In this document: positions 1 to 64,000 of the stretch, piece by piece
Position numbering within the stretch: the stretch's first letter is position 1
How the letters are laid out: each line of letters opens with the position of its first letter
Assembly: GCA_964596395.1 (NCBI GenBank)
Contig: CAZQSY010000001.1
Location: forward strand, 108,091-172,090
Length of the DNA stretch: 64,000 nucleotides
Reading direction: 5' to 3'
From: an uncultured Candidatus Saccharibacteria bacterium
GTDB lineage: Bacteria; Patescibacteriota; Minisyncoccia; Phycocordibacterales; UBA9973
The notes under the pieces: generated by a model
Told to the model about the DNA's origin: nothing
Seen by the model: the letters and a program-made list of their open reading frames with translations, nothing else
The model's database searches: none
Position numbers and translations under genes: made by a program

Positions 1-1448
1 CTGATCTGGGCCATAATGGTAGCTCCAGCTGTAAGCGGAGAACCGTCAACAGCCAAGAGATCAACCAAGATGCGACCTTCAACTTTGTCGCCTGCCTTGA
101 GGGTAAAGTCAACATCATCGAAGAGAACCGCCTCAGTCGTACCTACATCACCGTCGGTATCCTCAGTATAAGAGGTGTCGCCGGCGCCGCCGTAAGTAGC
201 TGTACCATACTTGTCACCATCAAGTTCGAGGTAAATCGCCGGAGTAGCACCACCAGCAATTATGTCATCGATATGTGATTCGACAGTTGCAGTAAGGAAT
301 ACAGGGAACTTTTGGATCTTAAGATCTGAATCACCATCAGCTTCAAGTGTGAAGTTCAAAATGGCAACATCATCAGTGGTGGTAGAAGCTGCACCGTCAA
401 GCATGTGGCCAACGTTGGCATCTTCATCGTCACTAGATTCCGAGATCTTAAGTTCCGCGTCAGTTGCAGTAGCAAAGTTCTGGAAGGTAAAGGTGCGAGT
501 TGCGGTGCTCGGATCTTCCGAGGTGCTTGCGCCCTGCGCATCTTCATAACGAACTGAACGGAAATCTACCGTCCAAGAATCGTTGGCATCGTTGGTATCA
601 AGGTTGGAAATACCAGATACAGCTACGGTTAGCTCGCCGGTATCACCTTCCTTAATCACGCCACCGTCCAATGTAACGGTTGCAATCCAGTTGTTGTCAT
701 CGTTGAATTCATTAGCATCTACGCGGCCGATCTCTTTACCATCGAGCCATACGGATACTTCTGTTGCATAATCTTCGAAGTCACTTCCTGCCGTGCCTTC
801 GTCAAAGACGAGACGAACTGCAGTAAGCTTTAGATCAGAACCGTTGGCTTCAATTTCAAGACCCGCAACCTCAACATCTTCCTCATCCTCACCAACTTGC
901 TCGTTGGAAAGAGAAGACATCAGTGTGTAGTCGGCAGATCCTGCTCCACCTTCCAATCCTGTTGAGGGAGTTGAAGGGGTGCTGGAACCATCACATTTCT
1001 GACCAGTCGTTACGCTGTACATGTAGCCGGGCATGCATCCTGCTGGAAGATTGCCAGAGGACATGCTGTCGCACTTAACACCGCTGACCGGGCTGTAGCC
1101 TGAAGTCGAGGTGCATCCTGCCGGAAGATTGCCGGAAGACGGAGGCGTGTAAGTCGGCGTATAACCTGCCGAAAGCTTCGCGCCAGTCATCGGGCCAACC
1201 ACTCCGTCAGCTACGAGGCCATTCGCGGCCTGGTAAGACATAACCGCGGCCTTTGTGAGCGAACCGAAGTATCCAGTAGACGGGGTAACACCCAGGGTCT
1301 GCTGAAGGCTCAACACTTGTGAACCGCTCATTCCTTGCTTCAGAGTAACGGTGTGCATGTAAGCGGCGTTAGCTGTACCAGCCAAAACCACTAGAGCTAA
1401 AACCATGACTCCAAAAACAAAGAGTTTTGATTTCAATAATTTACTCAT
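1..1448 (-). CDS. Secreted repeat protein with peptidoglycan-binding-like domain (partial, C-terminus beyond window start)
   Basis: Manual minus-strand translation from ATG at 1446-1448: MSKLLKSKLFVFGVMVLALVVLAGTANA signal peptide; LKQGMSGSQVLSLQQTLG...GLVADGVVGPMTGAKL resembles PG_binding_1; two SSGNLPAGC repeats; long acidic D/T/E-rich repeat region; frame stays open to position 1 so it is absent from the ORF track. Confidence 0.6.
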   Translation of the reverse strand, partial: MSKLLKSKLFVFGVMVLALVVLAGTANAAYMHTVTLKQGMSGSQVLSLQQTLGVTPSTGYFGSLTKAAVMSYQAANGLVADGVVGPMTGAKLSAGYTPTYTPPSSGNLPAGCTSTSGYSPVSGVKCDSMSSGNLPAGCMPGYMYSVTTGQKCDGSSTPSTPSTGLEGGAGSADYTLMSSLSNEQVGEDEEDVEVAGLEIEANGSDLKLTAVRLVFDEGTAGSDFEDYATEVSVWLDGKEIGRVDANEFNDDNNWIATVTLDGGVIKEGDTGELTVAVSGISNLDTNDANDSWTVDFRSVRYEDAQGASTSEDPSTATRTFTFQNFATATDAELKISESSDDEDANVGHMLDGAASTTTDDVAILNFTLEADGDSDLKIQKFPVFLTATVESHIDDIIAGGATPAIYLELDGDKYGTATYGGAGDTSYTEDTDGDVGTTEAVLFDDVDFTLKAGDKVEGRILVDLLAVDGSPLTAGATIMAQI

Positions 1449-1970
1449 AATTTTTTCTACGCCATTAATTAGTTTCGACTAAACCAAGGGCGTATTTTTC
1501 TATCACTGCTCTCGCCCGCTCGAATAATTTTTAAAACTTATAATGGAGCGCGCGACAAACAATGAACAGATATCTAACTAAACTTGAAAATAAAATGTTA
1601 ACTTATTTTATTTTCAATGACCTTTCTTTTGCCCGAAACATTTTTTGACCTGTCTCGGGTTCATCCTCATTCGCGATTTTTTCGACGAAATCACGAACGA
1701 AAACAAATGCAAACTTATGCGAATACAGAATAAACCTTGCGGCTTCATTCTGTAAGCACACGAAGTATTATAATATAAGGCCCGAAAGCTGAGCAATATA
1801 TTATGTGGATAACTATCGAGTTACAGAAAACTCTTGCTCTTCAAAGAGCCGGATAGATTGCCCACAGGGCTAATTGTCACACAATTTTAAAGAAAAAGCA
1901 AATCGAGACAGAAACCCAAAATCAATATAAAGCGCTGTCAATCCCGCTTTTGATACCCCGATTTAATCCT

Positions 1971-2945
1971 TTATAAAAGGGGGCTGTTTTCCCGGGGCGT
2001 TTGCTGCTTTGACACTGCCGTCTCGGGCGCCGCCTGCGGAGAAACTAGGAAATACTGGCTCCATCTTTTTGACCCTGTCCGATAGAGAATTCTATCGGAC
2101 ACCATAGACACCAGTTCTCTTTGTAGTGTCTTTTCACTACATGAAACAAGCGTGTCCTTTGCATTATTTTTTATGTCCGTTATCGTCAAACCGACGGAAA
2201 CACCTCCGGTAATATTTTTTGATTTTATAATTGAAGTTATTTCTTCACGTCTTTTATTTTTTAAAGCATCAAAATTGTCGGCTTTTTCTTTAAGGACATG
2301 ACCTCCACGGTTTGAATTATTCAAATGAGAAGAAAGGTTATCGGACATCCTGACGCTCTTCAGAGCATTCACCAAAGTACTTCCCTTTTGGACACCAATA
2401 CTAGTTCCATGTCCTTTACCGGAAAATCCACCAATCGGAGGTACAACTCTGTCTATCATTCTAGAAACCGGCGACGCGGGCGATTTAAAATCTATTTCTA
2501 CCGAAGGCGCCGTAGTTAGAAAATCTTTCAGCCAAAGGTTGCTTTGTACAAAGTTTTTTTGTATCGATTCTCTCAAGGAAGAAAATTCTTTGGAGAGAAT
2601 TCCCGCGTTCATTTCGGATATCATTCCGACATCACGGCCTATGTCTAATAGAAACAAAACTTCCGTTATTCCGCTCTCAAAGTCCTTTAAATGCTCTCTG
2701 GAGCCAGACACTATGTCCGATAAAATTTTTATACCTAATTCTCTTAATTTTGTCCTTAATGGTTCATCGTAACGCATCATGTCCGTTACCATATATAACG
2801 CCGTAATAAGCTTGTTTGTTCTTATATAGTAGGCAGAGTAATCTGTCCGATACGGCATCAGGGAAACGGAAGAATTTGATGTGTCCTTTATAGAATCCTG
2901 AGGAGTGTCTTTTAGGTTTTTTTCCTCTGGTAACATTGTGTCCAT
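1971..2945 (-). CDS. Hypothetical protein
   Basis: ORF track 1971..3023; start moved to internal Met (MDTMLPEE...) at 2945 because the upstream 78 nt run into repeat element copy A; no recognisable motif. Confidence 0.4.
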   Translation of the reverse strand: MDTMLPEEKNLKDTPQDSIKDTSNSSVSLMPYRTDYSAYYIRTNKLITALYMVTDMMRYDEPLRTKLRELGIKILSDIVSGSREHLKDFESGITEVLFLLDIGRDVGMISEMNAGILSKEFSSLRESIQKNFVQSNLWLKDFLTTAPSVEIDFKSPASPVSRMIDRVVPPIGGFSGKGHGTSIGVQKGSTLVNALKSVRMSDNLSSHLNNSNRGGHVLKEKADNFDALKNKRREEITSIIKSKNITGGVSVGLTITDIKNNAKDTLVSCSEKTLQRELVSMVSDRILYRTGSKRWSQYFLVSPQAAPETAVSKQQTPRENSPLL

Positions 2946-2975
2946 TATATATAGGACAGCGAAAAACGCAAGCTG

Positions 2976-3089
2976 GGGGTTCCGCGAAGTTTGTGTTTTT
3001 TGAGCTGGTCTGGTTGAGCCCACACCTTTTAAAAATTACTGTGTGGGCGACCCGAGGACCCGAGAAAAATACAAACTTCGCGGAACCCC
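2976..3089. repeat. Nested inverted-repeat element, copy A (outer 19-bp perfect IR ggggttccgcgaagtttgt / acaaacttcgcggaacccc enclosing core gagctggtctggttgag-hairpin-cgacccgaggacccgagaaaaat)
   Basis: Outer IR 2976-2994 and 3071-3089 are exact reverse complements; core 3002-3070 has an internal hairpin cccacac...gtgtggg; the same termini recur at 5694-5779 and 21642-21734. Confidence 0.7.
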
Positions 3090-3110
3090 AAAGTGTGCTA
3101 AAATACGCGC

Positions 3111-5354
3111 ATGGCGAAAAAAATCTCGAAGTCCCTGGCTAAATCTTTCATGCCGGCAAGCAAGCTGAGAACCGAAACCAAACACGGAATTTTGGCAATT
3201 CTTTTTTTTGTTTTGGCTTTATTCCTTTTCATGTCTATGTTTGACTTCGGAGGCATCGCGGGAAAAAATATTTACGAATTTCTGGATTATTTTTTTGGCG
3301 TGGGGTACATCCTTCTGCCGACGGTTCTCATGCTGCTCGGCTACTCTTTCTTGAAATCCGAAACCCCCGACATCGGCTTGACCCGCGCGACAAGCGGAGT
3401 GCTCTTCATACTGTCGAGCTTGGGTCTGATAGACCTCGTGTCGCAAACGCATGCCGGCGGATTCTTAGGCAGAATACTTTCGGGTCCTCTATTTTATTTG
3501 TTTGACGTTTACGCCAGCATAATTTTTCTCGGCGCGCTTCTGCTCATTTCGATTTTCATGATGTTTGACGCCAAGCCCGATCTAGCGGGCATCGGCAGAA
3601 AAATCTGGGCCGCCCTGAAGGGCGAAAAACAGAAACCGCTGCCTCTGCCCGAAGAAGAACCGGCCGAGTATGAAACCGAAGAAGAATATGAAACAGAAGA
3701 AACAAAACCGGAAAAAGACAAAAACGGCATGAAGGAAAAAATAAAAAAAGCTCTGGCGATAAAAAGCGGCGACGAAGAGCCCGCCCGCCATGCTTCGCAA
3801 GGCGATGCGGGCGGGGAAGAAGACCTGCCGATAAAAAAAAGAAAAACAGTTTTCGGTTCGACCTATGTACCCCCTTCGCTCTCGCTCCTTGAAGAGGACC
3901 AGGGCAAGCCAAACACCGGCGACATCAAAGCAAACGCAAACATAATCAAACGCACACTGCAGAACTTCGGCATTGAGGTAGAGATGGATGAAATAACCAT
4001 CGGTCCCACCGTCACCCGCTACGCGCTGAAACCGGCCGAGGGAGTAAAACTCTCGCGCATCGTCGGCTTGCAAAATGACCTGGCGCTAGCGCTGGCCGCA
4101 CATCCTATTAGAATAGAAGCGCCGATACCGGGCAAATCGCTGGTGGGCATAGAGATACCGAACAAATCAAAATCCATAGTCGGGCTGGCCACGCTTCTCG
4201 CAGACGGCAAATTCCAAAATTCGCAGAAACCGCTCACGATGGCCCTGGGCCGAGGCATCTCGGGCAAGGCGATGTTCGGCAATCTGGCCAAGATGCCGCA
4301 CTGCCTGGTAGCCGGCACCACCGGTAGCGGAAAATCGGTAACGATTCATTCTATGATTACTTCCCTGCTCTACCGCAACGGACCGGATGACCTGAAATTC
4401 ATATTAATAGACCCGAAACGGGTGGAGCTGACTCTTTATAACAACATCCCGCATCTCCTGACTCCGGTCATAACCGACGCCAAGAAAACAATCCTGGCCC
4501 TGAAGTGGGCCGCCAAAGAAATGGACCGCCGCTATGACATACTTGAGGCCGAATCAGTACGGGATATAGAGTCGTACCATAGCAACGTCTTGGGCAAAAG
4601 CCCGAAGAAAACAAAAACCGACGAAAACGGCGAAGAGGTCACGGTGGATGCCGACCGCCTGCCCTACATAGTCATCGTCATTGACGAACTGGCGGATATA
4701 ATGAGCGCGTATCCGCGCGAACTCGAAGCGGCAATCGTGCGTTTGGCGCAAATGTCGCGCGCGGTGGGTATACACCTGGTGCTTTCTACCCAGCGCCCCG
4801 AAGTAAACGTCATTACCGGCCTCATCAAAGCAAACATACCGGCCCGGGTAGCACTGAAAGTTTCTTCACAAGTTGACTCGCGCACCATACTAGATGCCGG
4901 CGGCGCAGAGAAACTCTTGGGAGCCGGAGACATGCTGTACTCTTCGGGGGACGCCCAGCCCGAACGCCTGCAGAGTGCGTTTATTTCGGAACCGGAAGTG
5001 AAAAAAGTCGTAAAGTACCTGGTGGATTCGTACAAAGACGAACTCATGGATGAAATTTCTCTCACCTCCGGTTCAATATCCGCCGACAAAAGTATCTTTG
5101 AAAGCACTCTGGATGATGAAGATATCGACGGAGACAACGATGAAATGTACGAAGAAGCGAGGGCCTGCGTAATCGAGGCGGGCAAGGCCTCGACTTCGTA
5201 CCTGCAGAGAAAGTTGAAATTGGGCTACGCGCGCGCCGCCCGGCTTATGGATAAACTCGAAGAACGCGGGGTCATCGGCCCCGGCGAAGGAGCCAAGCCC
5301 AGAGAAGTGCTCGAAAAAATAACGCATGACGAAAACGGCGGCAATGTGATATGA
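3111..5354 (+). CDS. ftsK: DNA translocase FtsK/SpoIIIE
   Basis: N-terminal TM helices, acidic linker, Walker A GTTGSGKS, Walker B VIVIDELAD, C-terminal gamma winged-helix (KASTSYLQRKLKLGYARAARLMDKLEERGVIGP). Confidence 0.95.
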   Translation: MAKKISKSLAKSFMPASKLRTETKHGILAILFFVLALFLFMSMFDFGGIAGKNIYEFLDYFFGVGYILLPTVLMLLGYSFLKSETPDIGLTRATSGVLFILSSLGLIDLVSQTHAGGFLGRILSGPLFYLFDVYASIIFLGALLLISIFMMFDAKPDLAGIGRKIWAALKGEKQKPLPLPEEEPAEYETEEEYETEETKPEKDKNGMKEKIKKALAIKSGDEEPARHASQGDAGGEEDLPIKKRKTVFGSTYVPPSLSLLEEDQGKPNTGDIKANANIIKRTLQNFGIEVEMDEITIGPTVTRYALKPAEGVKLSRIVGLQNDLALALAAHPIRIEAPIPGKSLVGIEIPNKSKSIVGLATLLADGKFQNSQKPLTMALGRGISGKAMFGNLAKMPHCLVAGTTGSGKSVTIHSMITSLLYRNGPDDLKFILIDPKRVELTLYNNIPHLLTPVITDAKKTILALKWAAKEMDRRYDILEAESVRDIESYHSNVLGKSPKKTKTDENGEEVTVDADRLPYIVIVIDELADIMSAYPRELEAAIVRLAQMSRAVGIHLVLSTQRPEVNVITGLIKANIPARVALKVSSQVDSRTILDAGGAEKLLGAGDMLYSSGDAQPERLQSAFISEPEVKKVVKYLVDSYKDELMDEISLTSGSISADKSIFESTLDDEDIDGDNDEMYEEARACVIEAGKASTSYLQRKLKLGYARAARLMDKLEERGVIGPGEGAKPREVLEKITHDENGGNVI

Positions 5355-5704
5355 CCTTAAACGCGAAAAAGCTGCTAAAAATTGTTTCCTTCTCAGTGCT
5401 TATTCTCTTTGTGGCTATCTACGCTTTCTACCGCTCCAGAGACCTCGTCTTTGGAGTCAAAATAAAAAATGTGAACATAACCGACGGCGCAACAGTCATT
5501 GAAAAAGTCCTGCCGGTCGAAGGGAACGCCAGAAACGCCGTTTTGCTCGCGCTTGACGGCAGGGCCGTATCAATAGACGAAGAAGGCAATTTTAAAGAAG
5601 AAATCGCGCTCTTTTCGGGTTATAATGTAGTGAGTATAAAAGCGGTAGACAAGTTCGGCAATAGCGACGAAAAAAATTATAAGTTAGTGTTTATTCCGCG
5701 ATAA
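5351..5704 (+). CDS. Small membrane-anchored hypothetical protein (ATGA overlap with ftsK stop)
   Basis: 117 aa, one N-terminal TM helix (IVSFSVLILFVAIYAFY); the last codons FIPR plus the stop lie inside the outer IR of repeat copy B. Confidence 0.5.
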   Translation: MTLNAKKLLKIVSFSVLILFVAIYAFYRSRDLVFGVKIKNVNITDGATVIEKVLPVEGNARNAVLLALDGRAVSIDEEGNFKEEIALFSGYNVVSIKAVDKFGNSDEKNYKLVFIPR

Positions 5705-5779
5705 TTATATTTTTCTCGGGTCCTCGGGTCGGCCTCTCGGCCTCAACCAGACCAGCTCGAAAAACACAATTATCGTGGA
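5694..5779. repeat. Nested inverted-repeat element, copy B (inverted relative to copy A)
   Basis: Core atttttctcgggtcctcgggtcg-gcctctcggcc-tcaaccagaccagctc is the reverse complement of the copy-A termini; outer imperfect IR ttccgcgataattat (5694-5708) / acaattatcgtggaa (5765-5779). Confidence 0.65.
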
Positions 5780-5791
5780 ATCAGTAAAAAC

Positions 5792-6832
5792 ATGATTAAG
5801 AAAAAAGAAAAGGAAGAAAAAAAGAGCAATGATAGTTCTATGCTGGATGATACTTTGAAAGCCATTCAGGCCAAATTCGGAGAAGGGGCAATTATGAAAC
5901 TCGGCGAAACCCCGAAAGTCGACGTGAATACCATACCGACCGGCTCTATCGGTCTCGACATGGCGCTCGGCGTAGGCGGCATACCGCGTGGCAGAATCAT
6001 TGAAATCTTCGGACCGGAATCCTCGGGCAAAACCACCCTTTCGCTTCACATCGTGGCCGAAGCGCAAAAGCGCGGCGGAGTTTGCGCCTACATCGACGCC
6101 GAACACGCCATGGACCCTGAATACACTAAGAAGCTCGGAGTAAACATCGACCAGCTCTTGATTTCCCAGCCGGACACCGGAGAACAAGCGCTTGAAATTA
6201 CCGAAAGCTTGGTGCGCACCGGAAAAATCGACGTAATCGTGGTTGACTCGGTGGCAGCGCTGACACCCAAAGACGAAATCGAGGGAGACATGGGCGCATA
6301 TCATGTAGGCAAACAGGCCCGACTGATGTCTCAAGCGCTCCGTAAACTCACGGCCATCGTTGCGAGAAGTAAAACGGTAGTGATTTTCATAAACCAAATC
6401 CGCATGCAAATCGGCGTGATGTTCGGCAACCCCGAAACTACGCCGGGCGGCAAAGCGCTGAAATTCTATACTTCGGTTCGGTTAGACATTCGCAAAATCG
6501 CGCAGATTAAGAAGGGTGAAGATGTAGTCGGCAGCCGCACGCGCGTGAAAGTGGTGAAAAACAAAGTCGCCGCGCCGTTCAAACAGACAGAATTTGATAT
6601 TATTTACAATGAAGGCATTTCTAAAGAGGGTGAAATGATGGCCCTAGGAGAAAAATTCAAAATCATAGAAAAAACCGGGAACTCCTATTCATACAAACCC
6701 GAGAACGGGGAAAAAGTGAAGCTGGGGGTCGGCTACGACTCTACCCGCACCTTTCTCAAAGCCAAAGAAAACGCAAAGCTGGCCGAGCAAATCCTGAAAG
6801 ACATCCGCAAAAAATTCGCGGAAGAAGCGTAA
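5792..6832 (+). CDS. recA: Recombinase RecA
   Basis: [21 protein letters not shown] Walker [10 protein letters not shown]2-loop region; Lys-rich N-terminal extension, true start may be Met at about 5840. Confidence 0.95.
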
Positions 6833-6850
6833 TCTTTAGAATATTTTAGA

Positions 6851-6878
6851 TTGACAGCAAAATTTTATTTGCTAGTAT
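6851..6878 (+). promoter_or_regulatory. Sigma70-like promoter for efp (TTGACA-16 nt-TAGTAT)
   Basis: ttgaca at 6851-6856, tagtat at 6873-6878, ATG at 6886. Confidence 0.4.
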
Positions 6879-6885
6879 ATTCGCC

Positions 6886-7464
6886 ATGTCACAACTGCAA
6901 TATAATGAAATTCGCGAGAAGAAAATAATTATCTATGATGACGAGCCGTATGAAGTGGTGGATTCGCACGTGGCCCGCACCCAGCAGAGAAAACCGCAGA
7001 ACCAGGTGAAATTGCGAAGCTTAATCTCTGGGAAGACCATCGCCGCTACTTTTCACGTTTCTGACACGGCCGAAGAGGCGGAAATAGAAAAAAAAGAAGT
7101 TAAATTTTTATACCACAACCGGGGCGAGTACTGGTTCTCTGAACCCGAGAATCCGAAAAACAGGTTTAAACTGGATGCGACACTTCTCGGCAACACGGCG
7201 AAATTTTTGAGGGAAAACAGCTTAGCAACCGCTCTGGTCTGGGGTGAAGACGAAGAGGCGAAAATTATCGGGCTCAAACTGCCGATAAAAATGGAATTCA
7301 AGGTAAAAGAAGCCCCGCCGGCCGTGCGCGGCGATACCTCAAAGAGCGGCACCAAGACCATAACACTTGAAAATGGTGCCACCCTTTCCGCCCCTATGTT
7401 CATCGAAGAAGGAGACGTAATTCGCGTCAACACCGAAACCGGAGAATACACCGAGAGGGTATAG
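6886..7464 (+). CDS. efp: Elongation factor P (divergent loop: KPGKG replaced by ARTQQRKPQNQ)
   Basis: Three-domain EF-P layout; C-terminus ITLENGATLSAPMFIEEGDVIRVNTETGEYTERV matches the EF-P C-terminal OB domain. Confidence 0.85.
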   Translation: MSQLQYNEIREKKIIIYDDEPYEVVDSHVARTQQRKPQNQVKLRSLISGKTIAATFHVSDTAEEAEIEKKEVKFLYHNRGEYWFSEPENPKNRFKLDATLLGNTAKFLRENSLATALVWGEDEEAKIIGLKLPIKMEFKVKEAPPAVRGDTSKSGTKTITLENGATLSAPMFIEEGDVIRVNTETGEYTERV

Positions 7465-7636
7465 GCGCGAAACCCTTTCTTGGCATATTTTTTATAAAGC
7501 AATCTGTCTGGCCAAGCTTGGCCAGCGAACTGCTCGTCACTCAAGAAAAACAATAGCCGGAGTACCGGCTTTGTTTTCTAAGCTCCTGCGCAAGGCTTTC
7601 TAAAAAATACGCCTGCGACCGGGTTTCGCAAACAAA

Positions 7637-7837
7637 TTATTTCGCCACGAAAGGAAGCAGGCCTAGGAAGCGAGCGTTTTTGATGGCGGTGGCGAGTTTG
7701 CGCTGGTTCTTGGCCGTCACGCCGGTGCGCCTGCGGCTCATGATTTTGCCGCTGGGATTGATAAAGCGCTTTAAGATTTCAACGTCTTTGTAATCGATAT
7801 ATTTTATGTTGTTGGCTGAAAAATAATCTTGTCGCAT
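7637..7837 (-). CDS. rpsR: 30S ribosomal protein bS18
   Basis: [14 protein letters not shown]...[29 protein letters not shown]. Confidence 0.9.
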
Positions 7838-7843
7838 AATTGA

Positions 7844-8290
7844 TTAAAATGGTATATCTTCGGGATTAATGTCTTCTTCGGGATACTCTATCGCGTCGGT
7901 CTCTTCGGCGCCTTTCGCCTCCCCTGTCTTTGCGGGGCTGCTGCCTTGCCCGCCTCCGCTTCCTTTGGGCCCGAATTGCACTCTCTCGGCCACGATTTCG
8001 GTGCGGTATTTTTTCTCGCCGCTGTTTTTGTCTTCCCAGCTCCGGGTCTGCATCCTGCCTTCTACCAGCAAAGAACTTCCTTTCTTCAAATACTGCGCGA
8101 CCGTTTCTGCCTGGCGGCCGAATACTACTATGTTGTGAAATTCGGCTGATTCCTGGCGCGCGCCGTTTTTGTCTTTCCAAACGCGGTTGGTGGCGACTCC
8201 CAGCGTGCAAACCTTTACCCCCGACGGCAGGGAGCGAAGCTCGGGGTCGCGAGTGAGGTTGCCTATTACAATCGCTTTGTTTAGATACAT
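7844..8290 (-). CDS. ssb: Single-stranded DNA-binding protein
   Basis: OB fold (AIVIGNLTRDPELR...), Gly-rich linker, acidic C-terminal tail ending DIPF. Confidence 0.9.
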   Translation of the reverse strand: MYLNKAIVIGNLTRDPELRSLPSGVKVCTLGVATNRVWKDKNGARQESAEFHNIVVFGRQAETVAQYLKKGSSLLVEGRMQTRSWEDKNSGEKKYRTEIVAERVQFGPKGSGGGQGSSPAKTGEAKGAEETDAIEYPEEDINPEDIPF

Positions 8291-8328
8291 GTTGTCAATT
8301 GTTAGTTGATAAAAAAATTAATTGACAA

Positions 8329-8841
8329 TTAATTTGCCACCATTGCTTCGATTTCCTTGTCGATTTCTTCCTTGTCTATCGGGGCAGCCGCTTCGTCTTC
8401 TTTGCCGGGGACCGAAATTTTCTTCCTTATATCTCTTTGCACGAACCTCTTTGAAGCAATCGTGTTTTCCCGAAGGGTTTTAACGGTGAGAAATCTTATA
8501 ACATCCGGCTCGTCTTTAAACTTTTTCTCTATGGCCGAAATTTTCTCCGGCTCGGCTTCAAACTTAAACCAGCCGAAATAAGCGTCGTCGAAATTTTTGC
8601 GCGCGTTTTGTAAAACCTTGGATATGGTGTAGGCGAGGCGCACTTCTTTGGGCATTTCATCCGAAATAATTGCCCCACCGGTGCTCGCGACAAGCTCTTT
8701 CAGATTGCCGTATACAGCCGGCACGTTTTCGGGCGCGACAGAGGGCGCCAAAAGATAACCGATTTCGTAAATCCGGTTGTCTGTACCTTCGGTTTCCTCG
8801 GCGGAAGTGGCCGCTGCGTCTTGGTTTTCTGCTTCTGACAT
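8329..8841 (-). CDS. rpsF: 30S ribosomal protein bS6 with acidic C-terminal extension
   Basis: RIYEIGYLLAPSV... bS6 core; conserved rpsF-ssb-rpsR order; start taken at internal Met (MSEAEN), ORF track begins at 8889. Confidence 0.8.
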   Translation of the reverse strand: MSEAENQDAAATSAEETEGTDNRIYEIGYLLAPSVAPENVPAVYGNLKELVASTGGAIISDEMPKEVRLAYTISKVLQNARKNFDDAYFGWFKFEAEPEKISAIEKKFKDEPDVIRFLTVKTLRENTIASKRFVQRDIRKKISVPGKEDEAAAPIDKEEIDKEIEAMVAN

Positions 8842-9009
8842 GAGCCCTATACTAGCAAAAAGGGTAAAATAAGTAAAGATGAAAGGCAAAACCCTTCGCA
8901 GGCGTACTTTTTGGAAGGCCTCGCGCAGGCCGGCGGGCCGAGCAGTTCGCTCCGCAAGCTTGCGGAGATAGATTGCCTTACAAAAAGTATGCCAAGAACA
9001 GGGTTTTGC

Positions 9010-9870
9010 CTATATCTGAAAAATCTTTTTGGCGTTTGCCAAAATACCCCTGGCGACATTTTCCTCGGGCAGGTTTTTTATCTGGGCAATTCTTTTTACT
9101 ACTTCCCTTACATAGACCGGCTCGTTCCTCTTGCCTCGGTAAGGTGCCGGCGCGAGGTACGGCGAATCAGTGTCGGTCAAAATCATATCAAGCGGAATTT
9201 CTTTCAAAATTTTCTCGTAATCGCAATTCCGGCCTGTTTTGCGCAGCGGGTAAGTAATCACGCCGGTAAAAGAAACCATAAAACCTAGAGAAACGAAATT
9301 GAGCGCGTCCTCTATGTCACCCTCGAAAAAATGCACCACACCTTTCACCTTTGCGTATTTTTCTAAAATATCCAGTGTGTCTTTATACGCGTTCCTGTCT
9401 TTTTTTTCGTAGTCGTTCCTGATATGAAGCATTAATGCCTTCCCTGTTTCGTTTGCTAATTCGATTTGTTCAATAAATGATTTAGCTTGTTTTTCAATAA
9501 GCCCCGGGTCAGTGCGGTAATAATCCAAACCGCACTCGCCAATCGCCACCGCTTTCGGGCTTTTCAGAATTTCGCGGTAAACATTTTTATCAAAGACCTC
9601 TCCGCGGGAAGTAAATTCTTTACCTCCCTCACCCAGTTCTTTTTCATCATGATATGAAGCGCTGGTATGTATTGGGTGGAGCCCAACAGCGGCATACACG
9701 CCCTCGCCGTATTTCTCGGCAAGCTCCACCGCTTTTCTTGAGGTGTCCGCCTGCGTGCCGACATTTATCATCCAGGTATCATTCTCAAGCGCTCTTTTTA
9801 TGACTTCTTCCCTGTCCGCCTCAAAAGCGCTGAAATTCACGTGGCAATGTATATCGATGTACTTAGACAT
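9010..9870 (-). CDS. tatD: TatD-family metal-dependent DNase/hydrolase
   Basis: IDIHCHVN, AIGECGLDY, HIRN, DTDSPYL motifs; conserved position downstream of metG. Confidence 0.9.
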   Translation of the reverse strand: MSKYIDIHCHVNFSAFEADREEVIKRALENDTWMINVGTQADTSRKAVELAEKYGEGVYAAVGLHPIHTSASYHDEKELGEGGKEFTSRGEVFDKNVYREILKSPKAVAIGECGLDYYRTDPGLIEKQAKSFIEQIELANETGKALMLHIRNDYEKKDRNAYKDTLDILEKYAKVKGVVHFFEGDIEDALNFVSLGFMVSFTGVITYPLRKTGRNCDYEKILKEIPLDMILTDTDSPYLAPAPYRGKRNEPVYVREVVKRIAQIKNLPEENVARGILANAKKIFQI

Positions 9871-9872
9871 AA

Positions 9873-11354
9873 TTATTCTTTCCTGAGAAAAAGCGGGGTT
9901 TCTGGTTTTTTGTTTTCTTTGATAAGGTTTTTAATTTTTTCCGATGTCTCCGGCAGAAACGGTAAAAGCTCATCTGCTATAGCGGAGATACCCAAAACCA
10001 ATTCTTTTATCATTCCCTTTCCTTTTTCTTCGTCCATTTTTATAACCTTGAAGGGTTCTTCTACTTGGATTTTTTTGTCTAAATTCTGCACCTGGTTCCA
10101 AATGTGCTCCATCGCTTTCTGCAAATCAAACTTTTCAAAATGTTCAGAAAATTCTTCCGGCAATTCTACTGAATTTACAGGCAAGGCCTGTAAATATTTT
10201 CCCGAGAGAGTCAAAACCCGTGAAACCAAATTCCCCAACCCATTCGCCAAGCCCGAATTGTACGCGTCTTTGAACCGCTCCAAGGTAAACGGACTGTCTT
10301 CGAAACTGCTGACTTCCTTCAGCAAAAAATACCGCAGGGCGTCCGTACCGTATTCTTTTACGATGTCCCTCGGGTCAACACCATTACCCAATGTTTTTGA
10401 CATCCTGATTCCACCCTCGCCTGTAATGAAACCGTTAACGACAATCTGGCGCGAATTCGGCAAGCCCGCCGCCATGAGCATCGCCTGCCACATCGCCCCT
10501 TGAAAACGGGTATTGTCTTTGCCGCAGTATTGCGTCGGATTGCCGTTCACCCAATATTTTTCAAAATTGCCGCTAGAACTCTCATCGGGCCCGCCTGCAA
10601 CGCTATGCGTAGCATTGCGGGCAGGCCAGCCAAGGGTAGAAATATAATTCGTCAGCGCGTCAAACCACACATACATCACATGCTCCGAGTCGCCCGGCAC
10701 AGGAACGCCCCAGGGCATTTTCGTTCTAAGGCGGGAAATTGAAAAATCCTGAAGCCCGGCTCTGACGAAGCTTTTGAGTTCGTTGAAGCGAAAATCTGGC
10801 ACGACGAAATCTGGATTCTTTTCATAGAATTGCAGAAGTTTCTCTTGAAACGCAGAATACTTGAAAAAATAATTTTCTTCTTTGATTGTCTCTAATTTTT
10901 TACCGGGATGCACCGGGCATTCGCCGTTTTCATCTAATTCCGATTCGGTTTTCTCGCTTTCACAACCCACGCAGTATTTTGTTTCGTAATCCTTTTTGTA
11001 TATATACCCGTTCTTCTCGACTCTCTGCCAAAATTCCTGCGCCGCCGCCTCATGCGGTTTATCGGTGGTGCGCACGAAATGCACATCCTCGCTTACTCCA
11101 AACATTTTGAGCTGTTCTTTAAATGTCTCGAACCCGCGGTCTACAAATTCCTGCGGCGGCAAGCCGGCTTCTTTCGCCTTTTCATAAATTTTCATCCCAT
11201 GCTCGTCGGTGCCGGTATTAAAGTACACGTCATAGCCAGAAAGTTTTTTGTAGCGGGCAATCGCGTCTGCCCGCACGAATTCAAGCGCGTGCCCCATGTG
11301 AAGCGGCGCGTTGACGTAGGGCAAAGTGGTTGTAATATAAAAACTTTTTATCAC
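9873..11354 (-). CDS. metG: Methionyl-tRNA synthetase
   Basis: HMGH (HIGH-type) motif, KMSKT motif (IRMSKTLGNGVDP), zinc knuckle CVGCESEK...CPVHPGK. Confidence 0.95.
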   Translation of the reverse strand: MIKSFYITTTLPYVNAPLHMGHALEFVRADAIARYKKLSGYDVYFNTGTDEHGMKIYEKAKEAGLPPQEFVDRGFETFKEQLKMFGVSEDVHFVRTTDKPHEAAAQEFWQRVEKNGYIYKKDYETKYCVGCESEKTESELDENGECPVHPGKKLETIKEENYFFKYSAFQEKLLQFYEKNPDFVVPDFRFNELKSFVRAGLQDFSISRLRTKMPWGVPVPGDSEHVMYVWFDALTNYISTLGWPARNATHSVAGGPDESSSGNFEKYWVNGNPTQYCGKDNTRFQGAMWQAMLMAAGLPNSRQIVVNGFITGEGGIRMSKTLGNGVDPRDIVKEYGTDALRYFLLKEVSSFEDSPFTLERFKDAYNSGLANGLGNLVSRVLTLSGKYLQALPVNSVELPEEFSEHFEKFDLQKAMEHIWNQVQNLDKKIQVEEPFKVIKMDEEKGKGMIKELVLGISAIADELLPFLPETSEKIKNLIKENKKPETPLFLRKE

Positions 11355-12436
11355 TTTTCTTTAGAAGCAATCTTTTTCTTCTCCATATCGCTCATCAGCT
11401 CCATAATAAACACCGACACCGGTATGGCAAGCACTAATCCCCAAAAACCGCCGAGCTCAAAACCAATGAGGGCGGAAATAATAACCACTAGGGGCGAAAG
11501 ACCAACAACGCTTTTTATAATGAGGGGGGCAAACAAGAAATTCTCAAACTGCTGAAGTATTACATATGCGCCGGTCACCATAAGCGCGCTAGGCACTCCG
11601 CCCGACAAAAACGCGAAATATAAAGCCGGCACTAAAGAGACAAAAAAGCCGTAAGGTATGAATTCGAGCGCGCCGGCTATGATAGAAAGAAGCAGAGCGT
11701 ACGGTATGCCCATCACTGAAAGCATCAGATAGGTGAGCACCGCCATTAAGATAGCCAGAAGCAGCTGGCCCTTCATCCAAAGTGCTATCTTCTTTCTAGA
11801 CCTTTCCCATAAATCAACTACATACTCTTCATGCTCGGGAGGCAATATGATTCTTAAGAATTTTTCTATTCCCTTTTCCTGTATAGCGAGATAGAAGGAT
11901 ATCAAAACTATGAGTATGACATTGAAAATACTGCCGAAAGCTACCGAAAGCGCTTCAAAGAAACCGCTTGAGAGTTTAGTAATAAATGCGTTTGAAGTAG
12001 AGACAAGCGTAGAAAAAGACAAGCCGTGCGAGAGATTACCGATTACATCCTTCGCGCCTGAGAAAGCATCGTTCTTGAAGTAATTTATCAGGGGCGAATT
12101 CGGAACGTATTCCGAAATAAAGACGGAAAGGTTATAAACCTCGGTGATAAGAAGCGGAGCAAAAAGGTAAAACAGAAAAGCCATCAGAAGAATGATAAGA
12201 ATATAAAGTATCACTACCCCAAAAACCCTGTTTAGTTTCCACTTTTTGAAATGAGGCGCCGCCGACTCTACGAAAGAAGCTATTATCACCGCGGTCAAGA
12301 TAACCAGAAGGAGGTCTCGCAAAAACCAAATCATGAAAAAACCGATGGCCACCAGGAAAAACCGCACAATCGTGCCGGTAGAAAGGACTATTGGAGTTGT
12401 ATTGTCCCGTCCGGGCATACGGACATCATAACACAA
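11351..12436 (-). CDS. AI-2E family (PerM/UPF0118-like) membrane transporter
   Basis: 8 predicted TM helices; pattern typical of the AI-2E family. Confidence 0.6.
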   Translation of the reverse strand: MCYDVRMPGRDNTTPIVLSTGTIVRFFLVAIGFFMIWFLRDLLLVILTAVIIASFVESAAPHFKKWKLNRVFGVVILYILIILLMAFLFYLFAPLLITEVYNLSVFISEYVPNSPLINYFKNDAFSGAKDVIGNLSHGLSFSTLVSTSNAFITKLSSGFFEALSVAFGSIFNVILIVLISFYLAIQEKGIEKFLRIILPPEHEEYVVDLWERSRKKIALWMKGQLLLAILMAVLTYLMLSVMGIPYALLLSIIAGALEFIPYGFFVSLVPALYFAFLSGGVPSALMVTGAYVILQQFENFLFAPLIIKSVVGLSPLVVIISALIGFELGGFWGLVLAIPVSVFIMELMSDMEKKKIASKEK

Positions 12437-12456
12437 CAGCGCCGCGCGGAAAAATT

Positions 12457-13725
12457 TTAAAGTTTGAGTATTTCCAGAAATCTGCCCCTATCTTTAAACG
12501 GCCCGATGAGGGCTAGATTAAGTTTTTCGTTTCTAAAAATCTTTCTGGCCATATTTCGCACCTCCTCGGCCGTGACTTTCCTTATTTCTTCGGCCTTTTC
12601 TTCGGATGTTTTTATTTCTTTCTTCAAAAGCTCCTGCCCGCCGTAAAAATTCGCTATGTCGTCGCTAGATTCGAGTGAGAGCTCCATATTGCCCACCAGA
12701 CACTCCTTCGTTCTTTCTAGTTCGCCCTCCGGAATTTTCTCTTCTTTTAATTTATTAAATTCAGCCAGAATAACTTTTATAACCTCTTCTATCCTTTGAT
12801 TATTCACGCCGGCCGAGACCTGAAAAAATCCGTGGTCGGTGTAGGCATCGTCGTAAGCGCGCACGTAGTACCCCACCCCCATTTCTTCGCGCAGTTTCTG
12901 AAAAAGGCGCGAGCTCATACTCCCACCCAAAACCCCGGCCAAAACTTGAAGCGCCGCGTTCCGCTTGTCAAAAAGTCCGAAACTTCGCACGCCGAGCACG
13001 AAATGCGTTTGGTCGGTTTCCTTAAATTTCAAAAGAACGGCCGGTTTCTTTTGCGTTTCTTTCGTTTTCACTTTGCCTGCCTTCTTGCCTCGAGAAACCT
13101 TACCGAAGGTTCTTTCGACTTCCTTACGAACTTCATTTTCTTCCACCCTGCCCGCCACGACCACCAGCGTCGCTTCGGGTAAATAATGAACTTTCTTGTA
13201 CTTAACGAAGTCGTCCCGCCTCATCGCCAAAATATTCTTCTTCTCGCCGGCAATGTTCCACCCGGCCGGCTGGTCACCGTACAAGAGCTTCATTACGAGG
13301 TCCTGCACGTGCCGCTGGGGCATGTCTTCGTACATATTTATCTCTTCGACAATCACGCCTTTTTCTTTTTCCATTTCCGTCTCCGGAAAAGTGGAATTAA
13401 GATAAACATCCGAAACCACGTCGAAAATTTTCCTAAAATGTCTCGCGTCGGCTTTGGCGTAGTAGCCCGTGTATTCTTGCGCGGTGAAAGCGTTGTATTG
13501 GCTGCCGATAGCGTCGAGCTCTTTCGAAATATCTATCGCTTTTGGCCTTTTTTCTGTACCCTTGAAACACATATGCTCCAAAAAATGTGAAATACCATTT
13601 ACTTTTTTCGTCTCGTATTTCGAACCGGCTTCTACCAAGACCAGCACCGTAACCGTCGGGTTGTCCTTCATCGGCACGGTGATTAACTTCAGCCCATTTT
13701 TTAAAACTTTTTTTGAGAATTTCAT
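12457..13725 (-). CDS. M16-family zinc peptidase (insulinase/pitrilysin-like)
   Basis: Inverted zincin motif HFLEHMCFKGT (HxxEH) near the N-terminus, about 420 aa. Confidence 0.85.
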   Translation of the reverse strand: MKFSKKVLKNGLKLITVPMKDNPTVTVLVLVEAGSKYETKKVNGISHFLEHMCFKGTEKRPKAIDISKELDAIGSQYNAFTAQEYTGYYAKADARHFRKIFDVVSDVYLNSTFPETEMEKEKGVIVEEINMYEDMPQRHVQDLVMKLLYGDQPAGWNIAGEKKNILAMRRDDFVKYKKVHYLPEATLVVVAGRVEENEVRKEVERTFGKVSRGKKAGKVKTKETQKKPAVLLKFKETDQTHFVLGVRSFGLFDKRNAALQVLAGVLGGSMSSRLFQKLREEMGVGYYVRAYDDAYTDHGFFQVSAGVNNQRIEEVIKVILAEFNKLKEEKIPEGELERTKECLVGNMELSLESSDDIANFYGGQELLKKEIKTSEEKAEEIRKVTAEEVRNMARKIFRNEKLNLALIGPFKDRGRFLEILKL

Positions 13726-13730
13726 GTTTT

Positions 13731-14171
13731 TTATTTTGGCAATTTGTCTTTAAATCTTTCTAAAATAATTGGGGTACTTGAATGGAGGGGATCTGGAAGG
13801 TTATTTAAGTTGAACCACCCGATGTCTTCAAAACTATCAAAGTCATTGTCATTATTAATAACTTTAGACGGGTCAAGAAGAACAAGAAACACTAAAAGAA
13901 CCCAGTGAGTATTTGTATCTCCCATACTGCGAAAAAGATCCATAAAACCTAAAAATTCATAACTTATTGGTTCTGCGTTATTTTCTTCTTTCAGCTCTCT
14001 CCTTAAACAATCTTCAACTTTCTCGTGCATATCAAGCGTCCCGCCGCCGAATTCCCATGCACCGTGTTCATCACGGCAACGTATACCTCTTTTTTTCATC
14101 AAAAATTTGCCACTGCCGTCATGACAAATATGAGTAATAGAGATGCCAATGCAATCTATTCCTTGTTTCAT
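13731..14171 (-). CDS. NUDIX hydrolase
   Basis: Nudix box GGGTLDMHEKVEDCLRRELKEENN. Confidence 0.8.
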   Translation of the reverse strand: MKQGIDCIGISITHICHDGSGKFLMKKRGIRCRDEHGAWEFGGGTLDMHEKVEDCLRRELKEENNAEPISYEFLGFMDLFRSMGDTNTHWVLLVFLVLLDPSKVINNDNDFDSFEDIGWFNLNNLPDPLHSSTPIILERFKDKLPK

Positions 14172-14172
14172 A

Positions 14173-15558
14173 CTAAATTTTTCCTTTTATAAAATTTATC
14201 AACCCCGCCACTTTCACTCTCTCCTGTTGCCCTGTATCTCTGTCGCGGACGGTGACTGTGTCGTCGGTGAGTGTGTCGAAGTCTATGGTAATGCAAAAAG
14301 GCGTGCCGATTTCGTCCTGCCTTCGATAGCGCTTGCCTATATTGCCGTTATCGTCCCACATCACTCGGCCAAATTCCACCTTGAGCGGGGCAAAAACTTT
14401 TTCACTAGCATAGTTCACCAACTCGGGCTTGTTTTTAAGCAAAGGTGAGACAGCGCAAATTACCGGCGCGATAGCAGGGTTAAATTTCAAAAAGGCGCGT
14501 GCTTCGTCTCCTTTCTCGTCTTCCGAATAAGCGGAGAGAAGCAAGGCCAGAATCGCACGGTCAAGCCCGAAAGACGGCTCAATTACATGTGGCACTATTT
14601 TTTGCTTGGTTTCCTCGTCCATATATTCAAGCCCGTGATTTTTTAAATCAAAATCGGTACGATAAGCCAAACCGAAAAGTTCTTTACGGCCGAAAGGATA
14701 GTCAAATTCAAAATCAATAGTTCTTTTTGAGTAATGCGCTCTGTCTTCGTCTGGTACTTCTAGCTCGTGCACCTTGCCCATATCAATTCCCACTTCTTCC
14801 ATCCATTCATTCATTTCGTCCTTCCAGTATTCAAAATATTTTTCCCATTCTTCCGGCCTGATAAAGTATTCTATTTCCATCTGTTCAAACTCTCGCAGAC
14901 GGAAAATAAAATCCCGCGGAGTGATTTCGTTCCTAAACGCTTTCCCGATTTGCGCCGTACCGAATGGAAGCTTTGGATGGTAAGCATCGACAACATTTTT
15001 AAAATTCACAAACATTCCTTGCGCGGTCTCGGGGCGGAGGTACGAAATCGCAGAAGAGTCGTCTGAAGCGCCGACTTTTGTCTGAAACATCATGTTAAAT
15101 TGTTTCGGTAATTCAAGCGTTTTACCGAGAATCCATTTTTCGCCACATTTCGGACACTTTGTCCCCGAATCCATTTTAATGTGTTTTCCTTTCATGCCAT
15201 TTTCTAAATTTTCTTCAGAATAGCTAAGTCCTGAAACCTGATCCGCTCGAAATTTTTCTTTGCATTTTTTACATTCAATCATCGGGTCGGCGAAATTCGC
15301 CACATGTCCTGTCGCCTGCCAAACTTCCTGCCGCATTAAAATAGCCGCATCCACGCCATACATATCCTGCCTTCCGTCGACGAACTTTTTCCACCAGGAG
15401 TTTTTGATATTATTTTTCAGCGCCACACCGAAGTGTCCCCAGTCGTAAGCGCCGCCGAGACCGCCGTAAATCTCCGAGCCGGAAAAAACAAACCCCCGCC
15501 GTTTGCAGAGCGAGACAATTTTATCCATCAAGTTGTTTTCTTTGTCAGAATTTTTCAT
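14173..15558 (-). CDS. glyQS: Glycyl-tRNA synthetase, alpha2 (class II) type
   Basis: About 460 aa single-chain GlyRS; RGFVFSGSEIYGGLGGAYDWGHFG; class II motifs and anticodon-binding C-terminus. Confidence 0.9.
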   Translation of the reverse strand: MKNSDKENNLMDKIVSLCKRRGFVFSGSEIYGGLGGAYDWGHFGVALKNNIKNSWWKKFVDGRQDMYGVDAAILMRQEVWQATGHVANFADPMIECKKCKEKFRADQVSGLSYSEENLENGMKGKHIKMDSGTKCPKCGEKWILGKTLELPKQFNMMFQTKVGASDDSSAISYLRPETAQGMFVNFKNVVDAYHPKLPFGTAQIGKAFRNEITPRDFIFRLREFEQMEIEYFIRPEEWEKYFEYWKDEMNEWMEEVGIDMGKVHELEVPDEDRAHYSKRTIDFEFDYPFGRKELFGLAYRTDFDLKNHGLEYMDEETKQKIVPHVIEPSFGLDRAILALLLSAYSEDEKGDEARAFLKFNPAIAPVICAVSPLLKNKPELVNYASEKVFAPLKVEFGRVMWDDNGNIGKRYRRQDEIGTPFCITIDFDTLTDDTVTVRDRDTGQQERVKVAGLINFIKGKI

Positions 15559-15585
15559 CAGGATTTTTAAAACCGCGGCCGGCCG

Positions 15586-17517
15586 TTACTCGGAAACCCT
15601 TCCCCCGTCAAACGGAAAGCCGGGGTCGTTCAACAATTTCGTGTCTAACCCCGTTCTTTTCACCTTTATGTCCACATTAGCAAAATCATCGTGCCCGGTC
15701 AAAACGGATTCATTGATAATGAGAGGGGTCGAACCGGTCTGAGACAGCGAGGGGATAAACTCAATCTGGAAAGAAACTTCTTTCCCCGCCGCGACAATGC
15801 CTGCGCCCTTGGGCACAGTACCGACGGTCCACAAGACCTCACGGGTAGAAGAATTATAAACCAAGTTTTCTCCGGACGGGACGGGAGAGCCGACCATTTT
15901 GACCCAAGGGGGTAAACTGGCGCGAACCGATACCTTAGAGACGCTGTTTGAAGTGTTGGTCAAAGACCAGGAGACGGTATAAGTCGTCTTCGATCCGGCT
16001 CGGGGTGGTATCGGGCCGGTATTCGTAAAAGGCCCCGAGTAGTAAAAAGCTTTGGTTGAAAGACCAACATCTGATTTAATCCTAATTATCCCTTTTTCAC
16101 TCCCGCTAAGTTCGGTAACCGAATCGCCAATATCAGGCCTTATACCGGTCGTAAAGACCTCTATCGAAATCTCGGGCGAAGATATTACCCCGCCCGAAGC
16201 GCTGTATAGAGGCAGAGCGTAGAAAGAAAAAGATACGTTACCTGCTTCGCCGGGCGAAACTTCGGCAAATTTGTTCCGCGAATTTTTATCCCAGATTATC
16301 ACGTCCTGCGACGAATCGTAGAAACCTTCGTTGGCCGAGATAGTCCTCTTGTCTAAAGCATTGCCGGATATTTTCGCCTTGATTTGCATATTTTTGATTT
16401 TCGTATCCAAATTGTTCTCCCATTGAATCTGCCCGACCACGCTGGTCCTAGAATCTACTGCGTATTCCCTGCTTGAGACGCCGTTCACGAATAAAACTGT
16501 CTCTACCGACGGCTTTTGTACCAGCAAGCTGTGTTCCGAGGAATTGAAGAAGGTGCCTATAGAGTACTTATCTCTCGGAGAGGGCGCACCGCTCGAAACC
16601 CGGAAAATTTTTTCTTCCCCTTCAAAGACATCCGTCATCCGGCCTGATATTTTTACTTCCCTTTCCACACCCGGTGCGAGATCCCCCAAAACCCAAACAT
16701 TGTTGCCAAAAGACGGAGCGGGATTTGCCTCAATAAACTGGAAACCGATAGGGTAATCAACCCGAAGCAATACGTCGGGAACACCTTTGCCGGAATTCAA
16801 GGAGGCCTTGATGTTGAGGTCTATATCCTGATTGGGAGTGGCCTCCCGCGGAGCGTCAACGAGCAAATTGACAGGGGTGGAATTTATGAAAATGTCAAAA
16901 AGTTTTTCTTTGACAAAAATCGCGTTTGACCCCTCCACTCGGTACTCTAATGTTATTTTTACTTCCCTCTTGCTTCCTTGTTCGCCGTACAAAATCAGCT
17001 TCACACTTTCGTTTTTCACTCCGCTGGCCGGTATGGTACCGAGTGACACGCGCACGCGTTCTTTGTCGTCGCTTCCGGACACTGCGGAATTTTTCGAATA
17101 TTCAAACACTACGTCCGCTAATTCAAGCGGGGTGTTGTTTTTGTTTGATACCTGCAAAAGAAGCGAGTACTCTTCACCGCCTTCGGTGAAGGCCGCGCTT
17201 TTCACCGAAATGTCTATATTCTCGTTCGATACGGTATTGCTCTCAGCGAAAAACATGTACGCCGCGTATCCCAAGGCTAAGGTAAAAAATATCAGCGAAA
17301 AAACAAAAAATTTTTTGAACATGGATGTCTGCATGAAAAATTGTTCCTTCACCTCGGGCTCACGAAGCCCTTCTTTCTGCCAAGAATCCGGCACTTCTTT
17401 GTTTTGAAAATGAGGAAAACTGTCGCGGTGCTCTACTCTCGTCTGGTAATTCTTGTTGAAAAGCTTAGCTTTAAGCTGTTCTATTTTATTCAGCTTGTCT
17501 TCGCTTAAAGGCGGCAT
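15586..17517 (-). CDS. Hypothetical membrane-anchored surface protein (large extracytoplasmic beta-rich domain)
   Basis: 643 aa; about 70-aa cytoplasmic N-terminus, one TM helix (FFVFSLIFFTLALGYAAYMFF), then Ig/CARDB-like repetitive extracellular region; no catalytic motif recognised. Confidence 0.5.
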   Translation of the reverse strand: MPPLSEDKLNKIEQLKAKLFNKNYQTRVEHRDSFPHFQNKEVPDSWQKEGLREPEVKEQFFMQTSMFKKFFVFSLIFFTLALGYAAYMFFAESNTVSNENIDISVKSAAFTEGGEEYSLLLQVSNKNNTPLELADVVFEYSKNSAVSGSDDKERVRVSLGTIPASGVKNESVKLILYGEQGSKREVKITLEYRVEGSNAIFVKEKLFDIFINSTPVNLLVDAPREATPNQDIDLNIKASLNSGKGVPDVLLRVDYPIGFQFIEANPAPSFGNNVWVLGDLAPGVEREVKISGRMTDVFEGEEKIFRVSSGAPSPRDKYSIGTFFNSSEHSLLVQKPSVETVLFVNGVSSREYAVDSRTSVVGQIQWENNLDTKIKNMQIKAKISGNALDKRTISANEGFYDSSQDVIIWDKNSRNKFAEVSPGEAGNVSFSFYALPLYSASGGVISSPEISIEVFTTGIRPDIGDSVTELSGSEKGIIRIKSDVGLSTKAFYYSGPFTNTGPIPPRAGSKTTYTVSWSLTNTSNSVSKVSVRASLPPWVKMVGSPVPSGENLVYNSSTREVLWTVGTVPKGAGIVAAGKEVSFQIEFIPSLSQTGSTPLIINESVLTGHDDFANVDIKVKRTGLDTKLLNDPGFPFDGGRVSE

Positions 17518-17536
17518 TACCCAATTGTAGCATACT

Positions 17537-18118
17537 CTAAAGATGTGTTTCTTTCAGAGCGCTGTTTATTTCGCGAAGTATCCGCGCCCTGTTCTTCGAG
17601 GCCTCAAAAATCAAATTCTCTTCAAACGGCGACTCGGTGAGGTTGCCGATGGCCTCATTGCCTCCGCCTATGTACCCCAGCTTGTGTAAAATACGCAGCA
17701 CTATCACCGCTTCGACGCTGCCTGTTTCTTGCGGCATCGCCGATTTTTCCAAAACGCGCAACCCGCTCAAAATATCTCCGAACAAAGCCGGGTTCGGGTC
17801 CTCACCCGGCAAGAGCCGTATCAAAAGCTTCGCGATGTTCCCCATTGTCGGCAAAATTTCGGGCGCGAGCAGGCCGCAAAGCTCGTTCGTCTTTGAAGCA
17901 CTGCCTATGCGCCAGAAATCTTTCCCTTTTACCAGGTCAATCTTCACATAAGAGAAATCCTGAAGCACATAACGCAATTTTGAAGACATTTTGCGCACGC
18001 CCGAGGCCGTAGCCAAGACCAACCCCAAATCGCGGGTGCACAAGCGGTAATATTTGCCGGTCTCGCCAAAATTTCTGCTCCCCAAAACTATGCCCTCGGT
18101 GTGATAAATGTGATGCAT
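17537..18118 (-). CDS. recO: DNA repair protein RecO (short form)
   Basis: N-terminal OB-fold region EGIVLGSRNFGETGKYYRLCTRDLGLV resembles RecO; 193 aa. Confidence 0.6.
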   Translation of the reverse strand: MHHIYHTEGIVLGSRNFGETGKYYRLCTRDLGLVLATASGVRKMSSKLRYVLQDFSYVKIDLVKGKDFWRIGSASKTNELCGLLAPEILPTMGNIAKLLIRLLPGEDPNPALFGDILSGLRVLEKSAMPQETGSVEAVIVLRILHKLGYIGGGNEAIGNLTESPFEENLIFEASKNRARILREINSALKETHL

Positions 18119-18121
18119 GCG

Positions 18122-18153
18122 TTACATAATCTATTACGTAATAGATTATGTAA
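18122..18153. promoter_or_regulatory. 32-bp perfect palindrome ttacataatctattacg|cgtaatagattatgtaa, 4 bp upstream of the recO start codon
   Basis: Exact self-complementarity checked base by base; sits in the 39-bp gap between the HD-domain gene and recO. Confidence 0.5.
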
Positions 18154-18157
18154 CTAA

Positions 18158-18817
18158 TTATATAACGAAATCCCGGAGTTCTTCTATTATTGGCTTGACT
18201 GTCTCGTCGTTTATATCTTCCGGCTTGATTTTGCACTTCGCGAAAATTTGCTTTTCAATGTTTCTCAGCGACTCACACAGGGGCTCAAAATTATCTGTCG
18301 CGATGGCGTGATTCAATTCTTTTATTCTTGCCAAGTATCTCTTTCTGCCTTCCTGAATACGCTCTCCCATAGAAACCACGCCGTGCGGGCTAACCCTCAT
18401 ATCTGAATAATTGGTAATTTTCTCCGCGAAAGACCCGCTTTGTTCAACCTCCGCGGCCTTAGAAAACCCCAGATTTTCAAGAAACATTCCGATCCCTCCC
18501 GAGACCCCCATCTCTTCAGCTATTAGTTTCGTGGCCAGATACTCGTCCGCGCCATATTTTCTCACATATTCATCTTTAACCTTTTGCCAATGTTCCAGCC
18601 CTTCCGGCTCCAGGAACTCCGGGAAGGCATTTAGATTGAACTTGATTATATTTCCCATATCATGAAGCAAACATGCCGTAACAATTTCCTGTCTTGGTAA
18701 GACCTCATCGAAATTTTCGCAAACCAAATACGCCACCGCCGCCACACGTAGCATGTGCTCCTGCAAACTAGGCATAATCTTATACTCTTCGTAAATTTCA
18801 GTGATTTTTCTTGCCAC
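18158..18817 (-). CDS. HD-domain phosphohydrolase
   Basis: H...HD signature (LQEHMLRVA ... LLHDMGNIIKF). Confidence 0.6.
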   Translation of the reverse strand: MARKITEIYEEYKIMPSLQEHMLRVAAVAYLVCENFDEVLPRQEIVTACLLHDMGNIIKFNLNAFPEFLEPEGLEHWQKVKDEYVRKYGADEYLATKLIAEEMGVSGGIGMFLENLGFSKAAEVEQSGSFAEKITNYSDMRVSPHGVVSMGERIQEGRKRYLARIKELNHAIATDNFEPLCESLRNIEKQIFAKCKIKPEDINDETVKPIIEELRDFVI

Positions 18818-21800
18818 TTATTTATTTTGGAGAATTTTTACCTTAAAAGCAAGGTCGCCTGCTTTTACTTCCTGGCCATCGTTTTTCTCCAGTTTCAAAT
18901 TTGACACAAGAACGGTCTTCAGCAGTTCCGGCTCAAATTTTTTCACCAGTTCTTCCCCATTCTTTTCTGTCTCAATATAAAGCGTTATCGAATCTTTCGG
19001 CGTAAGTCCCATATCTTTGCGCATGTCCTGCAAAGCCCGCACAAGCTCGCGAAAATCGCCTTCGGCTTTGAGTTCCGGAGTAATTTCCGTCCAGAGCAAG
19101 ATATTTTCGTCAATGTTGGTGCCCTCAACAACCTCTTTCACATTAAGTTCGTCTTTGACTAAATCAAGATATTCGCCGTCCAACTTTGAATCTTTCCATA
19201 TCTCTATTTTAGCTAACGGCTGCCTAACTTTTATTTTTTCATACTGCCGGCGCTCTAATCCGAGAGTGACTATCTTGCGAACTGTTTTCATTTTTTCCAA
19301 GACCTCTTTATCGCCAAACCGGAAAAACTTAAAACCTGCCTTAGGCCACTCGGCTAGATGCACACTTTCAGCTTCTTTTTCGTTTTTCAATTTCTGCCAG
19401 ATATCTTCAGCTGTAAACGGCGCGAAGGGAGCCAAGAGCTTCACTAAATTTTTCAAGACAAGATACAAGGTCTGTTTTGCTTCTTTGTCGCCTTCTTTCA
19501 TCCTATCCCTTGAGCGACGCAAATACCAAGTAGAAAGGTCTTCAATAAAATCCCGAACGCCCCGCACCGGCTCAAGTAATCTGTAATTTTCCAAACTTCG
19601 GGTAACAAGCTCGGTCAACTCGTCCATTCTCGCTAAAATCCATTTATCCAAAACATCGCCCGATTTCGGCTGGCTGTTTTTCTCGACCGAAGTGTCGCGG
19701 TAAAGTTCGTAGAACGCGAGAATATTGTAAAGCAGTCCGAAGACCTGCTGATGCAAGAGACGCACGGTTTTCTCGTCAAAATTTTTGGATTCGCCCGGCT
19801 GGTTGACTGAATACATCCATAGGCGAAGCGTATCAGCGCCGTATTTTTCTATCATTTCCCACGGGTCGACAATGTTGCCCAATGACTTCGACATTTTTTT
19901 GCCCTGCGCGTCGAGCAAATGCCCGAGGCAAATCACGTTTTTGTACGCCTTACCTCGGCCCATTAAAATCCCGACTGCGTGCAATGTGTAAAACCACCCG
20001 CGCGTCTGGTCTATGGCTTCAGAAATGTAATCGGCCGGGTATCCGGCACCTTCTACCCATTTCTTGCTTTCGAACGGGTAATGGTCCTGCGCGAAAGGCA
20101 TGGCACCCGAATCAAACCACACGTCCATCACTTCTTTCACTCGCTTTAAATCGCCCCCGCACTCGCAGACAACTTCCGTTTCGTCAATGTACGGTCTATG
20201 AAAATCAAGTTCGAAATCTTTATTGTGCGGAAGCGGAACAAAAGGAAACTCGGTAAATTCAGAGAATCCCACAGGCGGAATTGACGCTTCAAGTTCTCTG
20301 ATGGTTTCCTCGTCATTTAACCCAAGTGCACCAGCGACAATCAGTCTGCGTGGACCTTCGTGGGTAACGATGAGTATGTTTTCATTCTTGTATTTTTTGT
20401 CTATGTCGTAGAGAAAATTGGAAACTCTAAGTTTTACATCTCTCTGCGTTTCACTTCCATCCGTATCAAGAAAATATCTTTTTTCTCCGGTTTTATCCCC
20501 CCAAAATTCCCGCCATGTTCTACCCTTGAAACTGCCGGTGAATATCTCACGCAAACGTTTATCAAAAACAAGTTTGTCCTGCGGTAAGTCAAGCTCTTTC
20601 AAAATTATTTCCGCCGTCTCTTTGGTTCTCAAAAAATCTGAAGATATCATAAGAGTGATATCTTCTTTCCTCAGTTTCCGAGCCGAATCGAGTGCCTGCT
20701 TTTTACCCTCTTCGGTCAAATGGTCGTTGTCGCTTTCAATTTTGTTGCTTATGAGCCCCTTCAAATTCGCCTCGGCTTGCGCGTGTCGTATCGCGAAGTA
20801 TTTATTGCCGGATTTTTTGGTTTTTTCTTTCAGTTCTTCCAAACTGCCGATGACTTCTCTCTTATGGCATTTCTCGCATTCCCATACCGGAAGGGGCGTA
20901 CCCCAGTACCGCTCGCGCGAAATTGCCCAATCTTTAATCTCTCTTAGCCATTCGCCGAAGCGTCCTTCGCGTATGTGCGCCGGCTCCCAATTTATTTTCT
21001 CGTTTTCTTTTATGAGCTCATCCCTCAACTTTGACATTCCGATATACCAGGAATCGCGGGCGTAATATATGAGCGCGGTCTTACATCGCCAGCAGTACGG
21101 GTATGAGTGCTCGTATTTTTCTTTTTTCAAAAGTAGACCCCGGTGCGCCAAATCTTTGATAATCTCAACCGCGGTTTCTTCATCTCGGGTAAAACGCCCT
21201 TCCAGGAATCCTGTCCCCGACAGAAACTTTCCATCCAAACCTACCAGGTGATGCTTCGGCAGACCGATTTTCGTACCCAGCTCAAAGTCATCTTGGCCGT
21301 ACATCACGGCGGTATGCACCACACCGGTACCGTCTTCGGTCGTCACGAAATCAGCAGGATACACCTTGTATGCTTTTTCTAATTTAGGTTTCTCGCTTTC
21401 GGATATAACATTTTGCAAAAACGGATAAAGCGGCTCGTACTCAAGGCCGATTAAATTTTTTCCCTTTAGTTTTTCCAAAACCTGATACTCGCCTTGAATT
21501 TCCTGCAATCTTTTTTCCGCCAGTATTAAAACTTCATTTTCTTTTTTAATTTTTACGTAATCAATATCTTCCCCCACCGCGAGCGCGACGTTGCCCGGCA
21601 ACGTCCATGGTGTCGTCGTCCAAGCAAGAATGTAAAGCGGAGCCGCGGAATGATTTTCGAGTGTCTGGTTGAGGCCGTTCTTTGCCGAACTTTCTGCACG
21701 GCCGACCCGAGGACCGAGAAAATCATTCCGCGGCGAAGCGATAATTTTAAACTTTACGTAGACCGACAAGTCCTTCACATCCTGGTACCCCTGCGCGAGC

Positions 21801-22384
21801 TCGTGCGAAGAAAGAGCCGTGCCGCAACGCGGGCACCAGGGCACCACTTTGTAGTCCTTGTATAAAAGTCCCCGTTCGTTTACTTTCTTTACGATGTTCC
21901 AAAGCGATTCAATGTAGTCATTGTGATAAGTAACGTACGGATTCTCCTGGTCAACCCAATAGCCAATACGCTCGGTAAACTTGTTCCAGAATTCCAGATA
22001 CTCCCAAACGCTTTCTTTGCATTGCTGATTAAATTTCGCGATGCCATACTCCTCGATTGCTTTTTTTGAATCAAGCCCGAGCTTTTTCTCAACCTGCAGT
22101 TCCACCGGCAAGCCGTGCGTGTCCCACCCGCCTTTTCGGCGCACATGGCATCCGCGCATGGTCTTGTACCGAGGGATGGCATCTTTGAAAGCGCGAGCTT
22201 CGAGGTGGTGAATACCCGGCTTGCCATTGGCTGTCGGCGGGCCTTCATAAAAAACGAACTCCTTTCTGCCCTCGGTTTGCTTTACCGATTTTTCAAAAAT
22301 TTTATTCTCTTTCCAAAATTCCAAAATCCGTTCTTCACGTATCGTCGCTTCACATTTTTCGATTTTTTTGCTTTCCTCGTTCAT
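18818..22384 (-). CDS. ileS: Isoleucyl-tRNA synthetase with two insertions (31-aa repeat-element-derived segment; about 190-aa histidine phosphatase domain)
   Basis: HIGH-type motif PTANGKPGIHHLEAR, WTTTPWTLPGN (CP1 start), KMSKSLGNIVDP; 1188 aa, oversized because of the insertions. Confidence 0.95.
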   Translation of the reverse strand: MNEESKKIEKCEATIREERILEFWKENKIFEKSVKQTEGRKEFVFYEGPPTANGKPGIHHLEARAFKDAIPRYKTMRGCHVRRKGGWDTHGLPVELQVEKKLGLDSKKAIEEYGIAKFNQQCKESVWEYLEFWNKFTERIGYWVDQENPYVTYHNDYIESLWNIVKKVNERGLLYKDYKVVPWCPRCGTALSSHELAQGYQDVKDLSVYVKFKIIASPRNDFLGPRVGRAESSAKNGLNQTLENHSAAPLYILAWTTTPWTLPGNVALAVGEDIDYVKIKKENEVLILAEKRLQEIQGEYQVLEKLKGKNLIGLEYEPLYPFLQNVISESEKPKLEKAYKVYPADFVTTEDGTGVVHTAVMYGQDDFELGTKIGLPKHHLVGLDGKFLSGTGFLEGRFTRDEETAVEIIKDLAHRGLLLKKEKYEHSYPYCWRCKTALIYYARDSWYIGMSKLRDELIKENEKINWEPAHIREGRFGEWLREIKDWAISRERYWGTPLPVWECEKCHKREVIGSLEELKEKTKKSGNKYFAIRHAQAEANLKGLISNKIESDNDHLTEEGKKQALDSARKLRKEDITLMISSDFLRTKETAEIILKELDLPQDKLVFDKRLREIFTGSFKGRTWREFWGDKTGEKRYFLDTDGSETQRDVKLRVSNFLYDIDKKYKNENILIVTHEGPRRLIVAGALGLNDEETIRELEASIPPVGFSEFTEFPFVPLPHNKDFELDFHRPYIDETEVVCECGGDLKRVKEVMDVWFDSGAMPFAQDHYPFESKKWVEGAGYPADYISEAIDQTRGWFYTLHAVGILMGRGKAYKNVICLGHLLDAQGKKMSKSLGNIVDPWEMIEKYGADTLRLWMYSVNQPGESKNFDEKTVRLLHQQVFGLLYNILAFYELYRDTSVEKNSQPKSGDVLDKWILARMDELTELVTRSLENYRLLEPVRGVRDFIEDLSTWYLRRSRDRMKEGDKEAKQTLYLVLKNLVKLLAPFAPFTAEDIWQKLKNEKEAESVHLAEWPKAGFKFFRFGDKEVLEKMKTVRKIVTLGLERRQYEKIKVRQPLAKIEIWKDSKLDGEYLDLVKDELNVKEVVEGTNIDENILLWTEITPELKAEGDFRELVRALQDMRKDMGLTPKDSITLYIETEKNGEELVKKFEPELLKTVLVSNLKLEKNDGQEVKAGDLAFKVKILQNK
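21642..21734. repeat. Nested inverted-repeat element, copy C, inserted in frame (93 nt) in ileS
   Basis: Perfect 16-bp outer IR gccgcggaatgatttt (21642-21657) / aaaatcattccgcggc (21719-21734); core gagtgtctggttgag ... ggccgacccgaggaccgagaaaat matches the copy-A termini; on the minus strand it encodes SPRNDFLGPRVGRAESSAKNGLNQTLENHSAA. Confidence 0.65.
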
Positions 22385-22436
22385 GACTTTCTATTCTAAA
22401 ATTCTATAGAATATTAGAATACTTTTAGTGCTAAAA

Positions 22437-22600
22437 TTAAAAAACTCGTCCTCAAATTACAAAATAAATTTATAATTCAAGGACGAGTTTCCCCGTGGTA
22501 CCACCTTGTTTACTTCTCATTTTCCCGGGTTCTACTCTCCGAAAGGCAAGGCCTTTCGGGTTTCTTCCCGTAGCTCCAGAGTGATTACTCCTTCAACGCT
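22437..22600 (-). promoter_or_regulatory. T-box riboswitch leader (putative Ile specifier AUC) with intrinsic terminator, upstream of ileS
   Basis: Minus-strand RNA contains AACAAGGUGGUACCACGGGGAAA (T-box consensus GGUGGUACC), then the hairpin CUCGUCC...GGACGAG plus UUUUUU; a Stem-I-like region GGAGUAAUCACUCUGG has AUC followed by A; extended -10 TGTTATACT at about 22606-22614. Confidence 0.7.
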
Positions 22601-22620
22601 TGAAGAAAGTATAACACAAT

Positions 22621-24249
22621 TCACATCTTTTCCAATACCGGAATGCCCAAAACAGTAAGCCCGTTTTTCATAACGGTGGCAAAAGCATGGCTTAGGGCAA
22701 CTTTGTAGGGAGAGGACGGGTCTTCTGAATTAACGATTTGCTCTTTGCCGTAAAAGCTATTATACGCACGGGCAAGTTCTACCAAGTAACTAGCTATATA
22801 GTGGGGCGCGAATTCTTCCCCGGCTCTTAAGACAACCTCGGGAAAACGGTAAAGCAATCTTTCAACTTCCATCACCTGCCAATCTTGCGGAAGTCCGACT
22901 TCCGCAGAAATTTTATTTTCTTTCGCTTTTTCCAAAATAGAATTCGCGCGAGCGTAAGAGTACTGCAAATACACGCCCGAGTCGCCCTCGGTAGAAACCG
23001 ATTTTTCAATATCAAAAATTATATCCCCGCCCACGGCTTGTCGCAGAATCATGTACTTGATTGCGCCGATGGCCACCCGCTCGTCCCCTTTTACTTTTTC
23101 TTTGAGAAGATTAATCAAACTCTCGGCGGTAATAACATCGCCGGTGCGGGAACTCATCTTTCCCGTAGGTAGGCGAAGCATGCCGTGGGAAAGATGTTTT
23201 AGTTTTCCTTTGAGTTCTGGAAAAACCTCCCCGATGGCAACTTCGGTAACATCAAAAAAAGCATCCTGTTCGTTCGCGGTTATAGTTATTGACTGGTCGT
23301 AGGCGAATAAGTCCTTTTTGATTTTTGCCAGCCCGACTTCTTTGGCTTCGTAAGTGGGAAGTTTTTCGGAATTAAGAAATACTCTCGTATGCAAACCAAA
23401 TTTTTCACCCTCAAAAACAACAGCCCCTTCCGATTCTTTAAATACTTTACCTAGATTTTCTAAAACTAGTTTCTGTCCTATTTCCCCCGCTTCGCTTTCT
23501 AAAAAGTGGTGGTCGAAATGACTGTCTAGTTTTTTATAAATAGACTCAAAATATTCAAAAGAGGATTCCCTGCCAGCTTCAAATAAAAGGTTGATTTGTG
23601 AATCTGTGCCATCATAGATTTTTTTATTAATCTCAATGATTTCTTTCCTCGCACTTTCATCTTCCTCGTAAGCTTTATGACCATTGGCATACGCTACTAT
23701 AAAATTACCCGAGTGTTTCAAGAGATACCACACTGCTTTGGCCACATGCAAACCCTTGTCGCCATGATATGTGGCCGCCTTGACCTCCCCGCCACAAACT
23801 TTCACCAACCTCACTACCGCTTCGCCGATAGCATTGTTCATTAAATGCCCGATATGAAATTCTTTAAACGGGTTGGGCTGGGTGTGCTCTATAAAAAATT
23901 TCCTTCCGGAAAAAATATCACTCGCCCCAAAATTTCCATTTTCTGTAATTTTCTTTACGCTATCGGCAAAAAATTCTTTAGACAGATGAAAATTTATGAA
24001 CCCCGGCCCGGCAACTTGAATTTCCTGAATTTCGGGAAATCCACCCTGAGCTTGCCGAAGGGTCATTACGATTTTTTCCGCCAACTCTTTCGGATTCGTT
24101 TCTAGCTTTTTTGCCAGAACCATCGCTACGTTACTAGAGTAATCGCCGTTTTTGATATCTTCAGGGTGTTCAATGGCAAAATCCACATCTTCTTTTATTC
24201 CAAGATTTTTTAAAGCACTTTGTATTATTTCTTTTATCTTATCCTGCAT
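22621..24249 (-). CDS. argS: Arginyl-tRNA synthetase
   Basis: HIGH-type motif in FIEHTQPNPFKEFHIGHLMN; ArgRS N-terminal add-on and DALR-type anticodon-binding C-terminus; ORF track start 24273 overlaps dut, internal Met at 24249 chosen. Confidence 0.9.
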   Translation of the reverse strand: MQDKIKEIIQSALKNLGIKEDVDFAIEHPEDIKNGDYSSNVAMVLAKKLETNPKELAEKIVMTLRQAQGGFPEIQEIQVAGPGFINFHLSKEFFADSVKKITENGNFGASDIFSGRKFFIEHTQPNPFKEFHIGHLMNNAIGEAVVRLVKVCGGEVKAATYHGDKGLHVAKAVWYLLKHSGNFIVAYANGHKAYEEDESARKEIIEINKKIYDGTDSQINLLFEAGRESSFEYFESIYKKLDSHFDHHFLESEAGEIGQKLVLENLGKVFKESEGAVVFEGEKFGLHTRVFLNSEKLPTYEAKEVGLAKIKKDLFAYDQSITITANEQDAFFDVTEVAIGEVFPELKGKLKHLSHGMLRLPTGKMSSRTGDVITAESLINLLKEKVKGDERVAIGAIKYMILRQAVGGDIIFDIEKSVSTEGDSGVYLQYSYARANSILEKAKENKISAEVGLPQDWQVMEVERLLYRFPEVVLRAGEEFAPHYIASYLVELARAYNSFYGKEQIVNSEDPSSPYKVALSHAFATVMKNGLTVLGIPVLEKM

Positions 24250-24250
24250 T

Positions 24251-24673
24251 TCATTTTCTTCCGGTTGAACCAAACGCGCTCAAACCGCGAGAAGAATCTG
24301 AAAGTTCATCCGCTTCTTCAAGCTCGACAATTTCAACCGGATAAATTATCAACTGAGCCACTTTGTCTCCTATCTCGACAGTATAAGGCTTGTCGGATAA
24401 ATTAACTAGGTGAGTGTTGTACTCACCCCGAAACCCGGCATCGAAAACGCCGCCCATGGTGTGCAGTCCAGCTTTGGAAATACTGCTTTTATCTTTCACC
24501 ACAGCCGCGTAACCAGCCGGAAATTCAAGGGCGAAACCGTGGAAAAATCGATGGTGCCCCATCGGGGGGATGGTAACTTCTTCCATCGCATACATATCCA
24601 TACCTACATCTCCCGGATGGGCATATTTGGGCAACTTCGCGTCTTTATGCAATTTTTTTACTTTGATTTTCAT
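24251..24673 (-). CDS. dut: dUTP diphosphatase
   Basis: dUTPase motifs: AGYAAVVKDKSSISKAGL, GVFDAGFRGE, C-terminal RGLSAFGSTG. Confidence 0.85.
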   Translation of the reverse strand: MKIKVKKLHKDAKLPKYAHPGDVGMDMYAMEEVTIPPMGHHRFFHGFALEFPAGYAAVVKDKSSISKAGLHTMGGVFDAGFRGEYNTHLVNLSDKPYTVEIGDKVAQLIIYPVEIVELEEADELSDSSRGLSAFGSTGRK

Positions 24674-25149
24674 TTAAAAAATTCTTCGGGATAAAATTTG
24701 AAACTGGGTATAAATATTTCCGGTTTTTCTTTCAGTAGCTTCTTAAACTCTTCCACAGAAAACCATTTTACCTGTTCAACTTCGTCATCTTTTTTTACGA
24801 AGGGATAATCATGAGCGACTTTGGCGAAAAACCACTGTGCAAAGTATTCGTGGCCGGCCGATATCCTGACTTTTGAGCCAAGGGTAAATTTCACTCCAGT
24901 CAAACCTATTTCTTCTTTCGCTTCTTTTATTATATTAGATTCATATGTCTCACCTTCCTCCACAGTACCGGCAACCGCAGGCCCCCAGAGACCCGGGTCA
25001 TGTTTCTTGTTGAAAGCCCTTTGCGCAAGCAAAACATTCCCCTCATGGTCGGCAAGCCACAAACCACTAACACGAGAAACACCTTTCTTGTCTTTTCTAT
25101 CTTTGTACCCTATTATTTCATCCTGCTCGTTTACAATCGGAATTTTCAT
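24670..25149 (-). CDS. NUDIX hydrolase
   Basis: Nudix box GTVEEGETYESNIIKEAKEEIGL; start set at internal Met (MKIPIVNEQ) to avoid an 86-nt overlap with tmk. Confidence 0.75.
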   Translation of the reverse strand: MKIPIVNEQDEIIGYKDRKDKKGVSRVSGLWLADHEGNVLLAQRAFNKKHDPGLWGPAVAGTVEEGETYESNIIKEAKEEIGLTGVKFTLGSKVRISAGHEYFAQWFFAKVAHDYPFVKKDDEVEQVKWFSVEEFKKLLKEKPEIFIPSFKFYPEEFFK

Positions 25150-25153
25150 AAAG

Positions 25154-25858
25154 CTATTTAAGTACTTTCTTGACTTTTGCGTAGACTTTTTCGTGCACTT
25201 CTTCACGGGATAAAATCTTTCCTCCCTTGGAGCATTCAACTTTCACAAAATTCGGGATTTGTTTTGAAAGCCATAGCGCGCTATTGCGGGAATTTACCAA
25301 ATGACTTACATCTGCTTCGTGTACATCTTTTTTCTTTTTCAAGTACGCTCTTTTCATCTTACTACTTTCTCTGTCTTTCAAAAGCTGCAAAACTATTTTT
25401 ATCGGGAGTGACAAGTAAAGCGTAATATCCGGCCTGGGAATTTTGAAAACTTCATATTCCATTTTATCCAGCCAATTCAGAAAATCATTCCTCTTTTTCG
25501 CGCTTTTTATTTTTCCTCCCTGATGAATTTGATTGGCCGAAACATATCTGTTGGCGATAACGACATATCCCTCCTGGAGCCATTTTTTAATCCCTTCACC
25601 TGATTCCCAGCGGTCAGCCGCGTACAAAACCGAAGCAATTTTGGGGTGCACGTGCAAGAATTTGTAATACTGCTCCGACAAACAATGCCCGATAAAAGCG
25701 CCGAAGAAATTTTTGTAATACTCGGGAAAATCCACAATTTTCACCATGTGTCCTTCCCGTTTCAGACGCCCGGAAAGCAAAGTGACCTGCGTATGCTTCC
25801 CGCTTCCGTCAGTGCCGTCTATGACTATCAATTTTCCTTTAGTCTTTTTCTTTGCCAC
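25154..25858 (-). CDS. tmk: Thymidylate kinase
   Basis: P-loop IVIDGTDGSGKHTQ, DRW/LID region. Confidence 0.9.
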   Translation of the reverse strand: MAKKKTKGKLIVIDGTDGSGKHTQVTLLSGRLKREGHMVKIVDFPEYYKNFFGAFIGHCLSEQYYKFLHVHPKIASVLYAADRWESGEGIKKWLQEGYVVIANRYVSANQIHQGGKIKSAKKRNDFLNWLDKMEYEVFKIPRPDITLYLSLPIKIVLQLLKDRESSKMKRAYLKKKKDVHEADVSHLVNSRNSALWLSKQIPNFVKVECSKGGKILSREEVHEKVYAKVKKVLK

Positions 25859-25902
25859 AAGAGAAATATAGCAGAAATAGATTCAAATTAAAAACGCAAT
25901 TT

Positions 25903-26517
25903 TTACACGGTAATTTTTTCCAAAACTTTCCTACAAGAACAACTGTATCCCAGTTGACAAATCGCTATTTCGTTAACAGATACCCGGATTGGAAATTCAA
26001 TTTTTAGATGCTCCGTATTTCCGTTCCCTAAAGTGATGTGTGGGTAAAAGTTGTCGCCGACTCGAGCATTTCTAAAATTTCTCACGTATTCTATGGAGCC
26101 GTCAGTTACCTCTGGCTCCACAAACATTTCTCGCACCGCGTCTTGACCTAAATTTACAGATTTCATCACTTCATAATGCAGTGCAAATAAACCACCTGTT
26201 TTCTCTACCGTCAAAATTGGAAATTTTAAACTGGTGTCAATTCCTGTTATGTGTACCTCCAGTGGTAAATATTTTTTTACTATCGGTTCAATTTTTTCCT
26301 TGACGGAAAAAATATTGTCTCTTTCGATAGTTCCCATAAGAAGAGAGACGTGAGAAAAATATACCTTATTATCTATAATATAGGGTTTCATATTATTAGT
26401 GCGAATCAAGCTAGCACTTAAGTCACACACAAACGCGCCAATTTTCTCCGGCAAAAATAGAGCTATATCTATGGCAACTTTGGTGCTCATTTTGTTATTG
26501 GCTTTGTATTTTAGCAT
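25903..26517 (-). CDS. 2H-phosphoesterase (LigT/ThpR-like) family protein
   Basis: Two H-x-T/S-x motifs (HVSLL and HITLG) at the spacing typical of 2',5'-RNA ligase-type 2H enzymes. Confidence 0.55.
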   Translation of the reverse strand: MLKYKANNKMSTKVAIDIALFLPEKIGAFVCDLSASLIRTNNMKPYIIDNKVYFSHVSLLMGTIERDNIFSVKEKIEPIVKKYLPLEVHITGIDTSLKFPILTVEKTGGLFALHYEVMKSVNLGQDAVREMFVEPEVTDGSIEYVRNFRNARVGDNFYPHITLGNGNTEHLKIEFPIRVSVNEIAICQLGYSCSCRKVLEKITV

Positions 26518-26550
26518 ATTTCTGACCGATTGTTATGTTTTTCAAATTGG

Positions 26551-26578
26551 GACATTCTCTGCCATGGCAGAATTTGTC
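26551..26578. promoter_or_regulatory. Composite palindrome gacattc-TCTGCCATGGCAGA-atttgtc upstream of PaaX-like regulator gene 1
   Basis: 14-bp perfect palindrome 26559-26572 with partially complementary flanks; lies in the divergent promoter region between the ligT-like gene and 26609..27088. Confidence 0.45.
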
Positions 26579-26608
26579 CTATTGTTGCTTTTTGGCTATA
26601 ATCAAACT

Positions 26609-27088
26609 ATGCCCATCGCAAGCGAAATACTAAAAGAACTGTGGAACACAGAGCTAAAATGCAAAGGAGCACCTGTGAACATTTTTGGCATTCCACGTTT
26701 TGGGAAATACCCTGTCGGGAGCATCCGAAGAACTATAGACCGTTTGAAGGAAAGAGGTGTGTTGGAAAAAGAATTAGGTGGGATTGTACTATCAAGACAC
26801 GGAATAAAATACGCGAGAAAAAAAATTGATTCACTGAAACAGTTTGAAAAACCGAAAGGGATTTCAAAAGAGAGAACTCTGCTTCTGATGTTTGATATAC
26901 CCACGGGAAAGAAAGGAGAAAGGGAGTGGTTGCGGTGGCACTTGAAAAAATTCAATTACACGATGGTTCAGAAAAGCGTCTGGGTTGGGCCATGGCCGTT
27001 ACCGAAAGATTTCAAGGAGTATTTGGCAAAAATAAAGCTGGACAAACACATTAAAATTTTCAAACTGGCCAAATCGTATGTAAAATGA
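26609..27088 (+). CDS. Small PaaX-like regulator (N-terminal wHTH-like region + C-terminal Cas2-fold-like/PaaX_C-like region), paralog 1
   Basis: Start set at MPIASEILKELW by alignment to paralog 34384..34866; shared motifs PVNIFGIPRF, MFDIPTGKKGEREWLRWHLKKFNYTMVQKSVWVGPWPLPKDF; C-terminal pattern resembles the PaaX C-terminal domain. Confidence 0.55.
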   Translation: MPIASEILKELWNTELKCKGAPVNIFGIPRFGKYPVGSIRRTIDRLKERGVLEKELGGIVLSRHGIKYARKKIDSLKQFEKPKGISKERTLLLMFDIPTGKKGEREWLRWHLKKFNYTMVQKSVWVGPWPLPKDFKEYLAKIKLDKHIKIFKLAKSYVK

Positions 27089-27118
27089 GACACTTTCTGC
27101 CATAGCAGAAAGTGTCTC
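27087..27118 (+). terminator. 14-bp perfect stem / 4-nt loop hairpin gagacactttctgc-cata-gcagaaagtgtctc followed by a U-run; related in sequence to the 26551-26578 palindrome
   Basis: Arms are exact reverse complements; starts at the stop codon of 26609..27088; followed by gtgtatttttta. Confidence 0.6.
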
Positions 27119-27131
27119 GGTGTATTTTTTA

Positions 27132-27605
27132 TTACTTCCCGGCCAGTTCTTCCAGCGCTTGAGTTGCGTAAAACAAAACATTCGGCCTCAAATCCATACT
27201 CTTTAATTCTTCCCGGGTCACCCAGCGAATTTCTGTGCGTTCATGTGCGTTTTGTGGCTCAGAAACTTTATCAGTATCCGAAGTGGCAAAATACACTAAA
27301 ACCACATGCTGGTGCGTGTCGTTCACATGATGAATATCCATATAACGCGGCGCAAAAAGGTGTCTGTATTTAAATTTATCATTAATCTCATCCGGCATAG
27401 GTTTAGAACCAGTTATTTTTATATCCAATCCCACCTCCTCTTTTGCCTCTCTTGATACCGCTTGGTTGGGTTCTTCGTCAAGCTCTACGTGGCCACCCAC
27501 AGAAAGCCAGATTTTATATTTATCGTGCTTGCGCAATAAAACTTTGTTTTTATGGACAATAAAAACTTCTACCGTAAAATCTATTTTTTCATGGATGTGG
27601 GGCAT
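27132..27605 (-). CDS. NUDIX hydrolase
   Basis: Nudix box GGHVELDEEPNQAVSREAKEEVGL. Confidence 0.8.
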   Translation of the reverse strand: MPHIHEKIDFTVEVFIVHKNKVLLRKHDKYKIWLSVGGHVELDEEPNQAVSREAKEEVGLDIKITGSKPMPDEINDKFKYRHLFAPRYMDIHHVNDTHQHVVLVYFATSDTDKVSEPQNAHERTEIRWVTREELKSMDLRPNVLFYATQALEELAGK

Positions 27606-27628
27606 GATCTCTTAATATTTCCTATTTC

Positions 27629-28090
27629 CTACCTTGCTAAGAATTTTGAGTAAAATTCATAATTTTTTAAGAAAATTTCCAACGCAGGTCGTTCGTCCCA
27701 AACTATATCCAAATCTAAAATGTTTTTTATGCTAACCCAGTGACTTTCCAAAGTCGTCTCTAACTCCTCTTTCGCTGAATTGATATCTCCGCTTACATAG
27801 TCACAGATTCTCGCTATTGCATTGATTTGTATCTGGTCGTTATCTTTAGCGTATTCCCAGTTCCAACAATAAATCGGCGTTCCCGGTCTGCATACTATCC
27901 CTGTTTCCTCTTTAACTTCCTCCATAATAGATTCGTCGGGGGTTTGCCCAAACTCTATTTTCCCTCCAGACAACCCATACTTTCCTACTACTTTCGTGGC
28001 AGTATATTTGGAACTTGAATACTTAATCAGCAAAACTTCACCAAGCTTATTCAGCACTATGGCTTTTTGCGCAAATTTCTGTATGTGCAT
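27629..28090 (-). CDS. NUDIX hydrolase
   Basis: Nudix box SGGKIEFGQTPDESIMEEVKEETGI. Confidence 0.75.
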   Translation of the reverse strand: MHIQKFAQKAIVLNKLGEVLLIKYSSSKYTATKVVGKYGLSGGKIEFGQTPDESIMEEVKEETGIVCRPGTPIYCWNWEYAKDNDQIQINAIARICDYVSGDINSAKEELETTLESHWVSIKNILDLDIVWDERPALEIFLKNYEFYSKFLAR

Positions 28091-28123
28091 AAATTTTCAC
28101 CCCGACCTGGAGTTCCATAAATT

Positions 28124-28852
28124 TTATTTTCCAGATATTGAATACCCGCCATCCACTAAAATCGTCTGCCCTGTTATAAAACTGGCTCTATCACTCGCCA
28201 AGAATAAAATTGCTTCAGCAATTTCTTTTGGTTGACCTACTCTACCAAGTAAAGCACTTTTCACTTGTTTCCAAACCTGTTCGTCCCAAATCTTAGACAT
28301 GGGTGTTTCAGTAAAACCGGGAGCAACCGCTTTCACGGCAATAGTTGGAGCAAAGTCTTTTGCTAAGGTAGATGTTAGATTTACTATTGCCGCTTTCGAG
28401 GCAGAATACGCAGGGCGACCTGAAGTGTTTTCGTAAGCTCGAATTGAAGCCACGTTTACTATTCGTCCGTATTTTTTCTTCTGCATCTTTGGTATAACCG
28501 CCTGACAGAAATGAACTGTCCCTAAAACGTTAATCTTGAAAAGGTTTAGCCAGGATTCATCTGTCGATTCAAGTAATCTTTCCCTACTAGCGGTGCCTGC
28601 GCAATTCACTAAAGCGTCTATTTTTTTAACTTTCTTCAATATCTCGGCAATAGCTCTGTCGACAGCTTCTTTTTCCGACACATCGCAAAAAATATAATCA
28701 CTCTTAAGCTCTTTTGCTAATTTTTTAAGTTTTTCGCTTTCAGTCCTGCCGTGCAAAATTACTTTTGCACCATACTTTTTTGCCAACCTAGCAGTAGCCA
28801 TGCCAATCCCAGAAGATGAACCGGTTATCAAGATGATTTTGCCTTTTAACAT
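28124..28852 (-). CDS. Short-chain dehydrogenase/reductase (SDR) family oxidoreductase
   Basis: TGSSSGIG cofactor-binding motif, catalytic YSASKAA. Confidence 0.85.
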   Translation of the reverse strand: MLKGKIILITGSSSGIGMATARLAKKYGAKVILHGRTESEKLKKLAKELKSDYIFCDVSEKEAVDRAIAEILKKVKKIDALVNCAGTASRERLLESTDESWLNLFKINVLGTVHFCQAVIPKMQKKKYGRIVNVASIRAYENTSGRPAYSASKAAIVNLTSTLAKDFAPTIAVKAVAPGFTETPMSKIWDEQVWKQVKSALLGRVGQPKEIAEAILFLASDRASFITGQTILVDGGYSISGK

Positions 28853-28900
28853 GTTTTTCGCTTTAGTTAAGTAAAGTGGGTAATAGAAACGAAATCATTT

Positions 28901-30145
28901 TTACACAAATTTTTTCGGAATCGGGAATTTTTGGGCTAATTTTTTGATTTCTTTATGCACGGATTCTTTTACTCTTTTGTTATCTTTGTTCTTAAGCGCC
29001 TCAATCATAAGCTCGGCTACGAGCGCGCAATCTTTTTCTTTAAAACCTCTAGTGGTTATCGCCGGCGTGCCGAAACGTATGCCCGAAGGGTCCATCGGCT
29101 TCCTCGGGTCATCGGCAATCATATTCATGTTGAGCGTTATGCCCACTTCATCGAGCACCGTCTGCGCCTCTTTACCGGTAACGCCCAGCGAGCCATATAC
29201 ATCAGCCAAAATTAGGTGATTATCCGTCCCGCCGCCGATCATTCTGATTTTGTGCTTATGCAAAACTTTCTCCATGGCCTTTGCGTTCTTCAAAATCTGC
29301 AGAGCATACTTTTTGAATTTAGGTGTGAGCGCTTCGCCAAAAGCGACGGCTTTCGCGGCAATGGTATGCATATGCGGACCACCCTGTATGCCGGGAAAAA
29401 TGGCTTTATCTATTTTCTTCGCGATTTCTTCGTTTTCGCGTACCAGAATCATCCCTCCTCTCGGGCCCCTCAGTGTCTTGTGAGTGGTGGTGGTAATTAT
29501 GTCAAAACCGTCGCTAAACGGATTGCGTAATGCCCCGGCGGCAATCAGCCCGGCGATATGCGCCATGTCGGCCATGGTAATGGCGCCGACTTCGTGCGCA
29601 ATTGCGACAAATTTTTTGTAATTAAGCGTGCGCGAGTAGGCGGAAAAGCCGGCCAAAATTATTTTTGGTTTCTTTTCTATAGCTACGCGGCGCAGGTCAG
29701 CGTAGTCAATTTCTCCCGTTTTGGTATTTTTCATCTTATACCTGACGAAATTGTAAATTTTCGCCGGGAGCGTCATTGGATGGCCGTGTGTCAAGTGTCC
29801 GCCGTGCGACAAATCCATGCCTAAGACGGTATCCCCCGGCTCGAGCAAAGCCGAATACACGGCCAGATTGGCCGGCGCTCCGGAGTGCGGTTGCACGTTC
29901 GCAAATTTGCATTTGAAAAGTTTGCAAGCCCGCTCGATTGCCAGATTTTCCACGGCATCAGTAAAATCCTGGCCGCCGTAATACCGCCGGCCGGGATAAC
30001 CCTCGGAGTATTTATTGGTAAAAACCGAACCGTTGGCCTTTAAAACATCTTCGGAAACATAGTTCTCGGAAGGTATCAGTTCTAAACCTTCGGCTTGCCT
30101 CTTTTCTTCCCCTTTTATGAGTTTTTCGAGTTTTTTATCTCGCAT
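28901..30145 (-). CDS. glyA: Serine hydroxymethyltransferase
   Basis: LELIPSENYVS, PLP-lysine region TTTTHKTLRGPRGG. Confidence 0.95.
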   Translation of the reverse strand: MRDKKLEKLIKGEEKRQAEGLELIPSENYVSEDVLKANGSVFTNKYSEGYPGRRYYGGQDFTDAVENLAIERACKLFKCKFANVQPHSGAPANLAVYSALLEPGDTVLGMDLSHGGHLTHGHPMTLPAKIYNFVRYKMKNTKTGEIDYADLRRVAIEKKPKIILAGFSAYSRTLNYKKFVAIAHEVGAITMADMAHIAGLIAAGALRNPFSDGFDIITTTTHKTLRGPRGGMILVRENEEIAKKIDKAIFPGIQGGPHMHTIAAKAVAFGEALTPKFKKYALQILKNAKAMEKVLHKHKIRMIGGGTDNHLILADVYGSLGVTGKEAQTVLDEVGITLNMNMIADDPRKPMDPSGIRFGTPAITTRGFKEKDCALVAELMIEALKNKDNKRVKESVHKEIKKLAQKFPIPKKFV

Positions 30146-30993
30146 CCTGCGATTATATCACACCTGAAAATTATCGTACCCATAGTGTCTGTGCGCAGTA
30201 TTTTGGCTCCGAACACGGTCAAAATATCCAGTACATCCTGATGCGGGTGGCCGTACTTGTTTTCCTTGCCGGATGAAATCAAGGCGTACGCCGGAGAAAC
30301 CGCTTTGACAAAATTCCCCGAAGTCGAAGTGCGCGAGCCATGATGACCGGTCTTTAAAATATCACTGTCAATTTTTGGCAAAGGGTTCCTAGTGAGAACA
30401 ATTTCTTCGGTTTTCTTCGTAGCATCCCCGGTAAACATTATGGAGGTCTTGCCGTAAGAAAGCCGGGCCACCACCGAGCCGTCATTCGGCGCCCAGTACG
30501 AAACGTCCCGGTCGGGAAAAAGAATCTCTATAACCGCCCCGCCGCCGATATCGAGTTTCATACCCTTTCGGGCGAGAATATCCGGAATATTTTTTCTTTT
30601 TATCTCGTCCTTCAAGTTTTGAAAAACTTTTGAGTCGTTAAAAGTCCCGGGTTCGAACACCGCGCCAATTTCATAATTCTTCAAAACATCCGAGAAGCCC
30701 GCGATATGGTCTTGGTCGGGGTTGGTAATAACCAACGCGTCAATGCGTCTGTCAAAAGGAGATATCGCACGCGCGAGCTCCCCTAGGATTCTTCCATTCG
30801 GGCCTCCGTCGAAAAGAATTTGCGTTCCGGTTGGAGATTCTATGAAAAACGCGTCGCCTTGGCCGACATCAAGCATAGCTAGAGTAAGCGCCCCCTGAGA
30901 ACCGCGCCAATCAAGATAAAGTACAAAGGCGTCGAATACAATAAGGAAAAAAAGTATGAGGAGAAGCCAATGTTTTTTAGAGGAGGAAGACAT
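30115..30993 (-). CDS. Membrane-anchored metallo-beta-lactamase-fold protein (ComEC C-terminal domain-like)
   Basis: N-terminal TM helix, then LDVGQGDAFFIESPTG..ILFDGG, ITNPDQDHIAG, GHHGS motifs typical of the ComEC/Rec2 MBL domain. Confidence 0.75.
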   Translation of the reverse strand: MSSSSKKHWLLLILFFLIVFDAFVLYLDWRGSQGALTLAMLDVGQGDAFFIESPTGTQILFDGGPNGRILGELARAISPFDRRIDALVITNPDQDHIAGFSDVLKNYEIGAVFEPGTFNDSKVFQNLKDEIKRKNIPDILARKGMKLDIGGGAVIEILFPDRDVSYWAPNDGSVVARLSYGKTSIMFTGDATKKTEEIVLTRNPLPKIDSDILKTGHHGSRTSTSGNFVKAVSPAYALISSGKENKYGHPHQDVLDILTVFGAKILRTDTMGTIIFRCDIIAGCEIKNSKNS

Positions 30994-31031
30994 GCTACAA
31001 TTTTAACATTACTATTAAAACAATCAGAGCC

Positions 31032-31625
31032 ATGAAAAAATTTGAAGAAGCAAAATTTGAAATCGGCGAGCTCGCGGGTATTTCGAAGAAAAATATAGAA
31101 GAGCATTTGAAACTTTACTCGGGGTATGTGAAAAATGCCAACTTAATACTGGAGAAAATAGTGGAGCTAGCGCAAGATTCAGAAAAAAACGCTTACGCTT
31201 TGGGGGAAATTCAAAGAAGGTTTGGTTTTGAATACAACGGCATGCGAAACCACGAAGTTTATTTTGATTCTCTTTCCGACGGAGCGCAGTCCCTCGGAGA
31301 AAATAGCGAACTCAAGAAAGCAATCGTAGAAGAGTGGGGCTCGTTTGACGTGTGGCTTGCCCGATTCAAAGCTGTGGCGCTCACGCGCGGCATCGGCTGG
31401 GCCATGCTTTACTACGACAAAAAAGACGGAAGATTGCTTACGACTTGGGTGGATGAACAGCACTTGGGGCAACTCCAGGATTGCGCCCTGATACTGGGAC
31501 TCGACATGTGGGAACACGCATACGTCTATGATTACCCGACCTCGGAGAAGAAAAAATACGTGGAGGCATTTTTTGAAAATCTGAATTGGGAGAGCGCGGA
31601 GAAAAATTTCCTAAATGTAAAATAA
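31032..31625 (+). CDS. Fe/Mn superoxide dismutase-like protein
   Basis: DMWEHAYV (D/H metal ligands), NHEVYF (His ligand), N-terminal helical hairpin with a single His (IEEHLKLY) where HHxKHH is usual. Confidence 0.8.
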   Translation: MKKFEEAKFEIGELAGISKKNIEEHLKLYSGYVKNANLILEKIVELAQDSEKNAYALGEIQRRFGFEYNGMRNHEVYFDSLSDGAQSLGENSELKKAIVEEWGSFDVWLARFKAVALTRGIGWAMLYYDKKDGRLLTTWVDEQHLGQLQDCALILGLDMWEHAYVYDYPTSEKKKYVEAFFENLNWESAEKNFLNVK

Positions 31626-31635
31626 AAAATCGAGA

Positions 31636-31712
31636 AAAGGTTTTTAAGGGGTTTGGCGAGCGACGGCGAGCCAATTTCAGGAATTTTTAAGCTTCAAAAA
31701 TTCCGTACCGAC
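31636..31712. repeat. GC-rich palindromic intergenic module (host form, no nested inserts)
   Basis: ggggtttggcgagcgacggcgagccaatttcaggaatttttaagcttcaaaaattccgtacc; 9-bp stem ggaattttt/aaaaattcc; the same scaffold recurs at 56736-56862 with two inserted palindromes; outer IR atcgagaaaaggttttt / aaaaaccttattctcgat. Confidence 0.5.
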
Positions 31713-31719
31713 AAAAACC

Positions 31720-33246
31720 TTATTCTCGATTTTTTATCTCAAGGAGAAAGCTTTTCGCATTTCCCCCAAAAAGCTTGTAAGCAAACCAAGCGTATACGGC
31801 CATTGTCAGCACTAGAGGAAATTCTGGAATAGAGAGCGAAGCGAAAGGAACTCGCGCGAAAAAATTTACTACGGACATTTCGTAATGAAGTAAGAGATAC
31901 GACATGAAACCGAAAGGAACGGAAGCAAAATACCAAATTAACCCGGCGAATCCGGCAATAAAACCAAAACCCATGGTGAAAGGAATGAGCGGCAAAATCA
32001 AGACGTTGGCCGGCAATGCCACCAGCGAAAGGCTGCCCATTTTGTAAAGTATGAAAGGCAGAACAAAAATATAAACGGCAGTAGTAATAGAGAAAATTTC
32101 CCGCAGGCCGAAATAGGGCGTGACCCACTCAAAATATTTTTCAACTTTCGGAGCAAAAAATATCACCGCGACAGTGGCTAAGAAGGAAAGCTGAAAAGAT
32201 ACGTCAAAACGCAAAATGAAAGGGTTCCAGAGTACCATGACGATGCCTGCCAGAAGAAGCGCCCGGCCGGCATCATAGCCCCTGCCTGAAACTTTCGCGA
32301 AAAGAGAAATTACCGCCATCACCCCCGCTCGCACCGCGGTAGAAGGAGCGCCGGTCATGAGCACGAACAAAAATATGGAAAACATGCCGGCCCCCGCCGC
32401 CCATCCCATAGGCAAAAAAGAGAAAAATTTCATGAACCACTTGGCGACAATCATGATGTTGTAGCCGGAAAGAGCGACAATGTGTATCGTACCTGTTGAG
32501 ACGAGATTCTCCCGAAAAGATTCTTCAAACGAGGCCTTTTCACCTAAAATAAGGCCGGCCATGAGCAGAGATTCTGGTTCTCGAATGGCTTGATTTATTT
32601 TTTCGGAAAATTTTTCTTTGACGGAAAATAAAATTTCTTTCACCTTGTTCCCATCCCCACGCGAAATTATTTCAGCATCCGGATACTTCATCAGGTAAAA
32701 AATCCCGTCCTTGCGCAAGTAATTCACATAATCAAATTCTTTACCTTGGTCGGTTATGAAATTTTCCGGCTTTTTTAAAACTCCTTTTATATCCAATTTA
32801 TCTCCGTACTTAGAATTATTTTCCAGCCCTACTGTAACTAAAATTCTTGTTTTGAAACCTTTTTCTTCGGCTTCCACGATAAATTTCTGATTATTTTCGG
32901 CCACGTTCGGCTCATCGGCAATTTCACCGGTCAAAGAAACTCTCTGGCCTACTTTTGATTCGAAAAACTCCGGCACAGGCCTATCCGCAACGCTAAATCT
33001 CCAAATCCCAAAACAGAAAAGCAGAACAAAAACCGAAATTAAAACCCCTATTTTATTCTTGGAAACAAAAGTAAAAAACAAGAGCAGTGCAAAAGCTAAG
33101 ACCCCAAATAAAATAACAACGTGTAAATTCACAAAAACACCTGCCTCGCCGGCACCTGCCTGTCCGGTAGGCAGGGGCAGGAAAGAGCGCACAAGCACTC
33201 CCAGGATAAAACCCGCGCAAGCCGAGTAAAAAATTTTATCTTGCAT
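31720..33246 (-). CDS. comEC: ComEC/Rec2 competence channel protein (N-terminal OB/DUF4131 + competence domain, no MBL domain)
   Basis: Polytopic membrane protein; HIVALSGYNIMIV competence-domain signature; ends before any MBL motifs. Confidence 0.85.
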   Translation of the reverse strand: MQDKIFYSACAGFILGVLVRSFLPLPTGQAGAGEAGVFVNLHVVILFGVLAFALLLFFTFVSKNKIGVLISVFVLLFCFGIWRFSVADRPVPEFFESKVGQRVSLTGEIADEPNVAENNQKFIVEAEEKGFKTRILVTVGLENNSKYGDKLDIKGVLKKPENFITDQGKEFDYVNYLRKDGIFYLMKYPDAEIISRGDGNKVKEILFSVKEKFSEKINQAIREPESLLMAGLILGEKASFEESFRENLVSTGTIHIVALSGYNIMIVAKWFMKFFSFLPMGWAAGAGMFSIFLFVLMTGAPSTAVRAGVMAVISLFAKVSGRGYDAGRALLLAGIVMVLWNPFILRFDVSFQLSFLATVAVIFFAPKVEKYFEWVTPYFGLREIFSITTAVYIFVLPFILYKMGSLSLVALPANVLILPLIPFTMGFGFIAGFAGLIWYFASVPFGFMSYLLLHYEMSVVNFFARVPFASLSIPEFPLVLTMAVYAWFAYKLFGGNAKSFLLEIKNRE

Positions 33247-33265
33247 CTAAGAAAGAAGCAAAAAA

Positions 33266-33745
33266 TTATTTTCTAAGTTCTACCGGAACATTGTCCGCGA
33301 AACTGGCGGCGATTTCATCCGCCCGCTCGTTCCACCGGTCGCCATTGTGACCTTCGACATAACTCCATCTTGGTTTTAATTCCTCCGCGAGTTTATGCAG
33401 TTCTTCCCAAAGTTCACGATTGAGTACCGGTTTTTTATTGGCGTTTCTCCAATTATTTTTCTGCCAGTTGTGTATCCATTCGGTAATTCCCAAAATCACG
33501 TATTTGGAATCCGAAAAAATTTCCGCCTGATCAATGTCAAAGGTGCCCTTTGACATGCATGCTTTAACGTACTTCAGTGCCTCTATCGCCGCGGTAAGCT
33601 CCATCTGGTTATTGGTGGCGTGCTCGCTTCTCCCGCCGATTTCAAAAACATTGTCGCCTGCCAAAAAAATCGCCGCCCAGCCGGCTTTCCCCGGGTTCCC
33701 CCTCGCCGCCCCGTCAGTATAGATTGTGATTTTATCTTTTTGCAT
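33266..33745 (-). CDS. rnhA: Ribonuclease HI
   Basis: IYTDGAARGNPGKAGWAAI, NNQMELTAAIEAL, SDSKYV, VEGHNGDRWNERAD; start set at internal Met (MQKDKITIYTDG), ORF track start 33793. Confidence 0.85.
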   Translation of the reverse strand: MQKDKITIYTDGAARGNPGKAGWAAIFLAGDNVFEIGGRSEHATNNQMELTAAIEALKYVKACMSKGTFDIDQAEIFSDSKYVILGITEWIHNWQKNNWRNANKKPVLNRELWEELHKLAEELKPRWSYVEGHNGDRWNERADEIAASFADNVPVELRK

Positions 33746-33807
33746 CCGGTTTTTCAGAACTAATCTCAAGAAAAGAATCAATATATTCGTCAATTATGGC
33801 AATCGTC

Positions 33808-34281
33808 TTAATCTTTTTGTTTTCCAGAGATTTTATCGCGTTTTTTATCTCTGACACATCTTCTATAATTATGTATGTCTGACATGGAATCAACAAATGG
33901 GTGAATCCAGTCTTCTACCAACTTGCCACAGAAAAGCAGGTTTGGCCTTCTATGATAACTGTCTTTAGGTAAAACAGTTATCACTGGTTTCCTGAAATAT
34001 TTCGCTATCACAAACTCCATAGCGGTACCGGCACCAATACCGCGGTCTTTTTCCTCAGCGTTTACTATGATCAAGTCGTTTTGTCTAATATGCAAGCAAT
34101 CCGCACCAAAAACAAGTTTTGGATTTCCTTCTAAGGAATTAAGGTAAAAATTATTCGGGTCAAACAGCTCAAAGTCGCCAGAAATTTTGGAAATCACTTC
34201 GGAATATCTTTTACGCCAGTCTACTAGCTTTTTGGCTTCATTGTCTCCCTTCGGCACCGAACCTGCCAGATAAATTTTCAT
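33808..34281 (-). CDS. Nucleoside 2-deoxyribosyltransferase-like (LOG/YtoQ-like Rossmann) protein
   Basis: MKIYLAGS start and GADCLHIRQNDLIIVN...GAGTAMEFVIAKYFRKPVITV pattern of the nucleoside deoxyribosyltransferase-like superfamily. Confidence 0.5.
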   Translation of the reverse strand: MKIYLAGSVPKGDNEAKKLVDWRKRYSEVISKISGDFELFDPNNFYLNSLEGNPKLVFGADCLHIRQNDLIIVNAEEKDRGIGAGTAMEFVIAKYFRKPVITVLPKDSYHRRPNLLFCGKLVEDWIHPFVDSMSDIHNYRRCVRDKKRDKISGKQKD

Positions 34282-34316
34282 GCTCGCGATTATAGCAAAA
34301 AAACATCACGTACGCC

Positions 34317-34358
34317 AACGTCAATATACTCTGCGATAGCAGAAAAAATTGACACTGA
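34317..34358. promoter_or_regulatory. 42-bp composite palindrome aacgtcaat-atac-tctgcgatagcaga-aaaa-attgacact upstream of PaaX-like regulator gene 2
   Basis: Outer IR gtcaat/attgac enclosing inner tctgc-gata-gcaga; direct repeat of 34869-34910. Confidence 0.4.
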
Positions 34359-34383
34359 TAAGAACAAAGAATATAATACAAAC

Positions 34384-34866
34384 ATGTCTCTCGCACGAGA
34401 AATTATAAAAGAACTCTTAAAACCTACCCTGAATTATAAAGGTATGCCAGTGAATATATTTGGCATACCGAGATTCAGGAAACATTCCTTTGGTTCACTT
34501 AGAACAACTGTCTGGGAAATGAAAAGAAAAGGATTGATAGAAAAGCGAGGAAGCGGGTGGTATTCCACACCCGCTGGGAAAAAATTCGTGCAGAGGAAAT
34601 ACGAGTCACTCGAACAATTCTCAAATAGCTTTGCGAAAGGCACGCCAAAAAACCTTTTAGTTATGTACGATATACCTGAATATAAAAAAGCAGAAAGAGA
34701 ATGGTTTCGCTGGCATTTGAAAAAATTCGGCTATCTGATGATTCAAAGAAGTGTATGGATTGGTCCTTCTCCTTTGCCGAAAGATTTTTTAGACTACGTG
34801 GAAAAAATAAAACTGAAAAGAAACATAAAAACTTTTAGGCTGGCAAAACCGTATAAGGCAAAATAA
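34384..34866 (+). CDS. Small PaaX-like regulator, paralog 2
   Basis: 160 aa; clear paralog of 26609..27088 (MPVNIFGIPRF, LLVMYDIPEYKKAEREWFRWHLKKFGYLMIQRSVWIGPSPLPKDF). Confidence 0.55.
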   Translation: MSLAREIIKELLKPTLNYKGMPVNIFGIPRFRKHSFGSLRTTVWEMKRKGLIEKRGSGWYSTPAGKKFVQRKYESLEQFSNSFAKGTPKNLLVMYDIPEYKKAEREWFRWHLKKFGYLMIQRSVWIGPSPLPKDFLDYVEKIKLKRNIKTFRLAKPYKAK

Positions 34867-34868
34867 AC

Positions 34869-34910
34869 AAACGTCAATGAATCTTGCTATCGCGTAAAAT
34901 ATTGACACTC
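34869..34910. repeat. 42-bp composite palindrome aacgtcaat-gaa-tcttgctatcgcg-taaaat-attgacact downstream of regulator gene 2
   Basis: Same outer IR gtcaat/attgac as 34317-34358; inner part is a degenerate, inverted version of gcgatagca. Confidence 0.4.
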
Positions 34911-34951
34911 AAACATTCTTCTTAAACATCCTCGGAAAATAGTTAGGGGGC

Positions 34952-36610
34952 TTACAAAATATCTATCACCCGAAGCCGTAATTCTTCCCTGCCGCCGAAG
35001 CGGGATAGGTCGAGAGAGGCCAAAAGGTTCACTCGCGAGCCGAGAGTGACGGGGGTCTTGAAAGAATCGCCGTTTGAAAAAAAGGAAACAGCTTTTACTC
35101 CGCTTTTGCCCGAACCGGAGAAAGTTATCTCTAGATGTTCCCCGCCGTTCTTGCCGAATTTTTTTATATTTTCCACTTTCACGCCTTCAAAAAGAAAAAC
35201 CGGCTTGGGGTTACCCAGACCGAAGGGAGCGAGCTTGGATATCTCTTTCCAGTTTTTCATATTCACCGCCTCCAGGCCGGATTTTATGTCGTACGGAACT
35301 CCTTCTTCCTTCTTTTCCCGTTTAACTTTCGTAAAAGAGAAGCAAAGCGCTTCTTCCAAAGAATGGATTTTCTCGCTTCGCACTGTAAAACCGCCGGCCA
35401 GCTCGTGCCCGCCGAATTCCGAAAAAAATTCTCTCGTTTCCTGCATCAGTTCAACAACTGAAACCGAGCCGTCGCTCCGGCAGGATCCTTTGATTAAATC
35501 ATTCTCGTCCCGCCCCCACACAAAAACCGGCTTCTTGTATTGGTCTTTCATCTTGCCCGCCACCAACCCCAAAACCCCTACCCGCCACACGGGGTTACCG
35601 ATTACGAGCACTTCTTTCAAATTTTCTGCTTCCCTTGCCTCAAGTTTCTTGTGGACTTCGCGAACAATGCTCGTGACAACTGTTTTTCTGTCGTCATTTA
35701 TTTTGGACAAACGAGCCGCGAGCGCGCCCGCTTCTCCATCGTCTGAAGTGGCCAAAAGTTCGTAGGCAAGACGGGGACTATCCATGCGGGAAGCGGCATT
35801 CAACCGCGGGGTGAGCATAAAGCCGATGTCGTCTTCGCTAACATGTCTCTGTTCGATGTAAAGCTTCGAAAAAATTTTTTGTAAACCGGGACGTGGGGAT
35901 TTTCTTAGAACCTTCATACCGAAATAAGCAATAGCTCTGTTTTCTCCGGTGAGCGGGACCTGGTCGGAAAGCGTAGCGAGGCCCGCCATATCCAAGAGCC
36001 ATTTTTCCCACCCTTCGCCTATTTTATAGAATTCGCCGTATTTTTTTATGAATCCCTGAATAAACTTGAAAACAACGCCGGCGCCGCACAGCATCTTTTC
36101 GGGATAACCGTCGACTTTCGGATTCAGAATCGCGCAAGCTCTAGGTAACTCGGCGGGCGGTATATGGTGATCGGTGACTATCGTGTCGATATTTAAAACC
36201 TTCGCCTGCGCAATTTCGGAAACGGCTGTGGTGCCCAAATCAACGGTTATTATGAGCCGGGCTCCTTTACCCGCGAATTCTTTAATGGCGGCGAGGTTTA
36301 AACCGTATCCTTCGGAATTTCTCTCGGGGATATACACTTCGTAATTTTCAAAGCCGATTCTTTTAAAAAGGTCCCTCAACATCACCGCTCCGGGAATGCC
36401 GTCGCAATCATAATCGGCGTATATTATGATTTTTTCCTTGGCCTCAACCGCCTCGAAAAGCCGTACGCAGGCATGCTCCATATCCCTCATTAAAAAAGGG
36501 TCGTGAATGTCGCGCCTGTATTCGGGGTTCAAAAAGGCCTCGGCTTCCGCCTCGGCAGTAATTCCCCTTCTCGCAAGCAATTCGCCGAGCAACTCCCCGT
36601 ATTTTTGCAT
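34952..36610 (-). CDS. recJ: Single-stranded-DNA-specific exonuclease RecJ
   Basis: DHH motifs ([19 protein letters not shown]), DHHA1 region, C-terminal OB-like domain. Confidence 0.9.
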
Positions 36611-36667
36611 AAAAGAATTCTATCACACGCGGCTTGTTTTCTCTTTGGCTGCTGGTATAATCAAGGC

Positions 36668-37021
36668 ATGCAAGAATGCGTTTTCTGTAAAATCGCAAGA
36701 AAAGAAATTCCGGCCGAAGTAATTTATGAGGATGATGATTTTATCGCGTTTTTGGACATAAAGCCGCTCGGGCCCGGACACGCCCAAGTGATACCGAAAA
36801 AGCATTACCGATGGGTCTGGGATGTGCCGAACGCGGGAAAATATTTTGAAGTGGTAAAAAGAATCGCGCTGGCGCAGAAAAAAGTGTTCAAGGCGGACAT
36901 CGCCCGTTCGCAAATTTACGGCGAAGAAATTCCCCACGCCCATATCTGGGTTTGGCCGGAAACAGTGGGAGACGCGACAGACCTGAAAGCGAACGCCAAA
37001 AGAATTACCTCAATACTTTAA
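36668..37021 (+). CDS. HIT-family (histidine triad) nucleotide hydrolase
   Basis: CVFCKI zinc-finger-like start, HIT motif PHAHIWVWP; start set at MQECVFCKI (ORF track 36503); TGGTATAAT extended -10 at about 36651-36659. Confidence 0.8.
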
Positions 37022-38060
37022 TACCCGGCAAAGTTCCTTTGGCCAGGAATTCCAGAGTGGCGCCGCCGCCGGTGGAAACGAAAGAAAACTTTTTCTCCAT
37101 TTTCATTTCTGAAATAATCTGCACCGTGTCGCCCCCGCCGATTATAGAGACGGCGGCGGCGCCCCCCACCATCTTGAGAACTTTTTTGGTAGCGCCGGAA
37201 TCTTTGCCGAGCGGGCCGTTCCACAGGATGAGCTTAGATTTTTTTATGTAGGGCGCGAGTTCTTGAACCGACTCTTTGCCGATATCCACAATGAAATCGC
37301 CTTTAGCTACTTCGCTTATTTTCTTGTTTTCGAGAACGCCGTCTTTCTCTACCAAAACATCAACTGGTAAAATCAGTTTTTTGTTCGCGAGAATTTTTTT
37401 CAAATCAAAACCAGGAGCTTCGTATAAAGACCTGCCTATCTCATAACCCTTGGCCCTAAGCAAGACATTTAAAATCGCTCCGCCCACAAAAACGTAATCG
37501 GCCAGTTTCAAATATTTTTTGATTAGCGGAACCTTGGTGGAAAATTTTGCCCCGCCCAGAATGAAAAGAAACGGATGTTTCGGGTTCTTGAAGGCCTTGG
37601 ATAAATTTTTCACTTCTTCTTCGAGCTGAAAACCGGCGTAAGCGGGCAGAAATTTTGGCACGGAAACAATCGAGGCGTGCGCGCGGTGCGAAACCGAAAA
37701 AGCCTCGTTCACGTAAATATCCGCCATGGCCGACATTTGCCTAGCAAAAGACGGATTGTTTTCGGACTCGCCCGGAAACTTTCTGACGTTCTCAAAAAAT
37801 TCTATTTTTGACTTTGGCCCGCGGAAAATTTCAAAAAAACGCTTTTCTACGGGCGTCAAACTTTCTGAGCCGTCCTTGCCGAGGTGAGTCACCAGAATTA
37901 TTTTCCCGGGATTTTTTTTCAAAAGAAACTCTATGGTCGGCAGGGCTTTGCGAATCCTGAAATCATCTTCTACCCTCCCGTCTTTCACCGGCACGTTGAA
38001 ATCAACCCGCACTAGAATTTTCTTTCCTCTCAAATTTTTTAATTTTCGGATGCTTCGCAT
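37005..38060 (-). CDS. pgk: Phosphoglycerate kinase (compact form)
   Basis: [13 protein letters not shown]-terminal signature; C-terminal GGGDT...STGGGA nucleotide-binding motifs. Confidence 0.9.
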
Positions 38061-38824
38061 GCGTTTACTATGTTAGAAAATTTTCCGGCATCCAAGCTTG
38101 CCCGGCCTACCAGAAACCCGTCTACTTCTCCGTTGTTCAGGAATTCAGCCACGTTTCTCTCGTCCACCGAGCCGCCATAAATTATTTTCACGCGCTCGGC
38201 CGAGGACAGACCGAATTTATCGGACAAAACTTTCCTGGCGAAAATTACCATCTCTCGGCATTCTTCGGCGGTGGCGGCCGTCGCGCCTTTGCCGATGGCC
38301 CAAATCGGCTCGTAAGCGACAATTATCTTCGAAAGCGCTTCTTTGGGAATTCCGGACAAGCATTCCTCGATTTCTTTCCTGATAAAATTAAGATACTGGT
38401 GTTCTTCATCGCGGGACGGCTCGCCGAAACAAAGCACGGGCGAAAACCCGATTGCGAGAGAAGCTTTCAGTTTTTTGTTCACTGTCTCGTTTGTATCGCC
38501 GCCGCCCGAAGAATGGTCGCGGCGTTCCGAATGGCCGAGAATGACATATTTCGCTCCGGCCTCGCGAAGCTGTAAAGCGGAGACCTGACCCGTAAAAGCG
38601 CCTTCTTCCTTCCAAAAAGCGTCTTGCGCGCCAATGTAAATTTTCTTTGCCGAGCGGCCGGAAAGCTTTTTTATTTTTTCCAAATATAAAACAGGGGGGC
38701 AAATTACGATTTCGGTTTTCTTAAGGCCAGATGCCGCTTTCGCGGTATTCTTGAAAAGAATTTCTGCTTCTTTGGAAGAAGCCGGATTCATCTTCCAGTT
38801 GGCTATGCATATTTTCCTAGACAT
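38039..38824 (-). CDS. tpiA: Triosephosphate isomerase
   Basis: ICIANWKMN, ILGHSERR, AYEPIWAIGKGATA. Confidence 0.9.
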   Translation of the reverse strand: MSRKICIANWKMNPASSKEAEILFKNTAKAASGLKKTEIVICPPVLYLEKIKKLSGRSAKKIYIGAQDAFWKEEGAFTGQVSALQLREAGAKYVILGHSERRDHSSGGGDTNETVNKKLKASLAIGFSPVLCFGEPSRDEEHQYLNFIRKEIEECLSGIPKEALSKIIVAYEPIWAIGKGATAATAEECREMVIFARKVLSDKFGLSSAERVKIIYGGSVDERNVAEFLNNGEVDGFLVGRASLDAGKFSNIVNACEASEN

Positions 38825-38849
38825 GGGGGAAATTGTAGCACAAAAAGAC

Positions 38850-40595
38850 CTATTCGGTTTCCTTCCAGGAAGAAATGCTCCACCCGCCGGACGGACCGTT
38901 CACGAAATTCAAATCCGCCAGACCGGTCTCGTAAGTCACAACCGAATTGTTGTTAAGTTCTATCCATTTCCCGTTCAGCGCTTTGGCGGTGGCGTTGTTC
39001 TCGAGCTCCACTTCCCCATAGGCGGCGTATAGTATCACCGCGCCGCCGTTGTTGTGCAGTTCAATAGCCGAAGTAGAAGGCCAGGTGGAGAGAGCCATAA
39101 TGTAACTGCCGGGCACGCCGGAACCGCTAAAGGTTGTGTTGTTGTCTATCAGTATTTTGCCGTCGGCGATTATCAACCCCTCGGAAGAAGAGTAACTGGC
39201 GGAAAGATTTACGGTTGAATTATTTTTTATGGTTATGGTGCCTGTAACCCACAAAGTGCCCGTTATGGTTAAATGACCTCCGTTATCAACCAGCAAATTG
39301 CCAACCACTTTTTGCGGACCAAGAGACATAGACTCACCATTGGCGATGGTATAGTCGCCCGTGTGCGTCCCGCCCGCTTCGGCTTCGCTTTTCCAATCCA
39401 ATACGTTCTGGTCGGAAATCGGCATCGGCGTCTGCACCGGGTCGGCCAAACTGGTATCGCAGGATTTATTGTTGCCGGTTCCCGTTTGGCAATAATTTGT
39501 ACCGGCAATATTTGAATTATTCACCGTGTGCGCGTAAGCATTGCCTACGCCGCCGGAACCCACCGTTATGCCGTCGATTAACCCGGTCACGCCTCCCAAG
39601 TACAATCTGAAAAACCCATCCAGTCCCGACGGGGAAGTGTTGTTCCAAGTACCCGAATATTGCCCGACCTTGCCGAGCCCGCTCGGATAGCCATTACTGT
39701 TTCCACCTATTGTGTAATATTTTGAGGAATTCGTCGCTCCGTCAAGCACAAGCCAGTAAGTAACACCGGCCGTAAGTTCCGGATTAGAAGAAAAAGGCAA
39801 ACTCACCCAGTTGTAAGTGGCAGAAACCAATGAAGCGGACAAAGAGCGGGAGGTTATGGTAGTCGTACCGGGATTGCCCGACGCGTCATTTACAATACGA
39901 ACCGTCAAGTTCGAAGGAGTGCTGACCTTTTTCAAATACAGTTCAACTTTGTTGATTTGTCCCGTACTGCTCACCTGAAAACTTTGGGCAAAATCCTGGG
40001 AACCGCTTGCGTTCCCAAAAGTCACATCATAAGCGGGGGGCAGTATGTCGTTCGTCTGGTCGGCGGTGAGGGAAGCGGAATTGGCGGACGTGGCACTGCC
40101 GGTAATAGTGCCGGTGCCGGTGATGATACCGTTTGAATAAACGCTTCCGTTAATTACCGAATTGCTTCTCAAGTCGATGCCGCCGGTGCCCGATTGAACT
40201 CCGAAATTAAACGATGCCCCGGTGCCTGTGTTTAGCACCAGCTGAGTTGTCCTCTGCCTGTTCGACACGTCGCCGACAGCCGATACTGTTTTTTGGTTGT
40301 AGCCGGAATCAGCGATAGTGGCCGAACCCGAATTGCCGTTAAGCTCAATAATGTTTGTTCCTCCGATATCCTTTCCGGTCTTTAGGCGAAAATACGCGTC
40401 TTCCACCGCCGACTCGGCCAAGTACAAACTCTGGCTTGATTTAACCTGATTGTCCGCGCTTTTGAATCCGCGAACGGATGGCGAAACGAGACCGGAAGTA
40501 ACAGCCAAAGAAAGAAACAGGAAAAAAACCACTGACACGAGCATCGCCGCTCCGCCCTGCCTGTCTAAATTTTTAATTTCTTTAAGGTAGTACAT
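38850..40595 (-). CDS. Large pilus-associated protein (PilX/PilY1-like minor pilin or tip protein candidate)
   Basis: N-terminal hydrophobic pilin-like segment (GGAAMLVSVVFFLFLSLAV), then 550 aa of Gly/Ser/Thr/Asn-rich beta-type sequence; last gene of the pilus operon. Confidence 0.5.
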   Translation of the reverse strand: MYYLKEIKNLDRQGGAAMLVSVVFFLFLSLAVTSGLVSPSVRGFKSADNQVKSSQSLYLAESAVEDAYFRLKTGKDIGGTNIIELNGNSGSATIADSGYNQKTVSAVGDVSNRQRTTQLVLNTGTGASFNFGVQSGTGGIDLRSNSVINGSVYSNGIITGTGTITGSATSANSASLTADQTNDILPPAYDVTFGNASGSQDFAQSFQVSSTGQINKVELYLKKVSTPSNLTVRIVNDASGNPGTTTITSRSLSASLVSATYNWVSLPFSSNPELTAGVTYWLVLDGATNSSKYYTIGGNSNGYPSGLGKVGQYSGTWNNTSPSGLDGFFRLYLGGVTGLIDGITVGSGGVGNAYAHTVNNSNIAGTNYCQTGTGNNKSCDTSLADPVQTPMPISDQNVLDWKSEAEAGGTHTGDYTIANGESMSLGPQKVVGNLLVDNGGHLTITGTLWVTGTITIKNNSTVNLSASYSSSEGLIIADGKILIDNNTTFSGSGVPGSYIMALSTWPSTSAIELHNNGGAVILYAAYGEVELENNATAKALNGKWIELNNNSVVTYETGLADLNFVNGPSGGWSISSWKETE

Positions 40596-40598
40596 ATC

Positions 40599-41099
40599 TT
40601 AATAATCGCCGCGCAAAACCACCGTATCGTAAAAATCCGCCGTGCGACCTGCCGGGTCACGCTCGGATGAAACACTCACGAAAATTTTTACCGCCGTGCC
40701 CATGTTGGTATTTATTTGTGTGAAAGAAACGGAAGAAATCAGAGTATTGGGCGAATTTAAATTGTCGGTAAATACGTCGTTCTCTAAAAACCTCAGGGCC
40801 GAGCCGGAACGGGAGAATTCAACCGTCTTATTCGCCCCGTCATGGTCGACGGTGTTGATTTTGAGGTTGGTGCCGGTTATGGCGGCAATGCTTTTTGAAT
40901 TTTTTACTTCTCTGGAAATTCTTTCCATTATGACACCCCCCTGCGCGAGGTCCCTGTATATCGCCGCCTCTTTGAAAGACTTGGTCATCACCGCCAAGGA
41001 ATTGATAATGGCTATGGAAAAAATGGCGAAAAGGGAAACGTAAAAAACGGCCTCCAGAAGCGCGTATCCTTGATTATTTTTAAAGCCGTTTAGGTTCAT
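40599..41099 (-). CDS. Prepilin-type (class III signal) minor pilin/pseudopilin
   Basis: QG|YALLEAVFYVSLFAIFSIAI: Gly at -1, Glu at +5, hydrophobic helix. Confidence 0.6.
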   Translation of the reverse strand: MNLNGFKNNQGYALLEAVFYVSLFAIFSIAIINSLAVMTKSFKEAAIYRDLAQGGVIMERISREVKNSKSIAAITGTNLKINTVDHDGANKTVEFSRSGSALRFLENDVFTDNLNSPNTLISSVSFTQINTNMGTAVKIFVSVSSERDPAGRTADFYDTVVLRGDY

Positions 41100-41104
41100 A
41101 AATT

Positions 41105-41584
41105 TCAGCTGAATATGTCCATAACGTAAAATTGCAAATTTTTTGAAATGCTCTGCCCGCCTTCATTCCAGGAAATCGTGACTGTTACCAGTTTGGTGCC
41201 GGGGTCATCATCGCCAGAGTCGGCAATATCGTCGGTGGCGGGGTCGCGATTGACCGGCGAGATGCTTACCGTTCGCGTAAAAATACCCACCGTGCTCGGG
41301 GTGTCGGAGAGCGTCCAAGTGCCCGAGAAAGCCGGGTAGTACGGGGTCTCTTCGGAGAGGGCGGAAATGTTTCCCCAAGAATTATCGCGCAAAATGCGCA
41401 CGGCTTCGGCACCTTCCTCTAAAAGAAAACTCGCCTGGATATCGTGAAGCGCCTGGCGCGACACGGAAACCGATTTTCCCGCCACCGACATGGCGCCCAA
41501 CACCGAAGCGACGATGATTGATACCGCCACCAGTACTTCAACCATCATGAAGCCGCCGATTTTGATTTTTGGAAATTTTTTCAT
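41105..41584 (-). CDS. Prepilin-type minor pilin/pseudopilin
   Basis: GG|FMMVEVLVAVSIIVASVLGA: class III signal with Glu +5. Confidence 0.65.
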   Translation of the reverse strand: MKKFPKIKIGGFMMVEVLVAVSIIVASVLGAMSVAGKSVSVSRQALHDIQASFLLEEGAEAVRILRDNSWGNISALSEETPYYPAFSGTWTLSDTPSTVGIFTRTVSISPVNRDPATDDIADSGDDDPGTKLVTVTISWNEGGQSISKNLQFYVMDIFS

Positions 41585-41589
41585 GCTGA

Positions 41590-42057
41590 CTAATCAATGC
41601 CAACCGAGCCGGTGGCAAAAATGGTAATCGTTTTCTCTGAAGAAGGCGTGGCCACGGTCACGACACCGGTTTTGCTGGGAGCTCCGGACAATTTCTCGAA
41701 ATACAGCTCGCCGCTTGAGGCACTAACCCCCGCTAGGGTGACATCGGTGATATTCGCCGGAGAAATAATATCGATTATTTGATTATCCGAAGCGACTTCA
41801 GAAAAAACTTTGCCTTTGAAAATTATAACCCGGTCGGATTCGAAACGCACACCGTATTCAGACGAATCCAGAGAAGCCAAGCTCTTTGACTGAGCGTCGC
41901 GTAGGGCGGAGGCCGCATCTTCCAGCGCGTTTTTCAAAACCTGGTTTTCTTTTATATCTGAAAACTGGGCCAGCACCACCGAGACCAGAAAAATCAGAAT
42001 AGCCAAAACCACGAGTATCTCCATAAGTGTTATTCCTTTTTGGCGAAAATTTTTCAT
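41590..42057 (-). CDS. Type IV pilin (major pilin candidate)
   Basis: KG|ITLMEILVVLAILIFLVSVVLA: canonical prepilin peptidase site with Glu +5. Confidence 0.75.
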   Translation of the reverse strand: MKNFRQKGITLMEILVVLAILIFLVSVVLAQFSDIKENQVLKNALEDAASALRDAQSKSLASLDSSEYGVRFESDRVIIFKGKVFSEVASDNQIIDIISPANITDVTLAGVSASSGELYFEKLSGAPSKTGVVTVATPSSEKTITIFATGSVGID

Positions 42058-42107
42058 AAGGTTAAACCTTTTTTAAATTCCCAAGGTTTAACCTTGGGAC
42101 AAATGGC

Positions 42108-43325
42108 TCAGTTTATGTTATCCAGCACGGAATACAGGGGCGAAATCATGGATACGGCGAAAAAGCCGACAGCCCCGCCGATAATCACCATTAGCACCGG
42201 CTCGATAATCGTGGAAAGATTTTTGGTTTTGTTTTCTATCTCCGTTTCGTAAAAAGAAGCGATTTGCGAAAGCATTTCCGACAGCTTGCCGGTTTCTTCC
42301 CCGACTTGCGTCATTTCTTCCATCATTATCGGATAAAAATTCGTGTTTTCCTCGAACGCCTTCGAGAAAGGCGAACCCTTCTCTATGTATTCTTTCGCTT
42401 GCTCCAAAATTTTCTTGTAGTAAATATTTTGAACCACGTCTCCTGTTATTTCTATCGCCCGGGTAATAGACACGCCCGAAGACAAAAGCGAAGACATGGT
42501 GCGCGCCGTTCGCGCCGAATTGAGCTCCTTGGTCATGCTGCCGATAATCGGCAGCTTAATCAACGCGAAGTGCGTGTATTTCCGCATAAAGGGTGCCTTG
42601 AGGAGGTATACCGTTCCCGCCGCCGTGCCGATTATCAAAGTAAAAGAAATGAGCAGGTGCTCCGAGAAAAAGTTTCCGAGGGCGATAATAAATTTAGTGG
42701 AAGCAGGAAGGTCCACATTTAACTCCTTGAAGGTGGAGGCCAGCGTCGGCACCACAAAAGCAAACATCAGCACGCCAATCAGCACCATGGCCGAGAGAAT
42801 CACGCTCGGATAGATAAGCGCTCCCTTAACTTTCCTACTCAAAGAATACGCTTTTTCCAAATTCGCGCCCACTTCGGATAACGCGCCCGAGAGATTGCCC
42901 GATTCTTCGCCGGCCTTCGTCATGGAAACGAAAAGATTCGAAAAAACATTCGGAAATTTCGCGAAACCCGAAGAAAGCGTGCCGCCCGCGTCAATTTCTC
43001 CGGCCAGCGCGGTCAAAACATTCACGAAGCCGGGATTTTTCGTCTGCTTTTTCAAAACCGAAAGGGCTCTGGAAAGCGAAAGCCCGGCCTTGAGCATCCC
43101 GCTCAAATTTTTGGTGAAAATAATAAGTTCGCCAAGCCCCACCCTAGAAAGAAAGCGCGCGGTCAAGTTGGATAAATCGAACGGACTCGATTTTCCTTCT
43201 TTTATGGAAATCGGGAGGTCTCCCTTGTCGCGCAATTCGCGAGACAAGGTAAAACGGTCGGCCGCCTCCATCGTGCCTTCAAAAATTTGCCCGTTTTTCA
43301 ATTTTGCTTTGTAGGTAAAAAGCAT
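42108..43325 (-). CDS. pilC: Type IV pilus assembly platform protein PilC (GspF family)
   Basis: Two T2SS_F repeats, three TM segments, about 400 aa. Confidence 0.85.
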   Translation of the reverse strand: MLFTYKAKLKNGQIFEGTMEAADRFTLSRELRDKGDLPISIKEGKSSPFDLSNLTARFLSRVGLGELIIFTKNLSGMLKAGLSLSRALSVLKKQTKNPGFVNVLTALAGEIDAGGTLSSGFAKFPNVFSNLFVSMTKAGEESGNLSGALSEVGANLEKAYSLSRKVKGALIYPSVILSAMVLIGVLMFAFVVPTLASTFKELNVDLPASTKFIIALGNFFSEHLLISFTLIIGTAAGTVYLLKAPFMRKYTHFALIKLPIIGSMTKELNSARTARTMSSLLSSGVSITRAIEITGDVVQNIYYKKILEQAKEYIEKGSPFSKAFEENTNFYPIMMEEMTQVGEETGKLSEMLSQIASFYETEIENKTKNLSTIIEPVLMVIIGGAVGFFAVSMISPLYSVLDNIN

Positions 43326-43326
43326 A

Positions 43327-45078
43327 CTACTCTGAAACGACGCGAAAGACCTCCTCTAAAGAAGTATTGCCCAAAACCGCCTGGAAAACTCCGTCTTCGA
43401 GAATCGTCATCATGCCTTCGGTTTTCGCCTGCTTTTCTATTTCGTCCGAAGAAGCGCCACGCAAAACCATTTCTTTCACGGCCGGAGAAACCTTCAGGAC
43501 TTCGTGAATCCCCACGCGGCTCTGGTATCCGTCGGCCGACTCCTGACTCTTGGCCGGCTTGTAAAAAGGAACTTTGCTCCAGTCCTCCTTCGGCCCGACG
43601 AGCTTTTCGTTTTTTAGAAGCTCAAGCATCCGCTCTAAATTCACAACTTTCCCCAGATTTTTCAATTCATCCGCCGAGAGAAAATATTTTTCCCTGCTCG
43701 GCGTGAGCTTGCGCACCAGACGCTGGGCGATAATCGTCTTTACCGTTGAAACTATCAGAAACGGCAGAGCGCCCATGTCGATGAGACGGGGTATCGCTCC
43801 GGCCGCGGAATTGGTATGTATTGTAGAAAGCACCAGGTGGCCGGTCAGCGCGGCGTTTATCGCGAGACCGGCCGTCTCGCTGTCGCGGATTTCGCCCACC
43901 ATTATTATGTTCGGGTCTTGGCGCAGAAGCGAACGCAAGCCGCCCGCGAAAGTAAGCCCAATTTCGGGTTTTACCTGCACTTGGTTCACTCTGGGCATCT
44001 GATATTCTATCGGGTCTTCGACGGTGGAAATATTAACTTCCGGCCGGTTCAGCATCTCGAGCATGGTGTAAAGGGTAGTGGTCTTTCCGCTGCCGGTAGG
44101 GCCGGTGGCCAGCACCATGCCAATTTTTTGTTTCAGCGAATCGTGAATTCTCTCGAGCGCTTCCCCGTGAAAACCCAAGCCCTCCAGGGTAAAGCCGTGG
44201 GCGTTTTCTTTGAGTATTCTTATGACCGTTTTTTCTCCGTAAAAAATAGGCAGAGTAGAAACGCGAAAGGAAACTTTTTCTCCATTTTGCTCTATTTTGA
44301 ATCGTCCATCCTGCGGCAATCTTTTTTCGTCAAGCTTCAGGTTGGCCAGTACCTTGATGCGGGTGGTTATGCCGGGCGCCGCAGCTTTTTCCAAAACCAT
44401 GGCATCGTGCAGGATTCCATCTATCCTGTACCGCACAATCAAATCGCTCTCCCCGGGCTCTATGTGTATGTCCGAAGCGTTCTGAAGTATGGCGTGAAAA
44501 ATCAGAGAGTCCACGATTTTTACGACCGGCAAGTCCTCGGCCATGGCCTTGAGTTCCGCTTCCGTTTTTTCGGTATCCTTGGCGTCAACTTTCAGAGAAG
44601 CCGCTTCTTTTTTTATGATACTGTCAAAGTCGGCCTGCAAACTTTTTCGATACTGCACTAACGCTGATTTTATCGATAGAGAATCAGTCAGCCGGGGAAG
44701 AATTTTTTCTCCCGCCTTTTTCTTGATGAAATCAATCATCGGCAAATCGTCCACGTCGAGCATCGCCACCTCCAATCCCGATTTTGAATTTTGATAAGCG
44801 ATGATGTTGTGATTTCTGGCAATCGGTTCGGGAATCAAGGAGAGAACCGAAGAATCTATTTTTTTCTTGGTCAGGTCAACGAAGGGAATGCCCAGCACGA
44901 AGGCCTCCATGCGCTTCAAGTCGGTTTCGGACATTTTTTCTTCCGAAATCAAGAGGTCTCCCAGTTTTTGTTTTTTTGCCTCGGCTTTTTTCGCCAGCTC
45001 TTCCAAGTCGCTTTTCGCGATGACTCCCGATTGCAAGACCGCTTTCTTGAATTGCTCTTCGTTGATTTGCATTACCAA
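43327..45078 (-). CDS. pilB: Type IV pilus assembly ATPase PilB (GspE family)
   Basis: N-terminal GSPII_E_N domain, Walker A GPTGSGKTTTLY, Asp box, Walker B, His box. Confidence 0.9.
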   Translation of the reverse strand: MVMQINEEQFKKAVLQSGVIAKSDLEELAKKAEAKKQKLGDLLISEEKMSETDLKRMEAFVLGIPFVDLTKKKIDSSVLSLIPEPIARNHNIIAYQNSKSGLEVAMLDVDDLPMIDFIKKKAGEKILPRLTDSLSIKSALVQYRKSLQADFDSIIKKEAASLKVDAKDTEKTEAELKAMAEDLPVVKIVDSLIFHAILQNASDIHIEPGESDLIVRYRIDGILHDAMVLEKAAAPGITTRIKVLANLKLDEKRLPQDGRFKIEQNGEKVSFRVSTLPIFYGEKTVIRILKENAHGFTLEGLGFHGEALERIHDSLKQKIGMVLATGPTGSGKTTTLYTMLEMLNRPEVNISTVEDPIEYQMPRVNQVQVKPEIGLTFAGGLRSLLRQDPNIIMVGEIRDSETAGLAINAALTGHLVLSTIHTNSAAGAIPRLIDMGALPFLIVSTVKTIIAQRLVRKLTPSREKYFLSADELKNLGKVVNLERMLELLKNEKLVGPKEDWSKVPFYKPAKSQESADGYQSRVGIHEVLKVSPAVKEMVLRGASSDEIEKQAKTEGMMTILEDGVFQAVLGNTSLEEVFRVVSE

Positions 45079-45090
45079 TCATTTTATAAC

Positions 45091-45165
45091 AGAAAACTAA
45101 AAAAGCATATCTCTAGAAATTCGTACCCTAGAAAAGATATGCTTTTTAGTTTTCTGTTGAGTTAG
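45091..45165 (-). other. Long near-perfect hairpin (about 28-bp arms) between the giant surface protein gene and pilB
   Basis: aacagaaaactaaaaaagcatatctctag ... ctagaaaagatatgctttttagttttctgtt; arms complementary except for a 1-nt indel and 2 mismatches; loop aaattcgtacc. Confidence 0.55.
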
Positions 45166-48100
45166 TTTTCTATAAACACCGGTTTCTTGCCGCCGGTAGA
45201 TACGTACACCCACAATTCGTCGGGGGCCTGGCCGCCTGGGCCGGTGCAGGTGATTGAATATTTCGTGCTGCGCGAAGGCCCCGGGCTGACTAAAACACTT
45301 CCCTCAGTATCGCCGCCGGTCGTAATCGCGCCACCTTCGTAAATAATATTAGAGCAAGACGTGGTGTTGGTAGATGTCCATTCCAGAGTAAACGGCTCGC
45401 CAGAAGATATCGGGTTCTTTGAATCCGCCGAAAGCGAAAGGTTAGCGTTCGGAGAAGCCACTGTATCTGTGCAGATGCTCCCGTTCCAGAAAGTTGCAGA
45501 CGCGCAGTCAGCGAAAGCGGTAGCGCGAGCGAGCTCAATCCCGTCATTGTACAAGAAAAAAGTCCTCGGGCTTGAATCGTATGGAACCGGCAAACCTACG
45601 TTGTTCCCGAAATTTCCGGCCATAACAGTAGTTTTTGCTTCTGGATAGTTTGAGGTTATTGCCGAGTCCCCTGCCGGGTTTATGGTGGTCCAATCAAAGT
45701 GAACATCACAGCTACTGTTGCCCGAAAGTATCTCGCAAGGGCTGTCTAGGGGGGTCAAACTTCCAGTCGGAGCTTCGCCGCAAGCCGGCGCCTGGCAGGA
45801 TTGCGTGGGACTTCCTACACAATCAGCCCCGCCGTTGGCTGGAGCAGGGTTGGTGCATGTGCGTGTCTGCACGCCGGACTCTCCGCACATTGTCGCGCTA
45901 CAGGCGCCCCACTGCGACCATCCGCCGTCCACCGGGTCGCTGGTCACGGTCACATCCACCCATGCGCCGCAGTTATTGTTTTCGTTCGACTCGGTCACGA
46001 CGCCGGTAAAGGTCGGGTCATTGTCGGCGCAGGCGCGAACCGAATATGTGCCTGGAGCGATAAAGGTGTACGAGGGAGAGAAAGTTGTGTTATTTCCTCC
46101 GGCGGAAAGCGCTGGCATCAGGGTTGCGTTCAGCGATTCTATCGTGCCGAAACCGCCGGTACTTGAAGCCACCTGGAAAAAGTTCGGGAACGAAGTCGGG
46201 GTCGCGGCAGTGCCGGAGTTTGAGATGGTAGCCGAGAAAGTTACAGCTTCATTCGCGTTGACTTCTGTCGGCGAAGAACTGGAAGCAGTCAGTTCGGGTA
46301 AGGACGCGCCCGGGGTGGCAAAAGTGGCATCCGGAGAGTAGCCGGTGAGTCCCGCCGAGTTCGTGGCGTAACCTCGGTAGTAGTATACTGTTCCACCCGA
46401 CAAGCCGGTCCTTACGTGGGAATAGGCGACATTTACAGAAATACCGCCTTCGGCGCTGCAGTTTGAAGAAGGATTCGGCGCTGTTCCGAGACACGTGCCG
46501 CGGGCGGTGATAGTCGCCGGGATTCCGGCTGAAGTTACAGTCGCTCCGAGTGTCGCCTTATAGGTAGAACCGTCGAGAGAGATGTCCGACGAAGTGGGGC
46601 TCGCGACGGTCGGCGGGGTATTCCCCGAAGCGGCGAAGGTCGCGCTGAATGTCTGGTTTGAAGTTATGTTTGTGAAGGTGTAAGAAGTCGCGCTGGTAGT
46701 AGTCGGAGTACCGTTTACTATGTGCGAGGCAACTACATATCCGTTGCTTGGAGTGAGAGTAAGAGTAGTTGAATTCGTACCGTAAATCACCGAAGTGGTC
46801 CCCGCCGGAGAGATAGTTCCGTTTAACGCCTGAGTAACGGCGATAGTCGGTTTTGCTCTGCACTGCCCGCTTACCCAATCGCTGCCGGAAGCACACGTCG
46901 CAGTGGCGCTGCTTTGGTCGAGCAACACACCGTTGTTGTACAGATAAAATGTTTTTGTCCCGTCAGATATTTGATAATTAAGGGGCGATGTGTTGTTTCT
47001 AGAATCCGCCACCACTATTTGTGGCGGAGTAGTCACTTGAGAATAACTTGCAGGATTGTTTACGCTCCAGGAAATACTCGAGTTACAGGCGCTGGAACCT
47101 ATCGGAATAGTACAATCGGTAGAGGAGACATTGCCCGACATTTGCCCGGCTATCGCCGAGAAAGAAGCAGTAACCGTACAAGCCGAAGTTACCGGACCCG
47201 TGGTGTAAATACTTCCCGCAAGTGAGCCGCCGCAGCCGGTAACAGTATTTATCTCATAACCGCTGTTCGGAGAAATGGTGAAAGAACCAGTGGAATTGTA
47301 GTTCACATTCCTGGAAGACGGGGTGATGGTCCCGCCGACCCCTCCACTAACTGAAGTGCCGACCGTGTATGAATTTAGAGAGAACGAAGCAGATACGTTG
47401 CACCCCGAAGTAATCGCACCAGTCGTATAAGTCGTACCCGAAAGCGAGCCGTTGCAACCGGAAGCGGAAGCGGTGTAACCGGCAGTCGGGGTAACAGTAA
47501 ATGTTGTGGTAAGGCCATGATTCACTGTCCTAGTTGAAGGAGTAATTGAACCGCCGGCCCCACTACCACTTGAGGTTACCGTGTACGAATTTTGCGAGAA
47601 AGTCGCGCTAACTGTACAGTTCGCGGTAATAGAGTTTGTCGTGTAAATATTTCCGGCAAGAGATCCGCCGCAGGTGCCGCCGACCGAAGCGGTGTAGCCG
47701 GTATTCGGAGTAACGGTGAAGGAAGTGTTGTCGCCCGATGCTACGGTTTGAGCAGTATTTGGAGATATGGAACCACCAGCGCCGGCGCTGGGAGTAACTG
47801 TATAGGTATTAGAAGCCACGGTAATATTCTTCCAGGGACCGCAGTTGTTGCTCTCGTTTGATTCAGTGATGGTGCCAGCGTTTGACGAACTGGTCTTGTC
47901 AGCACAAACGCGGATGGAATACGTGCCAGCCGGGCTGAAAGTAATTGATGGGGAGGTAGCCGTATCCATTCCCCCGGCGGTAACCGCAGGCATGGTACCG
48001 CTTGGCGTTCTGTCGGCGGGTGTCCCGCACCCGCCTCCCGTATTGCATGTCTGGAAAAAATAACTGAACGAAGCGCCGGTCGAAGCATTGCCACCGTTGG

Positions 48101-51100
48101 AAATAACAGCGGTGTAAGTCCTGGCGACACCGGTGGTGGCGGCTGAAGGGCTCGCAAGGCCAGCAGTCAAGTCGGGTAAGGGTTTGTCTTCGGAACAAGA
48201 GGCGCTGCTCCCGCCGTTTGAACCCGCGCAGGTCCATGTCCAGGCGGTTGCTCCGTTCACGTTGCTGGTACTGGTACCCGAAGAACAATTGTAGTGAGCG
48301 GGGGCGCAGGAGCCATTGACCGGAGACACGACGGATGAGAATGAAGCTGTTACGGTACAGTTTGAATTTATTGAACCGGTCGTATAAGTGTAGTTCGGAG
48401 CAGTACCCGAAAGCGAGCCGCTGCAGCCAGAGGCGGAAGCGGTGTAGCCGGAGTTTGAAGTCACGGTGAAGGTAGTGGTAGTACCCGCGTTAACCACTAC
48501 CGAACTCGGGGTTATATTCCCATTCGGAGAACCGTTATCTGTGGCTGTCACGGTATAAGTCACAGCAGTTGTCCCACAAACACTTCCGTTCCAAGTGGTA
48601 CCAGCAGAACAAGAAGTCGTGGCCGTAGCAGAATCCAACTCTTGCCCGTTGTTGTATAGATAGAAAGTTCTTGAGCCGTAGTGTACCGAATATGTCGCCG
48701 AACCAGAGTTTCCCGAGCCCACAGTTATATTTGTCGGAGTGGTTACCGCCGAAGTTGAAACCGGATTGGTCGTACTCCAGCTTATGCTTGAACTACAACT
48801 ACTTTGTCCGGATGGAATCGTGCAATTCGAAGCGCTGATTGTTCCAGACATACCGCCGGCCGAAGCCGCAAACGTTGCCGTCACGCTTTTAGCCGAGTTC
48901 ATGGTGAAACTGCAAGTTCCGGTGCCGGTACACGCGCCCGACCAGCCAGAGAATGTATAACCGGAAGAAGGAGCAGCGGTGAGAGAGACGCTAGTACCGC
49001 TGCTTACGTTTGCAGAACAAGTAGTGCCACAATTTATGCCGTTGCCGGTTACGGTGCCGCTGCCGGATTTAGTTACAGAAAGAATGTATGTTGTCGGACT
49101 AAACGTCGCCGTCACGCTTTTGTTTGCGTTCATAGTGAAACTGCAAGTTCCGGTGCCGGTGCAGGCACCCGACCAGCCAGAGAATGTATAACCAGAAGAA
49201 GGAGTAGCGGCGAGAGAAACGTTTGCTCCAGTTATGATATTAACCGTACAGGGGTAAGAACTGCAACCAGACAGAATGTTGCCAGCAGAACCAGACGCGG
49301 TACCGCTCAGAGTGCCGCTGCCGCTTTTGTTTACCGTAAGCGCGCTAGTTTGAACTGAATTGAAAGTAAACGTCACCGTGCAGTTTGTGGTTATGGCGTT
49401 CGTCGTGTAAGTGGTACCGTTTAATGTTCCCCCACAAGTGCCGCCGACCGAAGCGGTGTAGCCCGAGTTGGGGATAACATTAAAGGAAATAATCCCGCCG
49501 TGCGAAACATAATAATTATCCCCCGAAGAAGACCAAGTAGAAGTCTGTTGAGATACACTCCCATTCGCGCCAGCGGTAACCGTAACACTATGGAAAAAGA
49601 AAGCTATAAGCGAGCAATTTTGGGTGATGGGCTCGGTTGTGTAAATAACTGAACCGCTCCCCAGAACTTCGACCTGGCTACCACACCCTGAAACCGCACC
49701 TAGATAGCCGGAATTCGCCGTTACGGTGAAAGTAGTAGTCTGACCGGATTGCACAGTTCTGAATGAGGGAGTGATAGACCCACCGGAACCATCTACCGAG
49801 GCAGACACAGTATAGCTAGGTGTTGTTTGGCTAAACGTAGCTGAAACGGTACAATTCGCGGTTATCACATTTGTAGTGTAAGTAGTGCCACTTAAAGTTC
49901 CCCCGCAAGTACCACCCACCGAAGATATATATCCAGAATTCGGTGACACGGTGAAAGACATGGTATACCCGTAGGTTATTGATTGGGAAGTGCTCGGAGA
50001 AATTGAACCGCCGGAGCCAGCGCTCGGCGTCACCGTCAAGACCGCTTTGTTGAATGTCGCAGTAACACTCTTGTTTGAATTCATAACGAAACTGCATACA
50101 GAACTCGCTCCAGTGCAAGCGCCCGACCAGCCCGAGAAAGTAGAACCAGTTGAGGGTGTGGCAACCAAATCAATGAGATCATTTGGATAAAAACTCGCGG
50201 AACATGTGGTCCCACAGCTGATACCGCTCGGAGAAGAGGTAATTGTTCCTGAACCAGTACCAGCTTTACTTACGGTCAGAGTGTACGGGGCTAAGCTGAA
50301 CGTCGCCGTCACGCTTTTGTTTGAATTCATGGTGAAATTGCAGGTTCCTGTGCCAGTGCAGGCGCCCGACCAATTCGAGAATACATAGCCCGCAGACGGG
50401 CTCGCGGTGAGGGACACACTCGCACCGCTTGAAACATTAACTGTGCATGGGTATGAAGAGCAGCCGGAGAGAATGTTGCCGGCAGTGCCGGAGGCAGTGC
50501 CGGATATAGTGCCACTGCCGGTCTTGCTGACAGTGAGAGCGTAGTTCTGATAAGAAGTTGTAAAAGAAACATCAGAACCATAGCTTGTGCCCGCTCCGTT
50601 TGTGGCATACGCGCGCACATGATACGTAGTACCCTGAGAAAGACCGGTGATATAACTTATCCATGGACTGCTCGCGCTACTTGTTCCATCGGCAGTTTTG
50701 CCTAGATAAGAAGAAACCGTAGGATTTGAAGAAAGCCCCCACACTATTCCGCTTGCTGAAATGGGTGAGCCATTCACGGATGTGATTTGTCCCCCACTCT
50801 GTGCGGAAGTTGGAGATATGTTTGAAACGTTGCTGGTCGTAACTGTCGGCGCCTCGGCCGGGGTCACAAATGAGGAAGTGGAAGAGTACCCCGTGAGATA
50901 GGCCGAGTTGGTGGCATATCCCTTGAAATAATAAGTTGTGCCCGGATTTAGATTTGTCAAAGAAAGAGAAAAAGGGTTAGTGGAAGAACCAGACAAGCAG
51001 GTGTTTAAACTAGAAGAAGAAGTTCCGTAACAAAAACCTCTGCTGTTTATAGTAGAAGGACTACCGAAATTTGATATGGTGTCAGACAAAGTTACACTTC

Positions 51101-52007
51101 GCGAAGCCAGATTGGAATAAGAAGGGTTGGCGAGTGTGGGAGCGGTGTTGTTCTGCGCGTAGCTTATGCTCACCGTGCAGTTGCCGGTAACCGCACCTGT
51201 GGTATATGTATAGGAAGAACTTTGCGATGAAGTAGGGCTCCCGCTGCATCCCGAAGCCGAAGCGGTATAGCCTGATGCCGGAGCTATGACGAAAGAAGTG
51301 TTAGAACCATGCGTAACATTTTTAGAAACAGAGTTTGAGGTGGAACCGTCTATTGTGCCGTTTGCAGAGTTGTCTGTTGCCGTAACAACGTAAGAGTTCA
51401 GGGCAAACGTCGCCGTCACGCTTTTGGCCGAGTTCATGGTGAAACTGCATGTTCCGGTGCCGGTGCAAGCGCCCGACCAACCAGAGAATGTCGACCCGAA
51501 ACTCGGAGAAGCACTAAGGGTAACGCTGGTACCGCTAGAATAACTTGCGCTGCAGGTGGCCCCGCAGGAGATTCCCGCCGGAGTCGAAGTAATCGTACCT
51601 GCGCCCGTGCCTGCTTTGCCCACCGTTAAAGCATAGCTTGATGCCACAGTTACGGTCACCGACTTAGAGACATCGTACATTTCACCCTGAGCATTTACAC
51701 AATAAAGGGTGTAAGTAGCGGTGGACGAAGGAGAAACACTCTGACTTCCGATGATATGTGTTGTCGCGTCGGGGTAAATGATGCCGGAGAAGCCGCTGCC
51801 TCCGGTGCTGCTTTTATAACACTCCACGGCATCATAAACAATCCAACTTAAAGTGGAAGAGCCGCCGGGCTGTATAGTAGTCGGGGAAGCGGTAAAATCT
51901 ATGCTCGTCGCCGGTCCGACAGCTGAAACAATGTTTTGTTTTAAAGCCGCAAAAAACAAAAACGCGGCTAGAACCGAAGCGAGGGTGAGAAAAATTTTCT
52001 TGAACAT
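45162..52007 (-). CDS. Giant secreted surface protein (2281 aa): InlB-B-repeat (GW-SGAC-TG-C-FTMN-N-SVTATF) modules, Ig-like repeats, one thrombospondin type-1-like module
   Basis: Signal peptide MFKKIFLTLASVLAAFLFFAAL; at least 8 copies of the G(Y/S)(T/V)FSGWSGACTG(T/A)GTCxFTMNSNKSVTATF motif; DGGWSQWGACSATMCGESGVQTRTCTNPAPANGGADC at about 45775-45930; Ser/Thr/Gly-rich; first gene of the pilB-pilC-pilin operon; extended -10 TGTATAAT on the minus strand at about 52077-52090. Confidence 0.85.
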   Translation of the reverse strand: MFKKIFLTLASVLAAFLFFAALKQNIVSAVGPATSIDFTASPTTIQPGGSSTLSWIVYDAVECYKSSTGGSGFSGIIYPDATTHIIGSQSVSPSSTATYTLYCVNAQGEMYDVSKSVTVTVASSYALTVGKAGTGAGTITSTPAGISCGATCSASYSSGTSVTLSASPSFGSTFSGWSGACTGTGTCSFTMNSAKSVTATFALNSYVVTATDNSANGTIDGSTSNSVSKNVTHGSNTSFVIAPASGYTASASGCSGSPTSSQSSSYTYTTGAVTGNCTVSISYAQNNTAPTLANPSYSNLASRSVTLSDTISNFGSPSTINSRGFCYGTSSSSLNTCLSGSSTNPFSLSLTNLNPGTTYYFKGYATNSAYLTGYSSTSSFVTPAEAPTVTTSNVSNISPTSAQSGGQITSVNGSPISASGIVWGLSSNPTVSSYLGKTADGTSSASSPWISYITGLSQGTTYHVRAYATNGAGTSYGSDVSFTTSYQNYALTVSKTGSGTISGTASGTAGNILSGCSSYPCTVNVSSGASVSLTASPSAGYVFSNWSGACTGTGTCNFTMNSNKSVTATFSLAPYTLTVSKAGTGSGTITSSPSGISCGTTCSASFYPNDLIDLVATPSTGSTFSGWSGACTGASSVCSFVMNSNKSVTATFNKAVLTVTPSAGSGGSISPSTSQSITYGYTMSFTVSPNSGYISSVGGTCGGTLSGTTYTTNVITANCTVSATFSQTTPSYTVSASVDGSGGSITPSFRTVQSGQTTTFTVTANSGYLGAVSGCGSQVEVLGSGSVIYTTEPITQNCSLIAFFFHSVTVTAGANGSVSQQTSTWSSSGDNYYVSHGGIISFNVIPNSGYTASVGGTCGGTLNGTTYTTNAITTNCTVTFTFNSVQTSALTVNKSGSGTLSGTASGSAGNILSGCSSYPCTVNIITGANVSLAATPSSGYTFSGWSGACTGTGTCSFTMNANKSVTATFSPTTYILSVTKSGSGTVTGNGINCGTTCSANVSSGTSVSLTAAPSSGYTFSGWSGACTGTGTCSFTMNSAKSVTATFAASAGGMSGTISASNCTIPSGQSSCSSSISWSTTNPVSTSAVTTPTNITVGSGNSGSATYSVHYGSRTFYLYNNGQELDSATATTSCSAGTTWNGSVCGTTAVTYTVTATDNGSPNGNITPSSVVVNAGTTTTFTVTSNSGYTASASGCSGSLSGTAPNYTYTTGSINSNCTVTASFSSVVSPVNGSCAPAHYNCSSGTSTSNVNGATAWTWTCAGSNGGSSASCSEDKPLPDLTAGLASPSAATTGVARTYTAVISNGGNASTGASFSYFFQTCNTGGGCGTPADRTPSGTMPAVTAGGMDTATSPSITFSPAGTYSIRVCADKTSSSNAGTITESNESNNCGPWKNITVASNTYTVTPSAGAGGSISPNTAQTVASGDNTSFTVTPNTGYTASVGGTCGGSLAGNIYTTNSITANCTVSATFSQNSYTVTSSGSGAGGSITPSTRTVNHGLTTTFTVTPTAGYTASASGCNGSLSGTTYTTGAITSGCNVSASFSLNSYTVGTSVSGGVGGTITPSSRNVNYNSTGSFTISPNSGYEINTVTGCGGSLAGSIYTTGPVTSACTVTASFSAIAGQMSGNVSSTDCTIPIGSSACNSSISWSVNNPASYSQVTTPPQIVVADSRNNTSPLNYQISDGTKTFYLYNNGVLLDQSSATATCASGSDWVSGQCRAKPTIAVTQALNGTISPAGTTSVIYGTNSTTLTLTPSNGYVVASHIVNGTPTTTSATSYTFTNITSNQTFSATFAASGNTPPTVASPTSSDISLDGSTYKATLGATVTSAGIPATITARGTCLGTAPNPSSNCSAEGGISVNVAYSHVRTGLSGGTVYYYRGYATNSAGLTGYSPDATFATPGASLPELTASSSSPTEVNANEAVTFSATISNSGTAATPTSFPNFFQVASSTGGFGTIESLNATLMPALSAGGNNTTFSPSYTFIAPGTYSVRACADNDPTFTGVVTESNENNNCGAWVDVTVTSDPVDGGWSQWGACSATMCGESGVQTRTCTNPAPANGGADCVGSPTQSCQAPACGEAPTGSLTPLDSPCEILSGNSSCDVHFDWTTINPAGDSAITSNYPEAKTTVMAGNFGNNVGLPVPYDSSPRTFFLYNDGIELARATAFADCASATFWNGSICTDTVASPNANLSLSADSKNPISSGEPFTLEWTSTNTTSCSNIIYEGGAITTGGDTEGSVLVSPGPSRSTKYSITCTGPGGQAPDELWVYVSTGGKKPVFIEN

Positions 52008-52162
52008 ATTTATATAATATTAGCTTTTAAACACGTAAAAATGGGATTTTATTTTTTTGAACACACGACAATCCTAATATTATACAATATAAAGAAACCG
52101 ATACCGTGTATCTTTTTAGAAAAACATGTTAATAACTTTAATTAATTAGAACTACCCTAAAT

Positions 52163-52191
52163 TTGCACCTAAAGACGCGCTGTGGTATCAT
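52163..52191 (+). promoter_or_regulatory. Sigma70-like promoter for nusA (TTGCAC-17 nt-TATCAT, TG-extended)
   Basis: ttgcac 52163-52168, tatcat 52186-52191 preceded by tgtgg. Confidence 0.45.
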
Positions 52192-52248
52192 GCGGGAATA
52201 CAAGTCCTGTCTCAAGCGGGGCTTTTTTATTTAAATAAACAAACAATT

Positions 52249-53418
52249 ATGCTAGACATCAAGACATTAAGGTCAGCCCTGGAACAGCTAGAAGAAGAAA
52301 AAAAGATTCCGAAAGAAAAAATTCTGGAAGCCATCGAGCAAGCCATGGCCGCCGCCTACAAAAAGGATTACGGCAAGAAGGGGCAGATTATCCGCGCCAA
52401 GTTTGACTTGGAAACCGGCAAGACGGATTTCTACCAGGTGAAAATTGTAGTGGACGAAACAATCATCCGCTTTGAAGACGAACCGATTGACGAGAACGAC
52501 GAGCGGGCGCGCTTCAACGAAGAGCATCACATCATGCTCGAGGACGCGCGCAAAATAAAAAAGAACGTCGAATTAAACGATGAAATAATTTTCCCGCTCG
52601 AAGCTAAAGACGATTACGGACGCATCGCGGCCCAAACCGCCAAACAGGTAATTATCCAAAGAATCCGCGAGGCCGAGAGAAGCTCAATCATGGATGAATA
52701 CGGCACTCGCGAAGGAGAAGTGGTGAGCGGCATCGTGCAAAAAATAGAAAGGGGAAATGTTTACGTCGATTTCAGTCGGGCGACCGGCGTTTTGCCGGCC
52801 GAAGAGCAGATTCCAGGAGAATTTTTTCAGCGGGGGCAAAGAATCCGGGCTTACCTGTATTCGGTAGAAGACACTCCGCGGGGAATCAACTTGCGCCTGT
52901 CCCGCACGCATCCCAAATTTTTGGAGAAGCTTTTTGCCGTGGAAGCTCCAGAGGTAGAGAATGGCGTGGTAGAAATAAAATCAGTGGCCCGGGAAGCCGG
53001 TGCCCGCTCAAAAATCGCCGTTTTCTCGAACGACGAACATATTGACCCGGTCGGTTCCTGCGTCGGCCCGAAGGGCACGCGGGTAAACACCATCACCTCG
53101 GAACTGGCGGGAGAAAAAATCGACATCATTCCGTGGTCTGCCGACCCGAAGACATTCGTCTCTAATTCTCTGTCTCCAGCCAAAGTAATCTCCGTCGAGA
53201 TTGAAGAAAGCGAACACAAAGCCGTGGTAGAGGTGACCGAAGACCAGTTGTCGCTCGCCATCGGAAAAGGCGGACAAAACGTGCGCCTGGCGGCCAAACT
53301 CACCGGATGGAAAATAGACATCAAGGGTGACGAGAAGGAAAAGCCGGAAGAAGCGAAAGAAGAAGATGGGGATGCCTTAGACCAGTCCGCGCCGGAAGAA
53401 AAGAGCGACGAGGAGTAA
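52249..53418 (+). CDS. nusA: Transcription termination/antitermination factor NusA
   Basis: N-terminal RNAP-binding domain, S1 domain, two KH domains (LAIGKGGQNVRLAAKLTGWKIDI), acidic C-terminal tail. Confidence 0.9.
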   Translation: MLDIKTLRSALEQLEEEKKIPKEKILEAIEQAMAAAYKKDYGKKGQIIRAKFDLETGKTDFYQVKIVVDETIIRFEDEPIDENDERARFNEEHHIMLEDARKIKKNVELNDEIIFPLEAKDDYGRIAAQTAKQVIIQRIREAERSSIMDEYGTREGEVVSGIVQKIERGNVYVDFSRATGVLPAEEQIPGEFFQRGQRIRAYLYSVEDTPRGINLRLSRTHPKFLEKLFAVEAPEVENGVVEIKSVAREAGARSKIAVFSNDEHIDPVGSCVGPKGTRVNTITSELAGEKIDIIPWSADPKTFVSNSLSPAKVISVEIEESEHKAVVEVTEDQLSLAIGKGGQNVRLAAKLTGWKIDIKGDEKEKPEEAKEEDGDALDQSAPEEKSDEE

Positions 53419-53498
53419 GAGGCGGTAAATTAAATTTTTTTGTTAATATTAAAAGCATTACAAATTAATTTTTTTCGTAAAGAAAAAAGAATAAAATC

Positions 53499-55499
53499 AT
53501 GAATTCGTATCTTTTGTTTGCGATTGTCTGTTCTTTGGTTGGCATCTTTTACGGGCTTTTCCTTGCCCGGACGATTCTCCGGAAAAGTCCCGGCAATGAA
53601 AAAATGCAGTCCATCGCGAATGCGATTGCCGAAGGAGCGAAAGCGTACCTGAACAGGCAATACAAAACCATCGGCGCCATTGCCGTCATTTTGTTTTTCG
53701 TGCTTTGGTTCGGTTTGGGTATTTATTCAGCGGTAGGATTCATCGTCGGCGCGTTTTTGTCTGCTCTGGCCGGCTACGTCGGCATGAACGTTTCCGTGCG
53801 GGCGAATGTGCGCACAACTGAAGCGGCCAAAGAAGGGTTGAGCAAAGCCCTGGGTCTCGCTTTCAGAGGAGGCACGGTTACCGGCCTCTTGGTAGTAGGA
53901 CTGGCTCTATTGGGAGTAGCGGTAATTTACCTCGCTACCGGCGACATGAAAGCGCTGGTCGGCTTGGGCTTCGGCGCTTCGCTTATTTCCGTTTTCGCCC
54001 GGCTTGGCGGAGGAATTTTCACCAAAGCGGCCGATGTGGGCGCCGACTTGGTCGGAAAAGTTGAAGCCGGCATTCCAGAAGACGACCCGAGAAATCCGGC
54101 TGTTATCGCGGATAATGTCGGCGATAATGTCGGCGACTGCGCGGGTATGGCGGCCGATTTGTTCGAGACATACACAGTCACTTCAGTCGCTACTATGCTT
54201 TTGGGTTCGCTTCTTTTCACAAATTTTGAAAACGCGCTTCTGTATCCGCTCGCTATCGGCGGGGCGGCGATTCTTTGTTCAATCATCGGAACCTGGTTCG
54301 TAAAACTCGGAAAAAACAAAAACATCATGGGCGCCCTTTACAAGGGGCTGATTGCCTCGGGAGTTTTGGCCGCGGCCTCTTTCTATCCGCTCACCAAAAT
54401 GCTGATGAGTGAAAATCCCGGAAACTACACAGTGGGGGGGCTTTTCGCGAGCGCAATCACGGGACTAGTAGTGACGGGATTGCTCGTCGTGATTACCGAA
54501 TATTTCACTTCTACTCAATACTCGCCGGTCAAATCCATTGCCGAGGCCTCTATCTCGGGACACGGTACGAATGTGATTCAGGGCCTGGCCGTCTCGATGA
54601 AATCAACAGCCCTTCCCCTCTTAACAATTATCATGGGAATTTTGGTTACTTACCATTTCGGCGGACTTTACGGCATAGCGGTAGCAGCCATGGCCATGCT
54701 TTCAATGACCGGGATAATCGTGGCGATTGACGCTTACGGCCCGATTACCGACAACGCCGGCGGAATCGCCGAGATGGCCGAACTTCCTGATTCGGTTCGC
54801 GATGTCACCGACCCGCTCGATGCCGTGGGTAATACTACTAAAGCGGTTACCAAGGGCTACGCTATCGGTTCGGCCGGGCTCGCAGCGCTGGTGCTTTTCT
54901 CGGCTTACACCGAAGAAATCAAGGTGGTGGCCGGCGAAGTTATGAAATTTGATTTAAGTGACCCGAAGGTAATCGTGGGTCTTTTCATCGGCGGACTTTT
55001 GCCTTATTACTTCGGCGCTTTGTGCATGGAAGCGGTGGGAAAAACCGCCGGCAAGGTTGTCGAAGAAGTGCGCCGACAGTTCAGAGAAATCAAAGGAATT
55101 ATGGAAGGCAAAGCCAAGCCCGAATACGGCAAATGCGTAGACATAGTTACAGGAAGCGCAATTAAGCAAATGATCGTTCCAGCTCTTATCCCCGTGCTTG
55201 CCCCGCTCTTGGTAGGATTCCTCTTAGGGCCGGTGGCGCTCGGCGGACTTTTGGTCGGCTCGATCATCACCGGGCTCTTTGTCGCAATTTCAATGACCTC
55301 CGGCGGTGGCGCTTGGGATAACGCCAAAAAACACATTGAAAAAGGACATCACGGGGGCAAGGGCTCGGACGCACACAAAGCGGCCGTCACCGGCGACACT
55401 GTGGGCGACCCATACAAAGATACCGCCGGCCCGGCCATTAACCCGATGATAAAAATACTAAACATCGTGGCACTCCTCATCGTCGGGCTTTTGTTCTAG
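53499..55499 (+). CDS. hppA: Membrane-bound proton/sodium-translocating pyrophosphatase
   Basis: About 16 TM helices; [20 protein letters not shown] and [19 protein letters not shown] signatures of H+-PPases. Confidence 0.9.
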
Positions 55500-55580
55500 T
55501 GTTCTCTGAAGTTAAATGGTAAAATTATTAGGTCTTCAAAGTAAGGCAAAATTTATCATTTAACTAAAAAAATAATTGTC

Positions 55581-56384
55581 ATGAAAAAATATTTAGGTTT
55601 GTTTTTGGGAGGCGCGCTTCTTCTAACTGGAGCCGTAGCCCTAGCAGAATCAGAAAACTCCGGCTCTGGTTCGCTTAATGCAGGTATGGGGCTCCGCCTC
55701 GGCGTGCCGGTCGAGGTGAAAGCGCGGCAGGACGCCATTAAAGCCAAAATTGAAGAGATGCGGCAGGAGCGCCAAGAAATGATGGCCGAGCTTGGCGAAA
55801 AAAGAGAAGAGAACAAGAAAGAGCTTTTGGAAATGCGGGAAGAAGTGAAAGCCGAACGCGAAGCTATAAAAGCTGAACTCGAAACAGATCGCGAAGCGGT
55901 AAAGGCAAAGTTCGAGGCCCTGAAGGAAAAGGTAAAGACTGAAAGAGACGCGGCCAAAGCGAAAATTTTAGAGGTGCGGCTCTCTGGCCGCGAGAAGGCC
56001 CTGCAGATTTTTGATTTGGTGGTAGAAAAACTCGGCGCTTTGAAAGACAGAGTAAATGCGCATATAGAAAAACTTGATGCGAAAGGAGTCGATGTTTCAG
56101 CCGCCGAGGAATTCGTGGCCGTCGCAGAAGTGAAGCTGGATGAAGCAAAGGTGAAAATAACCGAAGTGAACACACTCTTGGCCGATTCAGAGGAAGAACT
56201 ATCGGTCGAAGAGAAAACAAAACTCAGAACATTGCGTACCGAAGCGCAGACGCTCGTGCGCGAAGCGCATCAGGCGCTGAAGGATGCGATTAAATCACTA
56301 CGCGAGAGCGTACGGGTAAAGATAGAAGCCCAGGCAAAAGTTGAGGCCGAAAACGAGACAGAAACCGAAAGCGAAAGCGAATAG
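55581..56384 (+). CDS. Secreted Lys/Glu-rich coiled-coil protein
   Basis: Signal peptide MKKYLGLFLGGALLLTGAVALA, then heptad-like KE-rich sequence ending ETETESESE; the antisense ORF 55556..56173 is a codon-mirror artefact. Confidence 0.55.
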   Translation: MKKYLGLFLGGALLLTGAVALAESENSGSGSLNAGMGLRLGVPVEVKARQDAIKAKIEEMRQERQEMMAELGEKREENKKELLEMREEVKAEREAIKAELETDREAVKAKFEALKEKVKTERDAAKAKILEVRLSGREKALQIFDLVVEKLGALKDRVNAHIEKLDAKGVDVSAAEEFVAVAEVKLDEAKVKITEVNTLLADSEEELSVEEKTKLRTLRTEAQTLVREAHQALKDAIKSLRESVRVKIEAQAKVEAENETETESESE

Positions 56385-56424
56385 GTACAGGGTAAACTTT
56401 TATAAAATCTAAAAATAAAAAAAC

Positions 56425-56655
56425 ATGGAACCAGAAAAAAAATCCAACGGCGCGCTTATCGGGGTGATAGTCATAATCCTCATCCTCGTGCTCGGCGGCA
56501 TATATATATGGCAGTCCAAGGTGGCCAAGGCGCCAAGCGACACTCTCACCGAGGAACCCACGACCGAGGACTCAAACGAGCTTCAGAACCTGGAACAGGA
56601 ACTCAACACCACCGATGTTGAAATCGGGGCCAGCGTAATAGAGAGCGTGCAGTAA
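56425..56655 (+). CDS. Small single-pass membrane protein
   Basis: 76 aa, TM helix LIGVIVIILILVLGGIYIW, acidic C-terminal tail; followed by a strong terminator. Confidence 0.4.
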   Translation: MEPEKKSNGALIGVIVIILILVLGGIYIWQSKVAKAPSDTLTEEPTTEDSNELQNLEQELNTTDVEIGASVIESVQ

Positions 56656-56670
56656 AAAATACCAGAATAC

Positions 56671-56703
56671 AAAATCCCCCGCTTAAGGCGGGGGATTTTG
56701 TAT
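56671..56703 (+). terminator. Rho-independent terminator aaatcccccgc-ttaag-gcgggggattt + U-run
   Basis: 11-bp perfect stem, 5-nt loop, then tgtattt. Confidence 0.7.
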
Positions 56704-56735
56704 TTAGACGAAACTCGTTGAGGCATAGCTTAAAA

Positions 56736-56862
56736 AGGGGGTTTGCCGAGCCCTGCCTGCCGGCAGGCAGGGACGGCGAGGCAACTTCAGGAATTTTTAA
56801 GCCTGCCCGCAATGCTTTCAGCATAGCTGATGCAGGCGGGCTTCAAAAATTCCGTACCCTTT
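56736..56862. repeat. Composite GC-rich palindromic module: the 31636-31712 scaffold carrying two nested palindromic inserts
   Basis: gggggtttgccgagc-[ccctgcctgccggcaggcaggg]-acggcgaggcaacttcaggaatttttaagc-[ctgcccgcaatgctttcagcatagctgatgcaggcggg]-cttcaaaaattccgtacc; insert 1 recurs at 62413-62434, insert 2 at 63463-63500. Confidence 0.5.
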
Positions 56863-56936
56863 TTAAGCTATGCCGATGAAGAGTTTCGTAGATTAAGATT
56901 TTTGACAAAAAACAGTGATAAATATAGTATGGGCTT

Positions 56937-58049
56937 ATGTTAAAAACCAATATCAAAAAACTGCCCGGAAGCGAAGTTGAAATAGAGGGAGAACTGGAAG
57001 CGGATGTTTTTGAAAAATATTTTTCGGTAGCGGTGAAAAAAATCGGCGAGAATCTGGAAATTGACGGATTCCGCAAAGGCAAGGTTCCCGAGAGCGTCTT
57101 GCTTTCGAAAGTTCCCGAATCGCGAATATTAAACGAAATGGCTGAGCTCGCGCTTTCCGAGTATTACCCGAAAATCCTAGAGGAAAACAAAATAGACGCC
57201 ATTGGCCGGCCCGAAATAACCATCACCAAGCTCGCCCGCAAAAATCCGCTCGGCTTCAAAATAAAAACCGCGGCGCTTCCCGAAGTGAAGCTTCCCGATT
57301 ACAAAGAAATAGCCAAAAAAATAATTGCGGGTATTACCGACGCGGAGAAAAATTTTGAAGCGACGGAGAAAGAAATAGAAGACACCATCTTGGATATCCG
57401 CAAATCGCGCGCGCCAAAAATTCACATGGCGGATGCGGTAAAGAGCGACGGAGAAAAGACGGAAGCAACGCTTCCTTCTGAAGACAAAATTTCTGCCGAG
57501 AAGGGTGAAAACAAGCCGGCTGAACCCGAGCTCCCCGAATTGAGCGACGACTTCGTGCGCTCGCTGGGGCCCTTCAAAGATATCGCCGACTTCAGAGACA
57601 GATTGAAAGAGAACATCAAACTCGAAAAACAAAACAATCTAAAAGAAAAGACCCGTCTGAAAATCGTGGAAAAAATCATAGAAGAAATGCGGGTAGACCT
57701 GCCCGGCGTTTTAGTTCATGCCGAACTAGACAAAATCCTGTACCGCATGGAATCCGACATCACCGCGATGGGAATGAATTTTGAAGATTATCTGAAGCAC
57801 ATCAAAAAAACACCCGAAGACCTGCGCAAAGAATTTCGCCCTGACGCCGAGAAAAAGGCAAAGCTCGAGCTCGCCATACACGGCATCGCCGAAGCGGAAA
57901 ATATTTCCGCCGACCCCGAACGGGTGGCTCAAGAAGTGTCGGCAATTTTGGAACATTATAAAGACGCCGACCCCGAACGCGCCCGCATGCACGCTGAGAA
58001 CGTGCTGACGAACGAAAAGGTGTTTGAGTTTTTGGAGGGACAAGGATAA
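56937..58049 (+). CDS. tig: Trigger factor lacking the FKBP-type PPIase domain
   Basis: N-terminal ribosome-binding signature [12 protein letters not shown]; C-terminal chaperone arm present; the middle PPIase domain is replaced by a low-complexity acidic linker. Confidence 0.8.
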
Positions 58050-58096
58050 AAATTCCCCTATTAAACAAACTCATCAAAAAGGTATATAATCAAAGT

Positions 58097-58696
58097 ATGT
58101 TAATACCAACTGTTATTGAAAAAAGTCAGTTCGGCGAGAGGGCCTATGATATTTACTCGCGGCTCTTGAGGGAGCGGATTGTCTTTTTGGCCGGGCCGAT
58201 AGACGACAATGTGGCAAATATAGTAATCGCCCAACTTCTTTTTCTAGAATCCGAAGACCAGAAGAAAGATATCTCGCTTTACATCAATTCCCCCGGCGGG
58301 TCGGTTTCGGCCACGCTCGCCATAGTTGATACCATGTCTCATATCAGACCCGATGTTTCCACTTTCTGCGTAGGCCTAGCCGCTTCCGGCGCGGCGCTCA
58401 TTCTTTCGGCCGGAAAGAAGGGTAAGCGTTTCATTCTGCCAAACGCCGAGGTAATGATTCATCAGCCCTTGGGCGGCGTGGAAGGCCAGGCGACGGACAT
58501 CGCGATTACCGCCAAGCATATTTTAAAAACGAAAGACAGCTTGAACAAAATTCTGGCGAAAAATACCGGCAAACCCCTCACACAAATCGAAAAAGACGTG
58601 GAGCGCGATTTCTTCATGGATGCCGAAGAAGCAAAAAAATACGGCATTATCGATGAGATAGTAGTGAAATCCAAAACGCCGGAGAAAAAAGAGTAG
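58097..58696 (+). CDS. clpP: ATP-dependent Clp protease proteolytic subunit
   Basis: Ser-His-Asp triad context ([19 protein letters not shown]), about 200 aa; conserved tig-clpP order. Confidence 0.9.
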
Positions 58697-58698
58697 GT

Positions 58699-60594
58699 CT
58701 ATAAAATTTTCATCACCCCTCCCTGATTTCCCGCCAAGACGTACTCGGCCACTTTGTTTTCCACGATTTCCTCCATTGCCCTTTTTATCGGCCTCGCGCC
58801 GAATTCAGGGTCGAACCCCGCCCCGGCGACTTTGTCTACGAGCGCATCGGTAATTTCCAATTTTATTTTTTTATCTTCAAATAAGCGTCCAGCAAAATCA
58901 TCCAGCATCAAAATTGTTATCTTTCTCGCCTCGGCGCTATCGAGCGGTTGAAAGAGAATGATATCGTTGAATCTGTTCATAAATTCAGGAGAAAATATTT
59001 GTTCGGAAATTAAATGATTAACCAGTTCTTTTTTGCCGATACCCGGGTTCCTGACAATTTCGGCGCTGCCGGCGTTGGAAGTGGCAATAATAAGCGACTC
59101 TCTGAAACTTGCCTCACGTCCCGAACTTCTGGTAAGCCGGCCCTCATCGAGCACCTGCAAAAGCAAGTGGTGTATCGCGGTGTGTGCCTTTTCCAACTCG
59201 TCGAAAAACACCAGCGACAAGGGAGATTCTTCGATTTCCGCGCACAACCTCTCGGTAAAGACCTCTACCGAAGAAGGCATAGAAAATTCGCTCATATCAA
59301 AGCGGAGCATCGCGTTCTTCCGGCCGAAATAGATTTCGGCCAGAATTTTCGCTGTGTGTGTCTTGCCCACCCCGGTTGGCCCGAGAAAAAGAAAACTCCC
59401 CGCCGGCTTGCTCGGGTCACTTATGCCGGTGCGAAGACGCTTGAGCGCCGCAGATACTTCTCTCACTGCTTCATCCTGGCCGATTATTTTTTTCTTCATG
59501 TTTTCCTCTAAACCCGCCAGCGCCTGCCTCTCGCCAGCGCCCAAGTCGCCGACCGGAATATTCGTCTTGTCCGAAATAATCCGTCGCGCGTCTTCGACAG
59601 TTATTTTTTTATCGAGCGTCTGCAGTTCTTCGAGAATAGACAGCGATTTTTCCGGCTCCCGTTCGTTGCCGATTAGCCGCCCCGCGAGCCGTATGATTTC
59701 CGTTACCGCTTCATCCTCTATCCTTATGCCTTTTGCTCGCGCGTTTTCTTTCAAAATGGCCGCAGTGTCGGCCTCGTTCGTTTCGGCCAAATCGACTTTC
59801 TCGAATTTAGAAAGAAACTCCGGATATTTTTTCAGAACCTGGTCGTAGTTCGCGAAATCGGTAGTGACGATAATACCCAGCCGCGGGGTCGAAAGATAAG
59901 GCATAAGCCGCTCGTACAGACCTTCGTACAGATGAATGTTTTCTATTACGGCAATCACGTTCCCGGCTGAAGCGGTTTCTTTGAGGCACGCATCAAAGTC
60001 GGGTATTGAAATACCTTCCACAAAAAGCTCTACCACTCTGTGGTTCCGAATGCCGGCGAAAGAAAGCCCCGAGCGGCCTAGCCGGCCGAGGTGCGAAAGC
60101 AGGGCCGATTTGCCGACGCCGGTGTCCCCCACCACAAGCACGTTGCGCGTTCCATCTTTCGAAAGTCCGCGCTCTATCATTCTAAGCGCGCGCTCCTTGC
60201 CGTAGATTTTCTGCGAACGAGCCGACACGAGGTCGCGACTGTGTTTGCGCAAAACATACGTGTCCATGTATGAAAGCGAGGCGCCGACGCTTCCCAAACC
60301 CTGCAGACCTTCACGGTTTATGTTAACAGGAAAAATCAAAAAAAACGGGAGCGAGATAATGACAACAAGAGTAAAGCCGAGGCCTAAAATTATCAGAAAA
60401 CTGCGAGCGATGAAACCCAAAAGCCGCGAGAGTACAAAAAAAGCGAATTTTTCGACAAACGTATAGCTCTCCCTTGTGATAGTATCCATTTTCCACGGAC
60501 GAAAGAGGGTTTTAAAAAGAAGCGGAGTGGAAAAGGCGTGAAAAGCGTAGTTCACCAAGTTCCTCCAAGACACAAGCCCTTTATGCATGGGCAT
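58699..60594 (-). CDS. Membrane-anchored Clp/Hsp100-family double AAA+ ATPase (ClpA/B-like D1+D2, N-domain replaced by TM segments)
   Basis: Two TM helices in the first 90 aa; D1 Walker A VVGDTGVGKSAL; D2 QDEAVREVSAALKRLRTGISDPSKPAGSFLFLGPTGVGKTHTA, LRFDMSEF, LVFFDELEKAH, LQVLDEGRLT closely matching ClpA/ClpB D2. Confidence 0.65.
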   Translation of the reverse strand: MPMHKGLVSWRNLVNYAFHAFSTPLLFKTLFRPWKMDTITRESYTFVEKFAFFVLSRLLGFIARSFLIILGLGFTLVVIISLPFFLIFPVNINREGLQGLGSVGASLSYMDTYVLRKHSRDLVSARSQKIYGKERALRMIERGLSKDGTRNVLVVGDTGVGKSALLSHLGRLGRSGLSFAGIRNHRVVELFVEGISIPDFDACLKETASAGNVIAVIENIHLYEGLYERLMPYLSTPRLGIIVTTDFANYDQVLKKYPEFLSKFEKVDLAETNEADTAAILKENARAKGIRIEDEAVTEIIRLAGRLIGNEREPEKSLSILEELQTLDKKITVEDARRIISDKTNIPVGDLGAGERQALAGLEENMKKKIIGQDEAVREVSAALKRLRTGISDPSKPAGSFLFLGPTGVGKTHTAKILAEIYFGRKNAMLRFDMSEFSMPSSVEVFTERLCAEIEESPLSLVFFDELEKAHTAIHHLLLQVLDEGRLTRSSGREASFRESLIIATSNAGSAEIVRNPGIGKKELVNHLISEQIFSPEFMNRFNDIILFQPLDSAEARKITILMLDDFAGRLFEDKKIKLEITDALVDKVAGAGFDPEFGARPIKRAMEEIVENKVAEYVLAGNQGGVMKIL

Positions 60595-60790
60595 ATTCTA
60601 CCATAAGATTGACTTAAGCGCGGCATGCTGTTATATTGTAACAGTCAAATTTTTACAAATTATTTTGAAATTGGTTTATAGGAATATCCATATTTTATGT
60701 TGTCGCAAAGAAAAATTTTTCTAGAAACAGTATTACTGGAAGAGTAATACCCCAACATAGTGGCTGTTTTTATAAGCCGGGAAAAGGCTT

Positions 60791-62323
60791 ATGAGTTCTA
60801 CCTTAATAATAATTCTCATTGGGGCATTAGTGCTCCTTTTGGGCGTTTCCATCGGCTACTACCTGCGCGTAATTGTTGCCCTGGGAAAAAGAAAATCGAT
60901 TGAAATCGACATCAAGCAGATGCTTGTCTCGGCTAAAGAAGAAGCGCAGAAAATCACCGACGACGCCAAGGCGAAAGCCGACAAAAAGCTCGCCGAGCTG
61001 AAGGACGAGGAAAAAAAGAAAGAGGAAGAGTTTAAAGAAACAGAGAAACGCCTTATCAAGAAAGACGAGTTTTTGGACGCCCGCCAGGTGGAAATAGACA
61101 AGGAAGTTGAAAATATTAAAACAAAAGTCGAAGAGATCAAAAAAATCCAGGAGAAAGTCCTCTCGCTGGAAGCCGAGAAACGAACGGCGCTGGAAAGGGT
61201 CTCAAAACTTTCGGAGCTCGACGCCAAAGAAGAGCTCATGCGGGACATAGAAAAGAAATATGAAGAAGACCTGCTGGTAAGAATTCAGAAACTCGAAAAT
61301 TCGAGCGATGAGAAGCTCGATAAGCGGGCCAAGGAAATTCTAGCCACTTCAATTCAGCGATTGGCTTCTTCTACCGCCGCCGAACTCATGACCACCACGG
61401 TCACCATTCCGAACAACGAAATCAAAGGAAAAATCATCGGCAAAGAAGGCCGAAACATCCGCGCCTTCGAACGGGCTGCCGGCGTCGAATTGATTGTCGA
61501 CGACACTCCGGGCTCAATTATCATTTCTTCCTTCGACCCGATTCGCCGGCAAGTGGCTCGACTGGCGCTTGAAAATCTAATACTCGACGGCCGTATTCAG
61601 CCCGCCAAGATTGAAGAGTTGGTAGAAAAAGCGCGCGAAGAAATCAACAAAATAATCAAAGAAAAAGGCGAACAGGCGGTGTATGAATGCGGAATATTCA
61701 ACTTCGACCCGCGCATTGTAGCTATTCTGGGACGCCTGTACTTCCGCACCAGTTACGGCCAAAATGTTTTGCAGCATTCTATTGAAATGGCGCACATTGC
61801 CGGCATGATTGCCGAAGAACTCGGCGCCGACGTGGCCATCGCCAAAGCCGGCGCCCTGGTGCACGACATCGGCAAGGCCCTAGACCATGAGGTGCAGGGC
61901 ACGCACGTGGAAATCGGTATCAGAATCCTCCAAAAATTCGGGGCGGACGAAAGAATAATTACCTCCATGAAATCCCACCATGAGGACTACCCGTACGAAA
62001 CGGTAGAAGCGGTAATCGTGCAAACAGCCGACGCCATATCCGGCGGCCGCCCGGGCGCGCGCCGCGACTCGGTAGAGAATTATCTGAAGCGCTTGCAGGA
62101 GCTTGAAGCGCTGGTAAACGCCTTTGAAGGAGTTGAAAAATCTTATGCCCTGCAAGCTGGCCGGGAAATTCGCATCTTCGTTACGCCCGACAAAATTTCA
62201 GACGCCGAAGCGAAAATCATGGCCCGCGACATTGCCACCAAAATCGAGCAGGAGCTCAAATACCCCGGTGAAATCAAAGTAACAATCATCCGCGAAACGA
62301 GAGTTATCGAGTATGCCAGGTAG
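60791..62323 (+). CDS. rny: Ribonuclease Y
   Basis: N-terminal TM helix, coiled coil, KH domain (GKIIGKEGRNIRAFE), HD domain (HSIEMAHIAGMIAEELG...LVHDIGKA); promoter-like TTGACT-17 nt-TATATT at 60607-60635. Confidence 0.9.
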   Translation: MSSTLIIILIGALVLLLGVSIGYYLRVIVALGKRKSIEIDIKQMLVSAKEEAQKITDDAKAKADKKLAELKDEEKKKEEEFKETEKRLIKKDEFLDARQVEIDKEVENIKTKVEEIKKIQEKVLSLEAEKRTALERVSKLSELDAKEELMRDIEKKYEEDLLVRIQKLENSSDEKLDKRAKEILATSIQRLASSTAAELMTTTVTIPNNEIKGKIIGKEGRNIRAFERAAGVELIVDDTPGSIIISSFDPIRRQVARLALENLILDGRIQPAKIEELVEKAREEINKIIKEKGEQAVYECGIFNFDPRIVAILGRLYFRTSYGQNVLQHSIEMAHIAGMIAEELGADVAIAKAGALVHDIGKALDHEVQGTHVEIGIRILQKFGADERIITSMKSHHEDYPYETVEAVIVQTADAISGGRPGARRDSVENYLKRLQELEALVNAFEGVEKSYALQAGREIRIFVTPDKISDAEAKIMARDIATKIEQELKYPGEIKVTIIRETRVIEYAR

Positions 62324-62556
62324 AAAATTTAAATTTTAATGGCTCAAATGGCAGGATTTGAGCCGTTGGGTCTTATGTTTGACAACTTTTTGACAAAATA
62401 GTCAAAGTGCCTGCCTACCGGCAGGCAGGTTCGCTTCTATTGCGTTAAAAAACCCTTGTTATATAATGTATAAGCACTTTTAAAAGTAACTTGGTCGACA
62501 AGAATCCCGTTAGGGGTCAAACTAACGGAAAAATTATAAGCTTGATTTTAAGTTCT

Positions 62557-62829
62557 ATGAATAAACAAGCATTAGCTGACTGGGTATATGGAAAAATCGG
62601 CGGCACGAAAGTGCAGGCCGAAGAGGTCGTAGATGGTCTTTTTAACGCCATCACCGACACTATGAAGAAAGGAGGTGAGGTTTCTATCGCCGGTTTCGGT
62701 ATTTTCTCGGTAAAAGCTCGCGCCGCTCGCATGGCCCGCAACCCCAAGACCGGGGAGCAGGTCAAAGTGGCCGCCAAGAAAGTTCCGAAATTCCGCCCCG
62801 CCAAAGCCCTGAAGGACGCGGTAGAATAA
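62557..62829 (+). CDS. hup: DNA-binding protein HU
   Basis: MNKQALADWV...GFGIFSVKARAARMARNPKTGEQVKVAAKKVPKFRPAKALKDAV; start at internal Met; -10 TATAAT at 62467-62472. Confidence 0.85.
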   Translation: MNKQALADWVYGKIGGTKVQAEEVVDGLFNAITDTMKKGGEVSIAGFGIFSVKARAARMARNPKTGEQVKVAAKKVPKFRPAKALKDAVE

Positions 62830-62848
62830 ATTTTCTAGGAACCAAATT

Positions 62849-62873
62849 AAAAAGCCCCGCAAGGGGTTTTTTA
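62849..62873. terminator. Bidirectional intrinsic terminator aaaagcccc-gcaa-ggggtttt between hup and lexA
   Basis: GC stem with A-run upstream and U-run downstream; serves convergent genes. Confidence 0.65.
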
Positions 62874-62883
62874 ATTTCTAATT

Positions 62884-63453
62884 CTAGTATTTTCTTATCA
62901 CCGCTTTCAGGACGGCGACAATTTTTAGGCTGTGGATGGGATAAATCGGCTCATAATTTTTGTTGGCCGGTTCGAGCCAGGCCTTGCCTCCCCGCTTGCG
63001 CAGGTACTTCATAGTAAACTCCCCGTCCACTTCGGCAATCACAATTTCGCCGTCTTCGGCGTGGTCACGTTTTTCCACCAGCACCATATCCCCCGGCTCG
63101 ATGTGCGCGTCTATCATAGAATCGCCGTCAACTTCAAGAAGATACGAAAGCGATTTGTTTTTTATTAAAAGAGAATCCAAGTTCACCGTATCGGCCAATT
63201 CTTCTTCGACAGAAGCCGGGAAGCCGGCGGTCACAAAACCGAGCTTCTTAATTTCACCGAAGGTATTCGAAGGCACCAACCTCCCCAGATGGTCTTTGGC
63301 CACTATCCCCGCCTCAATCAATTTGTTCACAATTTTAAAAACGGCGTTCTTTGACTTGAAACCGAAGAGCCCTGCCATCTCTCTATACGTCGGCATGCGC
63401 TTGTTCTTCTCGTAAAAGCTCTCTAGTTTTGTTTGGTAAAAATTCCTCACCAT
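62884..63453 (-). CDS. lexA: LexA repressor
   Basis: N-terminal wHTH, cleavage-site region VTAGFPAS (Ala-Gly), S24 peptidase Ser (VDGDSM) and Lys (FTMKYL). Confidence 0.9.
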   Translation of the reverse strand: MVRNFYQTKLESFYEKNKRMPTYREMAGLFGFKSKNAVFKIVNKLIEAGIVAKDHLGRLVPSNTFGEIKKLGFVTAGFPASVEEELADTVNLDSLLIKNKSLSYLLEVDGDSMIDAHIEPGDMVLVEKRDHAEDGEIVIAEVDGEFTMKYLRKRGGKAWLEPANKNYEPIYPIHSLKIVAVLKAVIRKY

Positions 63454-63474
63454 AAAAAAATCCTGCCCGCAATG

Positions 63475-63672
63475 CTAGGCAAAGCGCAGCAGGCGGGGAA
63501 AAATCTTTCTGAAAAAATTCTGCCGGTTGTGAAAGCGGATTTTTTTAAGCAAGAGCTTGTGGTCTCTCGCTTCCCTCTTGTACTCTTCCCCGCGCAAGAT
63601 TTTGAAGTCAATTATTCTGTTAATCCTATTGATTTCTTTTTCTATGGTTTGTAAATATTGTTTTTGCGACAT
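63475..63672 (-). CDS. Small basic protein co-transcribed upstream of lexA from an SOS-box promoter
   Basis: 66 aa from Met at 63672 (MSQKQYLQTIEKEINRINRIIDFKILRGEEYKREARDHKLLLKKIRFHNRQNFFRKIFPRLLRFA); the ATG is 7 nt after the -10; ORF track lists 63475..63708. Confidence 0.45.
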   Translation of the reverse strand: MSQKQYLQTIEKEINRINRIIDFKILRGEEYKREARDHKLLLKKIRFHNRQNFFRKIFPRLLRFA

Positions 63673-63678
63673 GCAAAT

Positions 63679-63708
63679 AGTATAAGTGAACGAGCGTTCA
63701 CCTGTCAA
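63679..63708 (-). promoter_or_regulatory. LexA-regulated promoter: TTGACA - spacer containing SOS box GAACGCTCGTTC (GAAC-N4-GTTC) - TATACT
   Basis: Minus strand reads TTGACAggtGAACgctcGTTCacTTATACTatttgcATG; plus-strand box at 63688-63699. Confidence 0.6.
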
Positions 63709-63725
63709 ATGTAAGGTGTGGATAA

Positions 63726-63968
63726 CTAAAGTGGCTCAAATAGTTCTTCCAGTTCTTTTCTTTTCTCCGGATTAATTTTCGCGCTGAAAAATTCAGACAA
63801 CAATTCGGGTTCGTAGAAAGTTATGGGTTTTTCAGCCGCCATATTTATCAATTCATCCAAAGTCATAGGCGTGAATTCTATTTTTTCTCCTCCATCCAAT
63901 TCAGGAAGGGCTACTTTTTTCAACTTTCTGCCTATAAATACGTAAACCGCCCATTCGACTTTAGCCAA
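63726..63968 (-). CDS. Hypothetical small acidic protein
   Basis: 80-aa ORF, no recognisable motif. Confidence 0.3.
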   Translation of the reverse strand: MAKVEWAVYVFIGRKLKKVALPELDGGEKIEFTPMTLDELINMAAEKPITFYEPELLSEFFSAKINPEKRKELEELFEPL

Positions 63969-64000
63969 TGGCTGGAGAGCCTTCCATAAAACTAAATCAC

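What the first reader, a model, noticed from the sequence alone, without database searches (positions are those of the whole stretch)
22437..22600. T-box leader (AUC specifier, GGUGGUACC box, intrinsic terminator) upstream of ileS
The 236-bp gap between argS and ileS encodes on the minus strand AACAAGGUGGUACCACGGGGAAA, a near-consensus T-box sequence. It sits directly 5' of the hairpin CUCGUCC...GGACGAG-UUUUUU. An upstream stem-loop GGAGUAAUCACUCUGG exposes AUC-A, the Ile codon plus the conserved purine. An extended -10 TGTTATACT sits right after the argS stop. T-box control of ileS is classic in Firmicutes, so this either constrains the taxonomic origin or extends T-box distribution to this lineage.
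Basis: partly seen in the sequence, partly recalled or inferred. Interest (0 to 1): 0.55.

Follow-up and report, generated by a model that had tools for sequence, protein, structure and literature searches.

The report
Stripped-down tRNA-sensing ileS leader, CPR bacterium
The gap before the isoleucyl-tRNA synthetase gene holds a real tRNA-sensing "T-box" transcription switch, but an unusually stripped-down form from an uncultivated Paceibacteria-type (candidate phyla radiation, CPR) bacterium that lacks three parts thought important for such switches and that the standard RNA-family threshold misses.

Summary
On the minus strand at 22601-22439, behind its own TG-extended -10 promoter, sit all the described elements. 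They are a K-turn hairpin with AUC-A in its terminal loop, a Stem II with S-turn motifs, a GAG ('RAG') motif, the T-box AAGGUGGUACCACG in a 7-nt-bulge antiterminator, and an overlapping 19-bp terminator with a U tract. ileS follows.

Rfam RF00230 gives only 38.6 bits against a gathering score of 93 (E = 5e-5 for the whole window). The shortfall arises because 74 Stem I model positions are missing.

The host is not a Firmicute. The IleS protein groups with Candidatus Paceibacterota/Nomurabacteria.

I found about 35 distinct homologous leaders in metagenomes:
- All with enough downstream sequence precede ileS. The one exception precedes valS and carries GUC instead of AUC.
- All with enough sequence carry a terminator.
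- Helices covary: 18 of 23 pairs show double changes.
- None of 20 tested reaches the Rfam gathering score.

The window copy is the minimal form. It has an ultrashort Stem I, no IIA/B pseudoknot and no Stem III, yet it is transcriptional. The known ultrashort class is translational and actinobacterial.

Verdict: a real T-box and a new variant of a known kind. tRNA binding is untested.

The parts
22608..22635 (-). Promoter of the leader: -35 TTGGAA (22635-22630, inside the end of argS), 16-nt spacer, TG-extended -10 TGTTATACT (22616-22608). The predicted transcription start lies about 5-8 nt downstream, at the base of Stem I.
   Evidence: 9 of 12 consensus matches, TG present. A -10-like hexamer ends 4-12 nt upstream of Stem I in 34 of 35 distinct family members, and 26 of these have a TG extension.
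22571..22601 (-). Ultrashort Stem I. Base helix AGC/GCU (22600-22598 with 22574-22572). K-turn-like GA motif (GUU bulge, GA / GA). A 4-bp specifier hairpin GGAG/CUCU with the 6-nt terminal loop UAAUCA. There is no distal platform.
   Evidence: fold. (Rfam alignment deletes 74 Stem I model positions). (compensatory changes in base helix and hairpin).
22582..22585 (-). Specifier AUC (Ile codon, 22585-22583) followed by the conserved purine A (22582).
   Evidence: AUC plus A or G sits at the same loop position in every ileS-linked family member. GUC sits there in the valS-linked member L110.
22526..22570 (-). Stem II. Lower helix CGGG/CCCG, S-turn internal loop AAGAAA / (A)GAGUAGAA, upper 9-bp helix with CUU loop.
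   Evidence: -18.4 kcal/mol, z = -3.1; the upper-helix pairs each show 12-22 double changes and 4-5 standard pair types. The same S-turn motifs occur in actinobacterial ileS T-boxes (L092, L108, L125).
22509..22525 (-). 17-nt single-stranded linker GGAAAAUGAGAAGUAAA. It contains the GAG ('RAG') motif at 22518-22516. No IIA/B pseudoknot/F-box and no Stem III fit here.
   Evidence: about 20 family members have 15-17-nt linkers, 12 have a Stem III inserted right after AUGAG, and 3 have a IIA/B pseudoknot with CCGUUA/CCGUCA. The role of RAG is taken from PMC11297988.
22478..22508 (-). Antiterminator (discriminator). Helix A1 CAAGG/CCUUG, 7-nt T-box bulge UGGUACC (22503-22497; UGGU at 22503-22500 would pair with tRNA 3'-ACCA), helix A2 ACGGG/CUCGU with a GAAA loop.
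   Evidence: -8.4 kcal/mol, MFE is the bulged structure. (Rfam alignment of the T-box region at posterior probability near 1). (A1 covaries).
22439..22487 (-). Intrinsic terminator: a 19-bp hairpin CUCGUCCUUGAAUUAUAAA-UUUAU-UUUGUAAUUUGAGGACGAG (22487-22445) followed by U6 (22444-22439). Its 5' arm is the 3' strand of the antiterminator.
   Evidence: -23.6 to -28 kcal/mol. An equivalent terminator is present in all 37 low-GC family members with enough downstream sequence and in none of the 5 actinobacterial hits.
18818..22384 (-). Regulated gene ileS (1188 aa, type-2 IleS with an inserted histidine-phosphatase domain).
   Evidence: TIGR00392, 889 bits..
22621..24273 (-). Upstream gene argS. Its 3' end carries the -35 box of the leader promoter.

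Best explanation
This is a functional, tRNA-Ile-responsive T-box attenuator controlling ileS in a Paceibacterota-type (CPR) bacterium. It belongs to a compact subclass.

Proposed mechanism:
1. Transcription starts at the base of Stem I from a dedicated TG-extended -10 promoter.
2. The nascent RNA folds into an ultrashort K-turn Stem I that shows AUC-A in its terminal loop, docked against the S-turn of Stem II. Together they read the GAU anticodon of tRNA-Ile.
3. If the tRNA is uncharged, its 3'-ACCA pairs with UGGU in the T-box bulge. The conserved GAG of the linker assists. This stabilises the weak antiterminator (about -8 kcal/mol) against the much stronger terminator (about -24 to -28 kcal/mol), and RNA polymerase reads into ileS.
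4. With charged tRNA, or with none, the terminator forms and transcription stops at the U tract.

The window copy is the minimal form of the family. It has no Stem I distal platform (so no tRNA-elbow contact), no Stem IIA/B pseudoknot and no Stem III.

Shown: the sequence elements, mutual exclusivity of the two folds, covariation, the specifier-to-gene correspondence, and terminator conservation.
Inferred: tRNA binding, charge discrimination, and the read-through outcome.
For: - RF00230 is the only significant Rfam hit in the window. Its T-box/antiterminator part aligns at posterior probability near 1.
- The fold of 22602-22478 without the terminator's 3' arm gives exactly Stem I, Stem II and the bulged antiterminator. 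With the 3' arm, the terminator wins.
- A metagenome pattern scan found 44 loci. 39 are low-GC and CPR-like.
- Every locus with at least about 240 nt of downstream sequence encodes IleS, at 41-75% identity to the window's. The exception is L110, which encodes ValS and has GUC at the specifier position.
- All 37 low-GC members with enough sequence have a terminator overlapping the antiterminator. The terminator 3' arm covaries with the antiterminator strand: CUCGUCC/GGACGAG, CCCGUCC/GGACGGG, UUCGUCC/GGACGAA.
- Covariation on 39 distinct rows: 95.5% of cells paired against 80.6% in shuffles, 18 of 23 pairs with double changes, 0 of 500 shuffles as good, and slid registers far worse.
- RNAalifold on a plain MAFFT alignment predicts the same structure independently.
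- L134 was reached through an IleS look-up rather than through the DNA pattern. It has the leader (70.4 bits) with a different S-turn sequence.
- The promoter is conserved in 34 of 35 members.
- The GAG motif is retained at the position where the RAG motif contacts the tRNA 3' end in the M. tuberculosis ileS T-box.
Against: - No experiment exists, and no tRNA-Ile gene is in the window or in any fetched locus. The anticodon GAU and discriminator A73 are assumed from general bacterial tRNA-Ile knowledge.
- Published work says transcriptional T-boxes generally need the long Stem I platform, and that deleting the IIA/B pseudoknot lowers tRNA binding about 1,200-fold (PMC7583486). On that basis this minimal RNA might bind tRNA poorly.
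- The leader is absent from 7 of 10 close IleS orthologs looked up and from 10 more distant Patescibacteria loci. It is therefore dispensable.
- The S-turn and GGUGGUACC motifs were fixed by my search pattern. Their conservation in the 44 loci is not independent evidence.
- Alignment A3 was fitted to the model structure.
Confidence: 0.85

Rival explanations
1. An ordinary Firmicutes-type T-box. The leader would have the canonical architecture (long Stem I with platform, Stem II, IIA/B, Stem III) and the window would come from a Firmicute.
For: T-box control of ileS is classic in Firmicutes. The T-box core sequence is near consensus.
Against: - The Rfam alignment deletes 74 Stem I positions, and the score is 38.6 against a gathering score of 93.
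- Only 17 nt lie between Stem II and the antiterminator.
- The 120 best IleS homologs share a domain insertion. Nearly all that carry a source name are named Paceibacterota, Nomurabacteria, Minisyncoccia or Patescibacteria.
Confidence: 0.02
2. A decaying relic. The leader descends from a T-box but has lost the tRNA-binding parts. It now acts only as a constitutive promoter plus a leaky terminator, or as the argS terminator, with no tRNA response.
For: - Three modules reported as important are missing: the platform, the pseudoknot and Stem III.
- The leader has been lost outright in most close relatives.
Against: - About 20 distinct leaders share the same minimal architecture, with compensatory changes in every helix.
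- The specifier AUC plus purine, the UGGU bulge and the GAG motif are invariant, while flanking stems vary.
- The codon tracks the downstream synthetase, GUC with valS.
- Relatives without the leader have argS and ileS 32-35 nt apart with no terminator. A stand-alone argS terminator is therefore not needed.
Confidence: 0.05
3. A T-box that needs help. The RNA senses tRNA-Ile, but the missing platform, pseudoknot and Stem III are replaced by something else. Candidates are a protein factor, slow or paused RNA polymerase, or the unusually long terminator hairpin, which may buy time for tRNA binding.
For: - The literature holds that fast tRNA capture by the platform is needed for co-transcriptional decisions.
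- Family terminators are uniformly long (42-49 nt) with U-rich apical loops. About 60 nt separate the T-box bulge from the U tract.
Against: No candidate factor is encoded next to the leader. The kinetic-window idea is inference only. This rival refines the best explanation rather than replacing it.
Confidence: 0.08

Closest known systems
Ultrashort (US) ileS T-box riboswitches of Actinobacteria (Mycobacterium tuberculosis / M. smegmatis / Nocardia farcinica; Sherwood, Grundy and Henkin 2015; structures 2019)
   Same: - Regulates ileS.
- The specifier AUC sits in the terminal loop of a very short K-turn Stem I, with no elbow-binding platform.
- Stem II has the AAGAA / GUAGAA S-turn. The motifs are identical in some actinobacterial hits.
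- A GAG 'RAG' motif precedes the discriminator.
- Same UGGUACC bulge.
   Different: - The known class is described as translational, using an SD sequestrator. The 5 actinobacterial hits here indeed lack terminators. The window leader and all 37 low-GC relatives with enough sequence end in an intrinsic terminator.
- The actinobacterial RNAs have the IIA/B pseudoknot with its F-box, reported as required for tRNA binding, and a Stem III. The window leader has neither.
- The host is a Paceibacterota-type CPR bacterium, not an actinobacterium.
Canonical transcriptional T-box (Rfam RF00230; e.g. Bacillus subtilis tyrS)
   Same: - Antiterminator/terminator competition.
- T-box sequence and 7-nt bulge.
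- K-turn at the Stem I base.
- Specifier followed by a purine.
- Stem II S-turn.
- Control of an aminoacyl-tRNA synthetase gene.
   Different: - Lacks the Stem I distal region (74 model positions deleted), the IIA/B pseudoknot and Stem III.
- Scores 38.6 bits against a gathering score of 93.
- None of 20 family members reaches the gathering score.
glyQS T-box (the minimal transcriptional T-box studied so far)
   Same: A naturally reduced transcriptional T-box that lacks the IIA/B pseudoknot.
   Different: glyQS dispenses with Stem II but keeps the long Stem I with its elbow-binding platform, and keeps Stem III (own knowledge of the glyQS structures). The window leader does the opposite: it keeps Stem II and drops the platform and Stem III.

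Membership tests
T-box leader (RF00230 in the broad sense) | Specifier codon in the Stem I loop, matching the amino acid of the regulated gene and followed by a purine | tested here: met
   AUC-A at 22585-22582 upstream of ileS. AUC plus A or G in all ileS-linked relatives. GUC in the valS-linked relative L110.
T-box leader (RF00230 in the broad sense) | Conserved T-box sequence forming a 7-nt bulge with UGGN between helices A1 and A2 | tested here: met
   AAGGUGGUACCACG at 22507-22494. The MFE of 22508-22478 is the bulged antiterminator. The Rfam alignment of this part has posterior probability near 1.
T-box leader (RF00230 in the broad sense) | Mutually exclusive antiterminator and intrinsic terminator | tested here: met
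   CUCGUCCUUG is shared by both structures. Stabilities are -8.4 and -28 kcal/mol. This is conserved and covaries in 37 of 37 low-GC relatives with enough sequence.
T-box leader (RF00230 in the broad sense) | K-turn (GA motif) at the base of Stem I | tested here: met
   AGC-GUU-GA...GA-GCU. G9, A10, G27 and A28 of the alignment are invariant, while the flanking base helix covaries. This is a sequence-level test only.
T-box leader (RF00230 in the broad sense) | Long Stem I with AG bulge and distal loop platform (interdigitated T-loops) that stacks on the tRNA elbow | tested here: not met
   Stem I is 31 nt long, with the specifier in the terminal loop. 74 model positions are deleted in the Rfam alignment.
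T-box leader (RF00230 in the broad sense) | Stem II with S-turn | tested here: met
   AAGAAA / GAGUAGAA internal loop between two covarying helices.
T-box leader (RF00230 in the broad sense) | Stem IIA/B pseudoknot with F-box (CCGUYA) | tested here: not met
   Only 17 unpaired nt lie between Stem II and helix A1, and they contain no F-box. Relatives L096, L106 and L130 do have ACGGG...CCCGU(U/C/A)A pseudoknots.
T-box leader (RF00230 in the broad sense) | Stem III 5' of the antiterminator | tested here: not met
   Absent from the window and from about 20 relatives. Present in 12 relatives as an insertion right after AUGAG.
T-box leader (RF00230 in the broad sense) | Score at or above Rfam's gathering threshold | tested here: not met
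   38.6 bits against 93. 0 of 20 relatives pass.
T-box leader (RF00230 in the broad sense) | Binds the cognate uncharged tRNA and discriminates against the charged form | not testable with these tools
   No tRNA-Ile gene is present in the window or in the fetched loci. This needs biochemistry.
Ultrashort (US) ileS T-box class (Actinobacteria) | Stem I replaced by a short helix with the specifier in the terminal loop; regulates ileS | tested here: met
   Class definition taken from bioRxiv 10.1101/2023.02.28.530422.
Ultrashort (US) ileS T-box class (Actinobacteria) | Translational control through an SD sequestrator / antisequestrator | tested here: not met
   The leader ends in a hairpin plus U6. 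The ileS start lies 55 nt beyond the U tract and is not part of the switch.
Ultrashort (US) ileS T-box class (Actinobacteria) | Stem IIA/B pseudoknot acting as a hinge for Stem I-Stem II docking | tested here: not met
   See above.

The most novel reading that the evidence does not exclude
This is the smallest natural T-box architecture, about 125 nt to the end of the antiterminator. It would make a co-transcriptional tRNA-charge decision using only the anticodon contact (ultrashort Stem I plus the Stem II S-turn) and the NCCA contact. It would do so without the elbow platform, the IIA/B pseudoknot or Stem III. It defines a subclass, apparently undescribed in the literature searched here, that is spread patchily through Paceibacteria (CPR) ileS genes and at least one valS gene, and that Rfam-threshold annotation misses.
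Probability: 0.55. Interest if true: 0.75.

Novelty: new variant of a known kind. Interest (0 to 1): 0.6.

Why it matters
T-box work currently holds three views (PMC7583486, PMC11297988):
- Transcriptional T-boxes need the long Stem I platform to capture tRNA fast enough.
- Ultrashort Stem I goes with translational control.
- The IIA/B pseudoknot is required for tRNA binding by ultrashort ileS T-boxes.

A conserved, covarying family that pairs an ultrashort Stem I with an intrinsic terminator does not fit those views. Many members lack the pseudoknot and Stem III as well. If such RNAs work, the family offers:
- a natural minimal scaffold for structural and kinetic work, and for engineering tRNA-responsive switches;
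- a built-in series of relatives with and without each module, allowing direct comparison.

It also shows that at least some Paceibacteria-type CPR genomes carry cis-regulatory RNA for an aminoacyl-tRNA synthetase gene. And it shows that Rfam gathering-threshold annotation under-reports T-boxes in these genomes: 0 of 21 were detected here.

Tried and rejected
- **Rfam at gathering threshold.** No hit in the window and none in 20 family loci. Only the E-value mode recovers the T-box.
- **GTDB genome scan with an IleS alignment.** None has the leader. This scan is therefore a poor census.
- **tRNA search for tRNA-Ile(GAU)/A73.** Nothing in the window. In 46 loci only two tRNA-Ser genes turned up.
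- **Replacement pseudoknot in the minimal linker.** I looked by eye for pairing of GAGAAGU/AAAC with the 5' flank (CUUC in the window, UUUAC in L082), with the Stem II loop and with the Stem I 3' strand. None is conserved between members. The 5' flank also lies at or upstream of the predicted transcription start. Rejected.
- **U34-A39 closing pair predicted by RNAfold in the specifier loop.** It is not conserved in relatives. I take the loop to be 6 nt.
- **Literature.** No paper in the searchable library combines T-box with Candidate Phyla Radiation, Patescibacteria or Parcubacteria. Sherwood et al. 2015 is not held. I could not check whether it mentions rare terminator-type ultrashort leaders.
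- **Translational sequestration.** Considered and rejected for the window. The ileS start codon is 55 nt past the U tract.

Full report
**Observation.**
- A TG-extended -10, TGTTATACT (22616-22608), with a -35 TTGGAA 16 nt upstream.
- GGAGUAAUCACUCUGG, with AUC at 22585-22583 and A at 22582.
- AACAAGGUGGUACCACGGGGAAA, with UGGU at 22503-22500.
- The hairpin CUCGUCC...GGACGAG (22487-22445) followed by U6 (22444-22439).

The two flanking genes are argS and ileS by NCBIfam.

The region is far from random.
- The whole leader folds with z = -6.6.
- The terminator folds at -28 kcal/mol with z = -10.5.
- RF00230 is the only Rfam family reaching E <= 0.01 in the 64-kb window (38.6 bits, E = 5e-5; 3.5e-7 locally).

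At Rfam's gathering score (93 bits) there is no hit. It passes only as a sub-threshold hit.

**Anatomy.** The Rfam alignment explains the low score. The T-box/antiterminator part aligns almost perfectly, but 74 model positions of Stem I are replaced by 4 nt.

Folding 22602-22478, the leader without the terminator's 3' arm, gives four elements.
- A 31-nt Stem I made of a 3-bp base helix, a K-turn-like GUU/GA...GA motif and a 4-bp hairpin. Its terminal loop UAAUCA carries the specifier.
- A Stem II (22570-22526) with an AAGAAA / GAGUAGAA internal loop, the S-turn motifs.
- A 17-nt unpaired linker, GGAAAAUGAGAAGUAAA.
- The antiterminator CAAGG-UGGUACC-ACGGG-GAAA-CUCGU-CCUUG.

With the downstream sequence included, the MFE switches to the terminator, which uses CUCGUCCUUG as its 5' arm. 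The stabilities are about -8.4 kcal/mol for the antiterminator and -24 to -28 kcal/mol for the terminator. The default state is therefore 'off', as in T-boxes generally.

Three standard modules are missing.
- The Stem I distal platform.
- The Stem IIA/B pseudoknot with its F-box.
- Stem III.

**Whose genome.** The 120 best homologs of the IleS protein (62-70% identity) share an inserted PF00300 histidine-phosphatase domain. Nearly all those that carry a source name are called Candidatus Paceibacterota, Pacebacteria, Nomurabacteria, Minisyncoccia or Patescibacteria group. The exceptions are generic 'bacterium' labels and one 'Burkholderiales bacterium', probably a mis-binned contig. NCBI now files Paceibacterota under Minisyncoccota. 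From my own knowledge, this is part of the Candidate Phyla Radiation. The argS-ileS-recO gene order is shared with these relatives. The window is therefore not from a Firmicute.

**Relatives of the leader.** I looked up ten close IleS orthologs.
- Three have the leader: the window, P0005 (L082) and P0073 (L134).
- In five others argS and ileS are only 32-35 nt apart.
- In two others a different gene intervenes.
- Ten more distant Patescibacteria loci from GTDB lack it.

I then scanned the metagenome collection with an architecture pattern: Stem II S-turn 5' strand, gap, S-turn 3' strand, gap of 15-45, GGUGGUACC. It returned 44 loci. Of these, 39 are low-GC (0.30-0.49) and 5 are high-GC (0.70-0.72) actinobacterial-type ileS leaders.

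Every locus with at least about 240 nt downstream encodes IleS. The single exception is L110. Its downstream gene is valS (427 bits to the valS model) and its loop reads GUC where the others read AUC. This natural specifier swap is the strongest single argument that the loop triplet is read as a codon.

**Conservation and covariation.** A covariance model built from ten minimal-type leaders aligned 44 sequences, 39 of them distinct. On that alignment:
- 95.5% of cells form standard pairs, against 80.6% in shuffles.
- 18 of 23 pairs show changes on both sides.
- No shuffle in 500 reaches any of the five measures.
- Sliding the 3' partners by 1-3 columns drops pairing to 27-58%.

The alignment is fitted to the model. 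As an independent check, RNAalifold on the plain MAFFT alignment of ten sequences predicts the same helices, 9 of them with compensatory changes.

Caveat: GGAAGAAA, GAGUAGAA and GGUGGUACC were imposed by my pattern and cannot be counted as conserved. L134 was reached through the protein and has AAAGUAGAA. This shows the family is not an artefact of the pattern.

Features the pattern did not impose are nevertheless conserved.
- The specifier AUC plus purine.
- The K-turn G and A residues.
- AUGAG in the linker.
- ACCACG...CUCGUCC.
- A -10 box 4-12 nt upstream of Stem I in 34 of 35 distinct upstream regions, TG-extended in 26. This places the transcription start at the base of Stem I.

**Transcriptional, not translational.** All 37 low-GC leaders with enough downstream sequence have a 42-49-nt hairpin (one has 25 nt) followed by 5-8 U. 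The hairpin's 5' arm is the antiterminator's 3' strand. The 3' arm covaries with it: CUCGUCC/GGACGAG, CCCGUCC/GGACGGG, UUCGUCC/GGACGAA, AUCGUCC/GGACGAU. The five actinobacterial hits have no terminator, and their leaders run straight into the start codon region. That fits the published translational class.

**Variants within the family.**
- About 20 distinct leaders have the window's minimal layout, with a 15-17-nt linker.
- Twelve have a Stem III inserted immediately after AUGAG.
- Three (L096, L106, L130) have a classical IIA/B pseudoknot with an F-box-like sequence (CCGUUA, CCGUCA or CCGUAA).
- Four have a short distal stem inside Stem I.
- Five replace the K-turn hairpin with two hairpins.
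- Several have 26-38-nt insertions on helix A2.

The minimal form thus looks like the end of a reduction series. The modules it lacks exist in relatives.

**Comparison with what is known.** The closest described class is the 'ultrashort' ileS T-box of Actinobacteria. That class has a short Stem I with the specifier in the terminal loop, no elbow contact, a Stem II S-turn, a IIA/B pseudoknot and Stem III. [quoted passage not shown]

Reviews make three relevant statements.
- Deleting the IIA/B pseudoknot reduces tRNA binding about 1,200-fold.
- The pseudoknot-linker interactions and the RAG motif are important for both binding steps.

The window leader keeps the RAG-equivalent GAG (22518-22516) and the S-turn. 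It combines an ultrashort Stem I with a terminator and lacks the pseudoknot and Stem III. It therefore works like a T-box and belongs to the T-box superfamily. It fails defining features both of the Rfam model (platform, IIA/B, Stem III, gathering score) and of the published ultrashort class (translational output, pseudoknot).

I found no paper in the searchable library that links T-boxes to CPR, Patescibacteria or Parcubacteria. TBDB drew its translational set from Actinobacteria reference genomes. None of 20 family members passes the Rfam gathering score. Absence from this library is not proof of novelty, and I could not read Sherwood et al. 2015.

**Mechanism and confidence.** I put 0.85 on a functional tRNA-Ile-sensing transcription attenuator.
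- Shown: the structural logic, the covariation, the codon-to-gene correspondence, and the conserved promoter and terminator.
- Inferred: tRNA binding, charge discrimination and the in vivo outcome.

No tRNA-Ile gene was available for checking the GAU anticodon or A73. How tRNA is captured in time without the platform is open. The uniformly long terminator hairpins with U-rich loops, and the roughly 60 nt between the T-box bulge and the U tract, suggest a lengthened decision window. That is speculation.

**Verdict.** The taxonomic inference resolves towards 'extends T-box distribution'. The added value is that this is a compact, transcriptional, ultrashort-Stem-I T-box subclass in Paceibacteria-type CPR bacteria, and the window copy is its most reduced form. 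It is a new variant of a known kind, of clear interest to riboswitch specialists and of modest interest beyond.

Noticed in passing
window 18818-22384 (-), IleS residues ~528-700: IleS carries an inserted histidine-phosphatase / phosphoglycerate-mutase-like domain (PF00300) between the two halves of the catalytic core. The same insertion is present in all 120 best homologs, which are Paceibacterota/Nomurabacteria-type. Its function is unknown.
   Followed up: partly
window 18158-18817 (-); homologs P0028, P0049, P0079: The gene right after ileS gives a weak HD-domain (PF01966) hit in the identical locus L081. Three IleS homologs of 1317-1365 aa carry an HD domain fused to IleS. This may be a fusion/fission pair linking the HD protein functionally to IleS.
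   Followed up: no
window 22393-22422 (-): An AT-rich, near-perfect 30-nt palindrome/hairpin (UUCUAAUAUUCUAUAGAAUUUUAGAA core) lies between the terminator and the ileS start codon. It is not present at the same place in L082. It could be an operator, a second RNA hairpin near the ribosome-binding site, or chance in AT-rich DNA.
   Followed up: partly
L110:1118-1251 (-): The same compact leader type with a GUC specifier and its own terminator sits upstream of valS. The subclass is therefore not restricted to ileS.
   Followed up: yes
L104, L105, L114, L115, L121; L101, L111, L118, L119: These are Stem I sub-variants. In the first group the K-turn hairpin is replaced by a 6-bp specifier hairpin with a 7-nt anticodon-like loop plus a second hairpin. 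In the second group a short distal stem is inserted 5' of the specifier. Several of these also have 26-38-nt insertions on helix A2.
   Followed up: partly
L096, L106/L109, L130: These family members retain a classical Stem IIA/B pseudoknot with an F-box-like sequence (CCGUUA, CCGUCA or CCGUAA) but have no Stem III. They are useful natural comparators for the pseudoknot-less window form.
   Followed up: partly
family terminators, e.g. window 22445-22487; L089-L132: Terminator hairpins are uniformly long (42-49 nt, 19-21 bp, -20 to -29.5 kcal/mol). They have AU-rich upper stems and often U-rich apical loops. This may provide a pause or an extended time window.
   Followed up: no
window 15586-17517 (-) and orthologs in L082, L084, L086, L088: A conserved 643-aa protein downstream of recO has no NCBIfam hit and only a faint CLIPPER Pfam hint in relatives. 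It is syntenic across Paceibacteria loci.
   Followed up: no

What the first reader, a model, noticed from the sequence alone, without database searches (positions are those of the whole stretch)
26551..27118. Small PaaX-like regulator bracketed upstream and downstream by its own cognate palindrome (paralog 1)
Gene 26609..27088 has an N-terminal wHTH-like part and a C-terminal Cas2-fold-like / PaaX_C-like part. It is flanked upstream by gacattc-TCTGCCATGGCAGA-atttgtc (26551-26578) and at its stop codon by gagacactttcTGCCATAGCAgaaagtgtctc (27087-27118). Both are 28-32 bp composite palindromes sharing TCTGCCAT(G/A)GCAGA. The downstream one also makes a 14-bp-stem terminator. A regulator gene enclosed by two copies of a site it could bind looks like an autoregulatory looping unit or a mobile regulator cassette.
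Basis: seen in the sequence. Interest (0 to 1): 0.6.

Follow-up and report, generated by a model that had tools for sequence, protein, structure and literature searches.

The report
Small regulator bracketed by its own palindromes
A small DNA-binding protein gene of an ultra-small (Patescibacteria) bacterium sits between two copies of a long palindrome it almost certainly binds, and comparison with about 200 related loci shows this is a conserved, undescribed protein-plus-palindrome system whose sites also lie at gene ends and inside essential genes.

Summary
Gene 26609..27088 encodes a 159-aa protein with a winged-helix N-terminal part and a Cas2-like/PaaX_M C-terminal part. It is bracketed by GACA-N3-TCTGCCATRGCAGA-N3-TGTC at 26551-26578 and 27089-27116. 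A 52%-identical paralog at 34384..34866 is bracketed the same way, but with different outer arms (GTCAAT...ATTGAC).

In 82 homologous loci from Paceibacteria, 70 have a site on both sides. The outer arms differ between genomes and paralogs but match between the two copies at one gene (13.2/16 vs 7.3/16; 0/5000 permutations). Arm bases 12-17 bp from the dyad covary with residues 36, 37, 40, 41 and 45, which lie in the predicted recognition helix. This supports direct double-stranded DNA readout.

The upstream copy overlaps the -35 box of a leaderless promoter, so autorepression is the likely effect. Spacing resembles E. coli PaaX (TGATTC-N27-GAATCA).

Conserved synteny argues against a mobile cassette. 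Looping is untested.

The palindromes are not confined to this gene. In a metagenome scan, 60 of 100 evaluable sites lay elsewhere. Most were 17-65 nt after stop codons. Others were in frame inside miaA, argS and a reverse-transcriptase gene. A REP/RAYT-like reading remains open.

I found no prior description. Public records often mislabel the protein as Cas2.

The parts
26551..26578 (.). Upstream composite palindrome of paralog 1 (GACA-N3-TCTGCCATGGCAGA-N3-TGTC). Proposed operator, with the dyad 44 nt before the ATG.
   Evidence: The position relative to the ATG (44-48 nt) is conserved in type-1 loci.
26574..26602 (+). Promoter of paralog 1: TTGTCC-17-TATAAT. The -35 box is the right arm of the palindrome. 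The -10 box ends 6 nt before the ATG, which implies a leaderless mRNA.
   Evidence: 10/12 match. The same geometry occurs across loci, with a perfect TATAAT in 34 loci and a gap of 6-7 nt to the ATG in 36.
26609..27088 (+). Paralog 1 gene, 159 aa. It has a winged helix (recognition helix about residues 36-48) plus a Cas2-like / PaaX_M domain (residues 89-152).
27087..27118 (.). Downstream palindrome of paralog 1. It has the same GACA-N3-core-N3-TGTC frame as the upstream copy and overlaps the TGA stop. It forms a 14-bp stem and is terminator-like on both strands, between convergent genes.
   Evidence: A downstream site is present in most homologous loci.
34320..34353 (.). Upstream palindrome of paralog 2: GTCAAT-N4-TCTGCGATAGCAGA-N4-ATTGAC.
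34349..34377 (+). Promoter of paralog 2: TTGACA-17-TATAAT (12/12). The -35 box is the right arm of the palindrome, and the ATG lies 6 nt after the -10 box.
34289..34318 (-). Divergent promoter (TTGGCG-18-TGcTATAAT) that abuts the left arm of the paralog-2 palindrome. It drives the deoxyribosyltransferase-like / RNase H / comEC genes.
   Evidence: comEC lies next to type-2 genes in 12 loci.
34384..34866 (+). Paralog 2 gene, 160 aa, 52% identical to paralog 1.
34873..34906 (.). Downstream palindrome of paralog 2. The arms GTCAAT...ATTGAC are kept and the core is degenerate (CTTGCTATCGCGTA). It lies between the convergent paralog 2 and recJ genes.
   Evidence: (14/16 arm identity to the upstream copy).

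Best explanation
The gene encodes a minimal PaaX-type DNA-binding protein. It has a winged helix-turn-helix joined to a Cas2-like domain, which serves as the dimerisation module in PaaX. It lacks PaaX's C-terminal ligand domain.

Proposed mechanism:
- A dimer binds a 34-40 bp palindrome.
- The recognition helix of each subunit (residues about 36-45) reads a hexamer 12-17 bp from the dyad.
- This resembles E. coli PaaX, which reads TGATTC-N27-GAATCA.
- The upstream copy covers the -35 box of the gene's own leaderless promoter and abuts the divergent neighbour's promoter. A bound protein should therefore repress its own gene and probably the divergent nucleotide-salvage or DNA-uptake genes.
- The downstream copy is a second binding site for the same protein. 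When transcribed it also folds into a long hairpin with flanking T tracts. I read it as a boundary element, acting as a terminator and/or a protein roadblock between convergent genes.
- Each paralog has its own arm sequence, so the paralogs are insulated from one another.

The same palindromes occur elsewhere in these genomes, after stop codons of housekeeping genes and in frame inside miaA, argS and a reverse-transcriptase gene. The protein is therefore a multi-site DNA binder rather than a purely local autoregulator.

Shown: the sequence anatomy, its conservation, the within-locus arm matching, the helix-arm covariation, and the fold.

Inferred: binding, repression, and roadblock or termination.
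For: Fold and domains: PaaX_M 1.1e-12. AF2 model with pLDDT 84.7 and topology H1, hairpin, H3, wing. PaaX 8a39 and 3kfw and Cas2 are the top structural hits. Weak winged-helix hits to BlaI, S19e and CggR_N align residues 29-79.

Bracketing is conserved: 70 of 82 loci have both sites, with the upstream dyad 44-48 nt (type 1) or 35-36 nt (many type-2-like loci) before the ATG.

Arm matching: identity between the upstream and downstream copies of one gene is 13.2/16, against 7.3/16 between loci (0/5000 permutations). Paralogs from the same genome have different arms.

Recognition code:
- The strongest covariation of arm bases is k=12 with R45, k=14 with R41, k=15 with G37, k=16 with R40, and k=17 with residues 37, 40 and 41.
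- Examples: R37/R40/T41 with TGACAC; Q40/V41 with GAAAC; Y40/N41 with CT(A/C)TAC; R41 with GGAC in both the window protein and L022.
- The partial Mantel correlation r(arm, helix | rest of protein) is 0.48, with 0/2000 permutations reaching it.

Promoter overlap.

PaaX precedent: operator TGATTC(N27)GAATCA and autorepression by steric hindrance of RNA polymerase (PMC9493321).

Conserved neighbours: tmk/dut and SHMT for type 1, comEC for type 2. The window's own neighbours are confirmed.
Against: - No binding experiment exists. Everything rests on comparative inference.
- The invariant inner core TCTGC-N4-GCAGA has no assigned reader.
- The palindromes are more perfect than operators usually are. 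Complementarity stays at 70-76% at positions 18-20, where the base identity is not fixed. Two sites at one locus often differ by compensatory changes at position 18 (23 compensatory against 15 identical). This points to selection for, or mechanical generation of, a hairpin.
- Most sites away from the gene lie after stop codons or inside coding sequences, not in promoters. A classical repressor does not need such sites.
- The Cas2-like domain is far more conserved than a mere dimerisation module needs. It has many invariant residues, including D96.
- The covariation test is only partly corrected for phylogeny.
Confidence: 0.55

Rival explanations
1. REP/RAYT-like system. The palindromes are a dispersed family of repeat elements. 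The bracketed Cas2-like protein is their cognate handling enzyme, a nuclease or recombinase that copies, corrects or maintains them, rather than a transcription factor. The two flanking copies would be the master copies or former element ends.
For: The hallmarks of RAYTs are reproduced:
- The gene is short (about 480 bp), vertically inherited and flanked by its cognate palindromes.
- Each paralog has its own repeat family (PMC3337134).
- Repeats are dispersed, mostly extragenic, 17-65 nt after stop codons.
- Identical 40-mers occur at several loci of one metagenome, in two discrete subtypes that match the upstream-type and downstream-type arms.
- Stem changes are compensatory.
- There are in-frame insertions in MiaA, ArgRS and RT loops. 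The insert is absent from the window's own ArgRS and from the solved MiaA structure.
- Cas2-type residues are strongly conserved.
Against: - There is no HUH/Tyr transposase fold or motif. The fold is Cas2/PaaX-like with a winged helix.
- Copy number looks low, about one non-flanking site per 70-80 kb, and none in the other 63 kb of this window.
- Non-flanking sites sit at the same orthologous positions in many genomes. Examples are the same MiaA codon position in 18-19 loci and the 3' end of the same 565-579-aa gene in 10 loci. This indicates long persistence rather than hopping.
- The helix-to-arm code indicates major-groove reading of duplex DNA.
Confidence: 0.2
2. Chromosome-organising site binder, in the manner of ParB/parS, Noc, SlmA or MatP. 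The protein binds a dozen or so palindromes scattered along the chromosome, including inside genes. It would structure or mark the nucleoid, and autoregulation would be a side effect.
For: Sites are few, long and highly conserved. They are often intragenic or at gene ends, and positionally conserved across genomes. The protein is very conserved across genera, at 65-82% identity. It has no ligand domain.
Against: The upstream site has a fixed promoter geometry. The two paralogs in one genome have separate site sets, and each sits next to a functionally coherent neighbourhood. The distribution of sites along a whole chromosome could not be examined.
Confidence: 0.12
3. The palindromes are ordinary intrinsic terminators or RNA hairpins unrelated to the protein, and the bracketing is a coincidence of gene boundaries.
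For: The downstream site of paralog 1 scores as a bidirectional terminator. T tracts are enriched next to the stems: 4.0-4.4 T in 8 nt against about 2.5 expected, with 29/80 downstream sites T-rich on both sides. Sense-strand G-T mismatches outnumber A-C mismatches in downstream sites 38:21.
Against: - The upstream copy lies between divergent promoters, where nothing needs terminating.
- The arms covary with the protein's recognition helix.
- The paralog-2 downstream site keeps its arms but has lost the stem core and is not terminator-like.
- The motif occurs only at the two paralogs in 64 kb.
Confidence: 0.05
4. A mobile regulator cassette, or a genuine CRISPR Cas2 as public records name it.
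For: A repeat lies on each side of a single gene. The NCBIfam cas2 equivalog just passes its cut-off, at 24.8 and 30.0 against 24.5.
Against: - Synteny is conserved in 12-14 genomes per type.
- Paralogs are only 52% identical, with different sites.
- No copies were found in viral contigs.
- There is no CRISPR array in the window and no cas1 among the flanking genes examined.
- The protein is a winged-helix fusion, not a 90-100-aa Cas2.
Confidence: 0.03

Closest known systems
PaaX (phenylacetyl-CoA-responsive repressor; PDB 8a39, 3l09, 3kfw)
   Same: N-terminal winged helix followed by a Cas2-like central domain. The operator consists of two inverted hexamers far apart: TGATTC-N27-GAATCA in E. 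coli, against hexamers separated by 22 bp here. The site overlaps the regulator's own promoter, which gives autorepression in PaaX.
   Different: - About half the size, with no PaaX_C ligand domain.
- The NCBIfam PaaX equivalog scores 16-19 bits against a cut-off of 264.55.
- No paa genes are nearby.
- An invariant inner core TCTGC-N4-GCAGA makes the whole 34-40 bp a continuous palindrome.
- A second copy follows the stop codon.
- Further copies lie at gene 3' ends and inside coding sequences.
REP/REPIN elements and their RAYT genes
   Same: A short, single-copy, vertically inherited gene is flanked by its cognate palindromic repeats. Each paralog is tied to its own repeat family. The repeats are dispersed, mostly just downstream of genes (PMC3337134).
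   Different: The protein is not an HUH/Tyr IS200-like transposase. Copy number appears low. Many sites are positionally conserved between genera. The recognition code points to duplex reading by a winged helix.
Rickettsia palindromic elements (in-frame selfish palindromes in protein genes; from my own knowledge, not read here)
   Same: A palindromic DNA element is inserted in frame into loops of conserved proteins. Here it encodes (D/E)TNSAMAEFV(S/A) in MiaA, ArgRS and RT.
   Different: The element is much shorter (36-42 bp). The insert sits at the same site across many genomes, with arms that follow each genome's own family. It is tied to a specific DNA-binding protein.
Cas2 / VapD family
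   Different: The domain is fused to a winged helix. There is no CRISPR array in the window and no cas1 among the flanking genes examined. The public 'Cas2' names are borderline model hits.
Lrp/AsnC regulators (winged helix plus ferredoxin-like RAM domain)
   Same: Similar size and a two-domain layout, and they are autoregulated binders of palindromes. Weak fold hits (2p6t, 8q90).
   Different: There is no sequence relationship. The C-terminal domain matches Cas2/PaaX_M rather than RAM.

Membership tests
PaaX family repressor | [quoted passage not shown] | tested here: met
   AF2 topology is H3-13, hairpin, H36-48, wing 52-61, H63-73. Weak hits to PaaX N-terminal domain (E 0.2), CggR_N, BlaI and S19e.
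PaaX family repressor | Central Cas2-like domain (PF20803 PaaX_M) | tested here: met
PaaX family repressor | C-terminal helical ligand (aryl-CoA) domain, and full-length match to the PaaX equivalog | tested here: not met
   The protein ends at residue 159 and no C-terminal PaaX domain was hit. TIGR02277 scores 16.4 and 18.7 bits against a cut-off of 264.55.
PaaX family repressor | Operator of widely spaced inverted hexamers overlapping its own promoter | tested here: met
   The specificity hexamers lie at positions 12-17 on each side of the dyad. The site overlaps the -35 box. The PaaX operator TGATTC(N27)GAATCA is cited. Binding itself was not tested.
PaaX family repressor | Association with paa catabolic genes | tested here: not met
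   The neighbours are tmk, dut, Nudix, SHMT, comEC, RNase H and recJ.
CRISPR Cas2 | Cas2 fold and profile match | tested here: inconclusive
CRISPR Cas2 | Linked cas1 and a CRISPR array | tested here: not met
   There are no arrays in 64 kb. No cas genes are among the neighbours.
REP/RAYT system | Gene flanked by its cognate palindromic repeats, with one repeat family per paralog | tested here: met
   The definition is taken from PMC3337134.
REP/RAYT system | HUH and catalytic Tyr motifs of an IS200/IS605-like transposase | tested here: not met
   No transposase family was hit. The fold matches Cas2/PaaX. The conserved sequence is RWHLKK, not H-hydrophobic-H.
REP/RAYT system | Tens to hundreds of dispersed copies per genome | tested here: inconclusive
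   Only 5-6 non-flanking sites were found in about 400 kb of flanks, and none in this window beyond the four flanking sites. No whole genome could be scanned.
Intrinsic terminator | G+C-containing stem-loop followed by a T tract, at the end of a transcription unit | tested here: met
   Site 27087-27118 qualifies on both strands. Family-wide, 55/80 downstream sites have at least 5 T in 8 nt on one side or the other. The paralog-2 downstream site does not qualify.

The most novel reading that the evidence does not exclude
A Cas2-like protein with a winged-helix targeting domain is the cognate partner of a self-propagating or self-correcting family of 34-40 bp palindromic elements in Paceibacteria. 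This would be a REPIN/RAYT-style long-term association built on a non-HUH fold. Its elements sit at gene ends and in frame inside essential genes (miaA, argS). Their arm sequences are rewritten genome-wide whenever the protein's recognition helix changes.
Probability: 0.18. Interest if true: 0.85.

Novelty: new variant of a known kind. Interest (0 to 1): 0.66.

Why it matters
Patescibacteria have tiny genomes and few recognisable regulators. This protein is present in several paralogs per genome, is 65-82% identical across genera, and has more than 1000 sequence clusters in public data. Even so, it is annotated as hypothetical, 'PaaX' or, wrongly, 'Cas2'.

The comparative data give three things that can be tested at once:
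- A predicted operator for each paralog.
- A natural specificity code linking five helix residues to six base pairs. This is a ready-made system for studying how a regulator and all of its sites change together.
- A set of non-promoter targets at gene ends and inside miaA, argS and a diversity-generating RT. These suggest either protein-reinforced transcription boundaries or a new repeat-handling system.

The work would also correct a recurrent annotation error.

Tried and rejected
- Rfam and tRNA scans of the window, and an E-value Rfam scan of 34860-35700, found nothing.
- My first T-tract measure, taken after the fully extended stem, suggested only about 20% of downstream sites were terminator-like. 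Re-measuring from position 18 showed T enrichment at all site classes. So 'terminator' is neither specific to downstream sites nor excluded.
- Helical phasing between the upstream and downstream sites: distances cluster near 542 and 565 bp but spread from 538 to 623. I do not claim looping.
- The G-T versus A-C mismatch bias was used to probe for an RNA hairpin. It gave a weak signal for downstream sites only (38:21 against 24:26).
- I tested whether the gene convergent with paralog 2 is the Zn-ribbon protein that recurrently carries a 3' site. It is not. It is recJ.
- A sequence search of the isolated C-terminal domain against PDB gave only noise. I therefore could not verify residue by residue that D96 aligns with the Cas2 catalytic Asp.
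- Viral contigs held one site and no gene.
- Literature searches found no paper combining PaaX with Cas2, and none listed linked PaaX or palindromic elements to Patescibacteria.
- The mobile-cassette and true-Cas2 readings were rejected on synteny and on the lack of CRISPR context.
Full report
**1. The observation**

The sequence is as described. An ORF runs from the ATG at 26609 to the TGA at 27086-27088.

Upstream lies GACATTC-TCTGCCATGGCAGA-ATTTGTC at 26551-26578. At the stop codon lies GAGACACTTTCTGC-CATA-GCAGAAAGTGTCTC at 27087-27118. Written in one frame, both are GACA-N3-TCTGCCATRGCAGA-N3-TGTC.

The sites are not chance:
- The 14-mer with up to 2 mismatches gives 10 strand-matches against 0.58 expected.
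- CTGC-N4-GCAG occurs three times in 64 kb, always beside one of the two paralogs.
- GACA-N20-TGTC occurs only at these two places.

The downstream copy is a 14-bp perfect stem. As RNA it folds at -24.2 kcal/mol. It scores as terminator-like on both strands.

**2. The protein**

- Pfam finds PaaX_M, the 'PaaX central Cas2-like domain', at E=1.1e-12 over residues 92-153. Cas2 falls just under its cut-off.
- An AlphaFold2 model built from 105 homologs (pLDDT 84.7) shows a helix, a beta-hairpin, helix 36-48, a two-strand wing and helix 63-73. A beta-alpha-beta-beta-alpha-beta domain follows.
- Foldseek ranks the PaaX-like structures 3kfw and 8a39 first, then Cas2.
- Profile hits to BlaI/MecI, S19e and CggR_N align residues 29-79 with winged-helix domains. 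They place helix 36-48 as the recognition helix.

The protein is not PaaX proper. It lacks the C-terminal domain and scores 16 bits against the PaaX equivalog, whose cut-off is 264.55. It is also not a CRISPR Cas2. There is no array in the window and no cas gene nearby. The NCBIfam cas2 model passes by 0.3 bit, which explains the 'Cas2' names in public records.

**3. The second copy in the window**

A paralog at 34384..34866 is 52% identical. It is bracketed by GTCAAT-N4-TCTGCGATAGCAGA-N4-ATTGAC at 34320-34353 and by GTCAAT-N4-CTTGCTATCGCGTA-N4-ATTGAC at 34873-34906. The arms are kept in both copies, and the core of the downstream copy has decayed.

**4. Promoters**

Both genes have a promoter whose -35 box is the right arm of the upstream palindrome. 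In both, the -10 box ends 6 nt before the ATG:
- Paralog 1: TTGTCC-17-TATAAT.
- Paralog 2: TTGACA-17-TATAAT, a 12/12 match.

The mRNAs are therefore probably leaderless.

For paralog 2, a divergent TGcTATAAT promoter abuts the left arm. It drives a deoxyribosyltransferase-like gene, RNase H and comEC. Both paralogs have a convergent gene downstream: a Nudix gene for paralog 1 and recJ for paralog 2.

**5. Related loci**

The family has 980 and 398 word-indexed homologs for the two paralogs. Wherever a source names the organism, it is a Patescibacteria/Paceibacteria lineage. A profile search finds 1074 clusters at 50% identity with E<=1e-10.

I fetched 80 genome loci. The key results are:
- Almost every locus shows the same anatomy. 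Including the window's two genes, 70 of 82 have a recognisable site on both sides.
- The upstream dyad is fixed at 44-48 nt before the ATG in type-1 loci, or 35-36 nt in many type-2-like loci. The downstream dyad lies 8-100 nt after the stop.
- Core classes are CCATGG, CACCTG/CAGGTG and CGATAG/CTATCG.
- The outer arms differ between genomes and between paralogs of one genome. They agree between the two copies at one gene: 13.2 of 16 positions, against 7.3 between loci, with 0 of 5000 permutations reaching this.
- In 470 kb of these loci, 120 of 126 sites flank the gene.

**6. Not a hopping cassette**

Type-1 genes lie next to tmk in 13 loci, dut in 10 and SHMT in 14. Type-2 genes lie about 1 kb from comEC in 12 loci. 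Viral contigs contain no homolog and only one site.

**7. Who reads the arms**

I paired 71 distinct proteins with their upstream sites. The arm bases covary most strongly with residues in the recognition helix:

| Arm position (bp from dyad) | Best-covarying residue(s) |
|---|---|
| 12 | R45 |
| 14 | R41 |
| 15 | G37 |
| 16 | R40 |
| 17 | 37, 40, 41 |

The resulting table reads like a code:

| Helix residues | Arm sequence |
|---|---|
| R37, R40, T41 | TGACAC |
| Q40, V41 | GAAAC |
| Q40, I41 | G(G/A)CAAC |
| Y40, N41 | CT(A/C)TAC |
| G37, R40, N41 | TGGTAC |
| R41 | GGAC (window paralog 1 and L022) |

After controlling for identity over the rest of the protein, the partial Mantel correlation between arm identity and these six residues is 0.48 (0/2000 permutations). 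Among protein pairs 60-75% identical elsewhere, arm identity rises from 0.47 to 0.96 as helix identity rises.

This is the main evidence that the protein reads the arms as duplex DNA.

The geometry has a precedent in PaaX. Here two hexamers are separated by 22 bp. The E. coli PaaX site is TGATTC(N27)GAATCA, and PaaX represses its own promoter by steric hindrance (PMC9493321).

**8. The family is wider than the finding**

I scanned metagenomes for CAAACTCTGC-N4-GCAGAGTTTG, which returned 120 loci. Of 100 sites that could be evaluated, 40 flank a homolog and 60 do not.

Where the non-flanking sites lie:
- Intergenic sites sit 17-65 nt after a stop codon. I counted 38 in tandem gaps, 5 in convergent gaps and only 3 in divergent gaps.
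- The same host genes recur: a 565-579-aa Zn-ribbon-rich protein (10 loci), LeuRS, PGK, Nudix, ATP synthase epsilon, UvrA, an ABC-F ATPase and a DEAD helicase.
- Others lie in frame inside genes and encode (D/E)TNSAMAEFV(S/A). These include MiaA (18-19 loci), a reverse transcriptase with the LGxxxSQ motif of diversity-generating retroelements (4 loci), ArgRS (5 loci) and a pseudouridine synthase.

The MiaA segment is an insertion relative to the solved structure 2qgn. The window's own ArgRS lacks the segment.

At one and the same MiaA position, the arms differ between genomes: GATAC, GAAAC, GACAC, GCTAC, TCTAC, GGTAC, GAGAC and ACTAC. These are the same arm classes that flank type-1 genes. Where a non-flanking site and a homolog share a locus, the arms usually agree (L017, L029, L100, L128, L156).

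**9. Hairpin signal**

| Positions from dyad | Complementarity | Note |
|---|---|---|
| 14-17 | 92-99% | All four pair types occur (expected 31-46%) |
| 18-20 | 70-76% | Base identity not fixed |
| 22 and beyond | Chance level | |

Two sites at one locus are nearly always identical at positions 11-17. At position 18 they often differ by a compensatory pair: 23 compensatory, 15 identical and 18 with one site unpaired.

This symmetry goes beyond what a dimer needs. There are two possible causes. One is selection for a hairpin in RNA or DNA. The other is the known tendency of quasi-palindromes to perfect themselves by template switching; that point is from my own knowledge and was not tested here.

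T tracts flank all site classes, with 4.0-4.4 T in 8 nt against about 2.5 expected.

**10. Interpretation**

The best-supported reading is a minimal PaaX-type dimeric DNA binder:
- It represses its own leaderless promoter, and probably the abutting divergent promoter, through the upstream palindrome.
- It binds the same palindrome again at the 3' end of its gene and at a set of other gene ends and intragenic positions.
- There the element, as RNA, is also a strong hairpin.

What binding achieves at non-promoter sites is not known. I favour a boundary or roadblock role.

A REP/RAYT-like relationship (PMC3337134) is the serious rival, at about 0.2. It explains several things better: the bracketing, the one-family-per-paralog rule, the identical dispersed 40-mers, the in-frame insertions and the very high conservation of the Cas2-like domain. 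Against it stand the fold, the low copy number, the positional conservation and the duplex-type recognition code.

**11. Novelty**

Searches found no paper combining PaaX with Cas2, and none listed linked PaaX or palindromic elements to Patescibacteria. I class the finding as a new variant of a known kind, a PaaX-type repressor with widely spaced inverted half-sites. It has an unexplained second layer: dispersed palindromes, including coding ones, that change together with the protein. That second layer could prove to be something new.

Noticed in passing
window 18121-18154: A 34-bp perfect palindrome, GTTACATAATCTATTAC|GTAATAGATTATGTAAC, fills the 39-bp gap between the stop of gene 18158..18817(-) and the ATG of a RecO-like gene 17537..18118(-). 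Its arm GTTACA resembles the arms of some type-2-like sites, but it lacks the TCTGC core. It may belong to a third family whose protein lies outside the window.
   Followed up: partly
window 8294-8326: A hairpin, TTGTCAATT-N17-AATTGACAA, lies between rpsF (8329..8889 -) and ssb (7844..8290 -). It carries the same GTCAAT/ATTGAC arms as the paralog-2 sites but no core. It may be a degenerate paralog-2 site in front of ssb. That would fit a DNA-uptake and DNA-processing neighbourhood of comEC, RNase H and recJ.
   Followed up: partly
L085, L095, L097, L108, L113, L118, L121, L135, L136, L140, L159, L167, L170, L176, L192 (miaA); L089, L124, L138, L178 (RT); L001, L150, L156, L157, L187 (argS): The same palindrome is inserted in frame, always in the reading frame that encodes TNSAMAEFV. 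It sits in loops of MiaA, a DGR-type reverse transcriptase and ArgRS. The window's ArgRS (22621..24273 -) lacks it.
   Followed up: partly
window 26609-27088 and 34384-34866; public records of homologs: Many public records call these proteins 'CRISPR-associated endonuclease Cas2'. The NCBIfam cas2 equivalog passes by 0.3 and 5.5 bits. There is no CRISPR array in the window and no cas gene among the neighbours examined. This is a systematic mis-annotation.
   Followed up: yes
window 22392-22421: A 30-bp near-palindrome, TATTCTAAAATTCTATAGAATATTAGAATA, lies just upstream of the ileS start codon at 22384. It is unrelated in sequence to the family studied.
   Followed up: no
L119 2139-5162: The LeuRS of a related organism carries a NUDIX domain inserted after the editing domain, at residues 425-521.
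   Followed up: no
L087 2837 and 2924; L132 9831 and 9918; L184 311 and 406: Some loci carry two palindromes 87-95 bp apart. In L087 and L132 the second has the same TTTCTGC-N4-GCAGAAA core but unrelated G+C-rich arms. In L184 both lie 200-290 bp upstream of the homolog instead of at -45.
   Followed up: no

What the first reader, a model, noticed from the sequence alone, without database searches (positions are those of the whole stretch)
34317..34910. Paralog 2 of the PaaX-like regulator is flanked by 42-bp direct repeats whose palindrome has co-varied
Gene 34384..34866 is a paralog of 26609..27088. It is flanked by aacgtcaat-atactctgcgatagcagaaaaa-attgacact (34317-34358) and aacgtcaat-gaatcttgctatcgcgtaaaat-attgacact (34869-34910). 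Each has an outer IR gtcaat/attgac around an inner tctgc-gata-gcaga-type palindrome, which is the gene-1 motif TCTGC-catg-GCAGA with a different centre. Paralog-specific palindromes that track their protein are the signature of co-evolving regulator/operator pairs. The bracketing by direct repeats also resembles cassette boundaries.
Basis: seen in the sequence. Interest (0 to 1): 0.6.

Follow-up and report, generated by a model that had tools for sequence, protein, structure and literature searches.

The report
Regulator gene framed by its palindromes
A small DNA-binding protein of ultra-small (Patescibacteria) bacteria is framed on both sides by a 34-40 bp palindrome that matches its own DNA-reading helix, and the same palindromes turn up elsewhere in related genomes, even inserted in frame inside housekeeping genes.

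Summary
The repeats are real: 40 nt (not 42) at 34317-34356 and 34870-34909, with 9 identical bases at each end. Paralog 1 (26609-27088) is framed the same way.

This is family-wide. In 74 of 78 homologous loci, a bipartite palindrome lies before and after the gene. Its form is variable arms, then ACA-WWY-TCTGC-N4-GCAGA-RWW-TGT, then variable arms.
- The core is constant across the family.
- The outer arms are symmetric and gene-specific. They match between the two copies of a gene.
- The arms covary with the recognition helix of the N-terminal winged helix, not with the conserved Cas2-like C-terminal domain.

The upstream copy supplies the -35 box of a leaderless promoter, which implies autorepression as in PaaX. 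The downstream copy has no promoter and, for this gene, is not a terminator, so it is probably a second binding site.

Unexpectedly, the palindromes are not confined to these genes. They also bracket neighbouring genes and occur as about 36-bp in-frame insertions in TsaD, RsmI, MiaA and other genes.

The system also resembles REP/RAYT and Rickettsia palindromic elements, built around an unrelated wHTH-Cas2-fold protein. I found no description of it in the searchable literature.

The parts
34317..34356 (.). Upstream copy of the paralog-2 palindrome. Outer arms are GTCAAT/ATTGAC (34320-34353) and the intact core is TCTGC-GATA-GCAGA (34330-34343). Proposed autoregulatory operator.
   Evidence: It overlaps the -35 box of the gene's promoter. 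Relatives have the same layout.
34349..34377 (+). Promoter of paralog 2: TTGACA-17-TATAAT, 12 of 12 consensus matches. The -35 box is the right arm of the palindrome. The ATG lies 6 nt after the -10 box, so the mRNA is leaderless or nearly so.
   Evidence: Across the family, the -10 box sits at a fixed offset of +32 from the dyad of the upstream copy in 24 of 54 strong cases.
34289..34318 (-). Divergent promoter-like site, TTGGCG-18-TATAAT with a TG before the -10 box, for gene 33808-34281 (weak Nuc_deoxyrib_tr match). Its -35 box abuts the left edge of the palindrome.
   Evidence: Consensus match only.
34384..34866 (+). Paralog 2, 160 aa. It has an N-terminal winged helix (recognition helix at residues 36-48, wing at 52-61) and a C-terminal Cas2-like beta-alpha-beta-beta-alpha-beta domain (89-152). 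The Cas2 signature YDI...IQRS is retained.
34870..34909 (.). Downstream copy of the paralog-2 palindrome. Outer arms are identical to the upstream copy. The core is degenerate (CTTGC-TATC-GCGTA) and the centre is inverted. It starts 4 nt after the stop codon.
   Evidence: It is weak as an RNA hairpin (-8.5 kcal/mol) and no terminator or promoter was called there. The core is intact in close relatives.
26544..26579 (.). Upstream copy of the paralog-1 palindrome, GGACATTCTCTGCCATGGCAGAATTTGTCC (26550-26579).
26574..26602 (+). Promoter of paralog 1, TTGTCC-17-TATAAT. The -35 box is the right arm of the palindrome. The ATG at 26609 lies 6 nt after the -10 box.
26609..27088 (+). Paralog 1, 159 aa, 52% identical to paralog 2. 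It belongs to a different subfamily, marked by the wing motif 'GIVLS' and the helix 'SIRRTIDRLK'.
27082..27118 (.). Downstream copy of the paralog-1 palindrome, GAGACACTTTCTGC-CATA-GCAGAAAGTGTCTC, a perfect 14-bp stem. The TGA stop codon lies in its left edge. A T-run follows, so it is terminator-like on both strands.
   Evidence: RNA fold -26.3 kcal/mol, z = -7.7. Terminator scan.

Best explanation
The two 40-nt repeats are two copies of the cognate binding site of the protein encoded between them. That protein is a 160-aa 'mini-PaaX': a winged-helix DNA-binding domain fused to a Cas2-fold domain.

Proposed binding mode. A dimer, held together by the Cas2-like domain as in PaaX, places its two recognition helices on the outer arms. 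For paralog 2 the arms are GTCAAT and ATTGAC, separated by 22 bp. For paralog 1 they are GACA(C)/TGTC. The family-constant core TCTGC-N4-GCAGA lies under the highly conserved Cas2-like part.

Upstream copy. It supplies the -35 box of the gene's own leaderless promoter. A bound protein would block RNA polymerase, giving autorepression.

Downstream copy. It begins at or just after the stop codon and is a second binding site, kept matched to the protein by selection. The most likely roles are cooperative looping with the promoter site, or a protein roadblock that insulates this small transcription unit. In some genes, such as paralog 1, it also forms a terminator-like hairpin.

Wider context. This is one instance of a family-wide partnership in Patescibacteria (Nomurabacteria/Paceibacterota). 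Genomes carry several such paralogs, each with its own arm specificity. The same palindromes also occur at the ends of other genes and as about 36-bp in-frame insertions in housekeeping genes. They therefore behave like a small dispersed, REP-like element family that co-evolves with its binding protein.

Shown here: the repeat anatomy, its universality in the family, arm/helix covariation, promoter overlap, dispersed and in-frame copies.
Inferred: actual binding, dimer geometry, repression, and the role of the 3' copy.
For: Universality. Of 78 testable homologous loci, 74 carry the palindrome both upstream and downstream. The dyad lies 35-47 nt before the ATG upstream and typically 14-45 nt after the stop downstream.

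Architecture.
- Core pairs match the consensus at about 90%.
- Pairs 6-8 are AT-rich but not symmetric (0.35-0.6).
- Pairs 9-15 differ between loci but are symmetric (0.73-0.99).

Up/down matching. Outer arms are 81% identical within a locus against 45% between loci. A gene's own downstream copy is the best match among 74 in 45 cases. Orthologs in the same synteny group have different arms that changed together in both copies.

Protein-DNA covariation.
- The recognition helix (residues 36-49) gives rho 0.41, Mantel 0/999, and partial correlations of 0.35-0.40.
- The Cas2-like domain gives rho 0.08.
- The highest mutual-information residues are 45, 37, 41 and 40.
- Helix motif classes map to arm classes.
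- Paralogs within one genome have different arms, for example L008, L048 and L072.

Promoter. Paralog 2 has TTGACA-17-TATAAT overlapping the right arm, and paralog 1 has TTGTCC-17-TATAAT. The -10 box sits at a fixed +32 offset for upstream copies only.

No RNA-level signal. Arm mismatches are G:T 30 against A:C 25, so there is no strand bias. The paralog-2 downstream hairpin is only -8.5 kcal/mol.

Other targets.
- Third copies with the same arms bracket a neighbouring gene in L016, L041, L072 and L167.
- A 580-aa Cys-rich protein has TGCTACA-class palindromes at its 5' and/or 3' end in four contigs.
- In-frame insertions occur in TsaD (+12 aa against 7 orthologs), RsmI (+11 aa against 5hw4), and in MiaA, a reverse transcriptase, an aminoacyl-tRNA synthetase, an alanine-racemase-like ORF and a formyltransferase-like ORF (identified by sequence inspection only).
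Against: - Nothing here shows binding, repression or looping. All of it is comparative sequence inference.
- The covariation is confounded by phylogeny, and partial correlations only reduce that.
- The downstream copy is dispensable in some lineages. It is absent in L011 and L014, decayed in L205, and has a degenerate core in this very gene.
- A pure repressor does not explain how 36-bp palindromes come to be inserted in frame in unrelated genes.
- It also does not explain why the Cas2-like domain keeps the Cas2 YDI/IQRS signature and is 72-75% conserved.
- Up/down matching could partly reflect gene conversion rather than selection.
- In some loci the downstream copy has arms of another class or hybrid arms (L074/L150, L070).
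- In this 64-kb window no target other than the four flanking sites was found.
Confidence: 0.6

Rival explanations
1. REP/RAYT-like system. The wHTH-Cas2-fold protein is, or was, a nuclease that mobilises the palindromes. The two flanking copies are the ends of an ancestral autonomous element, now immobile and vertically inherited, like RAYT genes flanked by their own REP sequences. Autoregulation would be a by-product of the protein binding its own ends.
For: The defining RAYT curiosities (PMC3337134) are paralleled here:
- a short gene of about 500 bp;
- flanking by palindromes;
- each paralog tied to its own palindrome type;
- several different paralogs per genome, each single-copy;
- stable synteny.

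The palindromes are dispersed. Of 35 canonical low-GC sites at least 650 nt from contig ends, 10 flank a family gene, 13 are in frame inside ORFs and 12 are intergenic. The in-frame copies are true insertions of 11-12 codons.

The Cas2-like domain keeps the Cas2 Asp signature and is the most conserved part of the protein. The module is inverted relative to its neighbours in L002, L051 and L068.
Against: - There is no HUH/Y1 transposase or any known transposase fold, and no nuclease activity has been shown.
- Copy numbers look low. This window has 0 extra sites in 64 kb, and the genome loci have 7 extra sites in 536 kb.
- No identical or near-identical copy sets that would indicate recent transposition were seen.
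- No relatives were found on viral contigs.
- The outer arms are read by a dsDNA-type winged helix, and the spacer positions do not pair. That argues against a hairpin substrate of the IS200/REP type.
Confidence: 0.2
2. The downstream copy is simply a transcription terminator or mRNA-stabilising hairpin. Its resemblance to the upstream operator reflects common descent or gene conversion, not protein binding.
For: - Paralog 1's downstream copy is a perfect 14-bp stem (-26.3 kcal/mol) followed by a T-run, and it is called terminator-like on both strands.
- Downstream copies start at or just after the stop codon.
- Many sites are flanked by A-runs and T-runs.
- Solo intergenic copies lie between co-directional genes.
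- The downstream centre has an orientation bias, TATC 33 against GATA 12.
Against: - The paralog-2 downstream copy folds to only -8.5 kcal/mol and lacks a T-tract, and no terminator was called.
- Pairs 6-8 are not complementary in either copy.
- There is no G:U-over-A:C bias on the sense strand.
- Arms co-diverge with the upstream copy and with the recognition helix across orthologs. A terminator has no reason to do this.
- The same palindromes occur inside coding regions.
Confidence: 0.1
3. The palindromes are recombination sites that bound gene cassettes, in the manner of integron attC sites. The regulator gene is one such cassette, captured, inverted or excised by an unidentified recombinase.
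For: - Arrays of the form [palindrome]-gene-[palindrome]-regulator-[palindrome] occur with non-conserved inserted genes in L016, L041, L072 and L167.
- The module is inverted within otherwise conserved synteny.
- Different paralogs occupy adjacent intergenic sites of one syntenic block (L039 against L042/L062; L071 against L077).
- A solo palindrome lies where a regulator sits in other genomes, upstream of dTMP kinase in L128.
Against: - No integrase or recombinase is nearby in the window or in the loci.
- Each paralog group has long-term stable synteny.
- Integron cassettes carry different attC sites at their two sides, whereas here the two sides match each other and match the encoded protein.
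- Arm covariation with a DNA-binding helix points to the encoded protein, not to an external recombinase.
Confidence: 0.07
4. Chance similarity, or a generic intergenic repeat with no relation to the gene.
For: Palindromes of this type do occur away from family genes.
Against: - The two exact GTCAAT-N22-ATTGAC matches in 64 kb both flank the gene.
- 74 of 78 homologous loci show the same arrangement.
- Arm specificity is per gene, not per genome.
Confidence: 0.01

Closest known systems
PaaX repressor of E. coli / Pseudomonas and its operators
   Same: - An operator made of two short inverted hexamers far apart: TGATTC-N27-GAATCA for PaaX, GTCAAT-N22-ATTGAC here.
- Autorepression by occluding RNA polymerase at its own promoter (PMC9493321).
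   Different: - The protein is half the size, 160 aa against about 305-316 aa, and lacks the PaaX C-terminal helical domain.
- It scores far below the PaaX equivalog cut-off: 18.7 bits against 264.55.
- No paa genes are nearby.
- There is an extra conserved inner core, TCTGC-N4-GCAGA.
- A second copy lies at the 3' end of the gene.
- Genomes carry several paralogs with different specificities, and the sites are dispersed, some of them in frame inside genes.
REP sequences and their RAYT genes (REP-associated tyrosine transposases)
   Same: - A gene of about 500 bp flanked by palindromes of 20-40 bp.
- Each paralog is tied to its own palindrome type.
- Several distinct single-copy paralogs per genome.
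- The same palindromes are dispersed elsewhere.
- Protein and repeat appear to co-evolve (PMC3337134; here).
   Different: - The protein is unrelated: wHTH plus Cas2 fold, with no HUH or catalytic Tyr motifs.
- Recognition looks like dsDNA binding by a dimer, not ssDNA hairpins.
- Dispersed copy numbers appear much lower.
- Many copies lie inside ORFs rather than outside genes.
- Mobilisation by the protein is untested.
Rickettsia palindromic elements (RPEs)
   Same: Palindromic elements inserted in frame in unrelated housekeeping genes, adding a conserved peptide (PMC10969869). Here the peptide is T-N-S-A-(M/I)-A-E-(F/N)-V in TsaD, RsmI, MiaA, an aminoacyl-tRNA synthetase, a reverse transcriptase, an alanine-racemase-like ORF and a formyltransferase-like ORF.
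   Different: - About 36 bp rather than about 150 bp.
- A different phylum.
- They are linked to a specific DNA-binding protein family whose genes they flank. As far as I know, no such partner is described for RPEs.
CRISPR-associated Cas2
   Same: The C-terminal domain has the Cas2 ferredoxin-like fold and the YD(I/V)...IQRS signature. It passes the NCBIfam cas2 cut-off, 30 bits against 24.5. This is why public records name these proteins Cas2.
   Different: - An N-terminal winged helix is fused to it.
- There is no cas1, no CRISPR array and no repeated 18-mer array in the window.
- The neighbours are housekeeping genes.
- The 'Cas2' annotation is a misnomer for this family.
Auxiliary or distal operators used for looping (LacI O1/O2, lambda CI OR/OL)
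   Same: A repressor gene or operon with one operator at the promoter and a second matching operator a few hundred bp away. Here the copies are 540-565 bp apart centre to centre. This comparison rests on textbook knowledge.
   Different: Tetramerisation or looping is not shown here. The second site sits precisely at the stop codon and is found in nearly every member of a large paralogous family.

Membership tests
PaaX family repressor (TIGR02277 / Pfam PaaX + PaaX_M + PaaX_C) | Central Cas2-like domain (PF20803 PaaX_M) | tested here: met
   50.9 and 48.2 bits against a cut-off of 24.
PaaX family repressor (TIGR02277 / Pfam PaaX + PaaX_M + PaaX_C) | N-terminal PaaX-type winged helix (PF07848) | tested here: inconclusive
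   AlphaFold2 shows a winged helix. The sequence matches are only weak: PF07848 at E=0.2 in P0094, and CggR_N at 25.8-27.2 bits, below its cut-off of 30.
PaaX family repressor (TIGR02277 / Pfam PaaX + PaaX_M + PaaX_C) | C-terminal helical domain and full-length equivalog score; association with paa genes | tested here: not met
   The protein ends at residue 160, right after the Cas2-like domain. TIGR02277 scores 18.7 bits against a cut-off of 264.55. The neighbours are RNase H, RecJ, ComEC, NUDIX and dTMP kinase.
PaaX family repressor (TIGR02277 / Pfam PaaX + PaaX_M + PaaX_C) | Operator of two widely spaced inverted hexamers overlapping its own promoter | tested here: met
   GTCAAT-N22-ATTGAC overlaps the -35 box. 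The PaaX operator is TGATTC-N27-GAATCA. Binding itself was not tested.
CRISPR-associated Cas2 | Cas2 fold and sequence signature | tested here: met
   [not shown]
CRISPR-associated Cas2 | Encoded next to cas1 and a CRISPR array | tested here: not met
   No cas genes among the annotated neighbours. No repeated 18-mer arrays in the window. Synteny in 80 loci shows housekeeping genes only.
REP / RAYT system | Gene flanked by palindromic repeats of its own type, with distinct single-copy paralogs per genome | tested here: met
REP / RAYT system | Protein is an IS200/IS605-like HUH Y1 transposase | tested here: not met
   Pfam, NCBIfam and the fold searches give wHTH plus Cas2-like only.
REP / RAYT system | Same palindromes highly repeated across the genome (tens to hundreds of copies) | tested here: inconclusive
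   Dispersed copies exist. However, only 7 extra sites were found in 536 kb of loci and none in this 64-kb window. No complete genome could be scanned.
Rickettsia-palindromic-element-like in-frame insertions | Palindromic element inserted in frame in unrelated protein-coding genes, as an insertion relative to orthologs | tested here: met
   TsaD +12 aa. RsmI +11 aa against 5hw4. All intragenic copies use the same reading frame.
Intrinsic (rho-independent) terminator | GC-rich stem-loop directly followed by a U-tract | tested here: not met
   Not met for the paralog-2 downstream copy: -8.5 kcal/mol and none called. The paralog-1 downstream copy does meet the scan criteria.
Integron gene cassette / attC | Adjacent tyrosine-recombinase integrase and attI, with cassettes carrying differing attC sites | tested here: not met
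   No integrase in the neighbourhoods. The two flanking sites match each other and the encoded protein.

The most novel reading that the evidence does not exclude
The wHTH-Cas2-fold proteins are the working partners of a previously undescribed class of miniature mobile palindromes in Patescibacteria. This would be a REP/RAYT-like system built on a Cas2-fold nuclease instead of an HUH transposase.

The winged helix reads the arms of the palindrome. The Cas2-like dimer sits over, and cuts or nicks at, the conserved TCTGC-N4-GCAGA core. This would allow about 36-bp palindromes to be copied into new sites, including in frame into genes, and would allow the framed gene module to invert.

It would be the first sequence-specific DNA-targeting role for a stand-alone Cas2-fold protein. 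It would also be a possible relative of the ancestor that tied Cas2 to roughly 30-36-bp palindromic repeats.
Probability: 0.15. Interest if true: 0.9.

Novelty: new variant of a known kind. Interest (0 to 1): 0.75.

Why it matters
Patescibacteria have very small genomes and few recognisable regulators. This family is routinely mis-annotated as 'Cas2' or 'PaaX', occurs in several copies per genome, and here comes with its DNA sites already identified.

- **A recognition code.** The arm/helix covariation gives a ready-made natural code for a winged helix. There are at least ten helix-motif and arm classes, which could be tested or used as orthogonal repressor/operator pairs.
- **An unusual regulatory layout.** Nearly every family member has a matched site at both ends of the gene. 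This raises a concrete question about 3'-end operators: looping, roadblock or insulation in very compact genomes.
- **A second REP/RAYT-like case.** The same palindromes are dispersed and inserted in frame in essential genes, while co-evolving with a protein whose gene they flank. That parallels the REP/RAYT relationship, but with an unrelated protein fold, and it adds an RPE-like phenomenon outside Rickettsia.
- **A question about Cas2.** If the Cas2-fold domain turns out to act on the palindromes, it bears on where Cas2 and its link to palindromic repeats came from.

Tried and rejected
- **Downstream copy as a promoter or operator for the next gene.** Rejected as a general rule. No -10 box lies at the fixed +32 offset that upstream copies show. 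For both window genes the downstream neighbour is convergent.
- **RNA hairpin selection.** Arm mismatches show no G:U-over-A:C bias, pairs 6-8 do not pair, and the paralog-2 downstream hairpin is weak.
- **A conserved partner or target gene shared by all paralogs.** None exists. At least 8 synteny groups have unrelated housekeeping neighbours.
- **Phage or plasmid origin.** No relatives in the viral contig collection. The anti-phage defence library (PADLOC) gives only Cas2 models.
- **Genuine CRISPR Cas2.** No array and no cas1.
- **Other sites in the window.** A site HMM finds only the four flanking copies. There is also a weak partial match at 9973-9989 inside the MetRS gene (E=0.15), which I regard as unproven.
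Centre classes are shared by different helix classes. The orientation of asymmetric centres between the two copies is mixed, 19 same against 28 inverted.
- **A decayed element in L068 at the synthetase site occupied in L051.** The DNA there is simply unrelated, so this says nothing either way.
- **Literature.** No paper in the library links PaaX with Cas2, or palindromic elements with CPR/Patescibacteria.
- **Not possible here.** Dimer or DNA-complex modelling, and whole-genome scans of a single genome, could not be done with these tools.
Full report
**1. The observation**

Gene 34384-34866 (+, 160 aa) and gene 26609-27088 (+, 159 aa) are paralogs, 52% identical with E=1e-57.

The first gene is flanked by a direct repeat of 40 nt, not 42. 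The copies lie at 34317-34356 and 34870-34909 and share 30/40 bases, with 9 identical bases at each end. Each copy contains the outer inverted repeat GTCAAT-N22-ATTGAC. That pattern occurs exactly twice in the 64-kb window, both times here.

The upstream copy has the intact inner palindrome TCTGC-GATA-GCAGA. The downstream copy has a degenerate one, CTTGC-TATC-GCGTA, with the centre inverted.

Its copies are 26544-26578 and 27082-27116 (35 nt, 80% identical). They read GGACATTCTCTGCCATGGCAGAATTTGTCC and GAGACACTTTCTGCCATAGCAGAAAGTGTCTC. Exact TCTGC-N4-GCAGA occurs three times in the window, all at these two genes. A profile built from family sites finds nothing else convincing in the window.

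**2. The protein**

- Pfam gives PaaX_M, the 'PaaX central Cas2-like domain' (1.8e-13), and a borderline CRISPR_Cas2 match.
- NCBIfam's cas2 model is passed, 30 bits against 24.5. The PaaX equivalog is missed by far, 18.7 bits against 264.55.
- AlphaFold2 on a 117-sequence alignment (pLDDT 82.6) gives an N-terminal winged helix, with helix 36-48 followed by a beta wing at 52-61. The C-terminal part, 89-152, is a beta-alpha-beta-beta-alpha-beta domain.
- The Cas2 signature is retained: LLVMYDIPE...IQRSVW aligns with LLVVYDVSD...IQRSAF of the Cas2 protein SSO8090.
- There is no cas1 or CRISPR array. The neighbours are RNase H, RecJ, ComEC, NUDIX hydrolases, dTMP kinase and PGK.

The family is common in Patescibacteria (Nomurabacteria/Paceibacterota MAGs), where records name it 'Cas2' or 'PaaX'. 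It has 242 clusters at 50% identity with E<=1e-10. Its members are mini-PaaX proteins: a winged helix plus a Cas2-like domain, without the PaaX C-terminal domain.

**3. The framing is a property of the whole family**

I fetched 80 homologous loci from one-genome-per-species contigs and anchored on the core motif. Of the 78 loci (including the two window genes) with enough flanking sequence, 74 have a palindrome both before and after the gene. Of the four excluded loci, L011 and L014 truly lack the downstream copy, while L036 and L071 do have flanking palindromes that my core-anchoring step missed.

The consensus is nnnn-ACA-WWY-TCTGC-N4-GCAGA-RWW-TGT-nnnn. Three layers can be distinguished:
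- The core (pairs 1-5) has the same sequence everywhere, about 90% match.
- Pairs 6-8 are AT-rich but not symmetric (0.35-0.6).
- Pairs 9-15, the outer arms, differ between loci but are symmetric (0.73-0.99).

The two copies of one gene share arms at 81% identity, against 45% for copies from different loci. A gene's own downstream copy is the best match among 74 in 45 cases.

The upstream dyad lies 35-47 nt before the ATG. The downstream dyad typically lies 14-45 nt after the stop, and in P1-type genes the TGA stop is part of the arm TGACACA. Centre-to-centre spacing is 540-565 bp.

Three close relatives of paralog 2 (66-77% identity) have the same arms, GTCAATA/TATTGAC. All have GATA upstream and TATC downstream, with an intact downstream core. 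The degenerate downstream core in this window is therefore a lineage-specific decay.

**4. Which part tracks the protein**

Sorting the proteins by N-terminal domain lines up helix motifs with arm classes:

| Helix motif | Arm class |
|---|---|
| SLSGT.S | TACTTA.A |
| SLRGTMS | TGTTA.A |
| SLKSGIS | GGTA(G/C).A |
| S(I/V)RTTIDRLK | TGACACA |
| R(A/G)TID | TGCTACA |
| Q(I/V)TIA | G(G/A)(C/A)AACA |
| Y(N/I)TIS | CTATACA |
| SFANAIS | GACTCACCA |

In numbers:
- Arm identity correlates best with the recognition helix, residues 36-49. Rho is 0.41, with 0 of 999 Mantel permutations reaching it. The partial correlation is 0.40 given the Cas2-like domain and 0.35 given the rest of the N-domain.
- The correlation with the Cas2-like domain is hardly present, rho 0.08.
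- The top mutual-information residues are 45, 37, 41 and 40.

The N-domain is 47% identical on average, and the Cas2-like domain 72-75%. Paralogs within one genome have different arms, for example L008, L048 and L072 of one MAG. Specificity is therefore per gene, not per genome.

The 4-nt centre (GATA/TATC, CATG, ACCT/AGGT, TATA, CTAT) follows the protein only loosely. Its orientation between the two copies is mixed, 19 same against 28 inverted.

**5. What the two copies do**

*Upstream copy.* Paralog 2 has a perfect TTGACA-17-TATAAT at 34349-34377, and its -35 box is the right arm of the palindrome. The ATG follows the -10 box by 6 nt, so the mRNA is leaderless. A divergent TTGGCG-18-TATAAT abuts the left edge. 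Paralog 1 has TTGTCC-17-TATAAT at 26574-26602. Across the family, the -10 box lies at a fixed +32 from the dyad of upstream copies, in 24 of 54 strong matches.

This is the geometry of autorepression by promoter occlusion. E. coli PaaX does the same at its own promoter, with an operator of two hexamers far apart, TGATTC-N27-GAATCA (PMC9493321).

*Downstream copy.*
- It has no -10 box at that offset.
- For paralog 2 it is a poor hairpin, -8.5 kcal/mol, and no terminator was called.
- For paralog 1 it is a strong hairpin, -26.3 kcal/mol, followed by a T-run.
- Both copies show the same constraint pattern, and arm mismatches show no sense-strand G:U bias, 30 G:T against 25 A:C.
- Orthologs that stay in the same synteny have arms that changed in parallel in both copies.

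I therefore read the downstream copy as a second binding site of the same protein. Looping or roadblock is inference. The copy can be lost: it is absent in L011 and L014 and decayed in L205 and in this gene.

**6. Genomic context**

There are at least 8 orthologous groups, each in its own stable housekeeping neighbourhood:
- P2 group: ComEC, RNase H, [gene], RecJ.
- P1 group: dTMP kinase, [gene], NUDIX.
- Other groups lie next to a UvrD-like helicase with TrhO and PheS, next to TsaD with GDH and GlmU, or next to IleRS with a HAD hydrolase and RecO.

No partner gene is shared, so the module is self-contained.

The module is inverted relative to the same neighbours in L002 (P2 group) and in L051 and L068 (P1 group). 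Two flanking palindromes are also inverted repeats of each other, so this is unsurprising. Both palindromes can supply a -35 box, so the gene keeps a promoter in either orientation.

A more distant 181-192-aa subfamily (L042 3566-4111, L039 4888-5466) has a different, single operator between its -35 and -10 boxes and no 3' copy.

**7. The palindromes are not confined to these genes**

*Extra copies near the regulator.* Extra copies with the regulator's own arms bracket a neighbouring, non-conserved gene in L016, L041, L072 and L167. The layout is [palindrome]-gene-[palindrome]-regulator-[palindrome].

*Metagenome scan.* I searched for ACA-N3-TCTGC-N4-GCAGA-N3-TGT. Of the 36 sites at least 650 nt from a contig end:

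| Location | Sites |
|---|---|
| Flanking a family gene | 10 |
| Inside an ORF, in frame | 13 |
| Intergenic, no family gene nearby | 12 |
| High-GC contig, probably a chance match | 1 |

*In-frame copies.* The intragenic copies all read T-N-S-A-(M/I)-A-E-(F/N)-V. They lie in MiaA (5 contigs), a reverse transcriptase (3), RsmI (2), an aminoacyl-tRNA synthetase (2), TsaD, an alanine-racemase-like ORF and a formyltransferase-like ORF, the last two identified by sequence inspection only.

They are true insertions. TsaD of L060 has 12 extra residues where 7 orthologs have a gap. The RsmI-like protein has 11 extra residues relative to E. coli RsmI 5hw4. Copies at the same position in orthologous proteins carry different but still symmetric arms. 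This implies either continued selection or continued homogenisation.

*Intergenic solo copies.* These sit between co-directional genes, often next to the same genes that neighbour regulators elsewhere: dTMP kinase, RecJ/PGK and the UvrD-like helicase. A 580-aa Cys-rich protein without Pfam domains carries TGCTACA-class palindromes at its 5' and/or 3' end in four contigs.

*Copy numbers.* They appear low: 7 extra sites in 536 kb of genome loci, and none in this window.

**8. Comparison with known systems**

- **PaaX.** It works like a PaaX-type autorepressor, but it is not a PaaX ortholog. It has no C-terminal domain and no paa genes, and it falls far below the equivalog cut-off.
- **Cas2.** It has a Cas2 fold but is not a CRISPR Cas2.
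- **REP/RAYT.** The gene-plus-palindrome relationship reproduces the 'curiosities' of RAYT genes and REP sequences (PMC3337134): a short gene flanked by its own palindromes, one palindrome type per paralog, several distinct single-copy paralogs, vertical inheritance and dispersed copies. It does so with an unrelated protein and what looks like dsDNA recognition.
- **RPEs.** The in-frame insertions parallel Rickettsia palindromic elements (PMC10969869), but at about 36 bp rather than about 150 bp.
- **Literature.** I found no paper in the library linking these.

**9. Verdict**

The regulator/operator reading is largely right once the covarying part is corrected to the outer arms. The finding generalises to a family-wide system that appears undescribed.

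The mechanism I commit to (confidence 0.6): a cognate dimer binds both copies, autorepresses at the upstream copy, and uses the 3' copy as an auxiliary site for looping or as a roadblock. This sits within a dispersed, co-evolving family of REP-like palindromes.

The main rival (0.2) is that the Cas2-fold domain is an active nuclease that mobilises the palindromes. Binding, repression, looping and any catalysis remain untested.

Noticed in passing
window 34371-34386, 26596-26611, 34281-34295: Both paralogs and the divergent gene 33808-34281 have a TATAAT box only 6-7 nt before the ATG and no Shine-Dalgarno sequence. This suggests leaderless mRNAs. The same spacing is seen in most of the 80 homologous loci.
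   Followed up: partly
window 9973-9989: A partial core motif, TCTGCTATAGCGGA, lies inside the methionyl-tRNA synthetase gene (9873-11354, minus strand). It reads G-I-S-A-I-A-D-E, which resembles the peptide of the in-frame palindromes. The site-HMM E-value is only 0.15 and the arms are not symmetric. It could be a decayed relic or chance.
   Followed up: partly
L060 2479-2512; L051 5160-5193; L138, L175, L087, L140, L192, L193, L199, L109, L151, L157, L131, L155, L171: Palindromes of this family are inserted in frame (peptide TNSA(M/I)AE(F/N)V) in TsaD, an aminoacyl-tRNA synthetase, RsmI, MiaA, a reverse transcriptase, an alanine-racemase-like ORF and a formyltransferase-like ORF. Orthologous positions carry different symmetric arms.
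   Followed up: partly
L002 3001-3483; L051 and L068 3001-3483: The palindrome-gene-palindrome module is inverted relative to the same conserved neighbours: RecJ/RNase H/ComEC in one group, dTMP kinase/NUDIX in the other. At least two independent inversions are implied.
   Followed up: partly
L016 1116-1150 and 1161-2900; L098 2418; L118 3108; L180 449: A protein of about 580 aa, Cys-rich (many CxxC) and without any Pfam domain, repeatedly carries TGCTACA-class palindromes at its start and/or just after its stop. This holds with or without a regulator gene next to it.
   Followed up: partly
L070 downstream copy; L074 / L150 downstream copy (L150 14416): Some downstream copies have hybrid arms, GCTACA on the left and TGTGTCA on the right. 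Others have arms of a different class from the upstream copy (CTATACA upstream, GCTACCA downstream).
   Followed up: no
L042 3566-4111 (-), L039 4888-5466 (-): A more distant 181-192-aa subfamily of the same wHTH-Cas2-like architecture has a different single operator, ACAAGTATTT-N10-AAATACTTGT, between TTGACA and TATAAT. It has no downstream copy of its own. In L042 it lies convergent to a core-family gene.
   Followed up: partly
74 loci, downstream copies: The asymmetric centre is biased in the downstream copy (TATC 33 against GATA 12) but not in the upstream copy (24 against 21). Symmetric versions (TATA, GATC) are rare. This is unexplained.
   Followed up: no
public records of P0005, P0024, P0051, P0073, P0086, P0088 and others: Members of this family are annotated 'CRISPR-associated endonuclease Cas2' because they pass the TIGR01573 cut-off. 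There is no CRISPR context, so the name is misleading.
   Followed up: yes
window 47434-51427: Several 18-mers are repeated within a region of about 4 kb (47434/48403, 47674/49438, 48892/51427, 48937/49168, 49101/51405). This suggests a gene or genes with internal repeats. It is unrelated to the finding.
   Followed up: no
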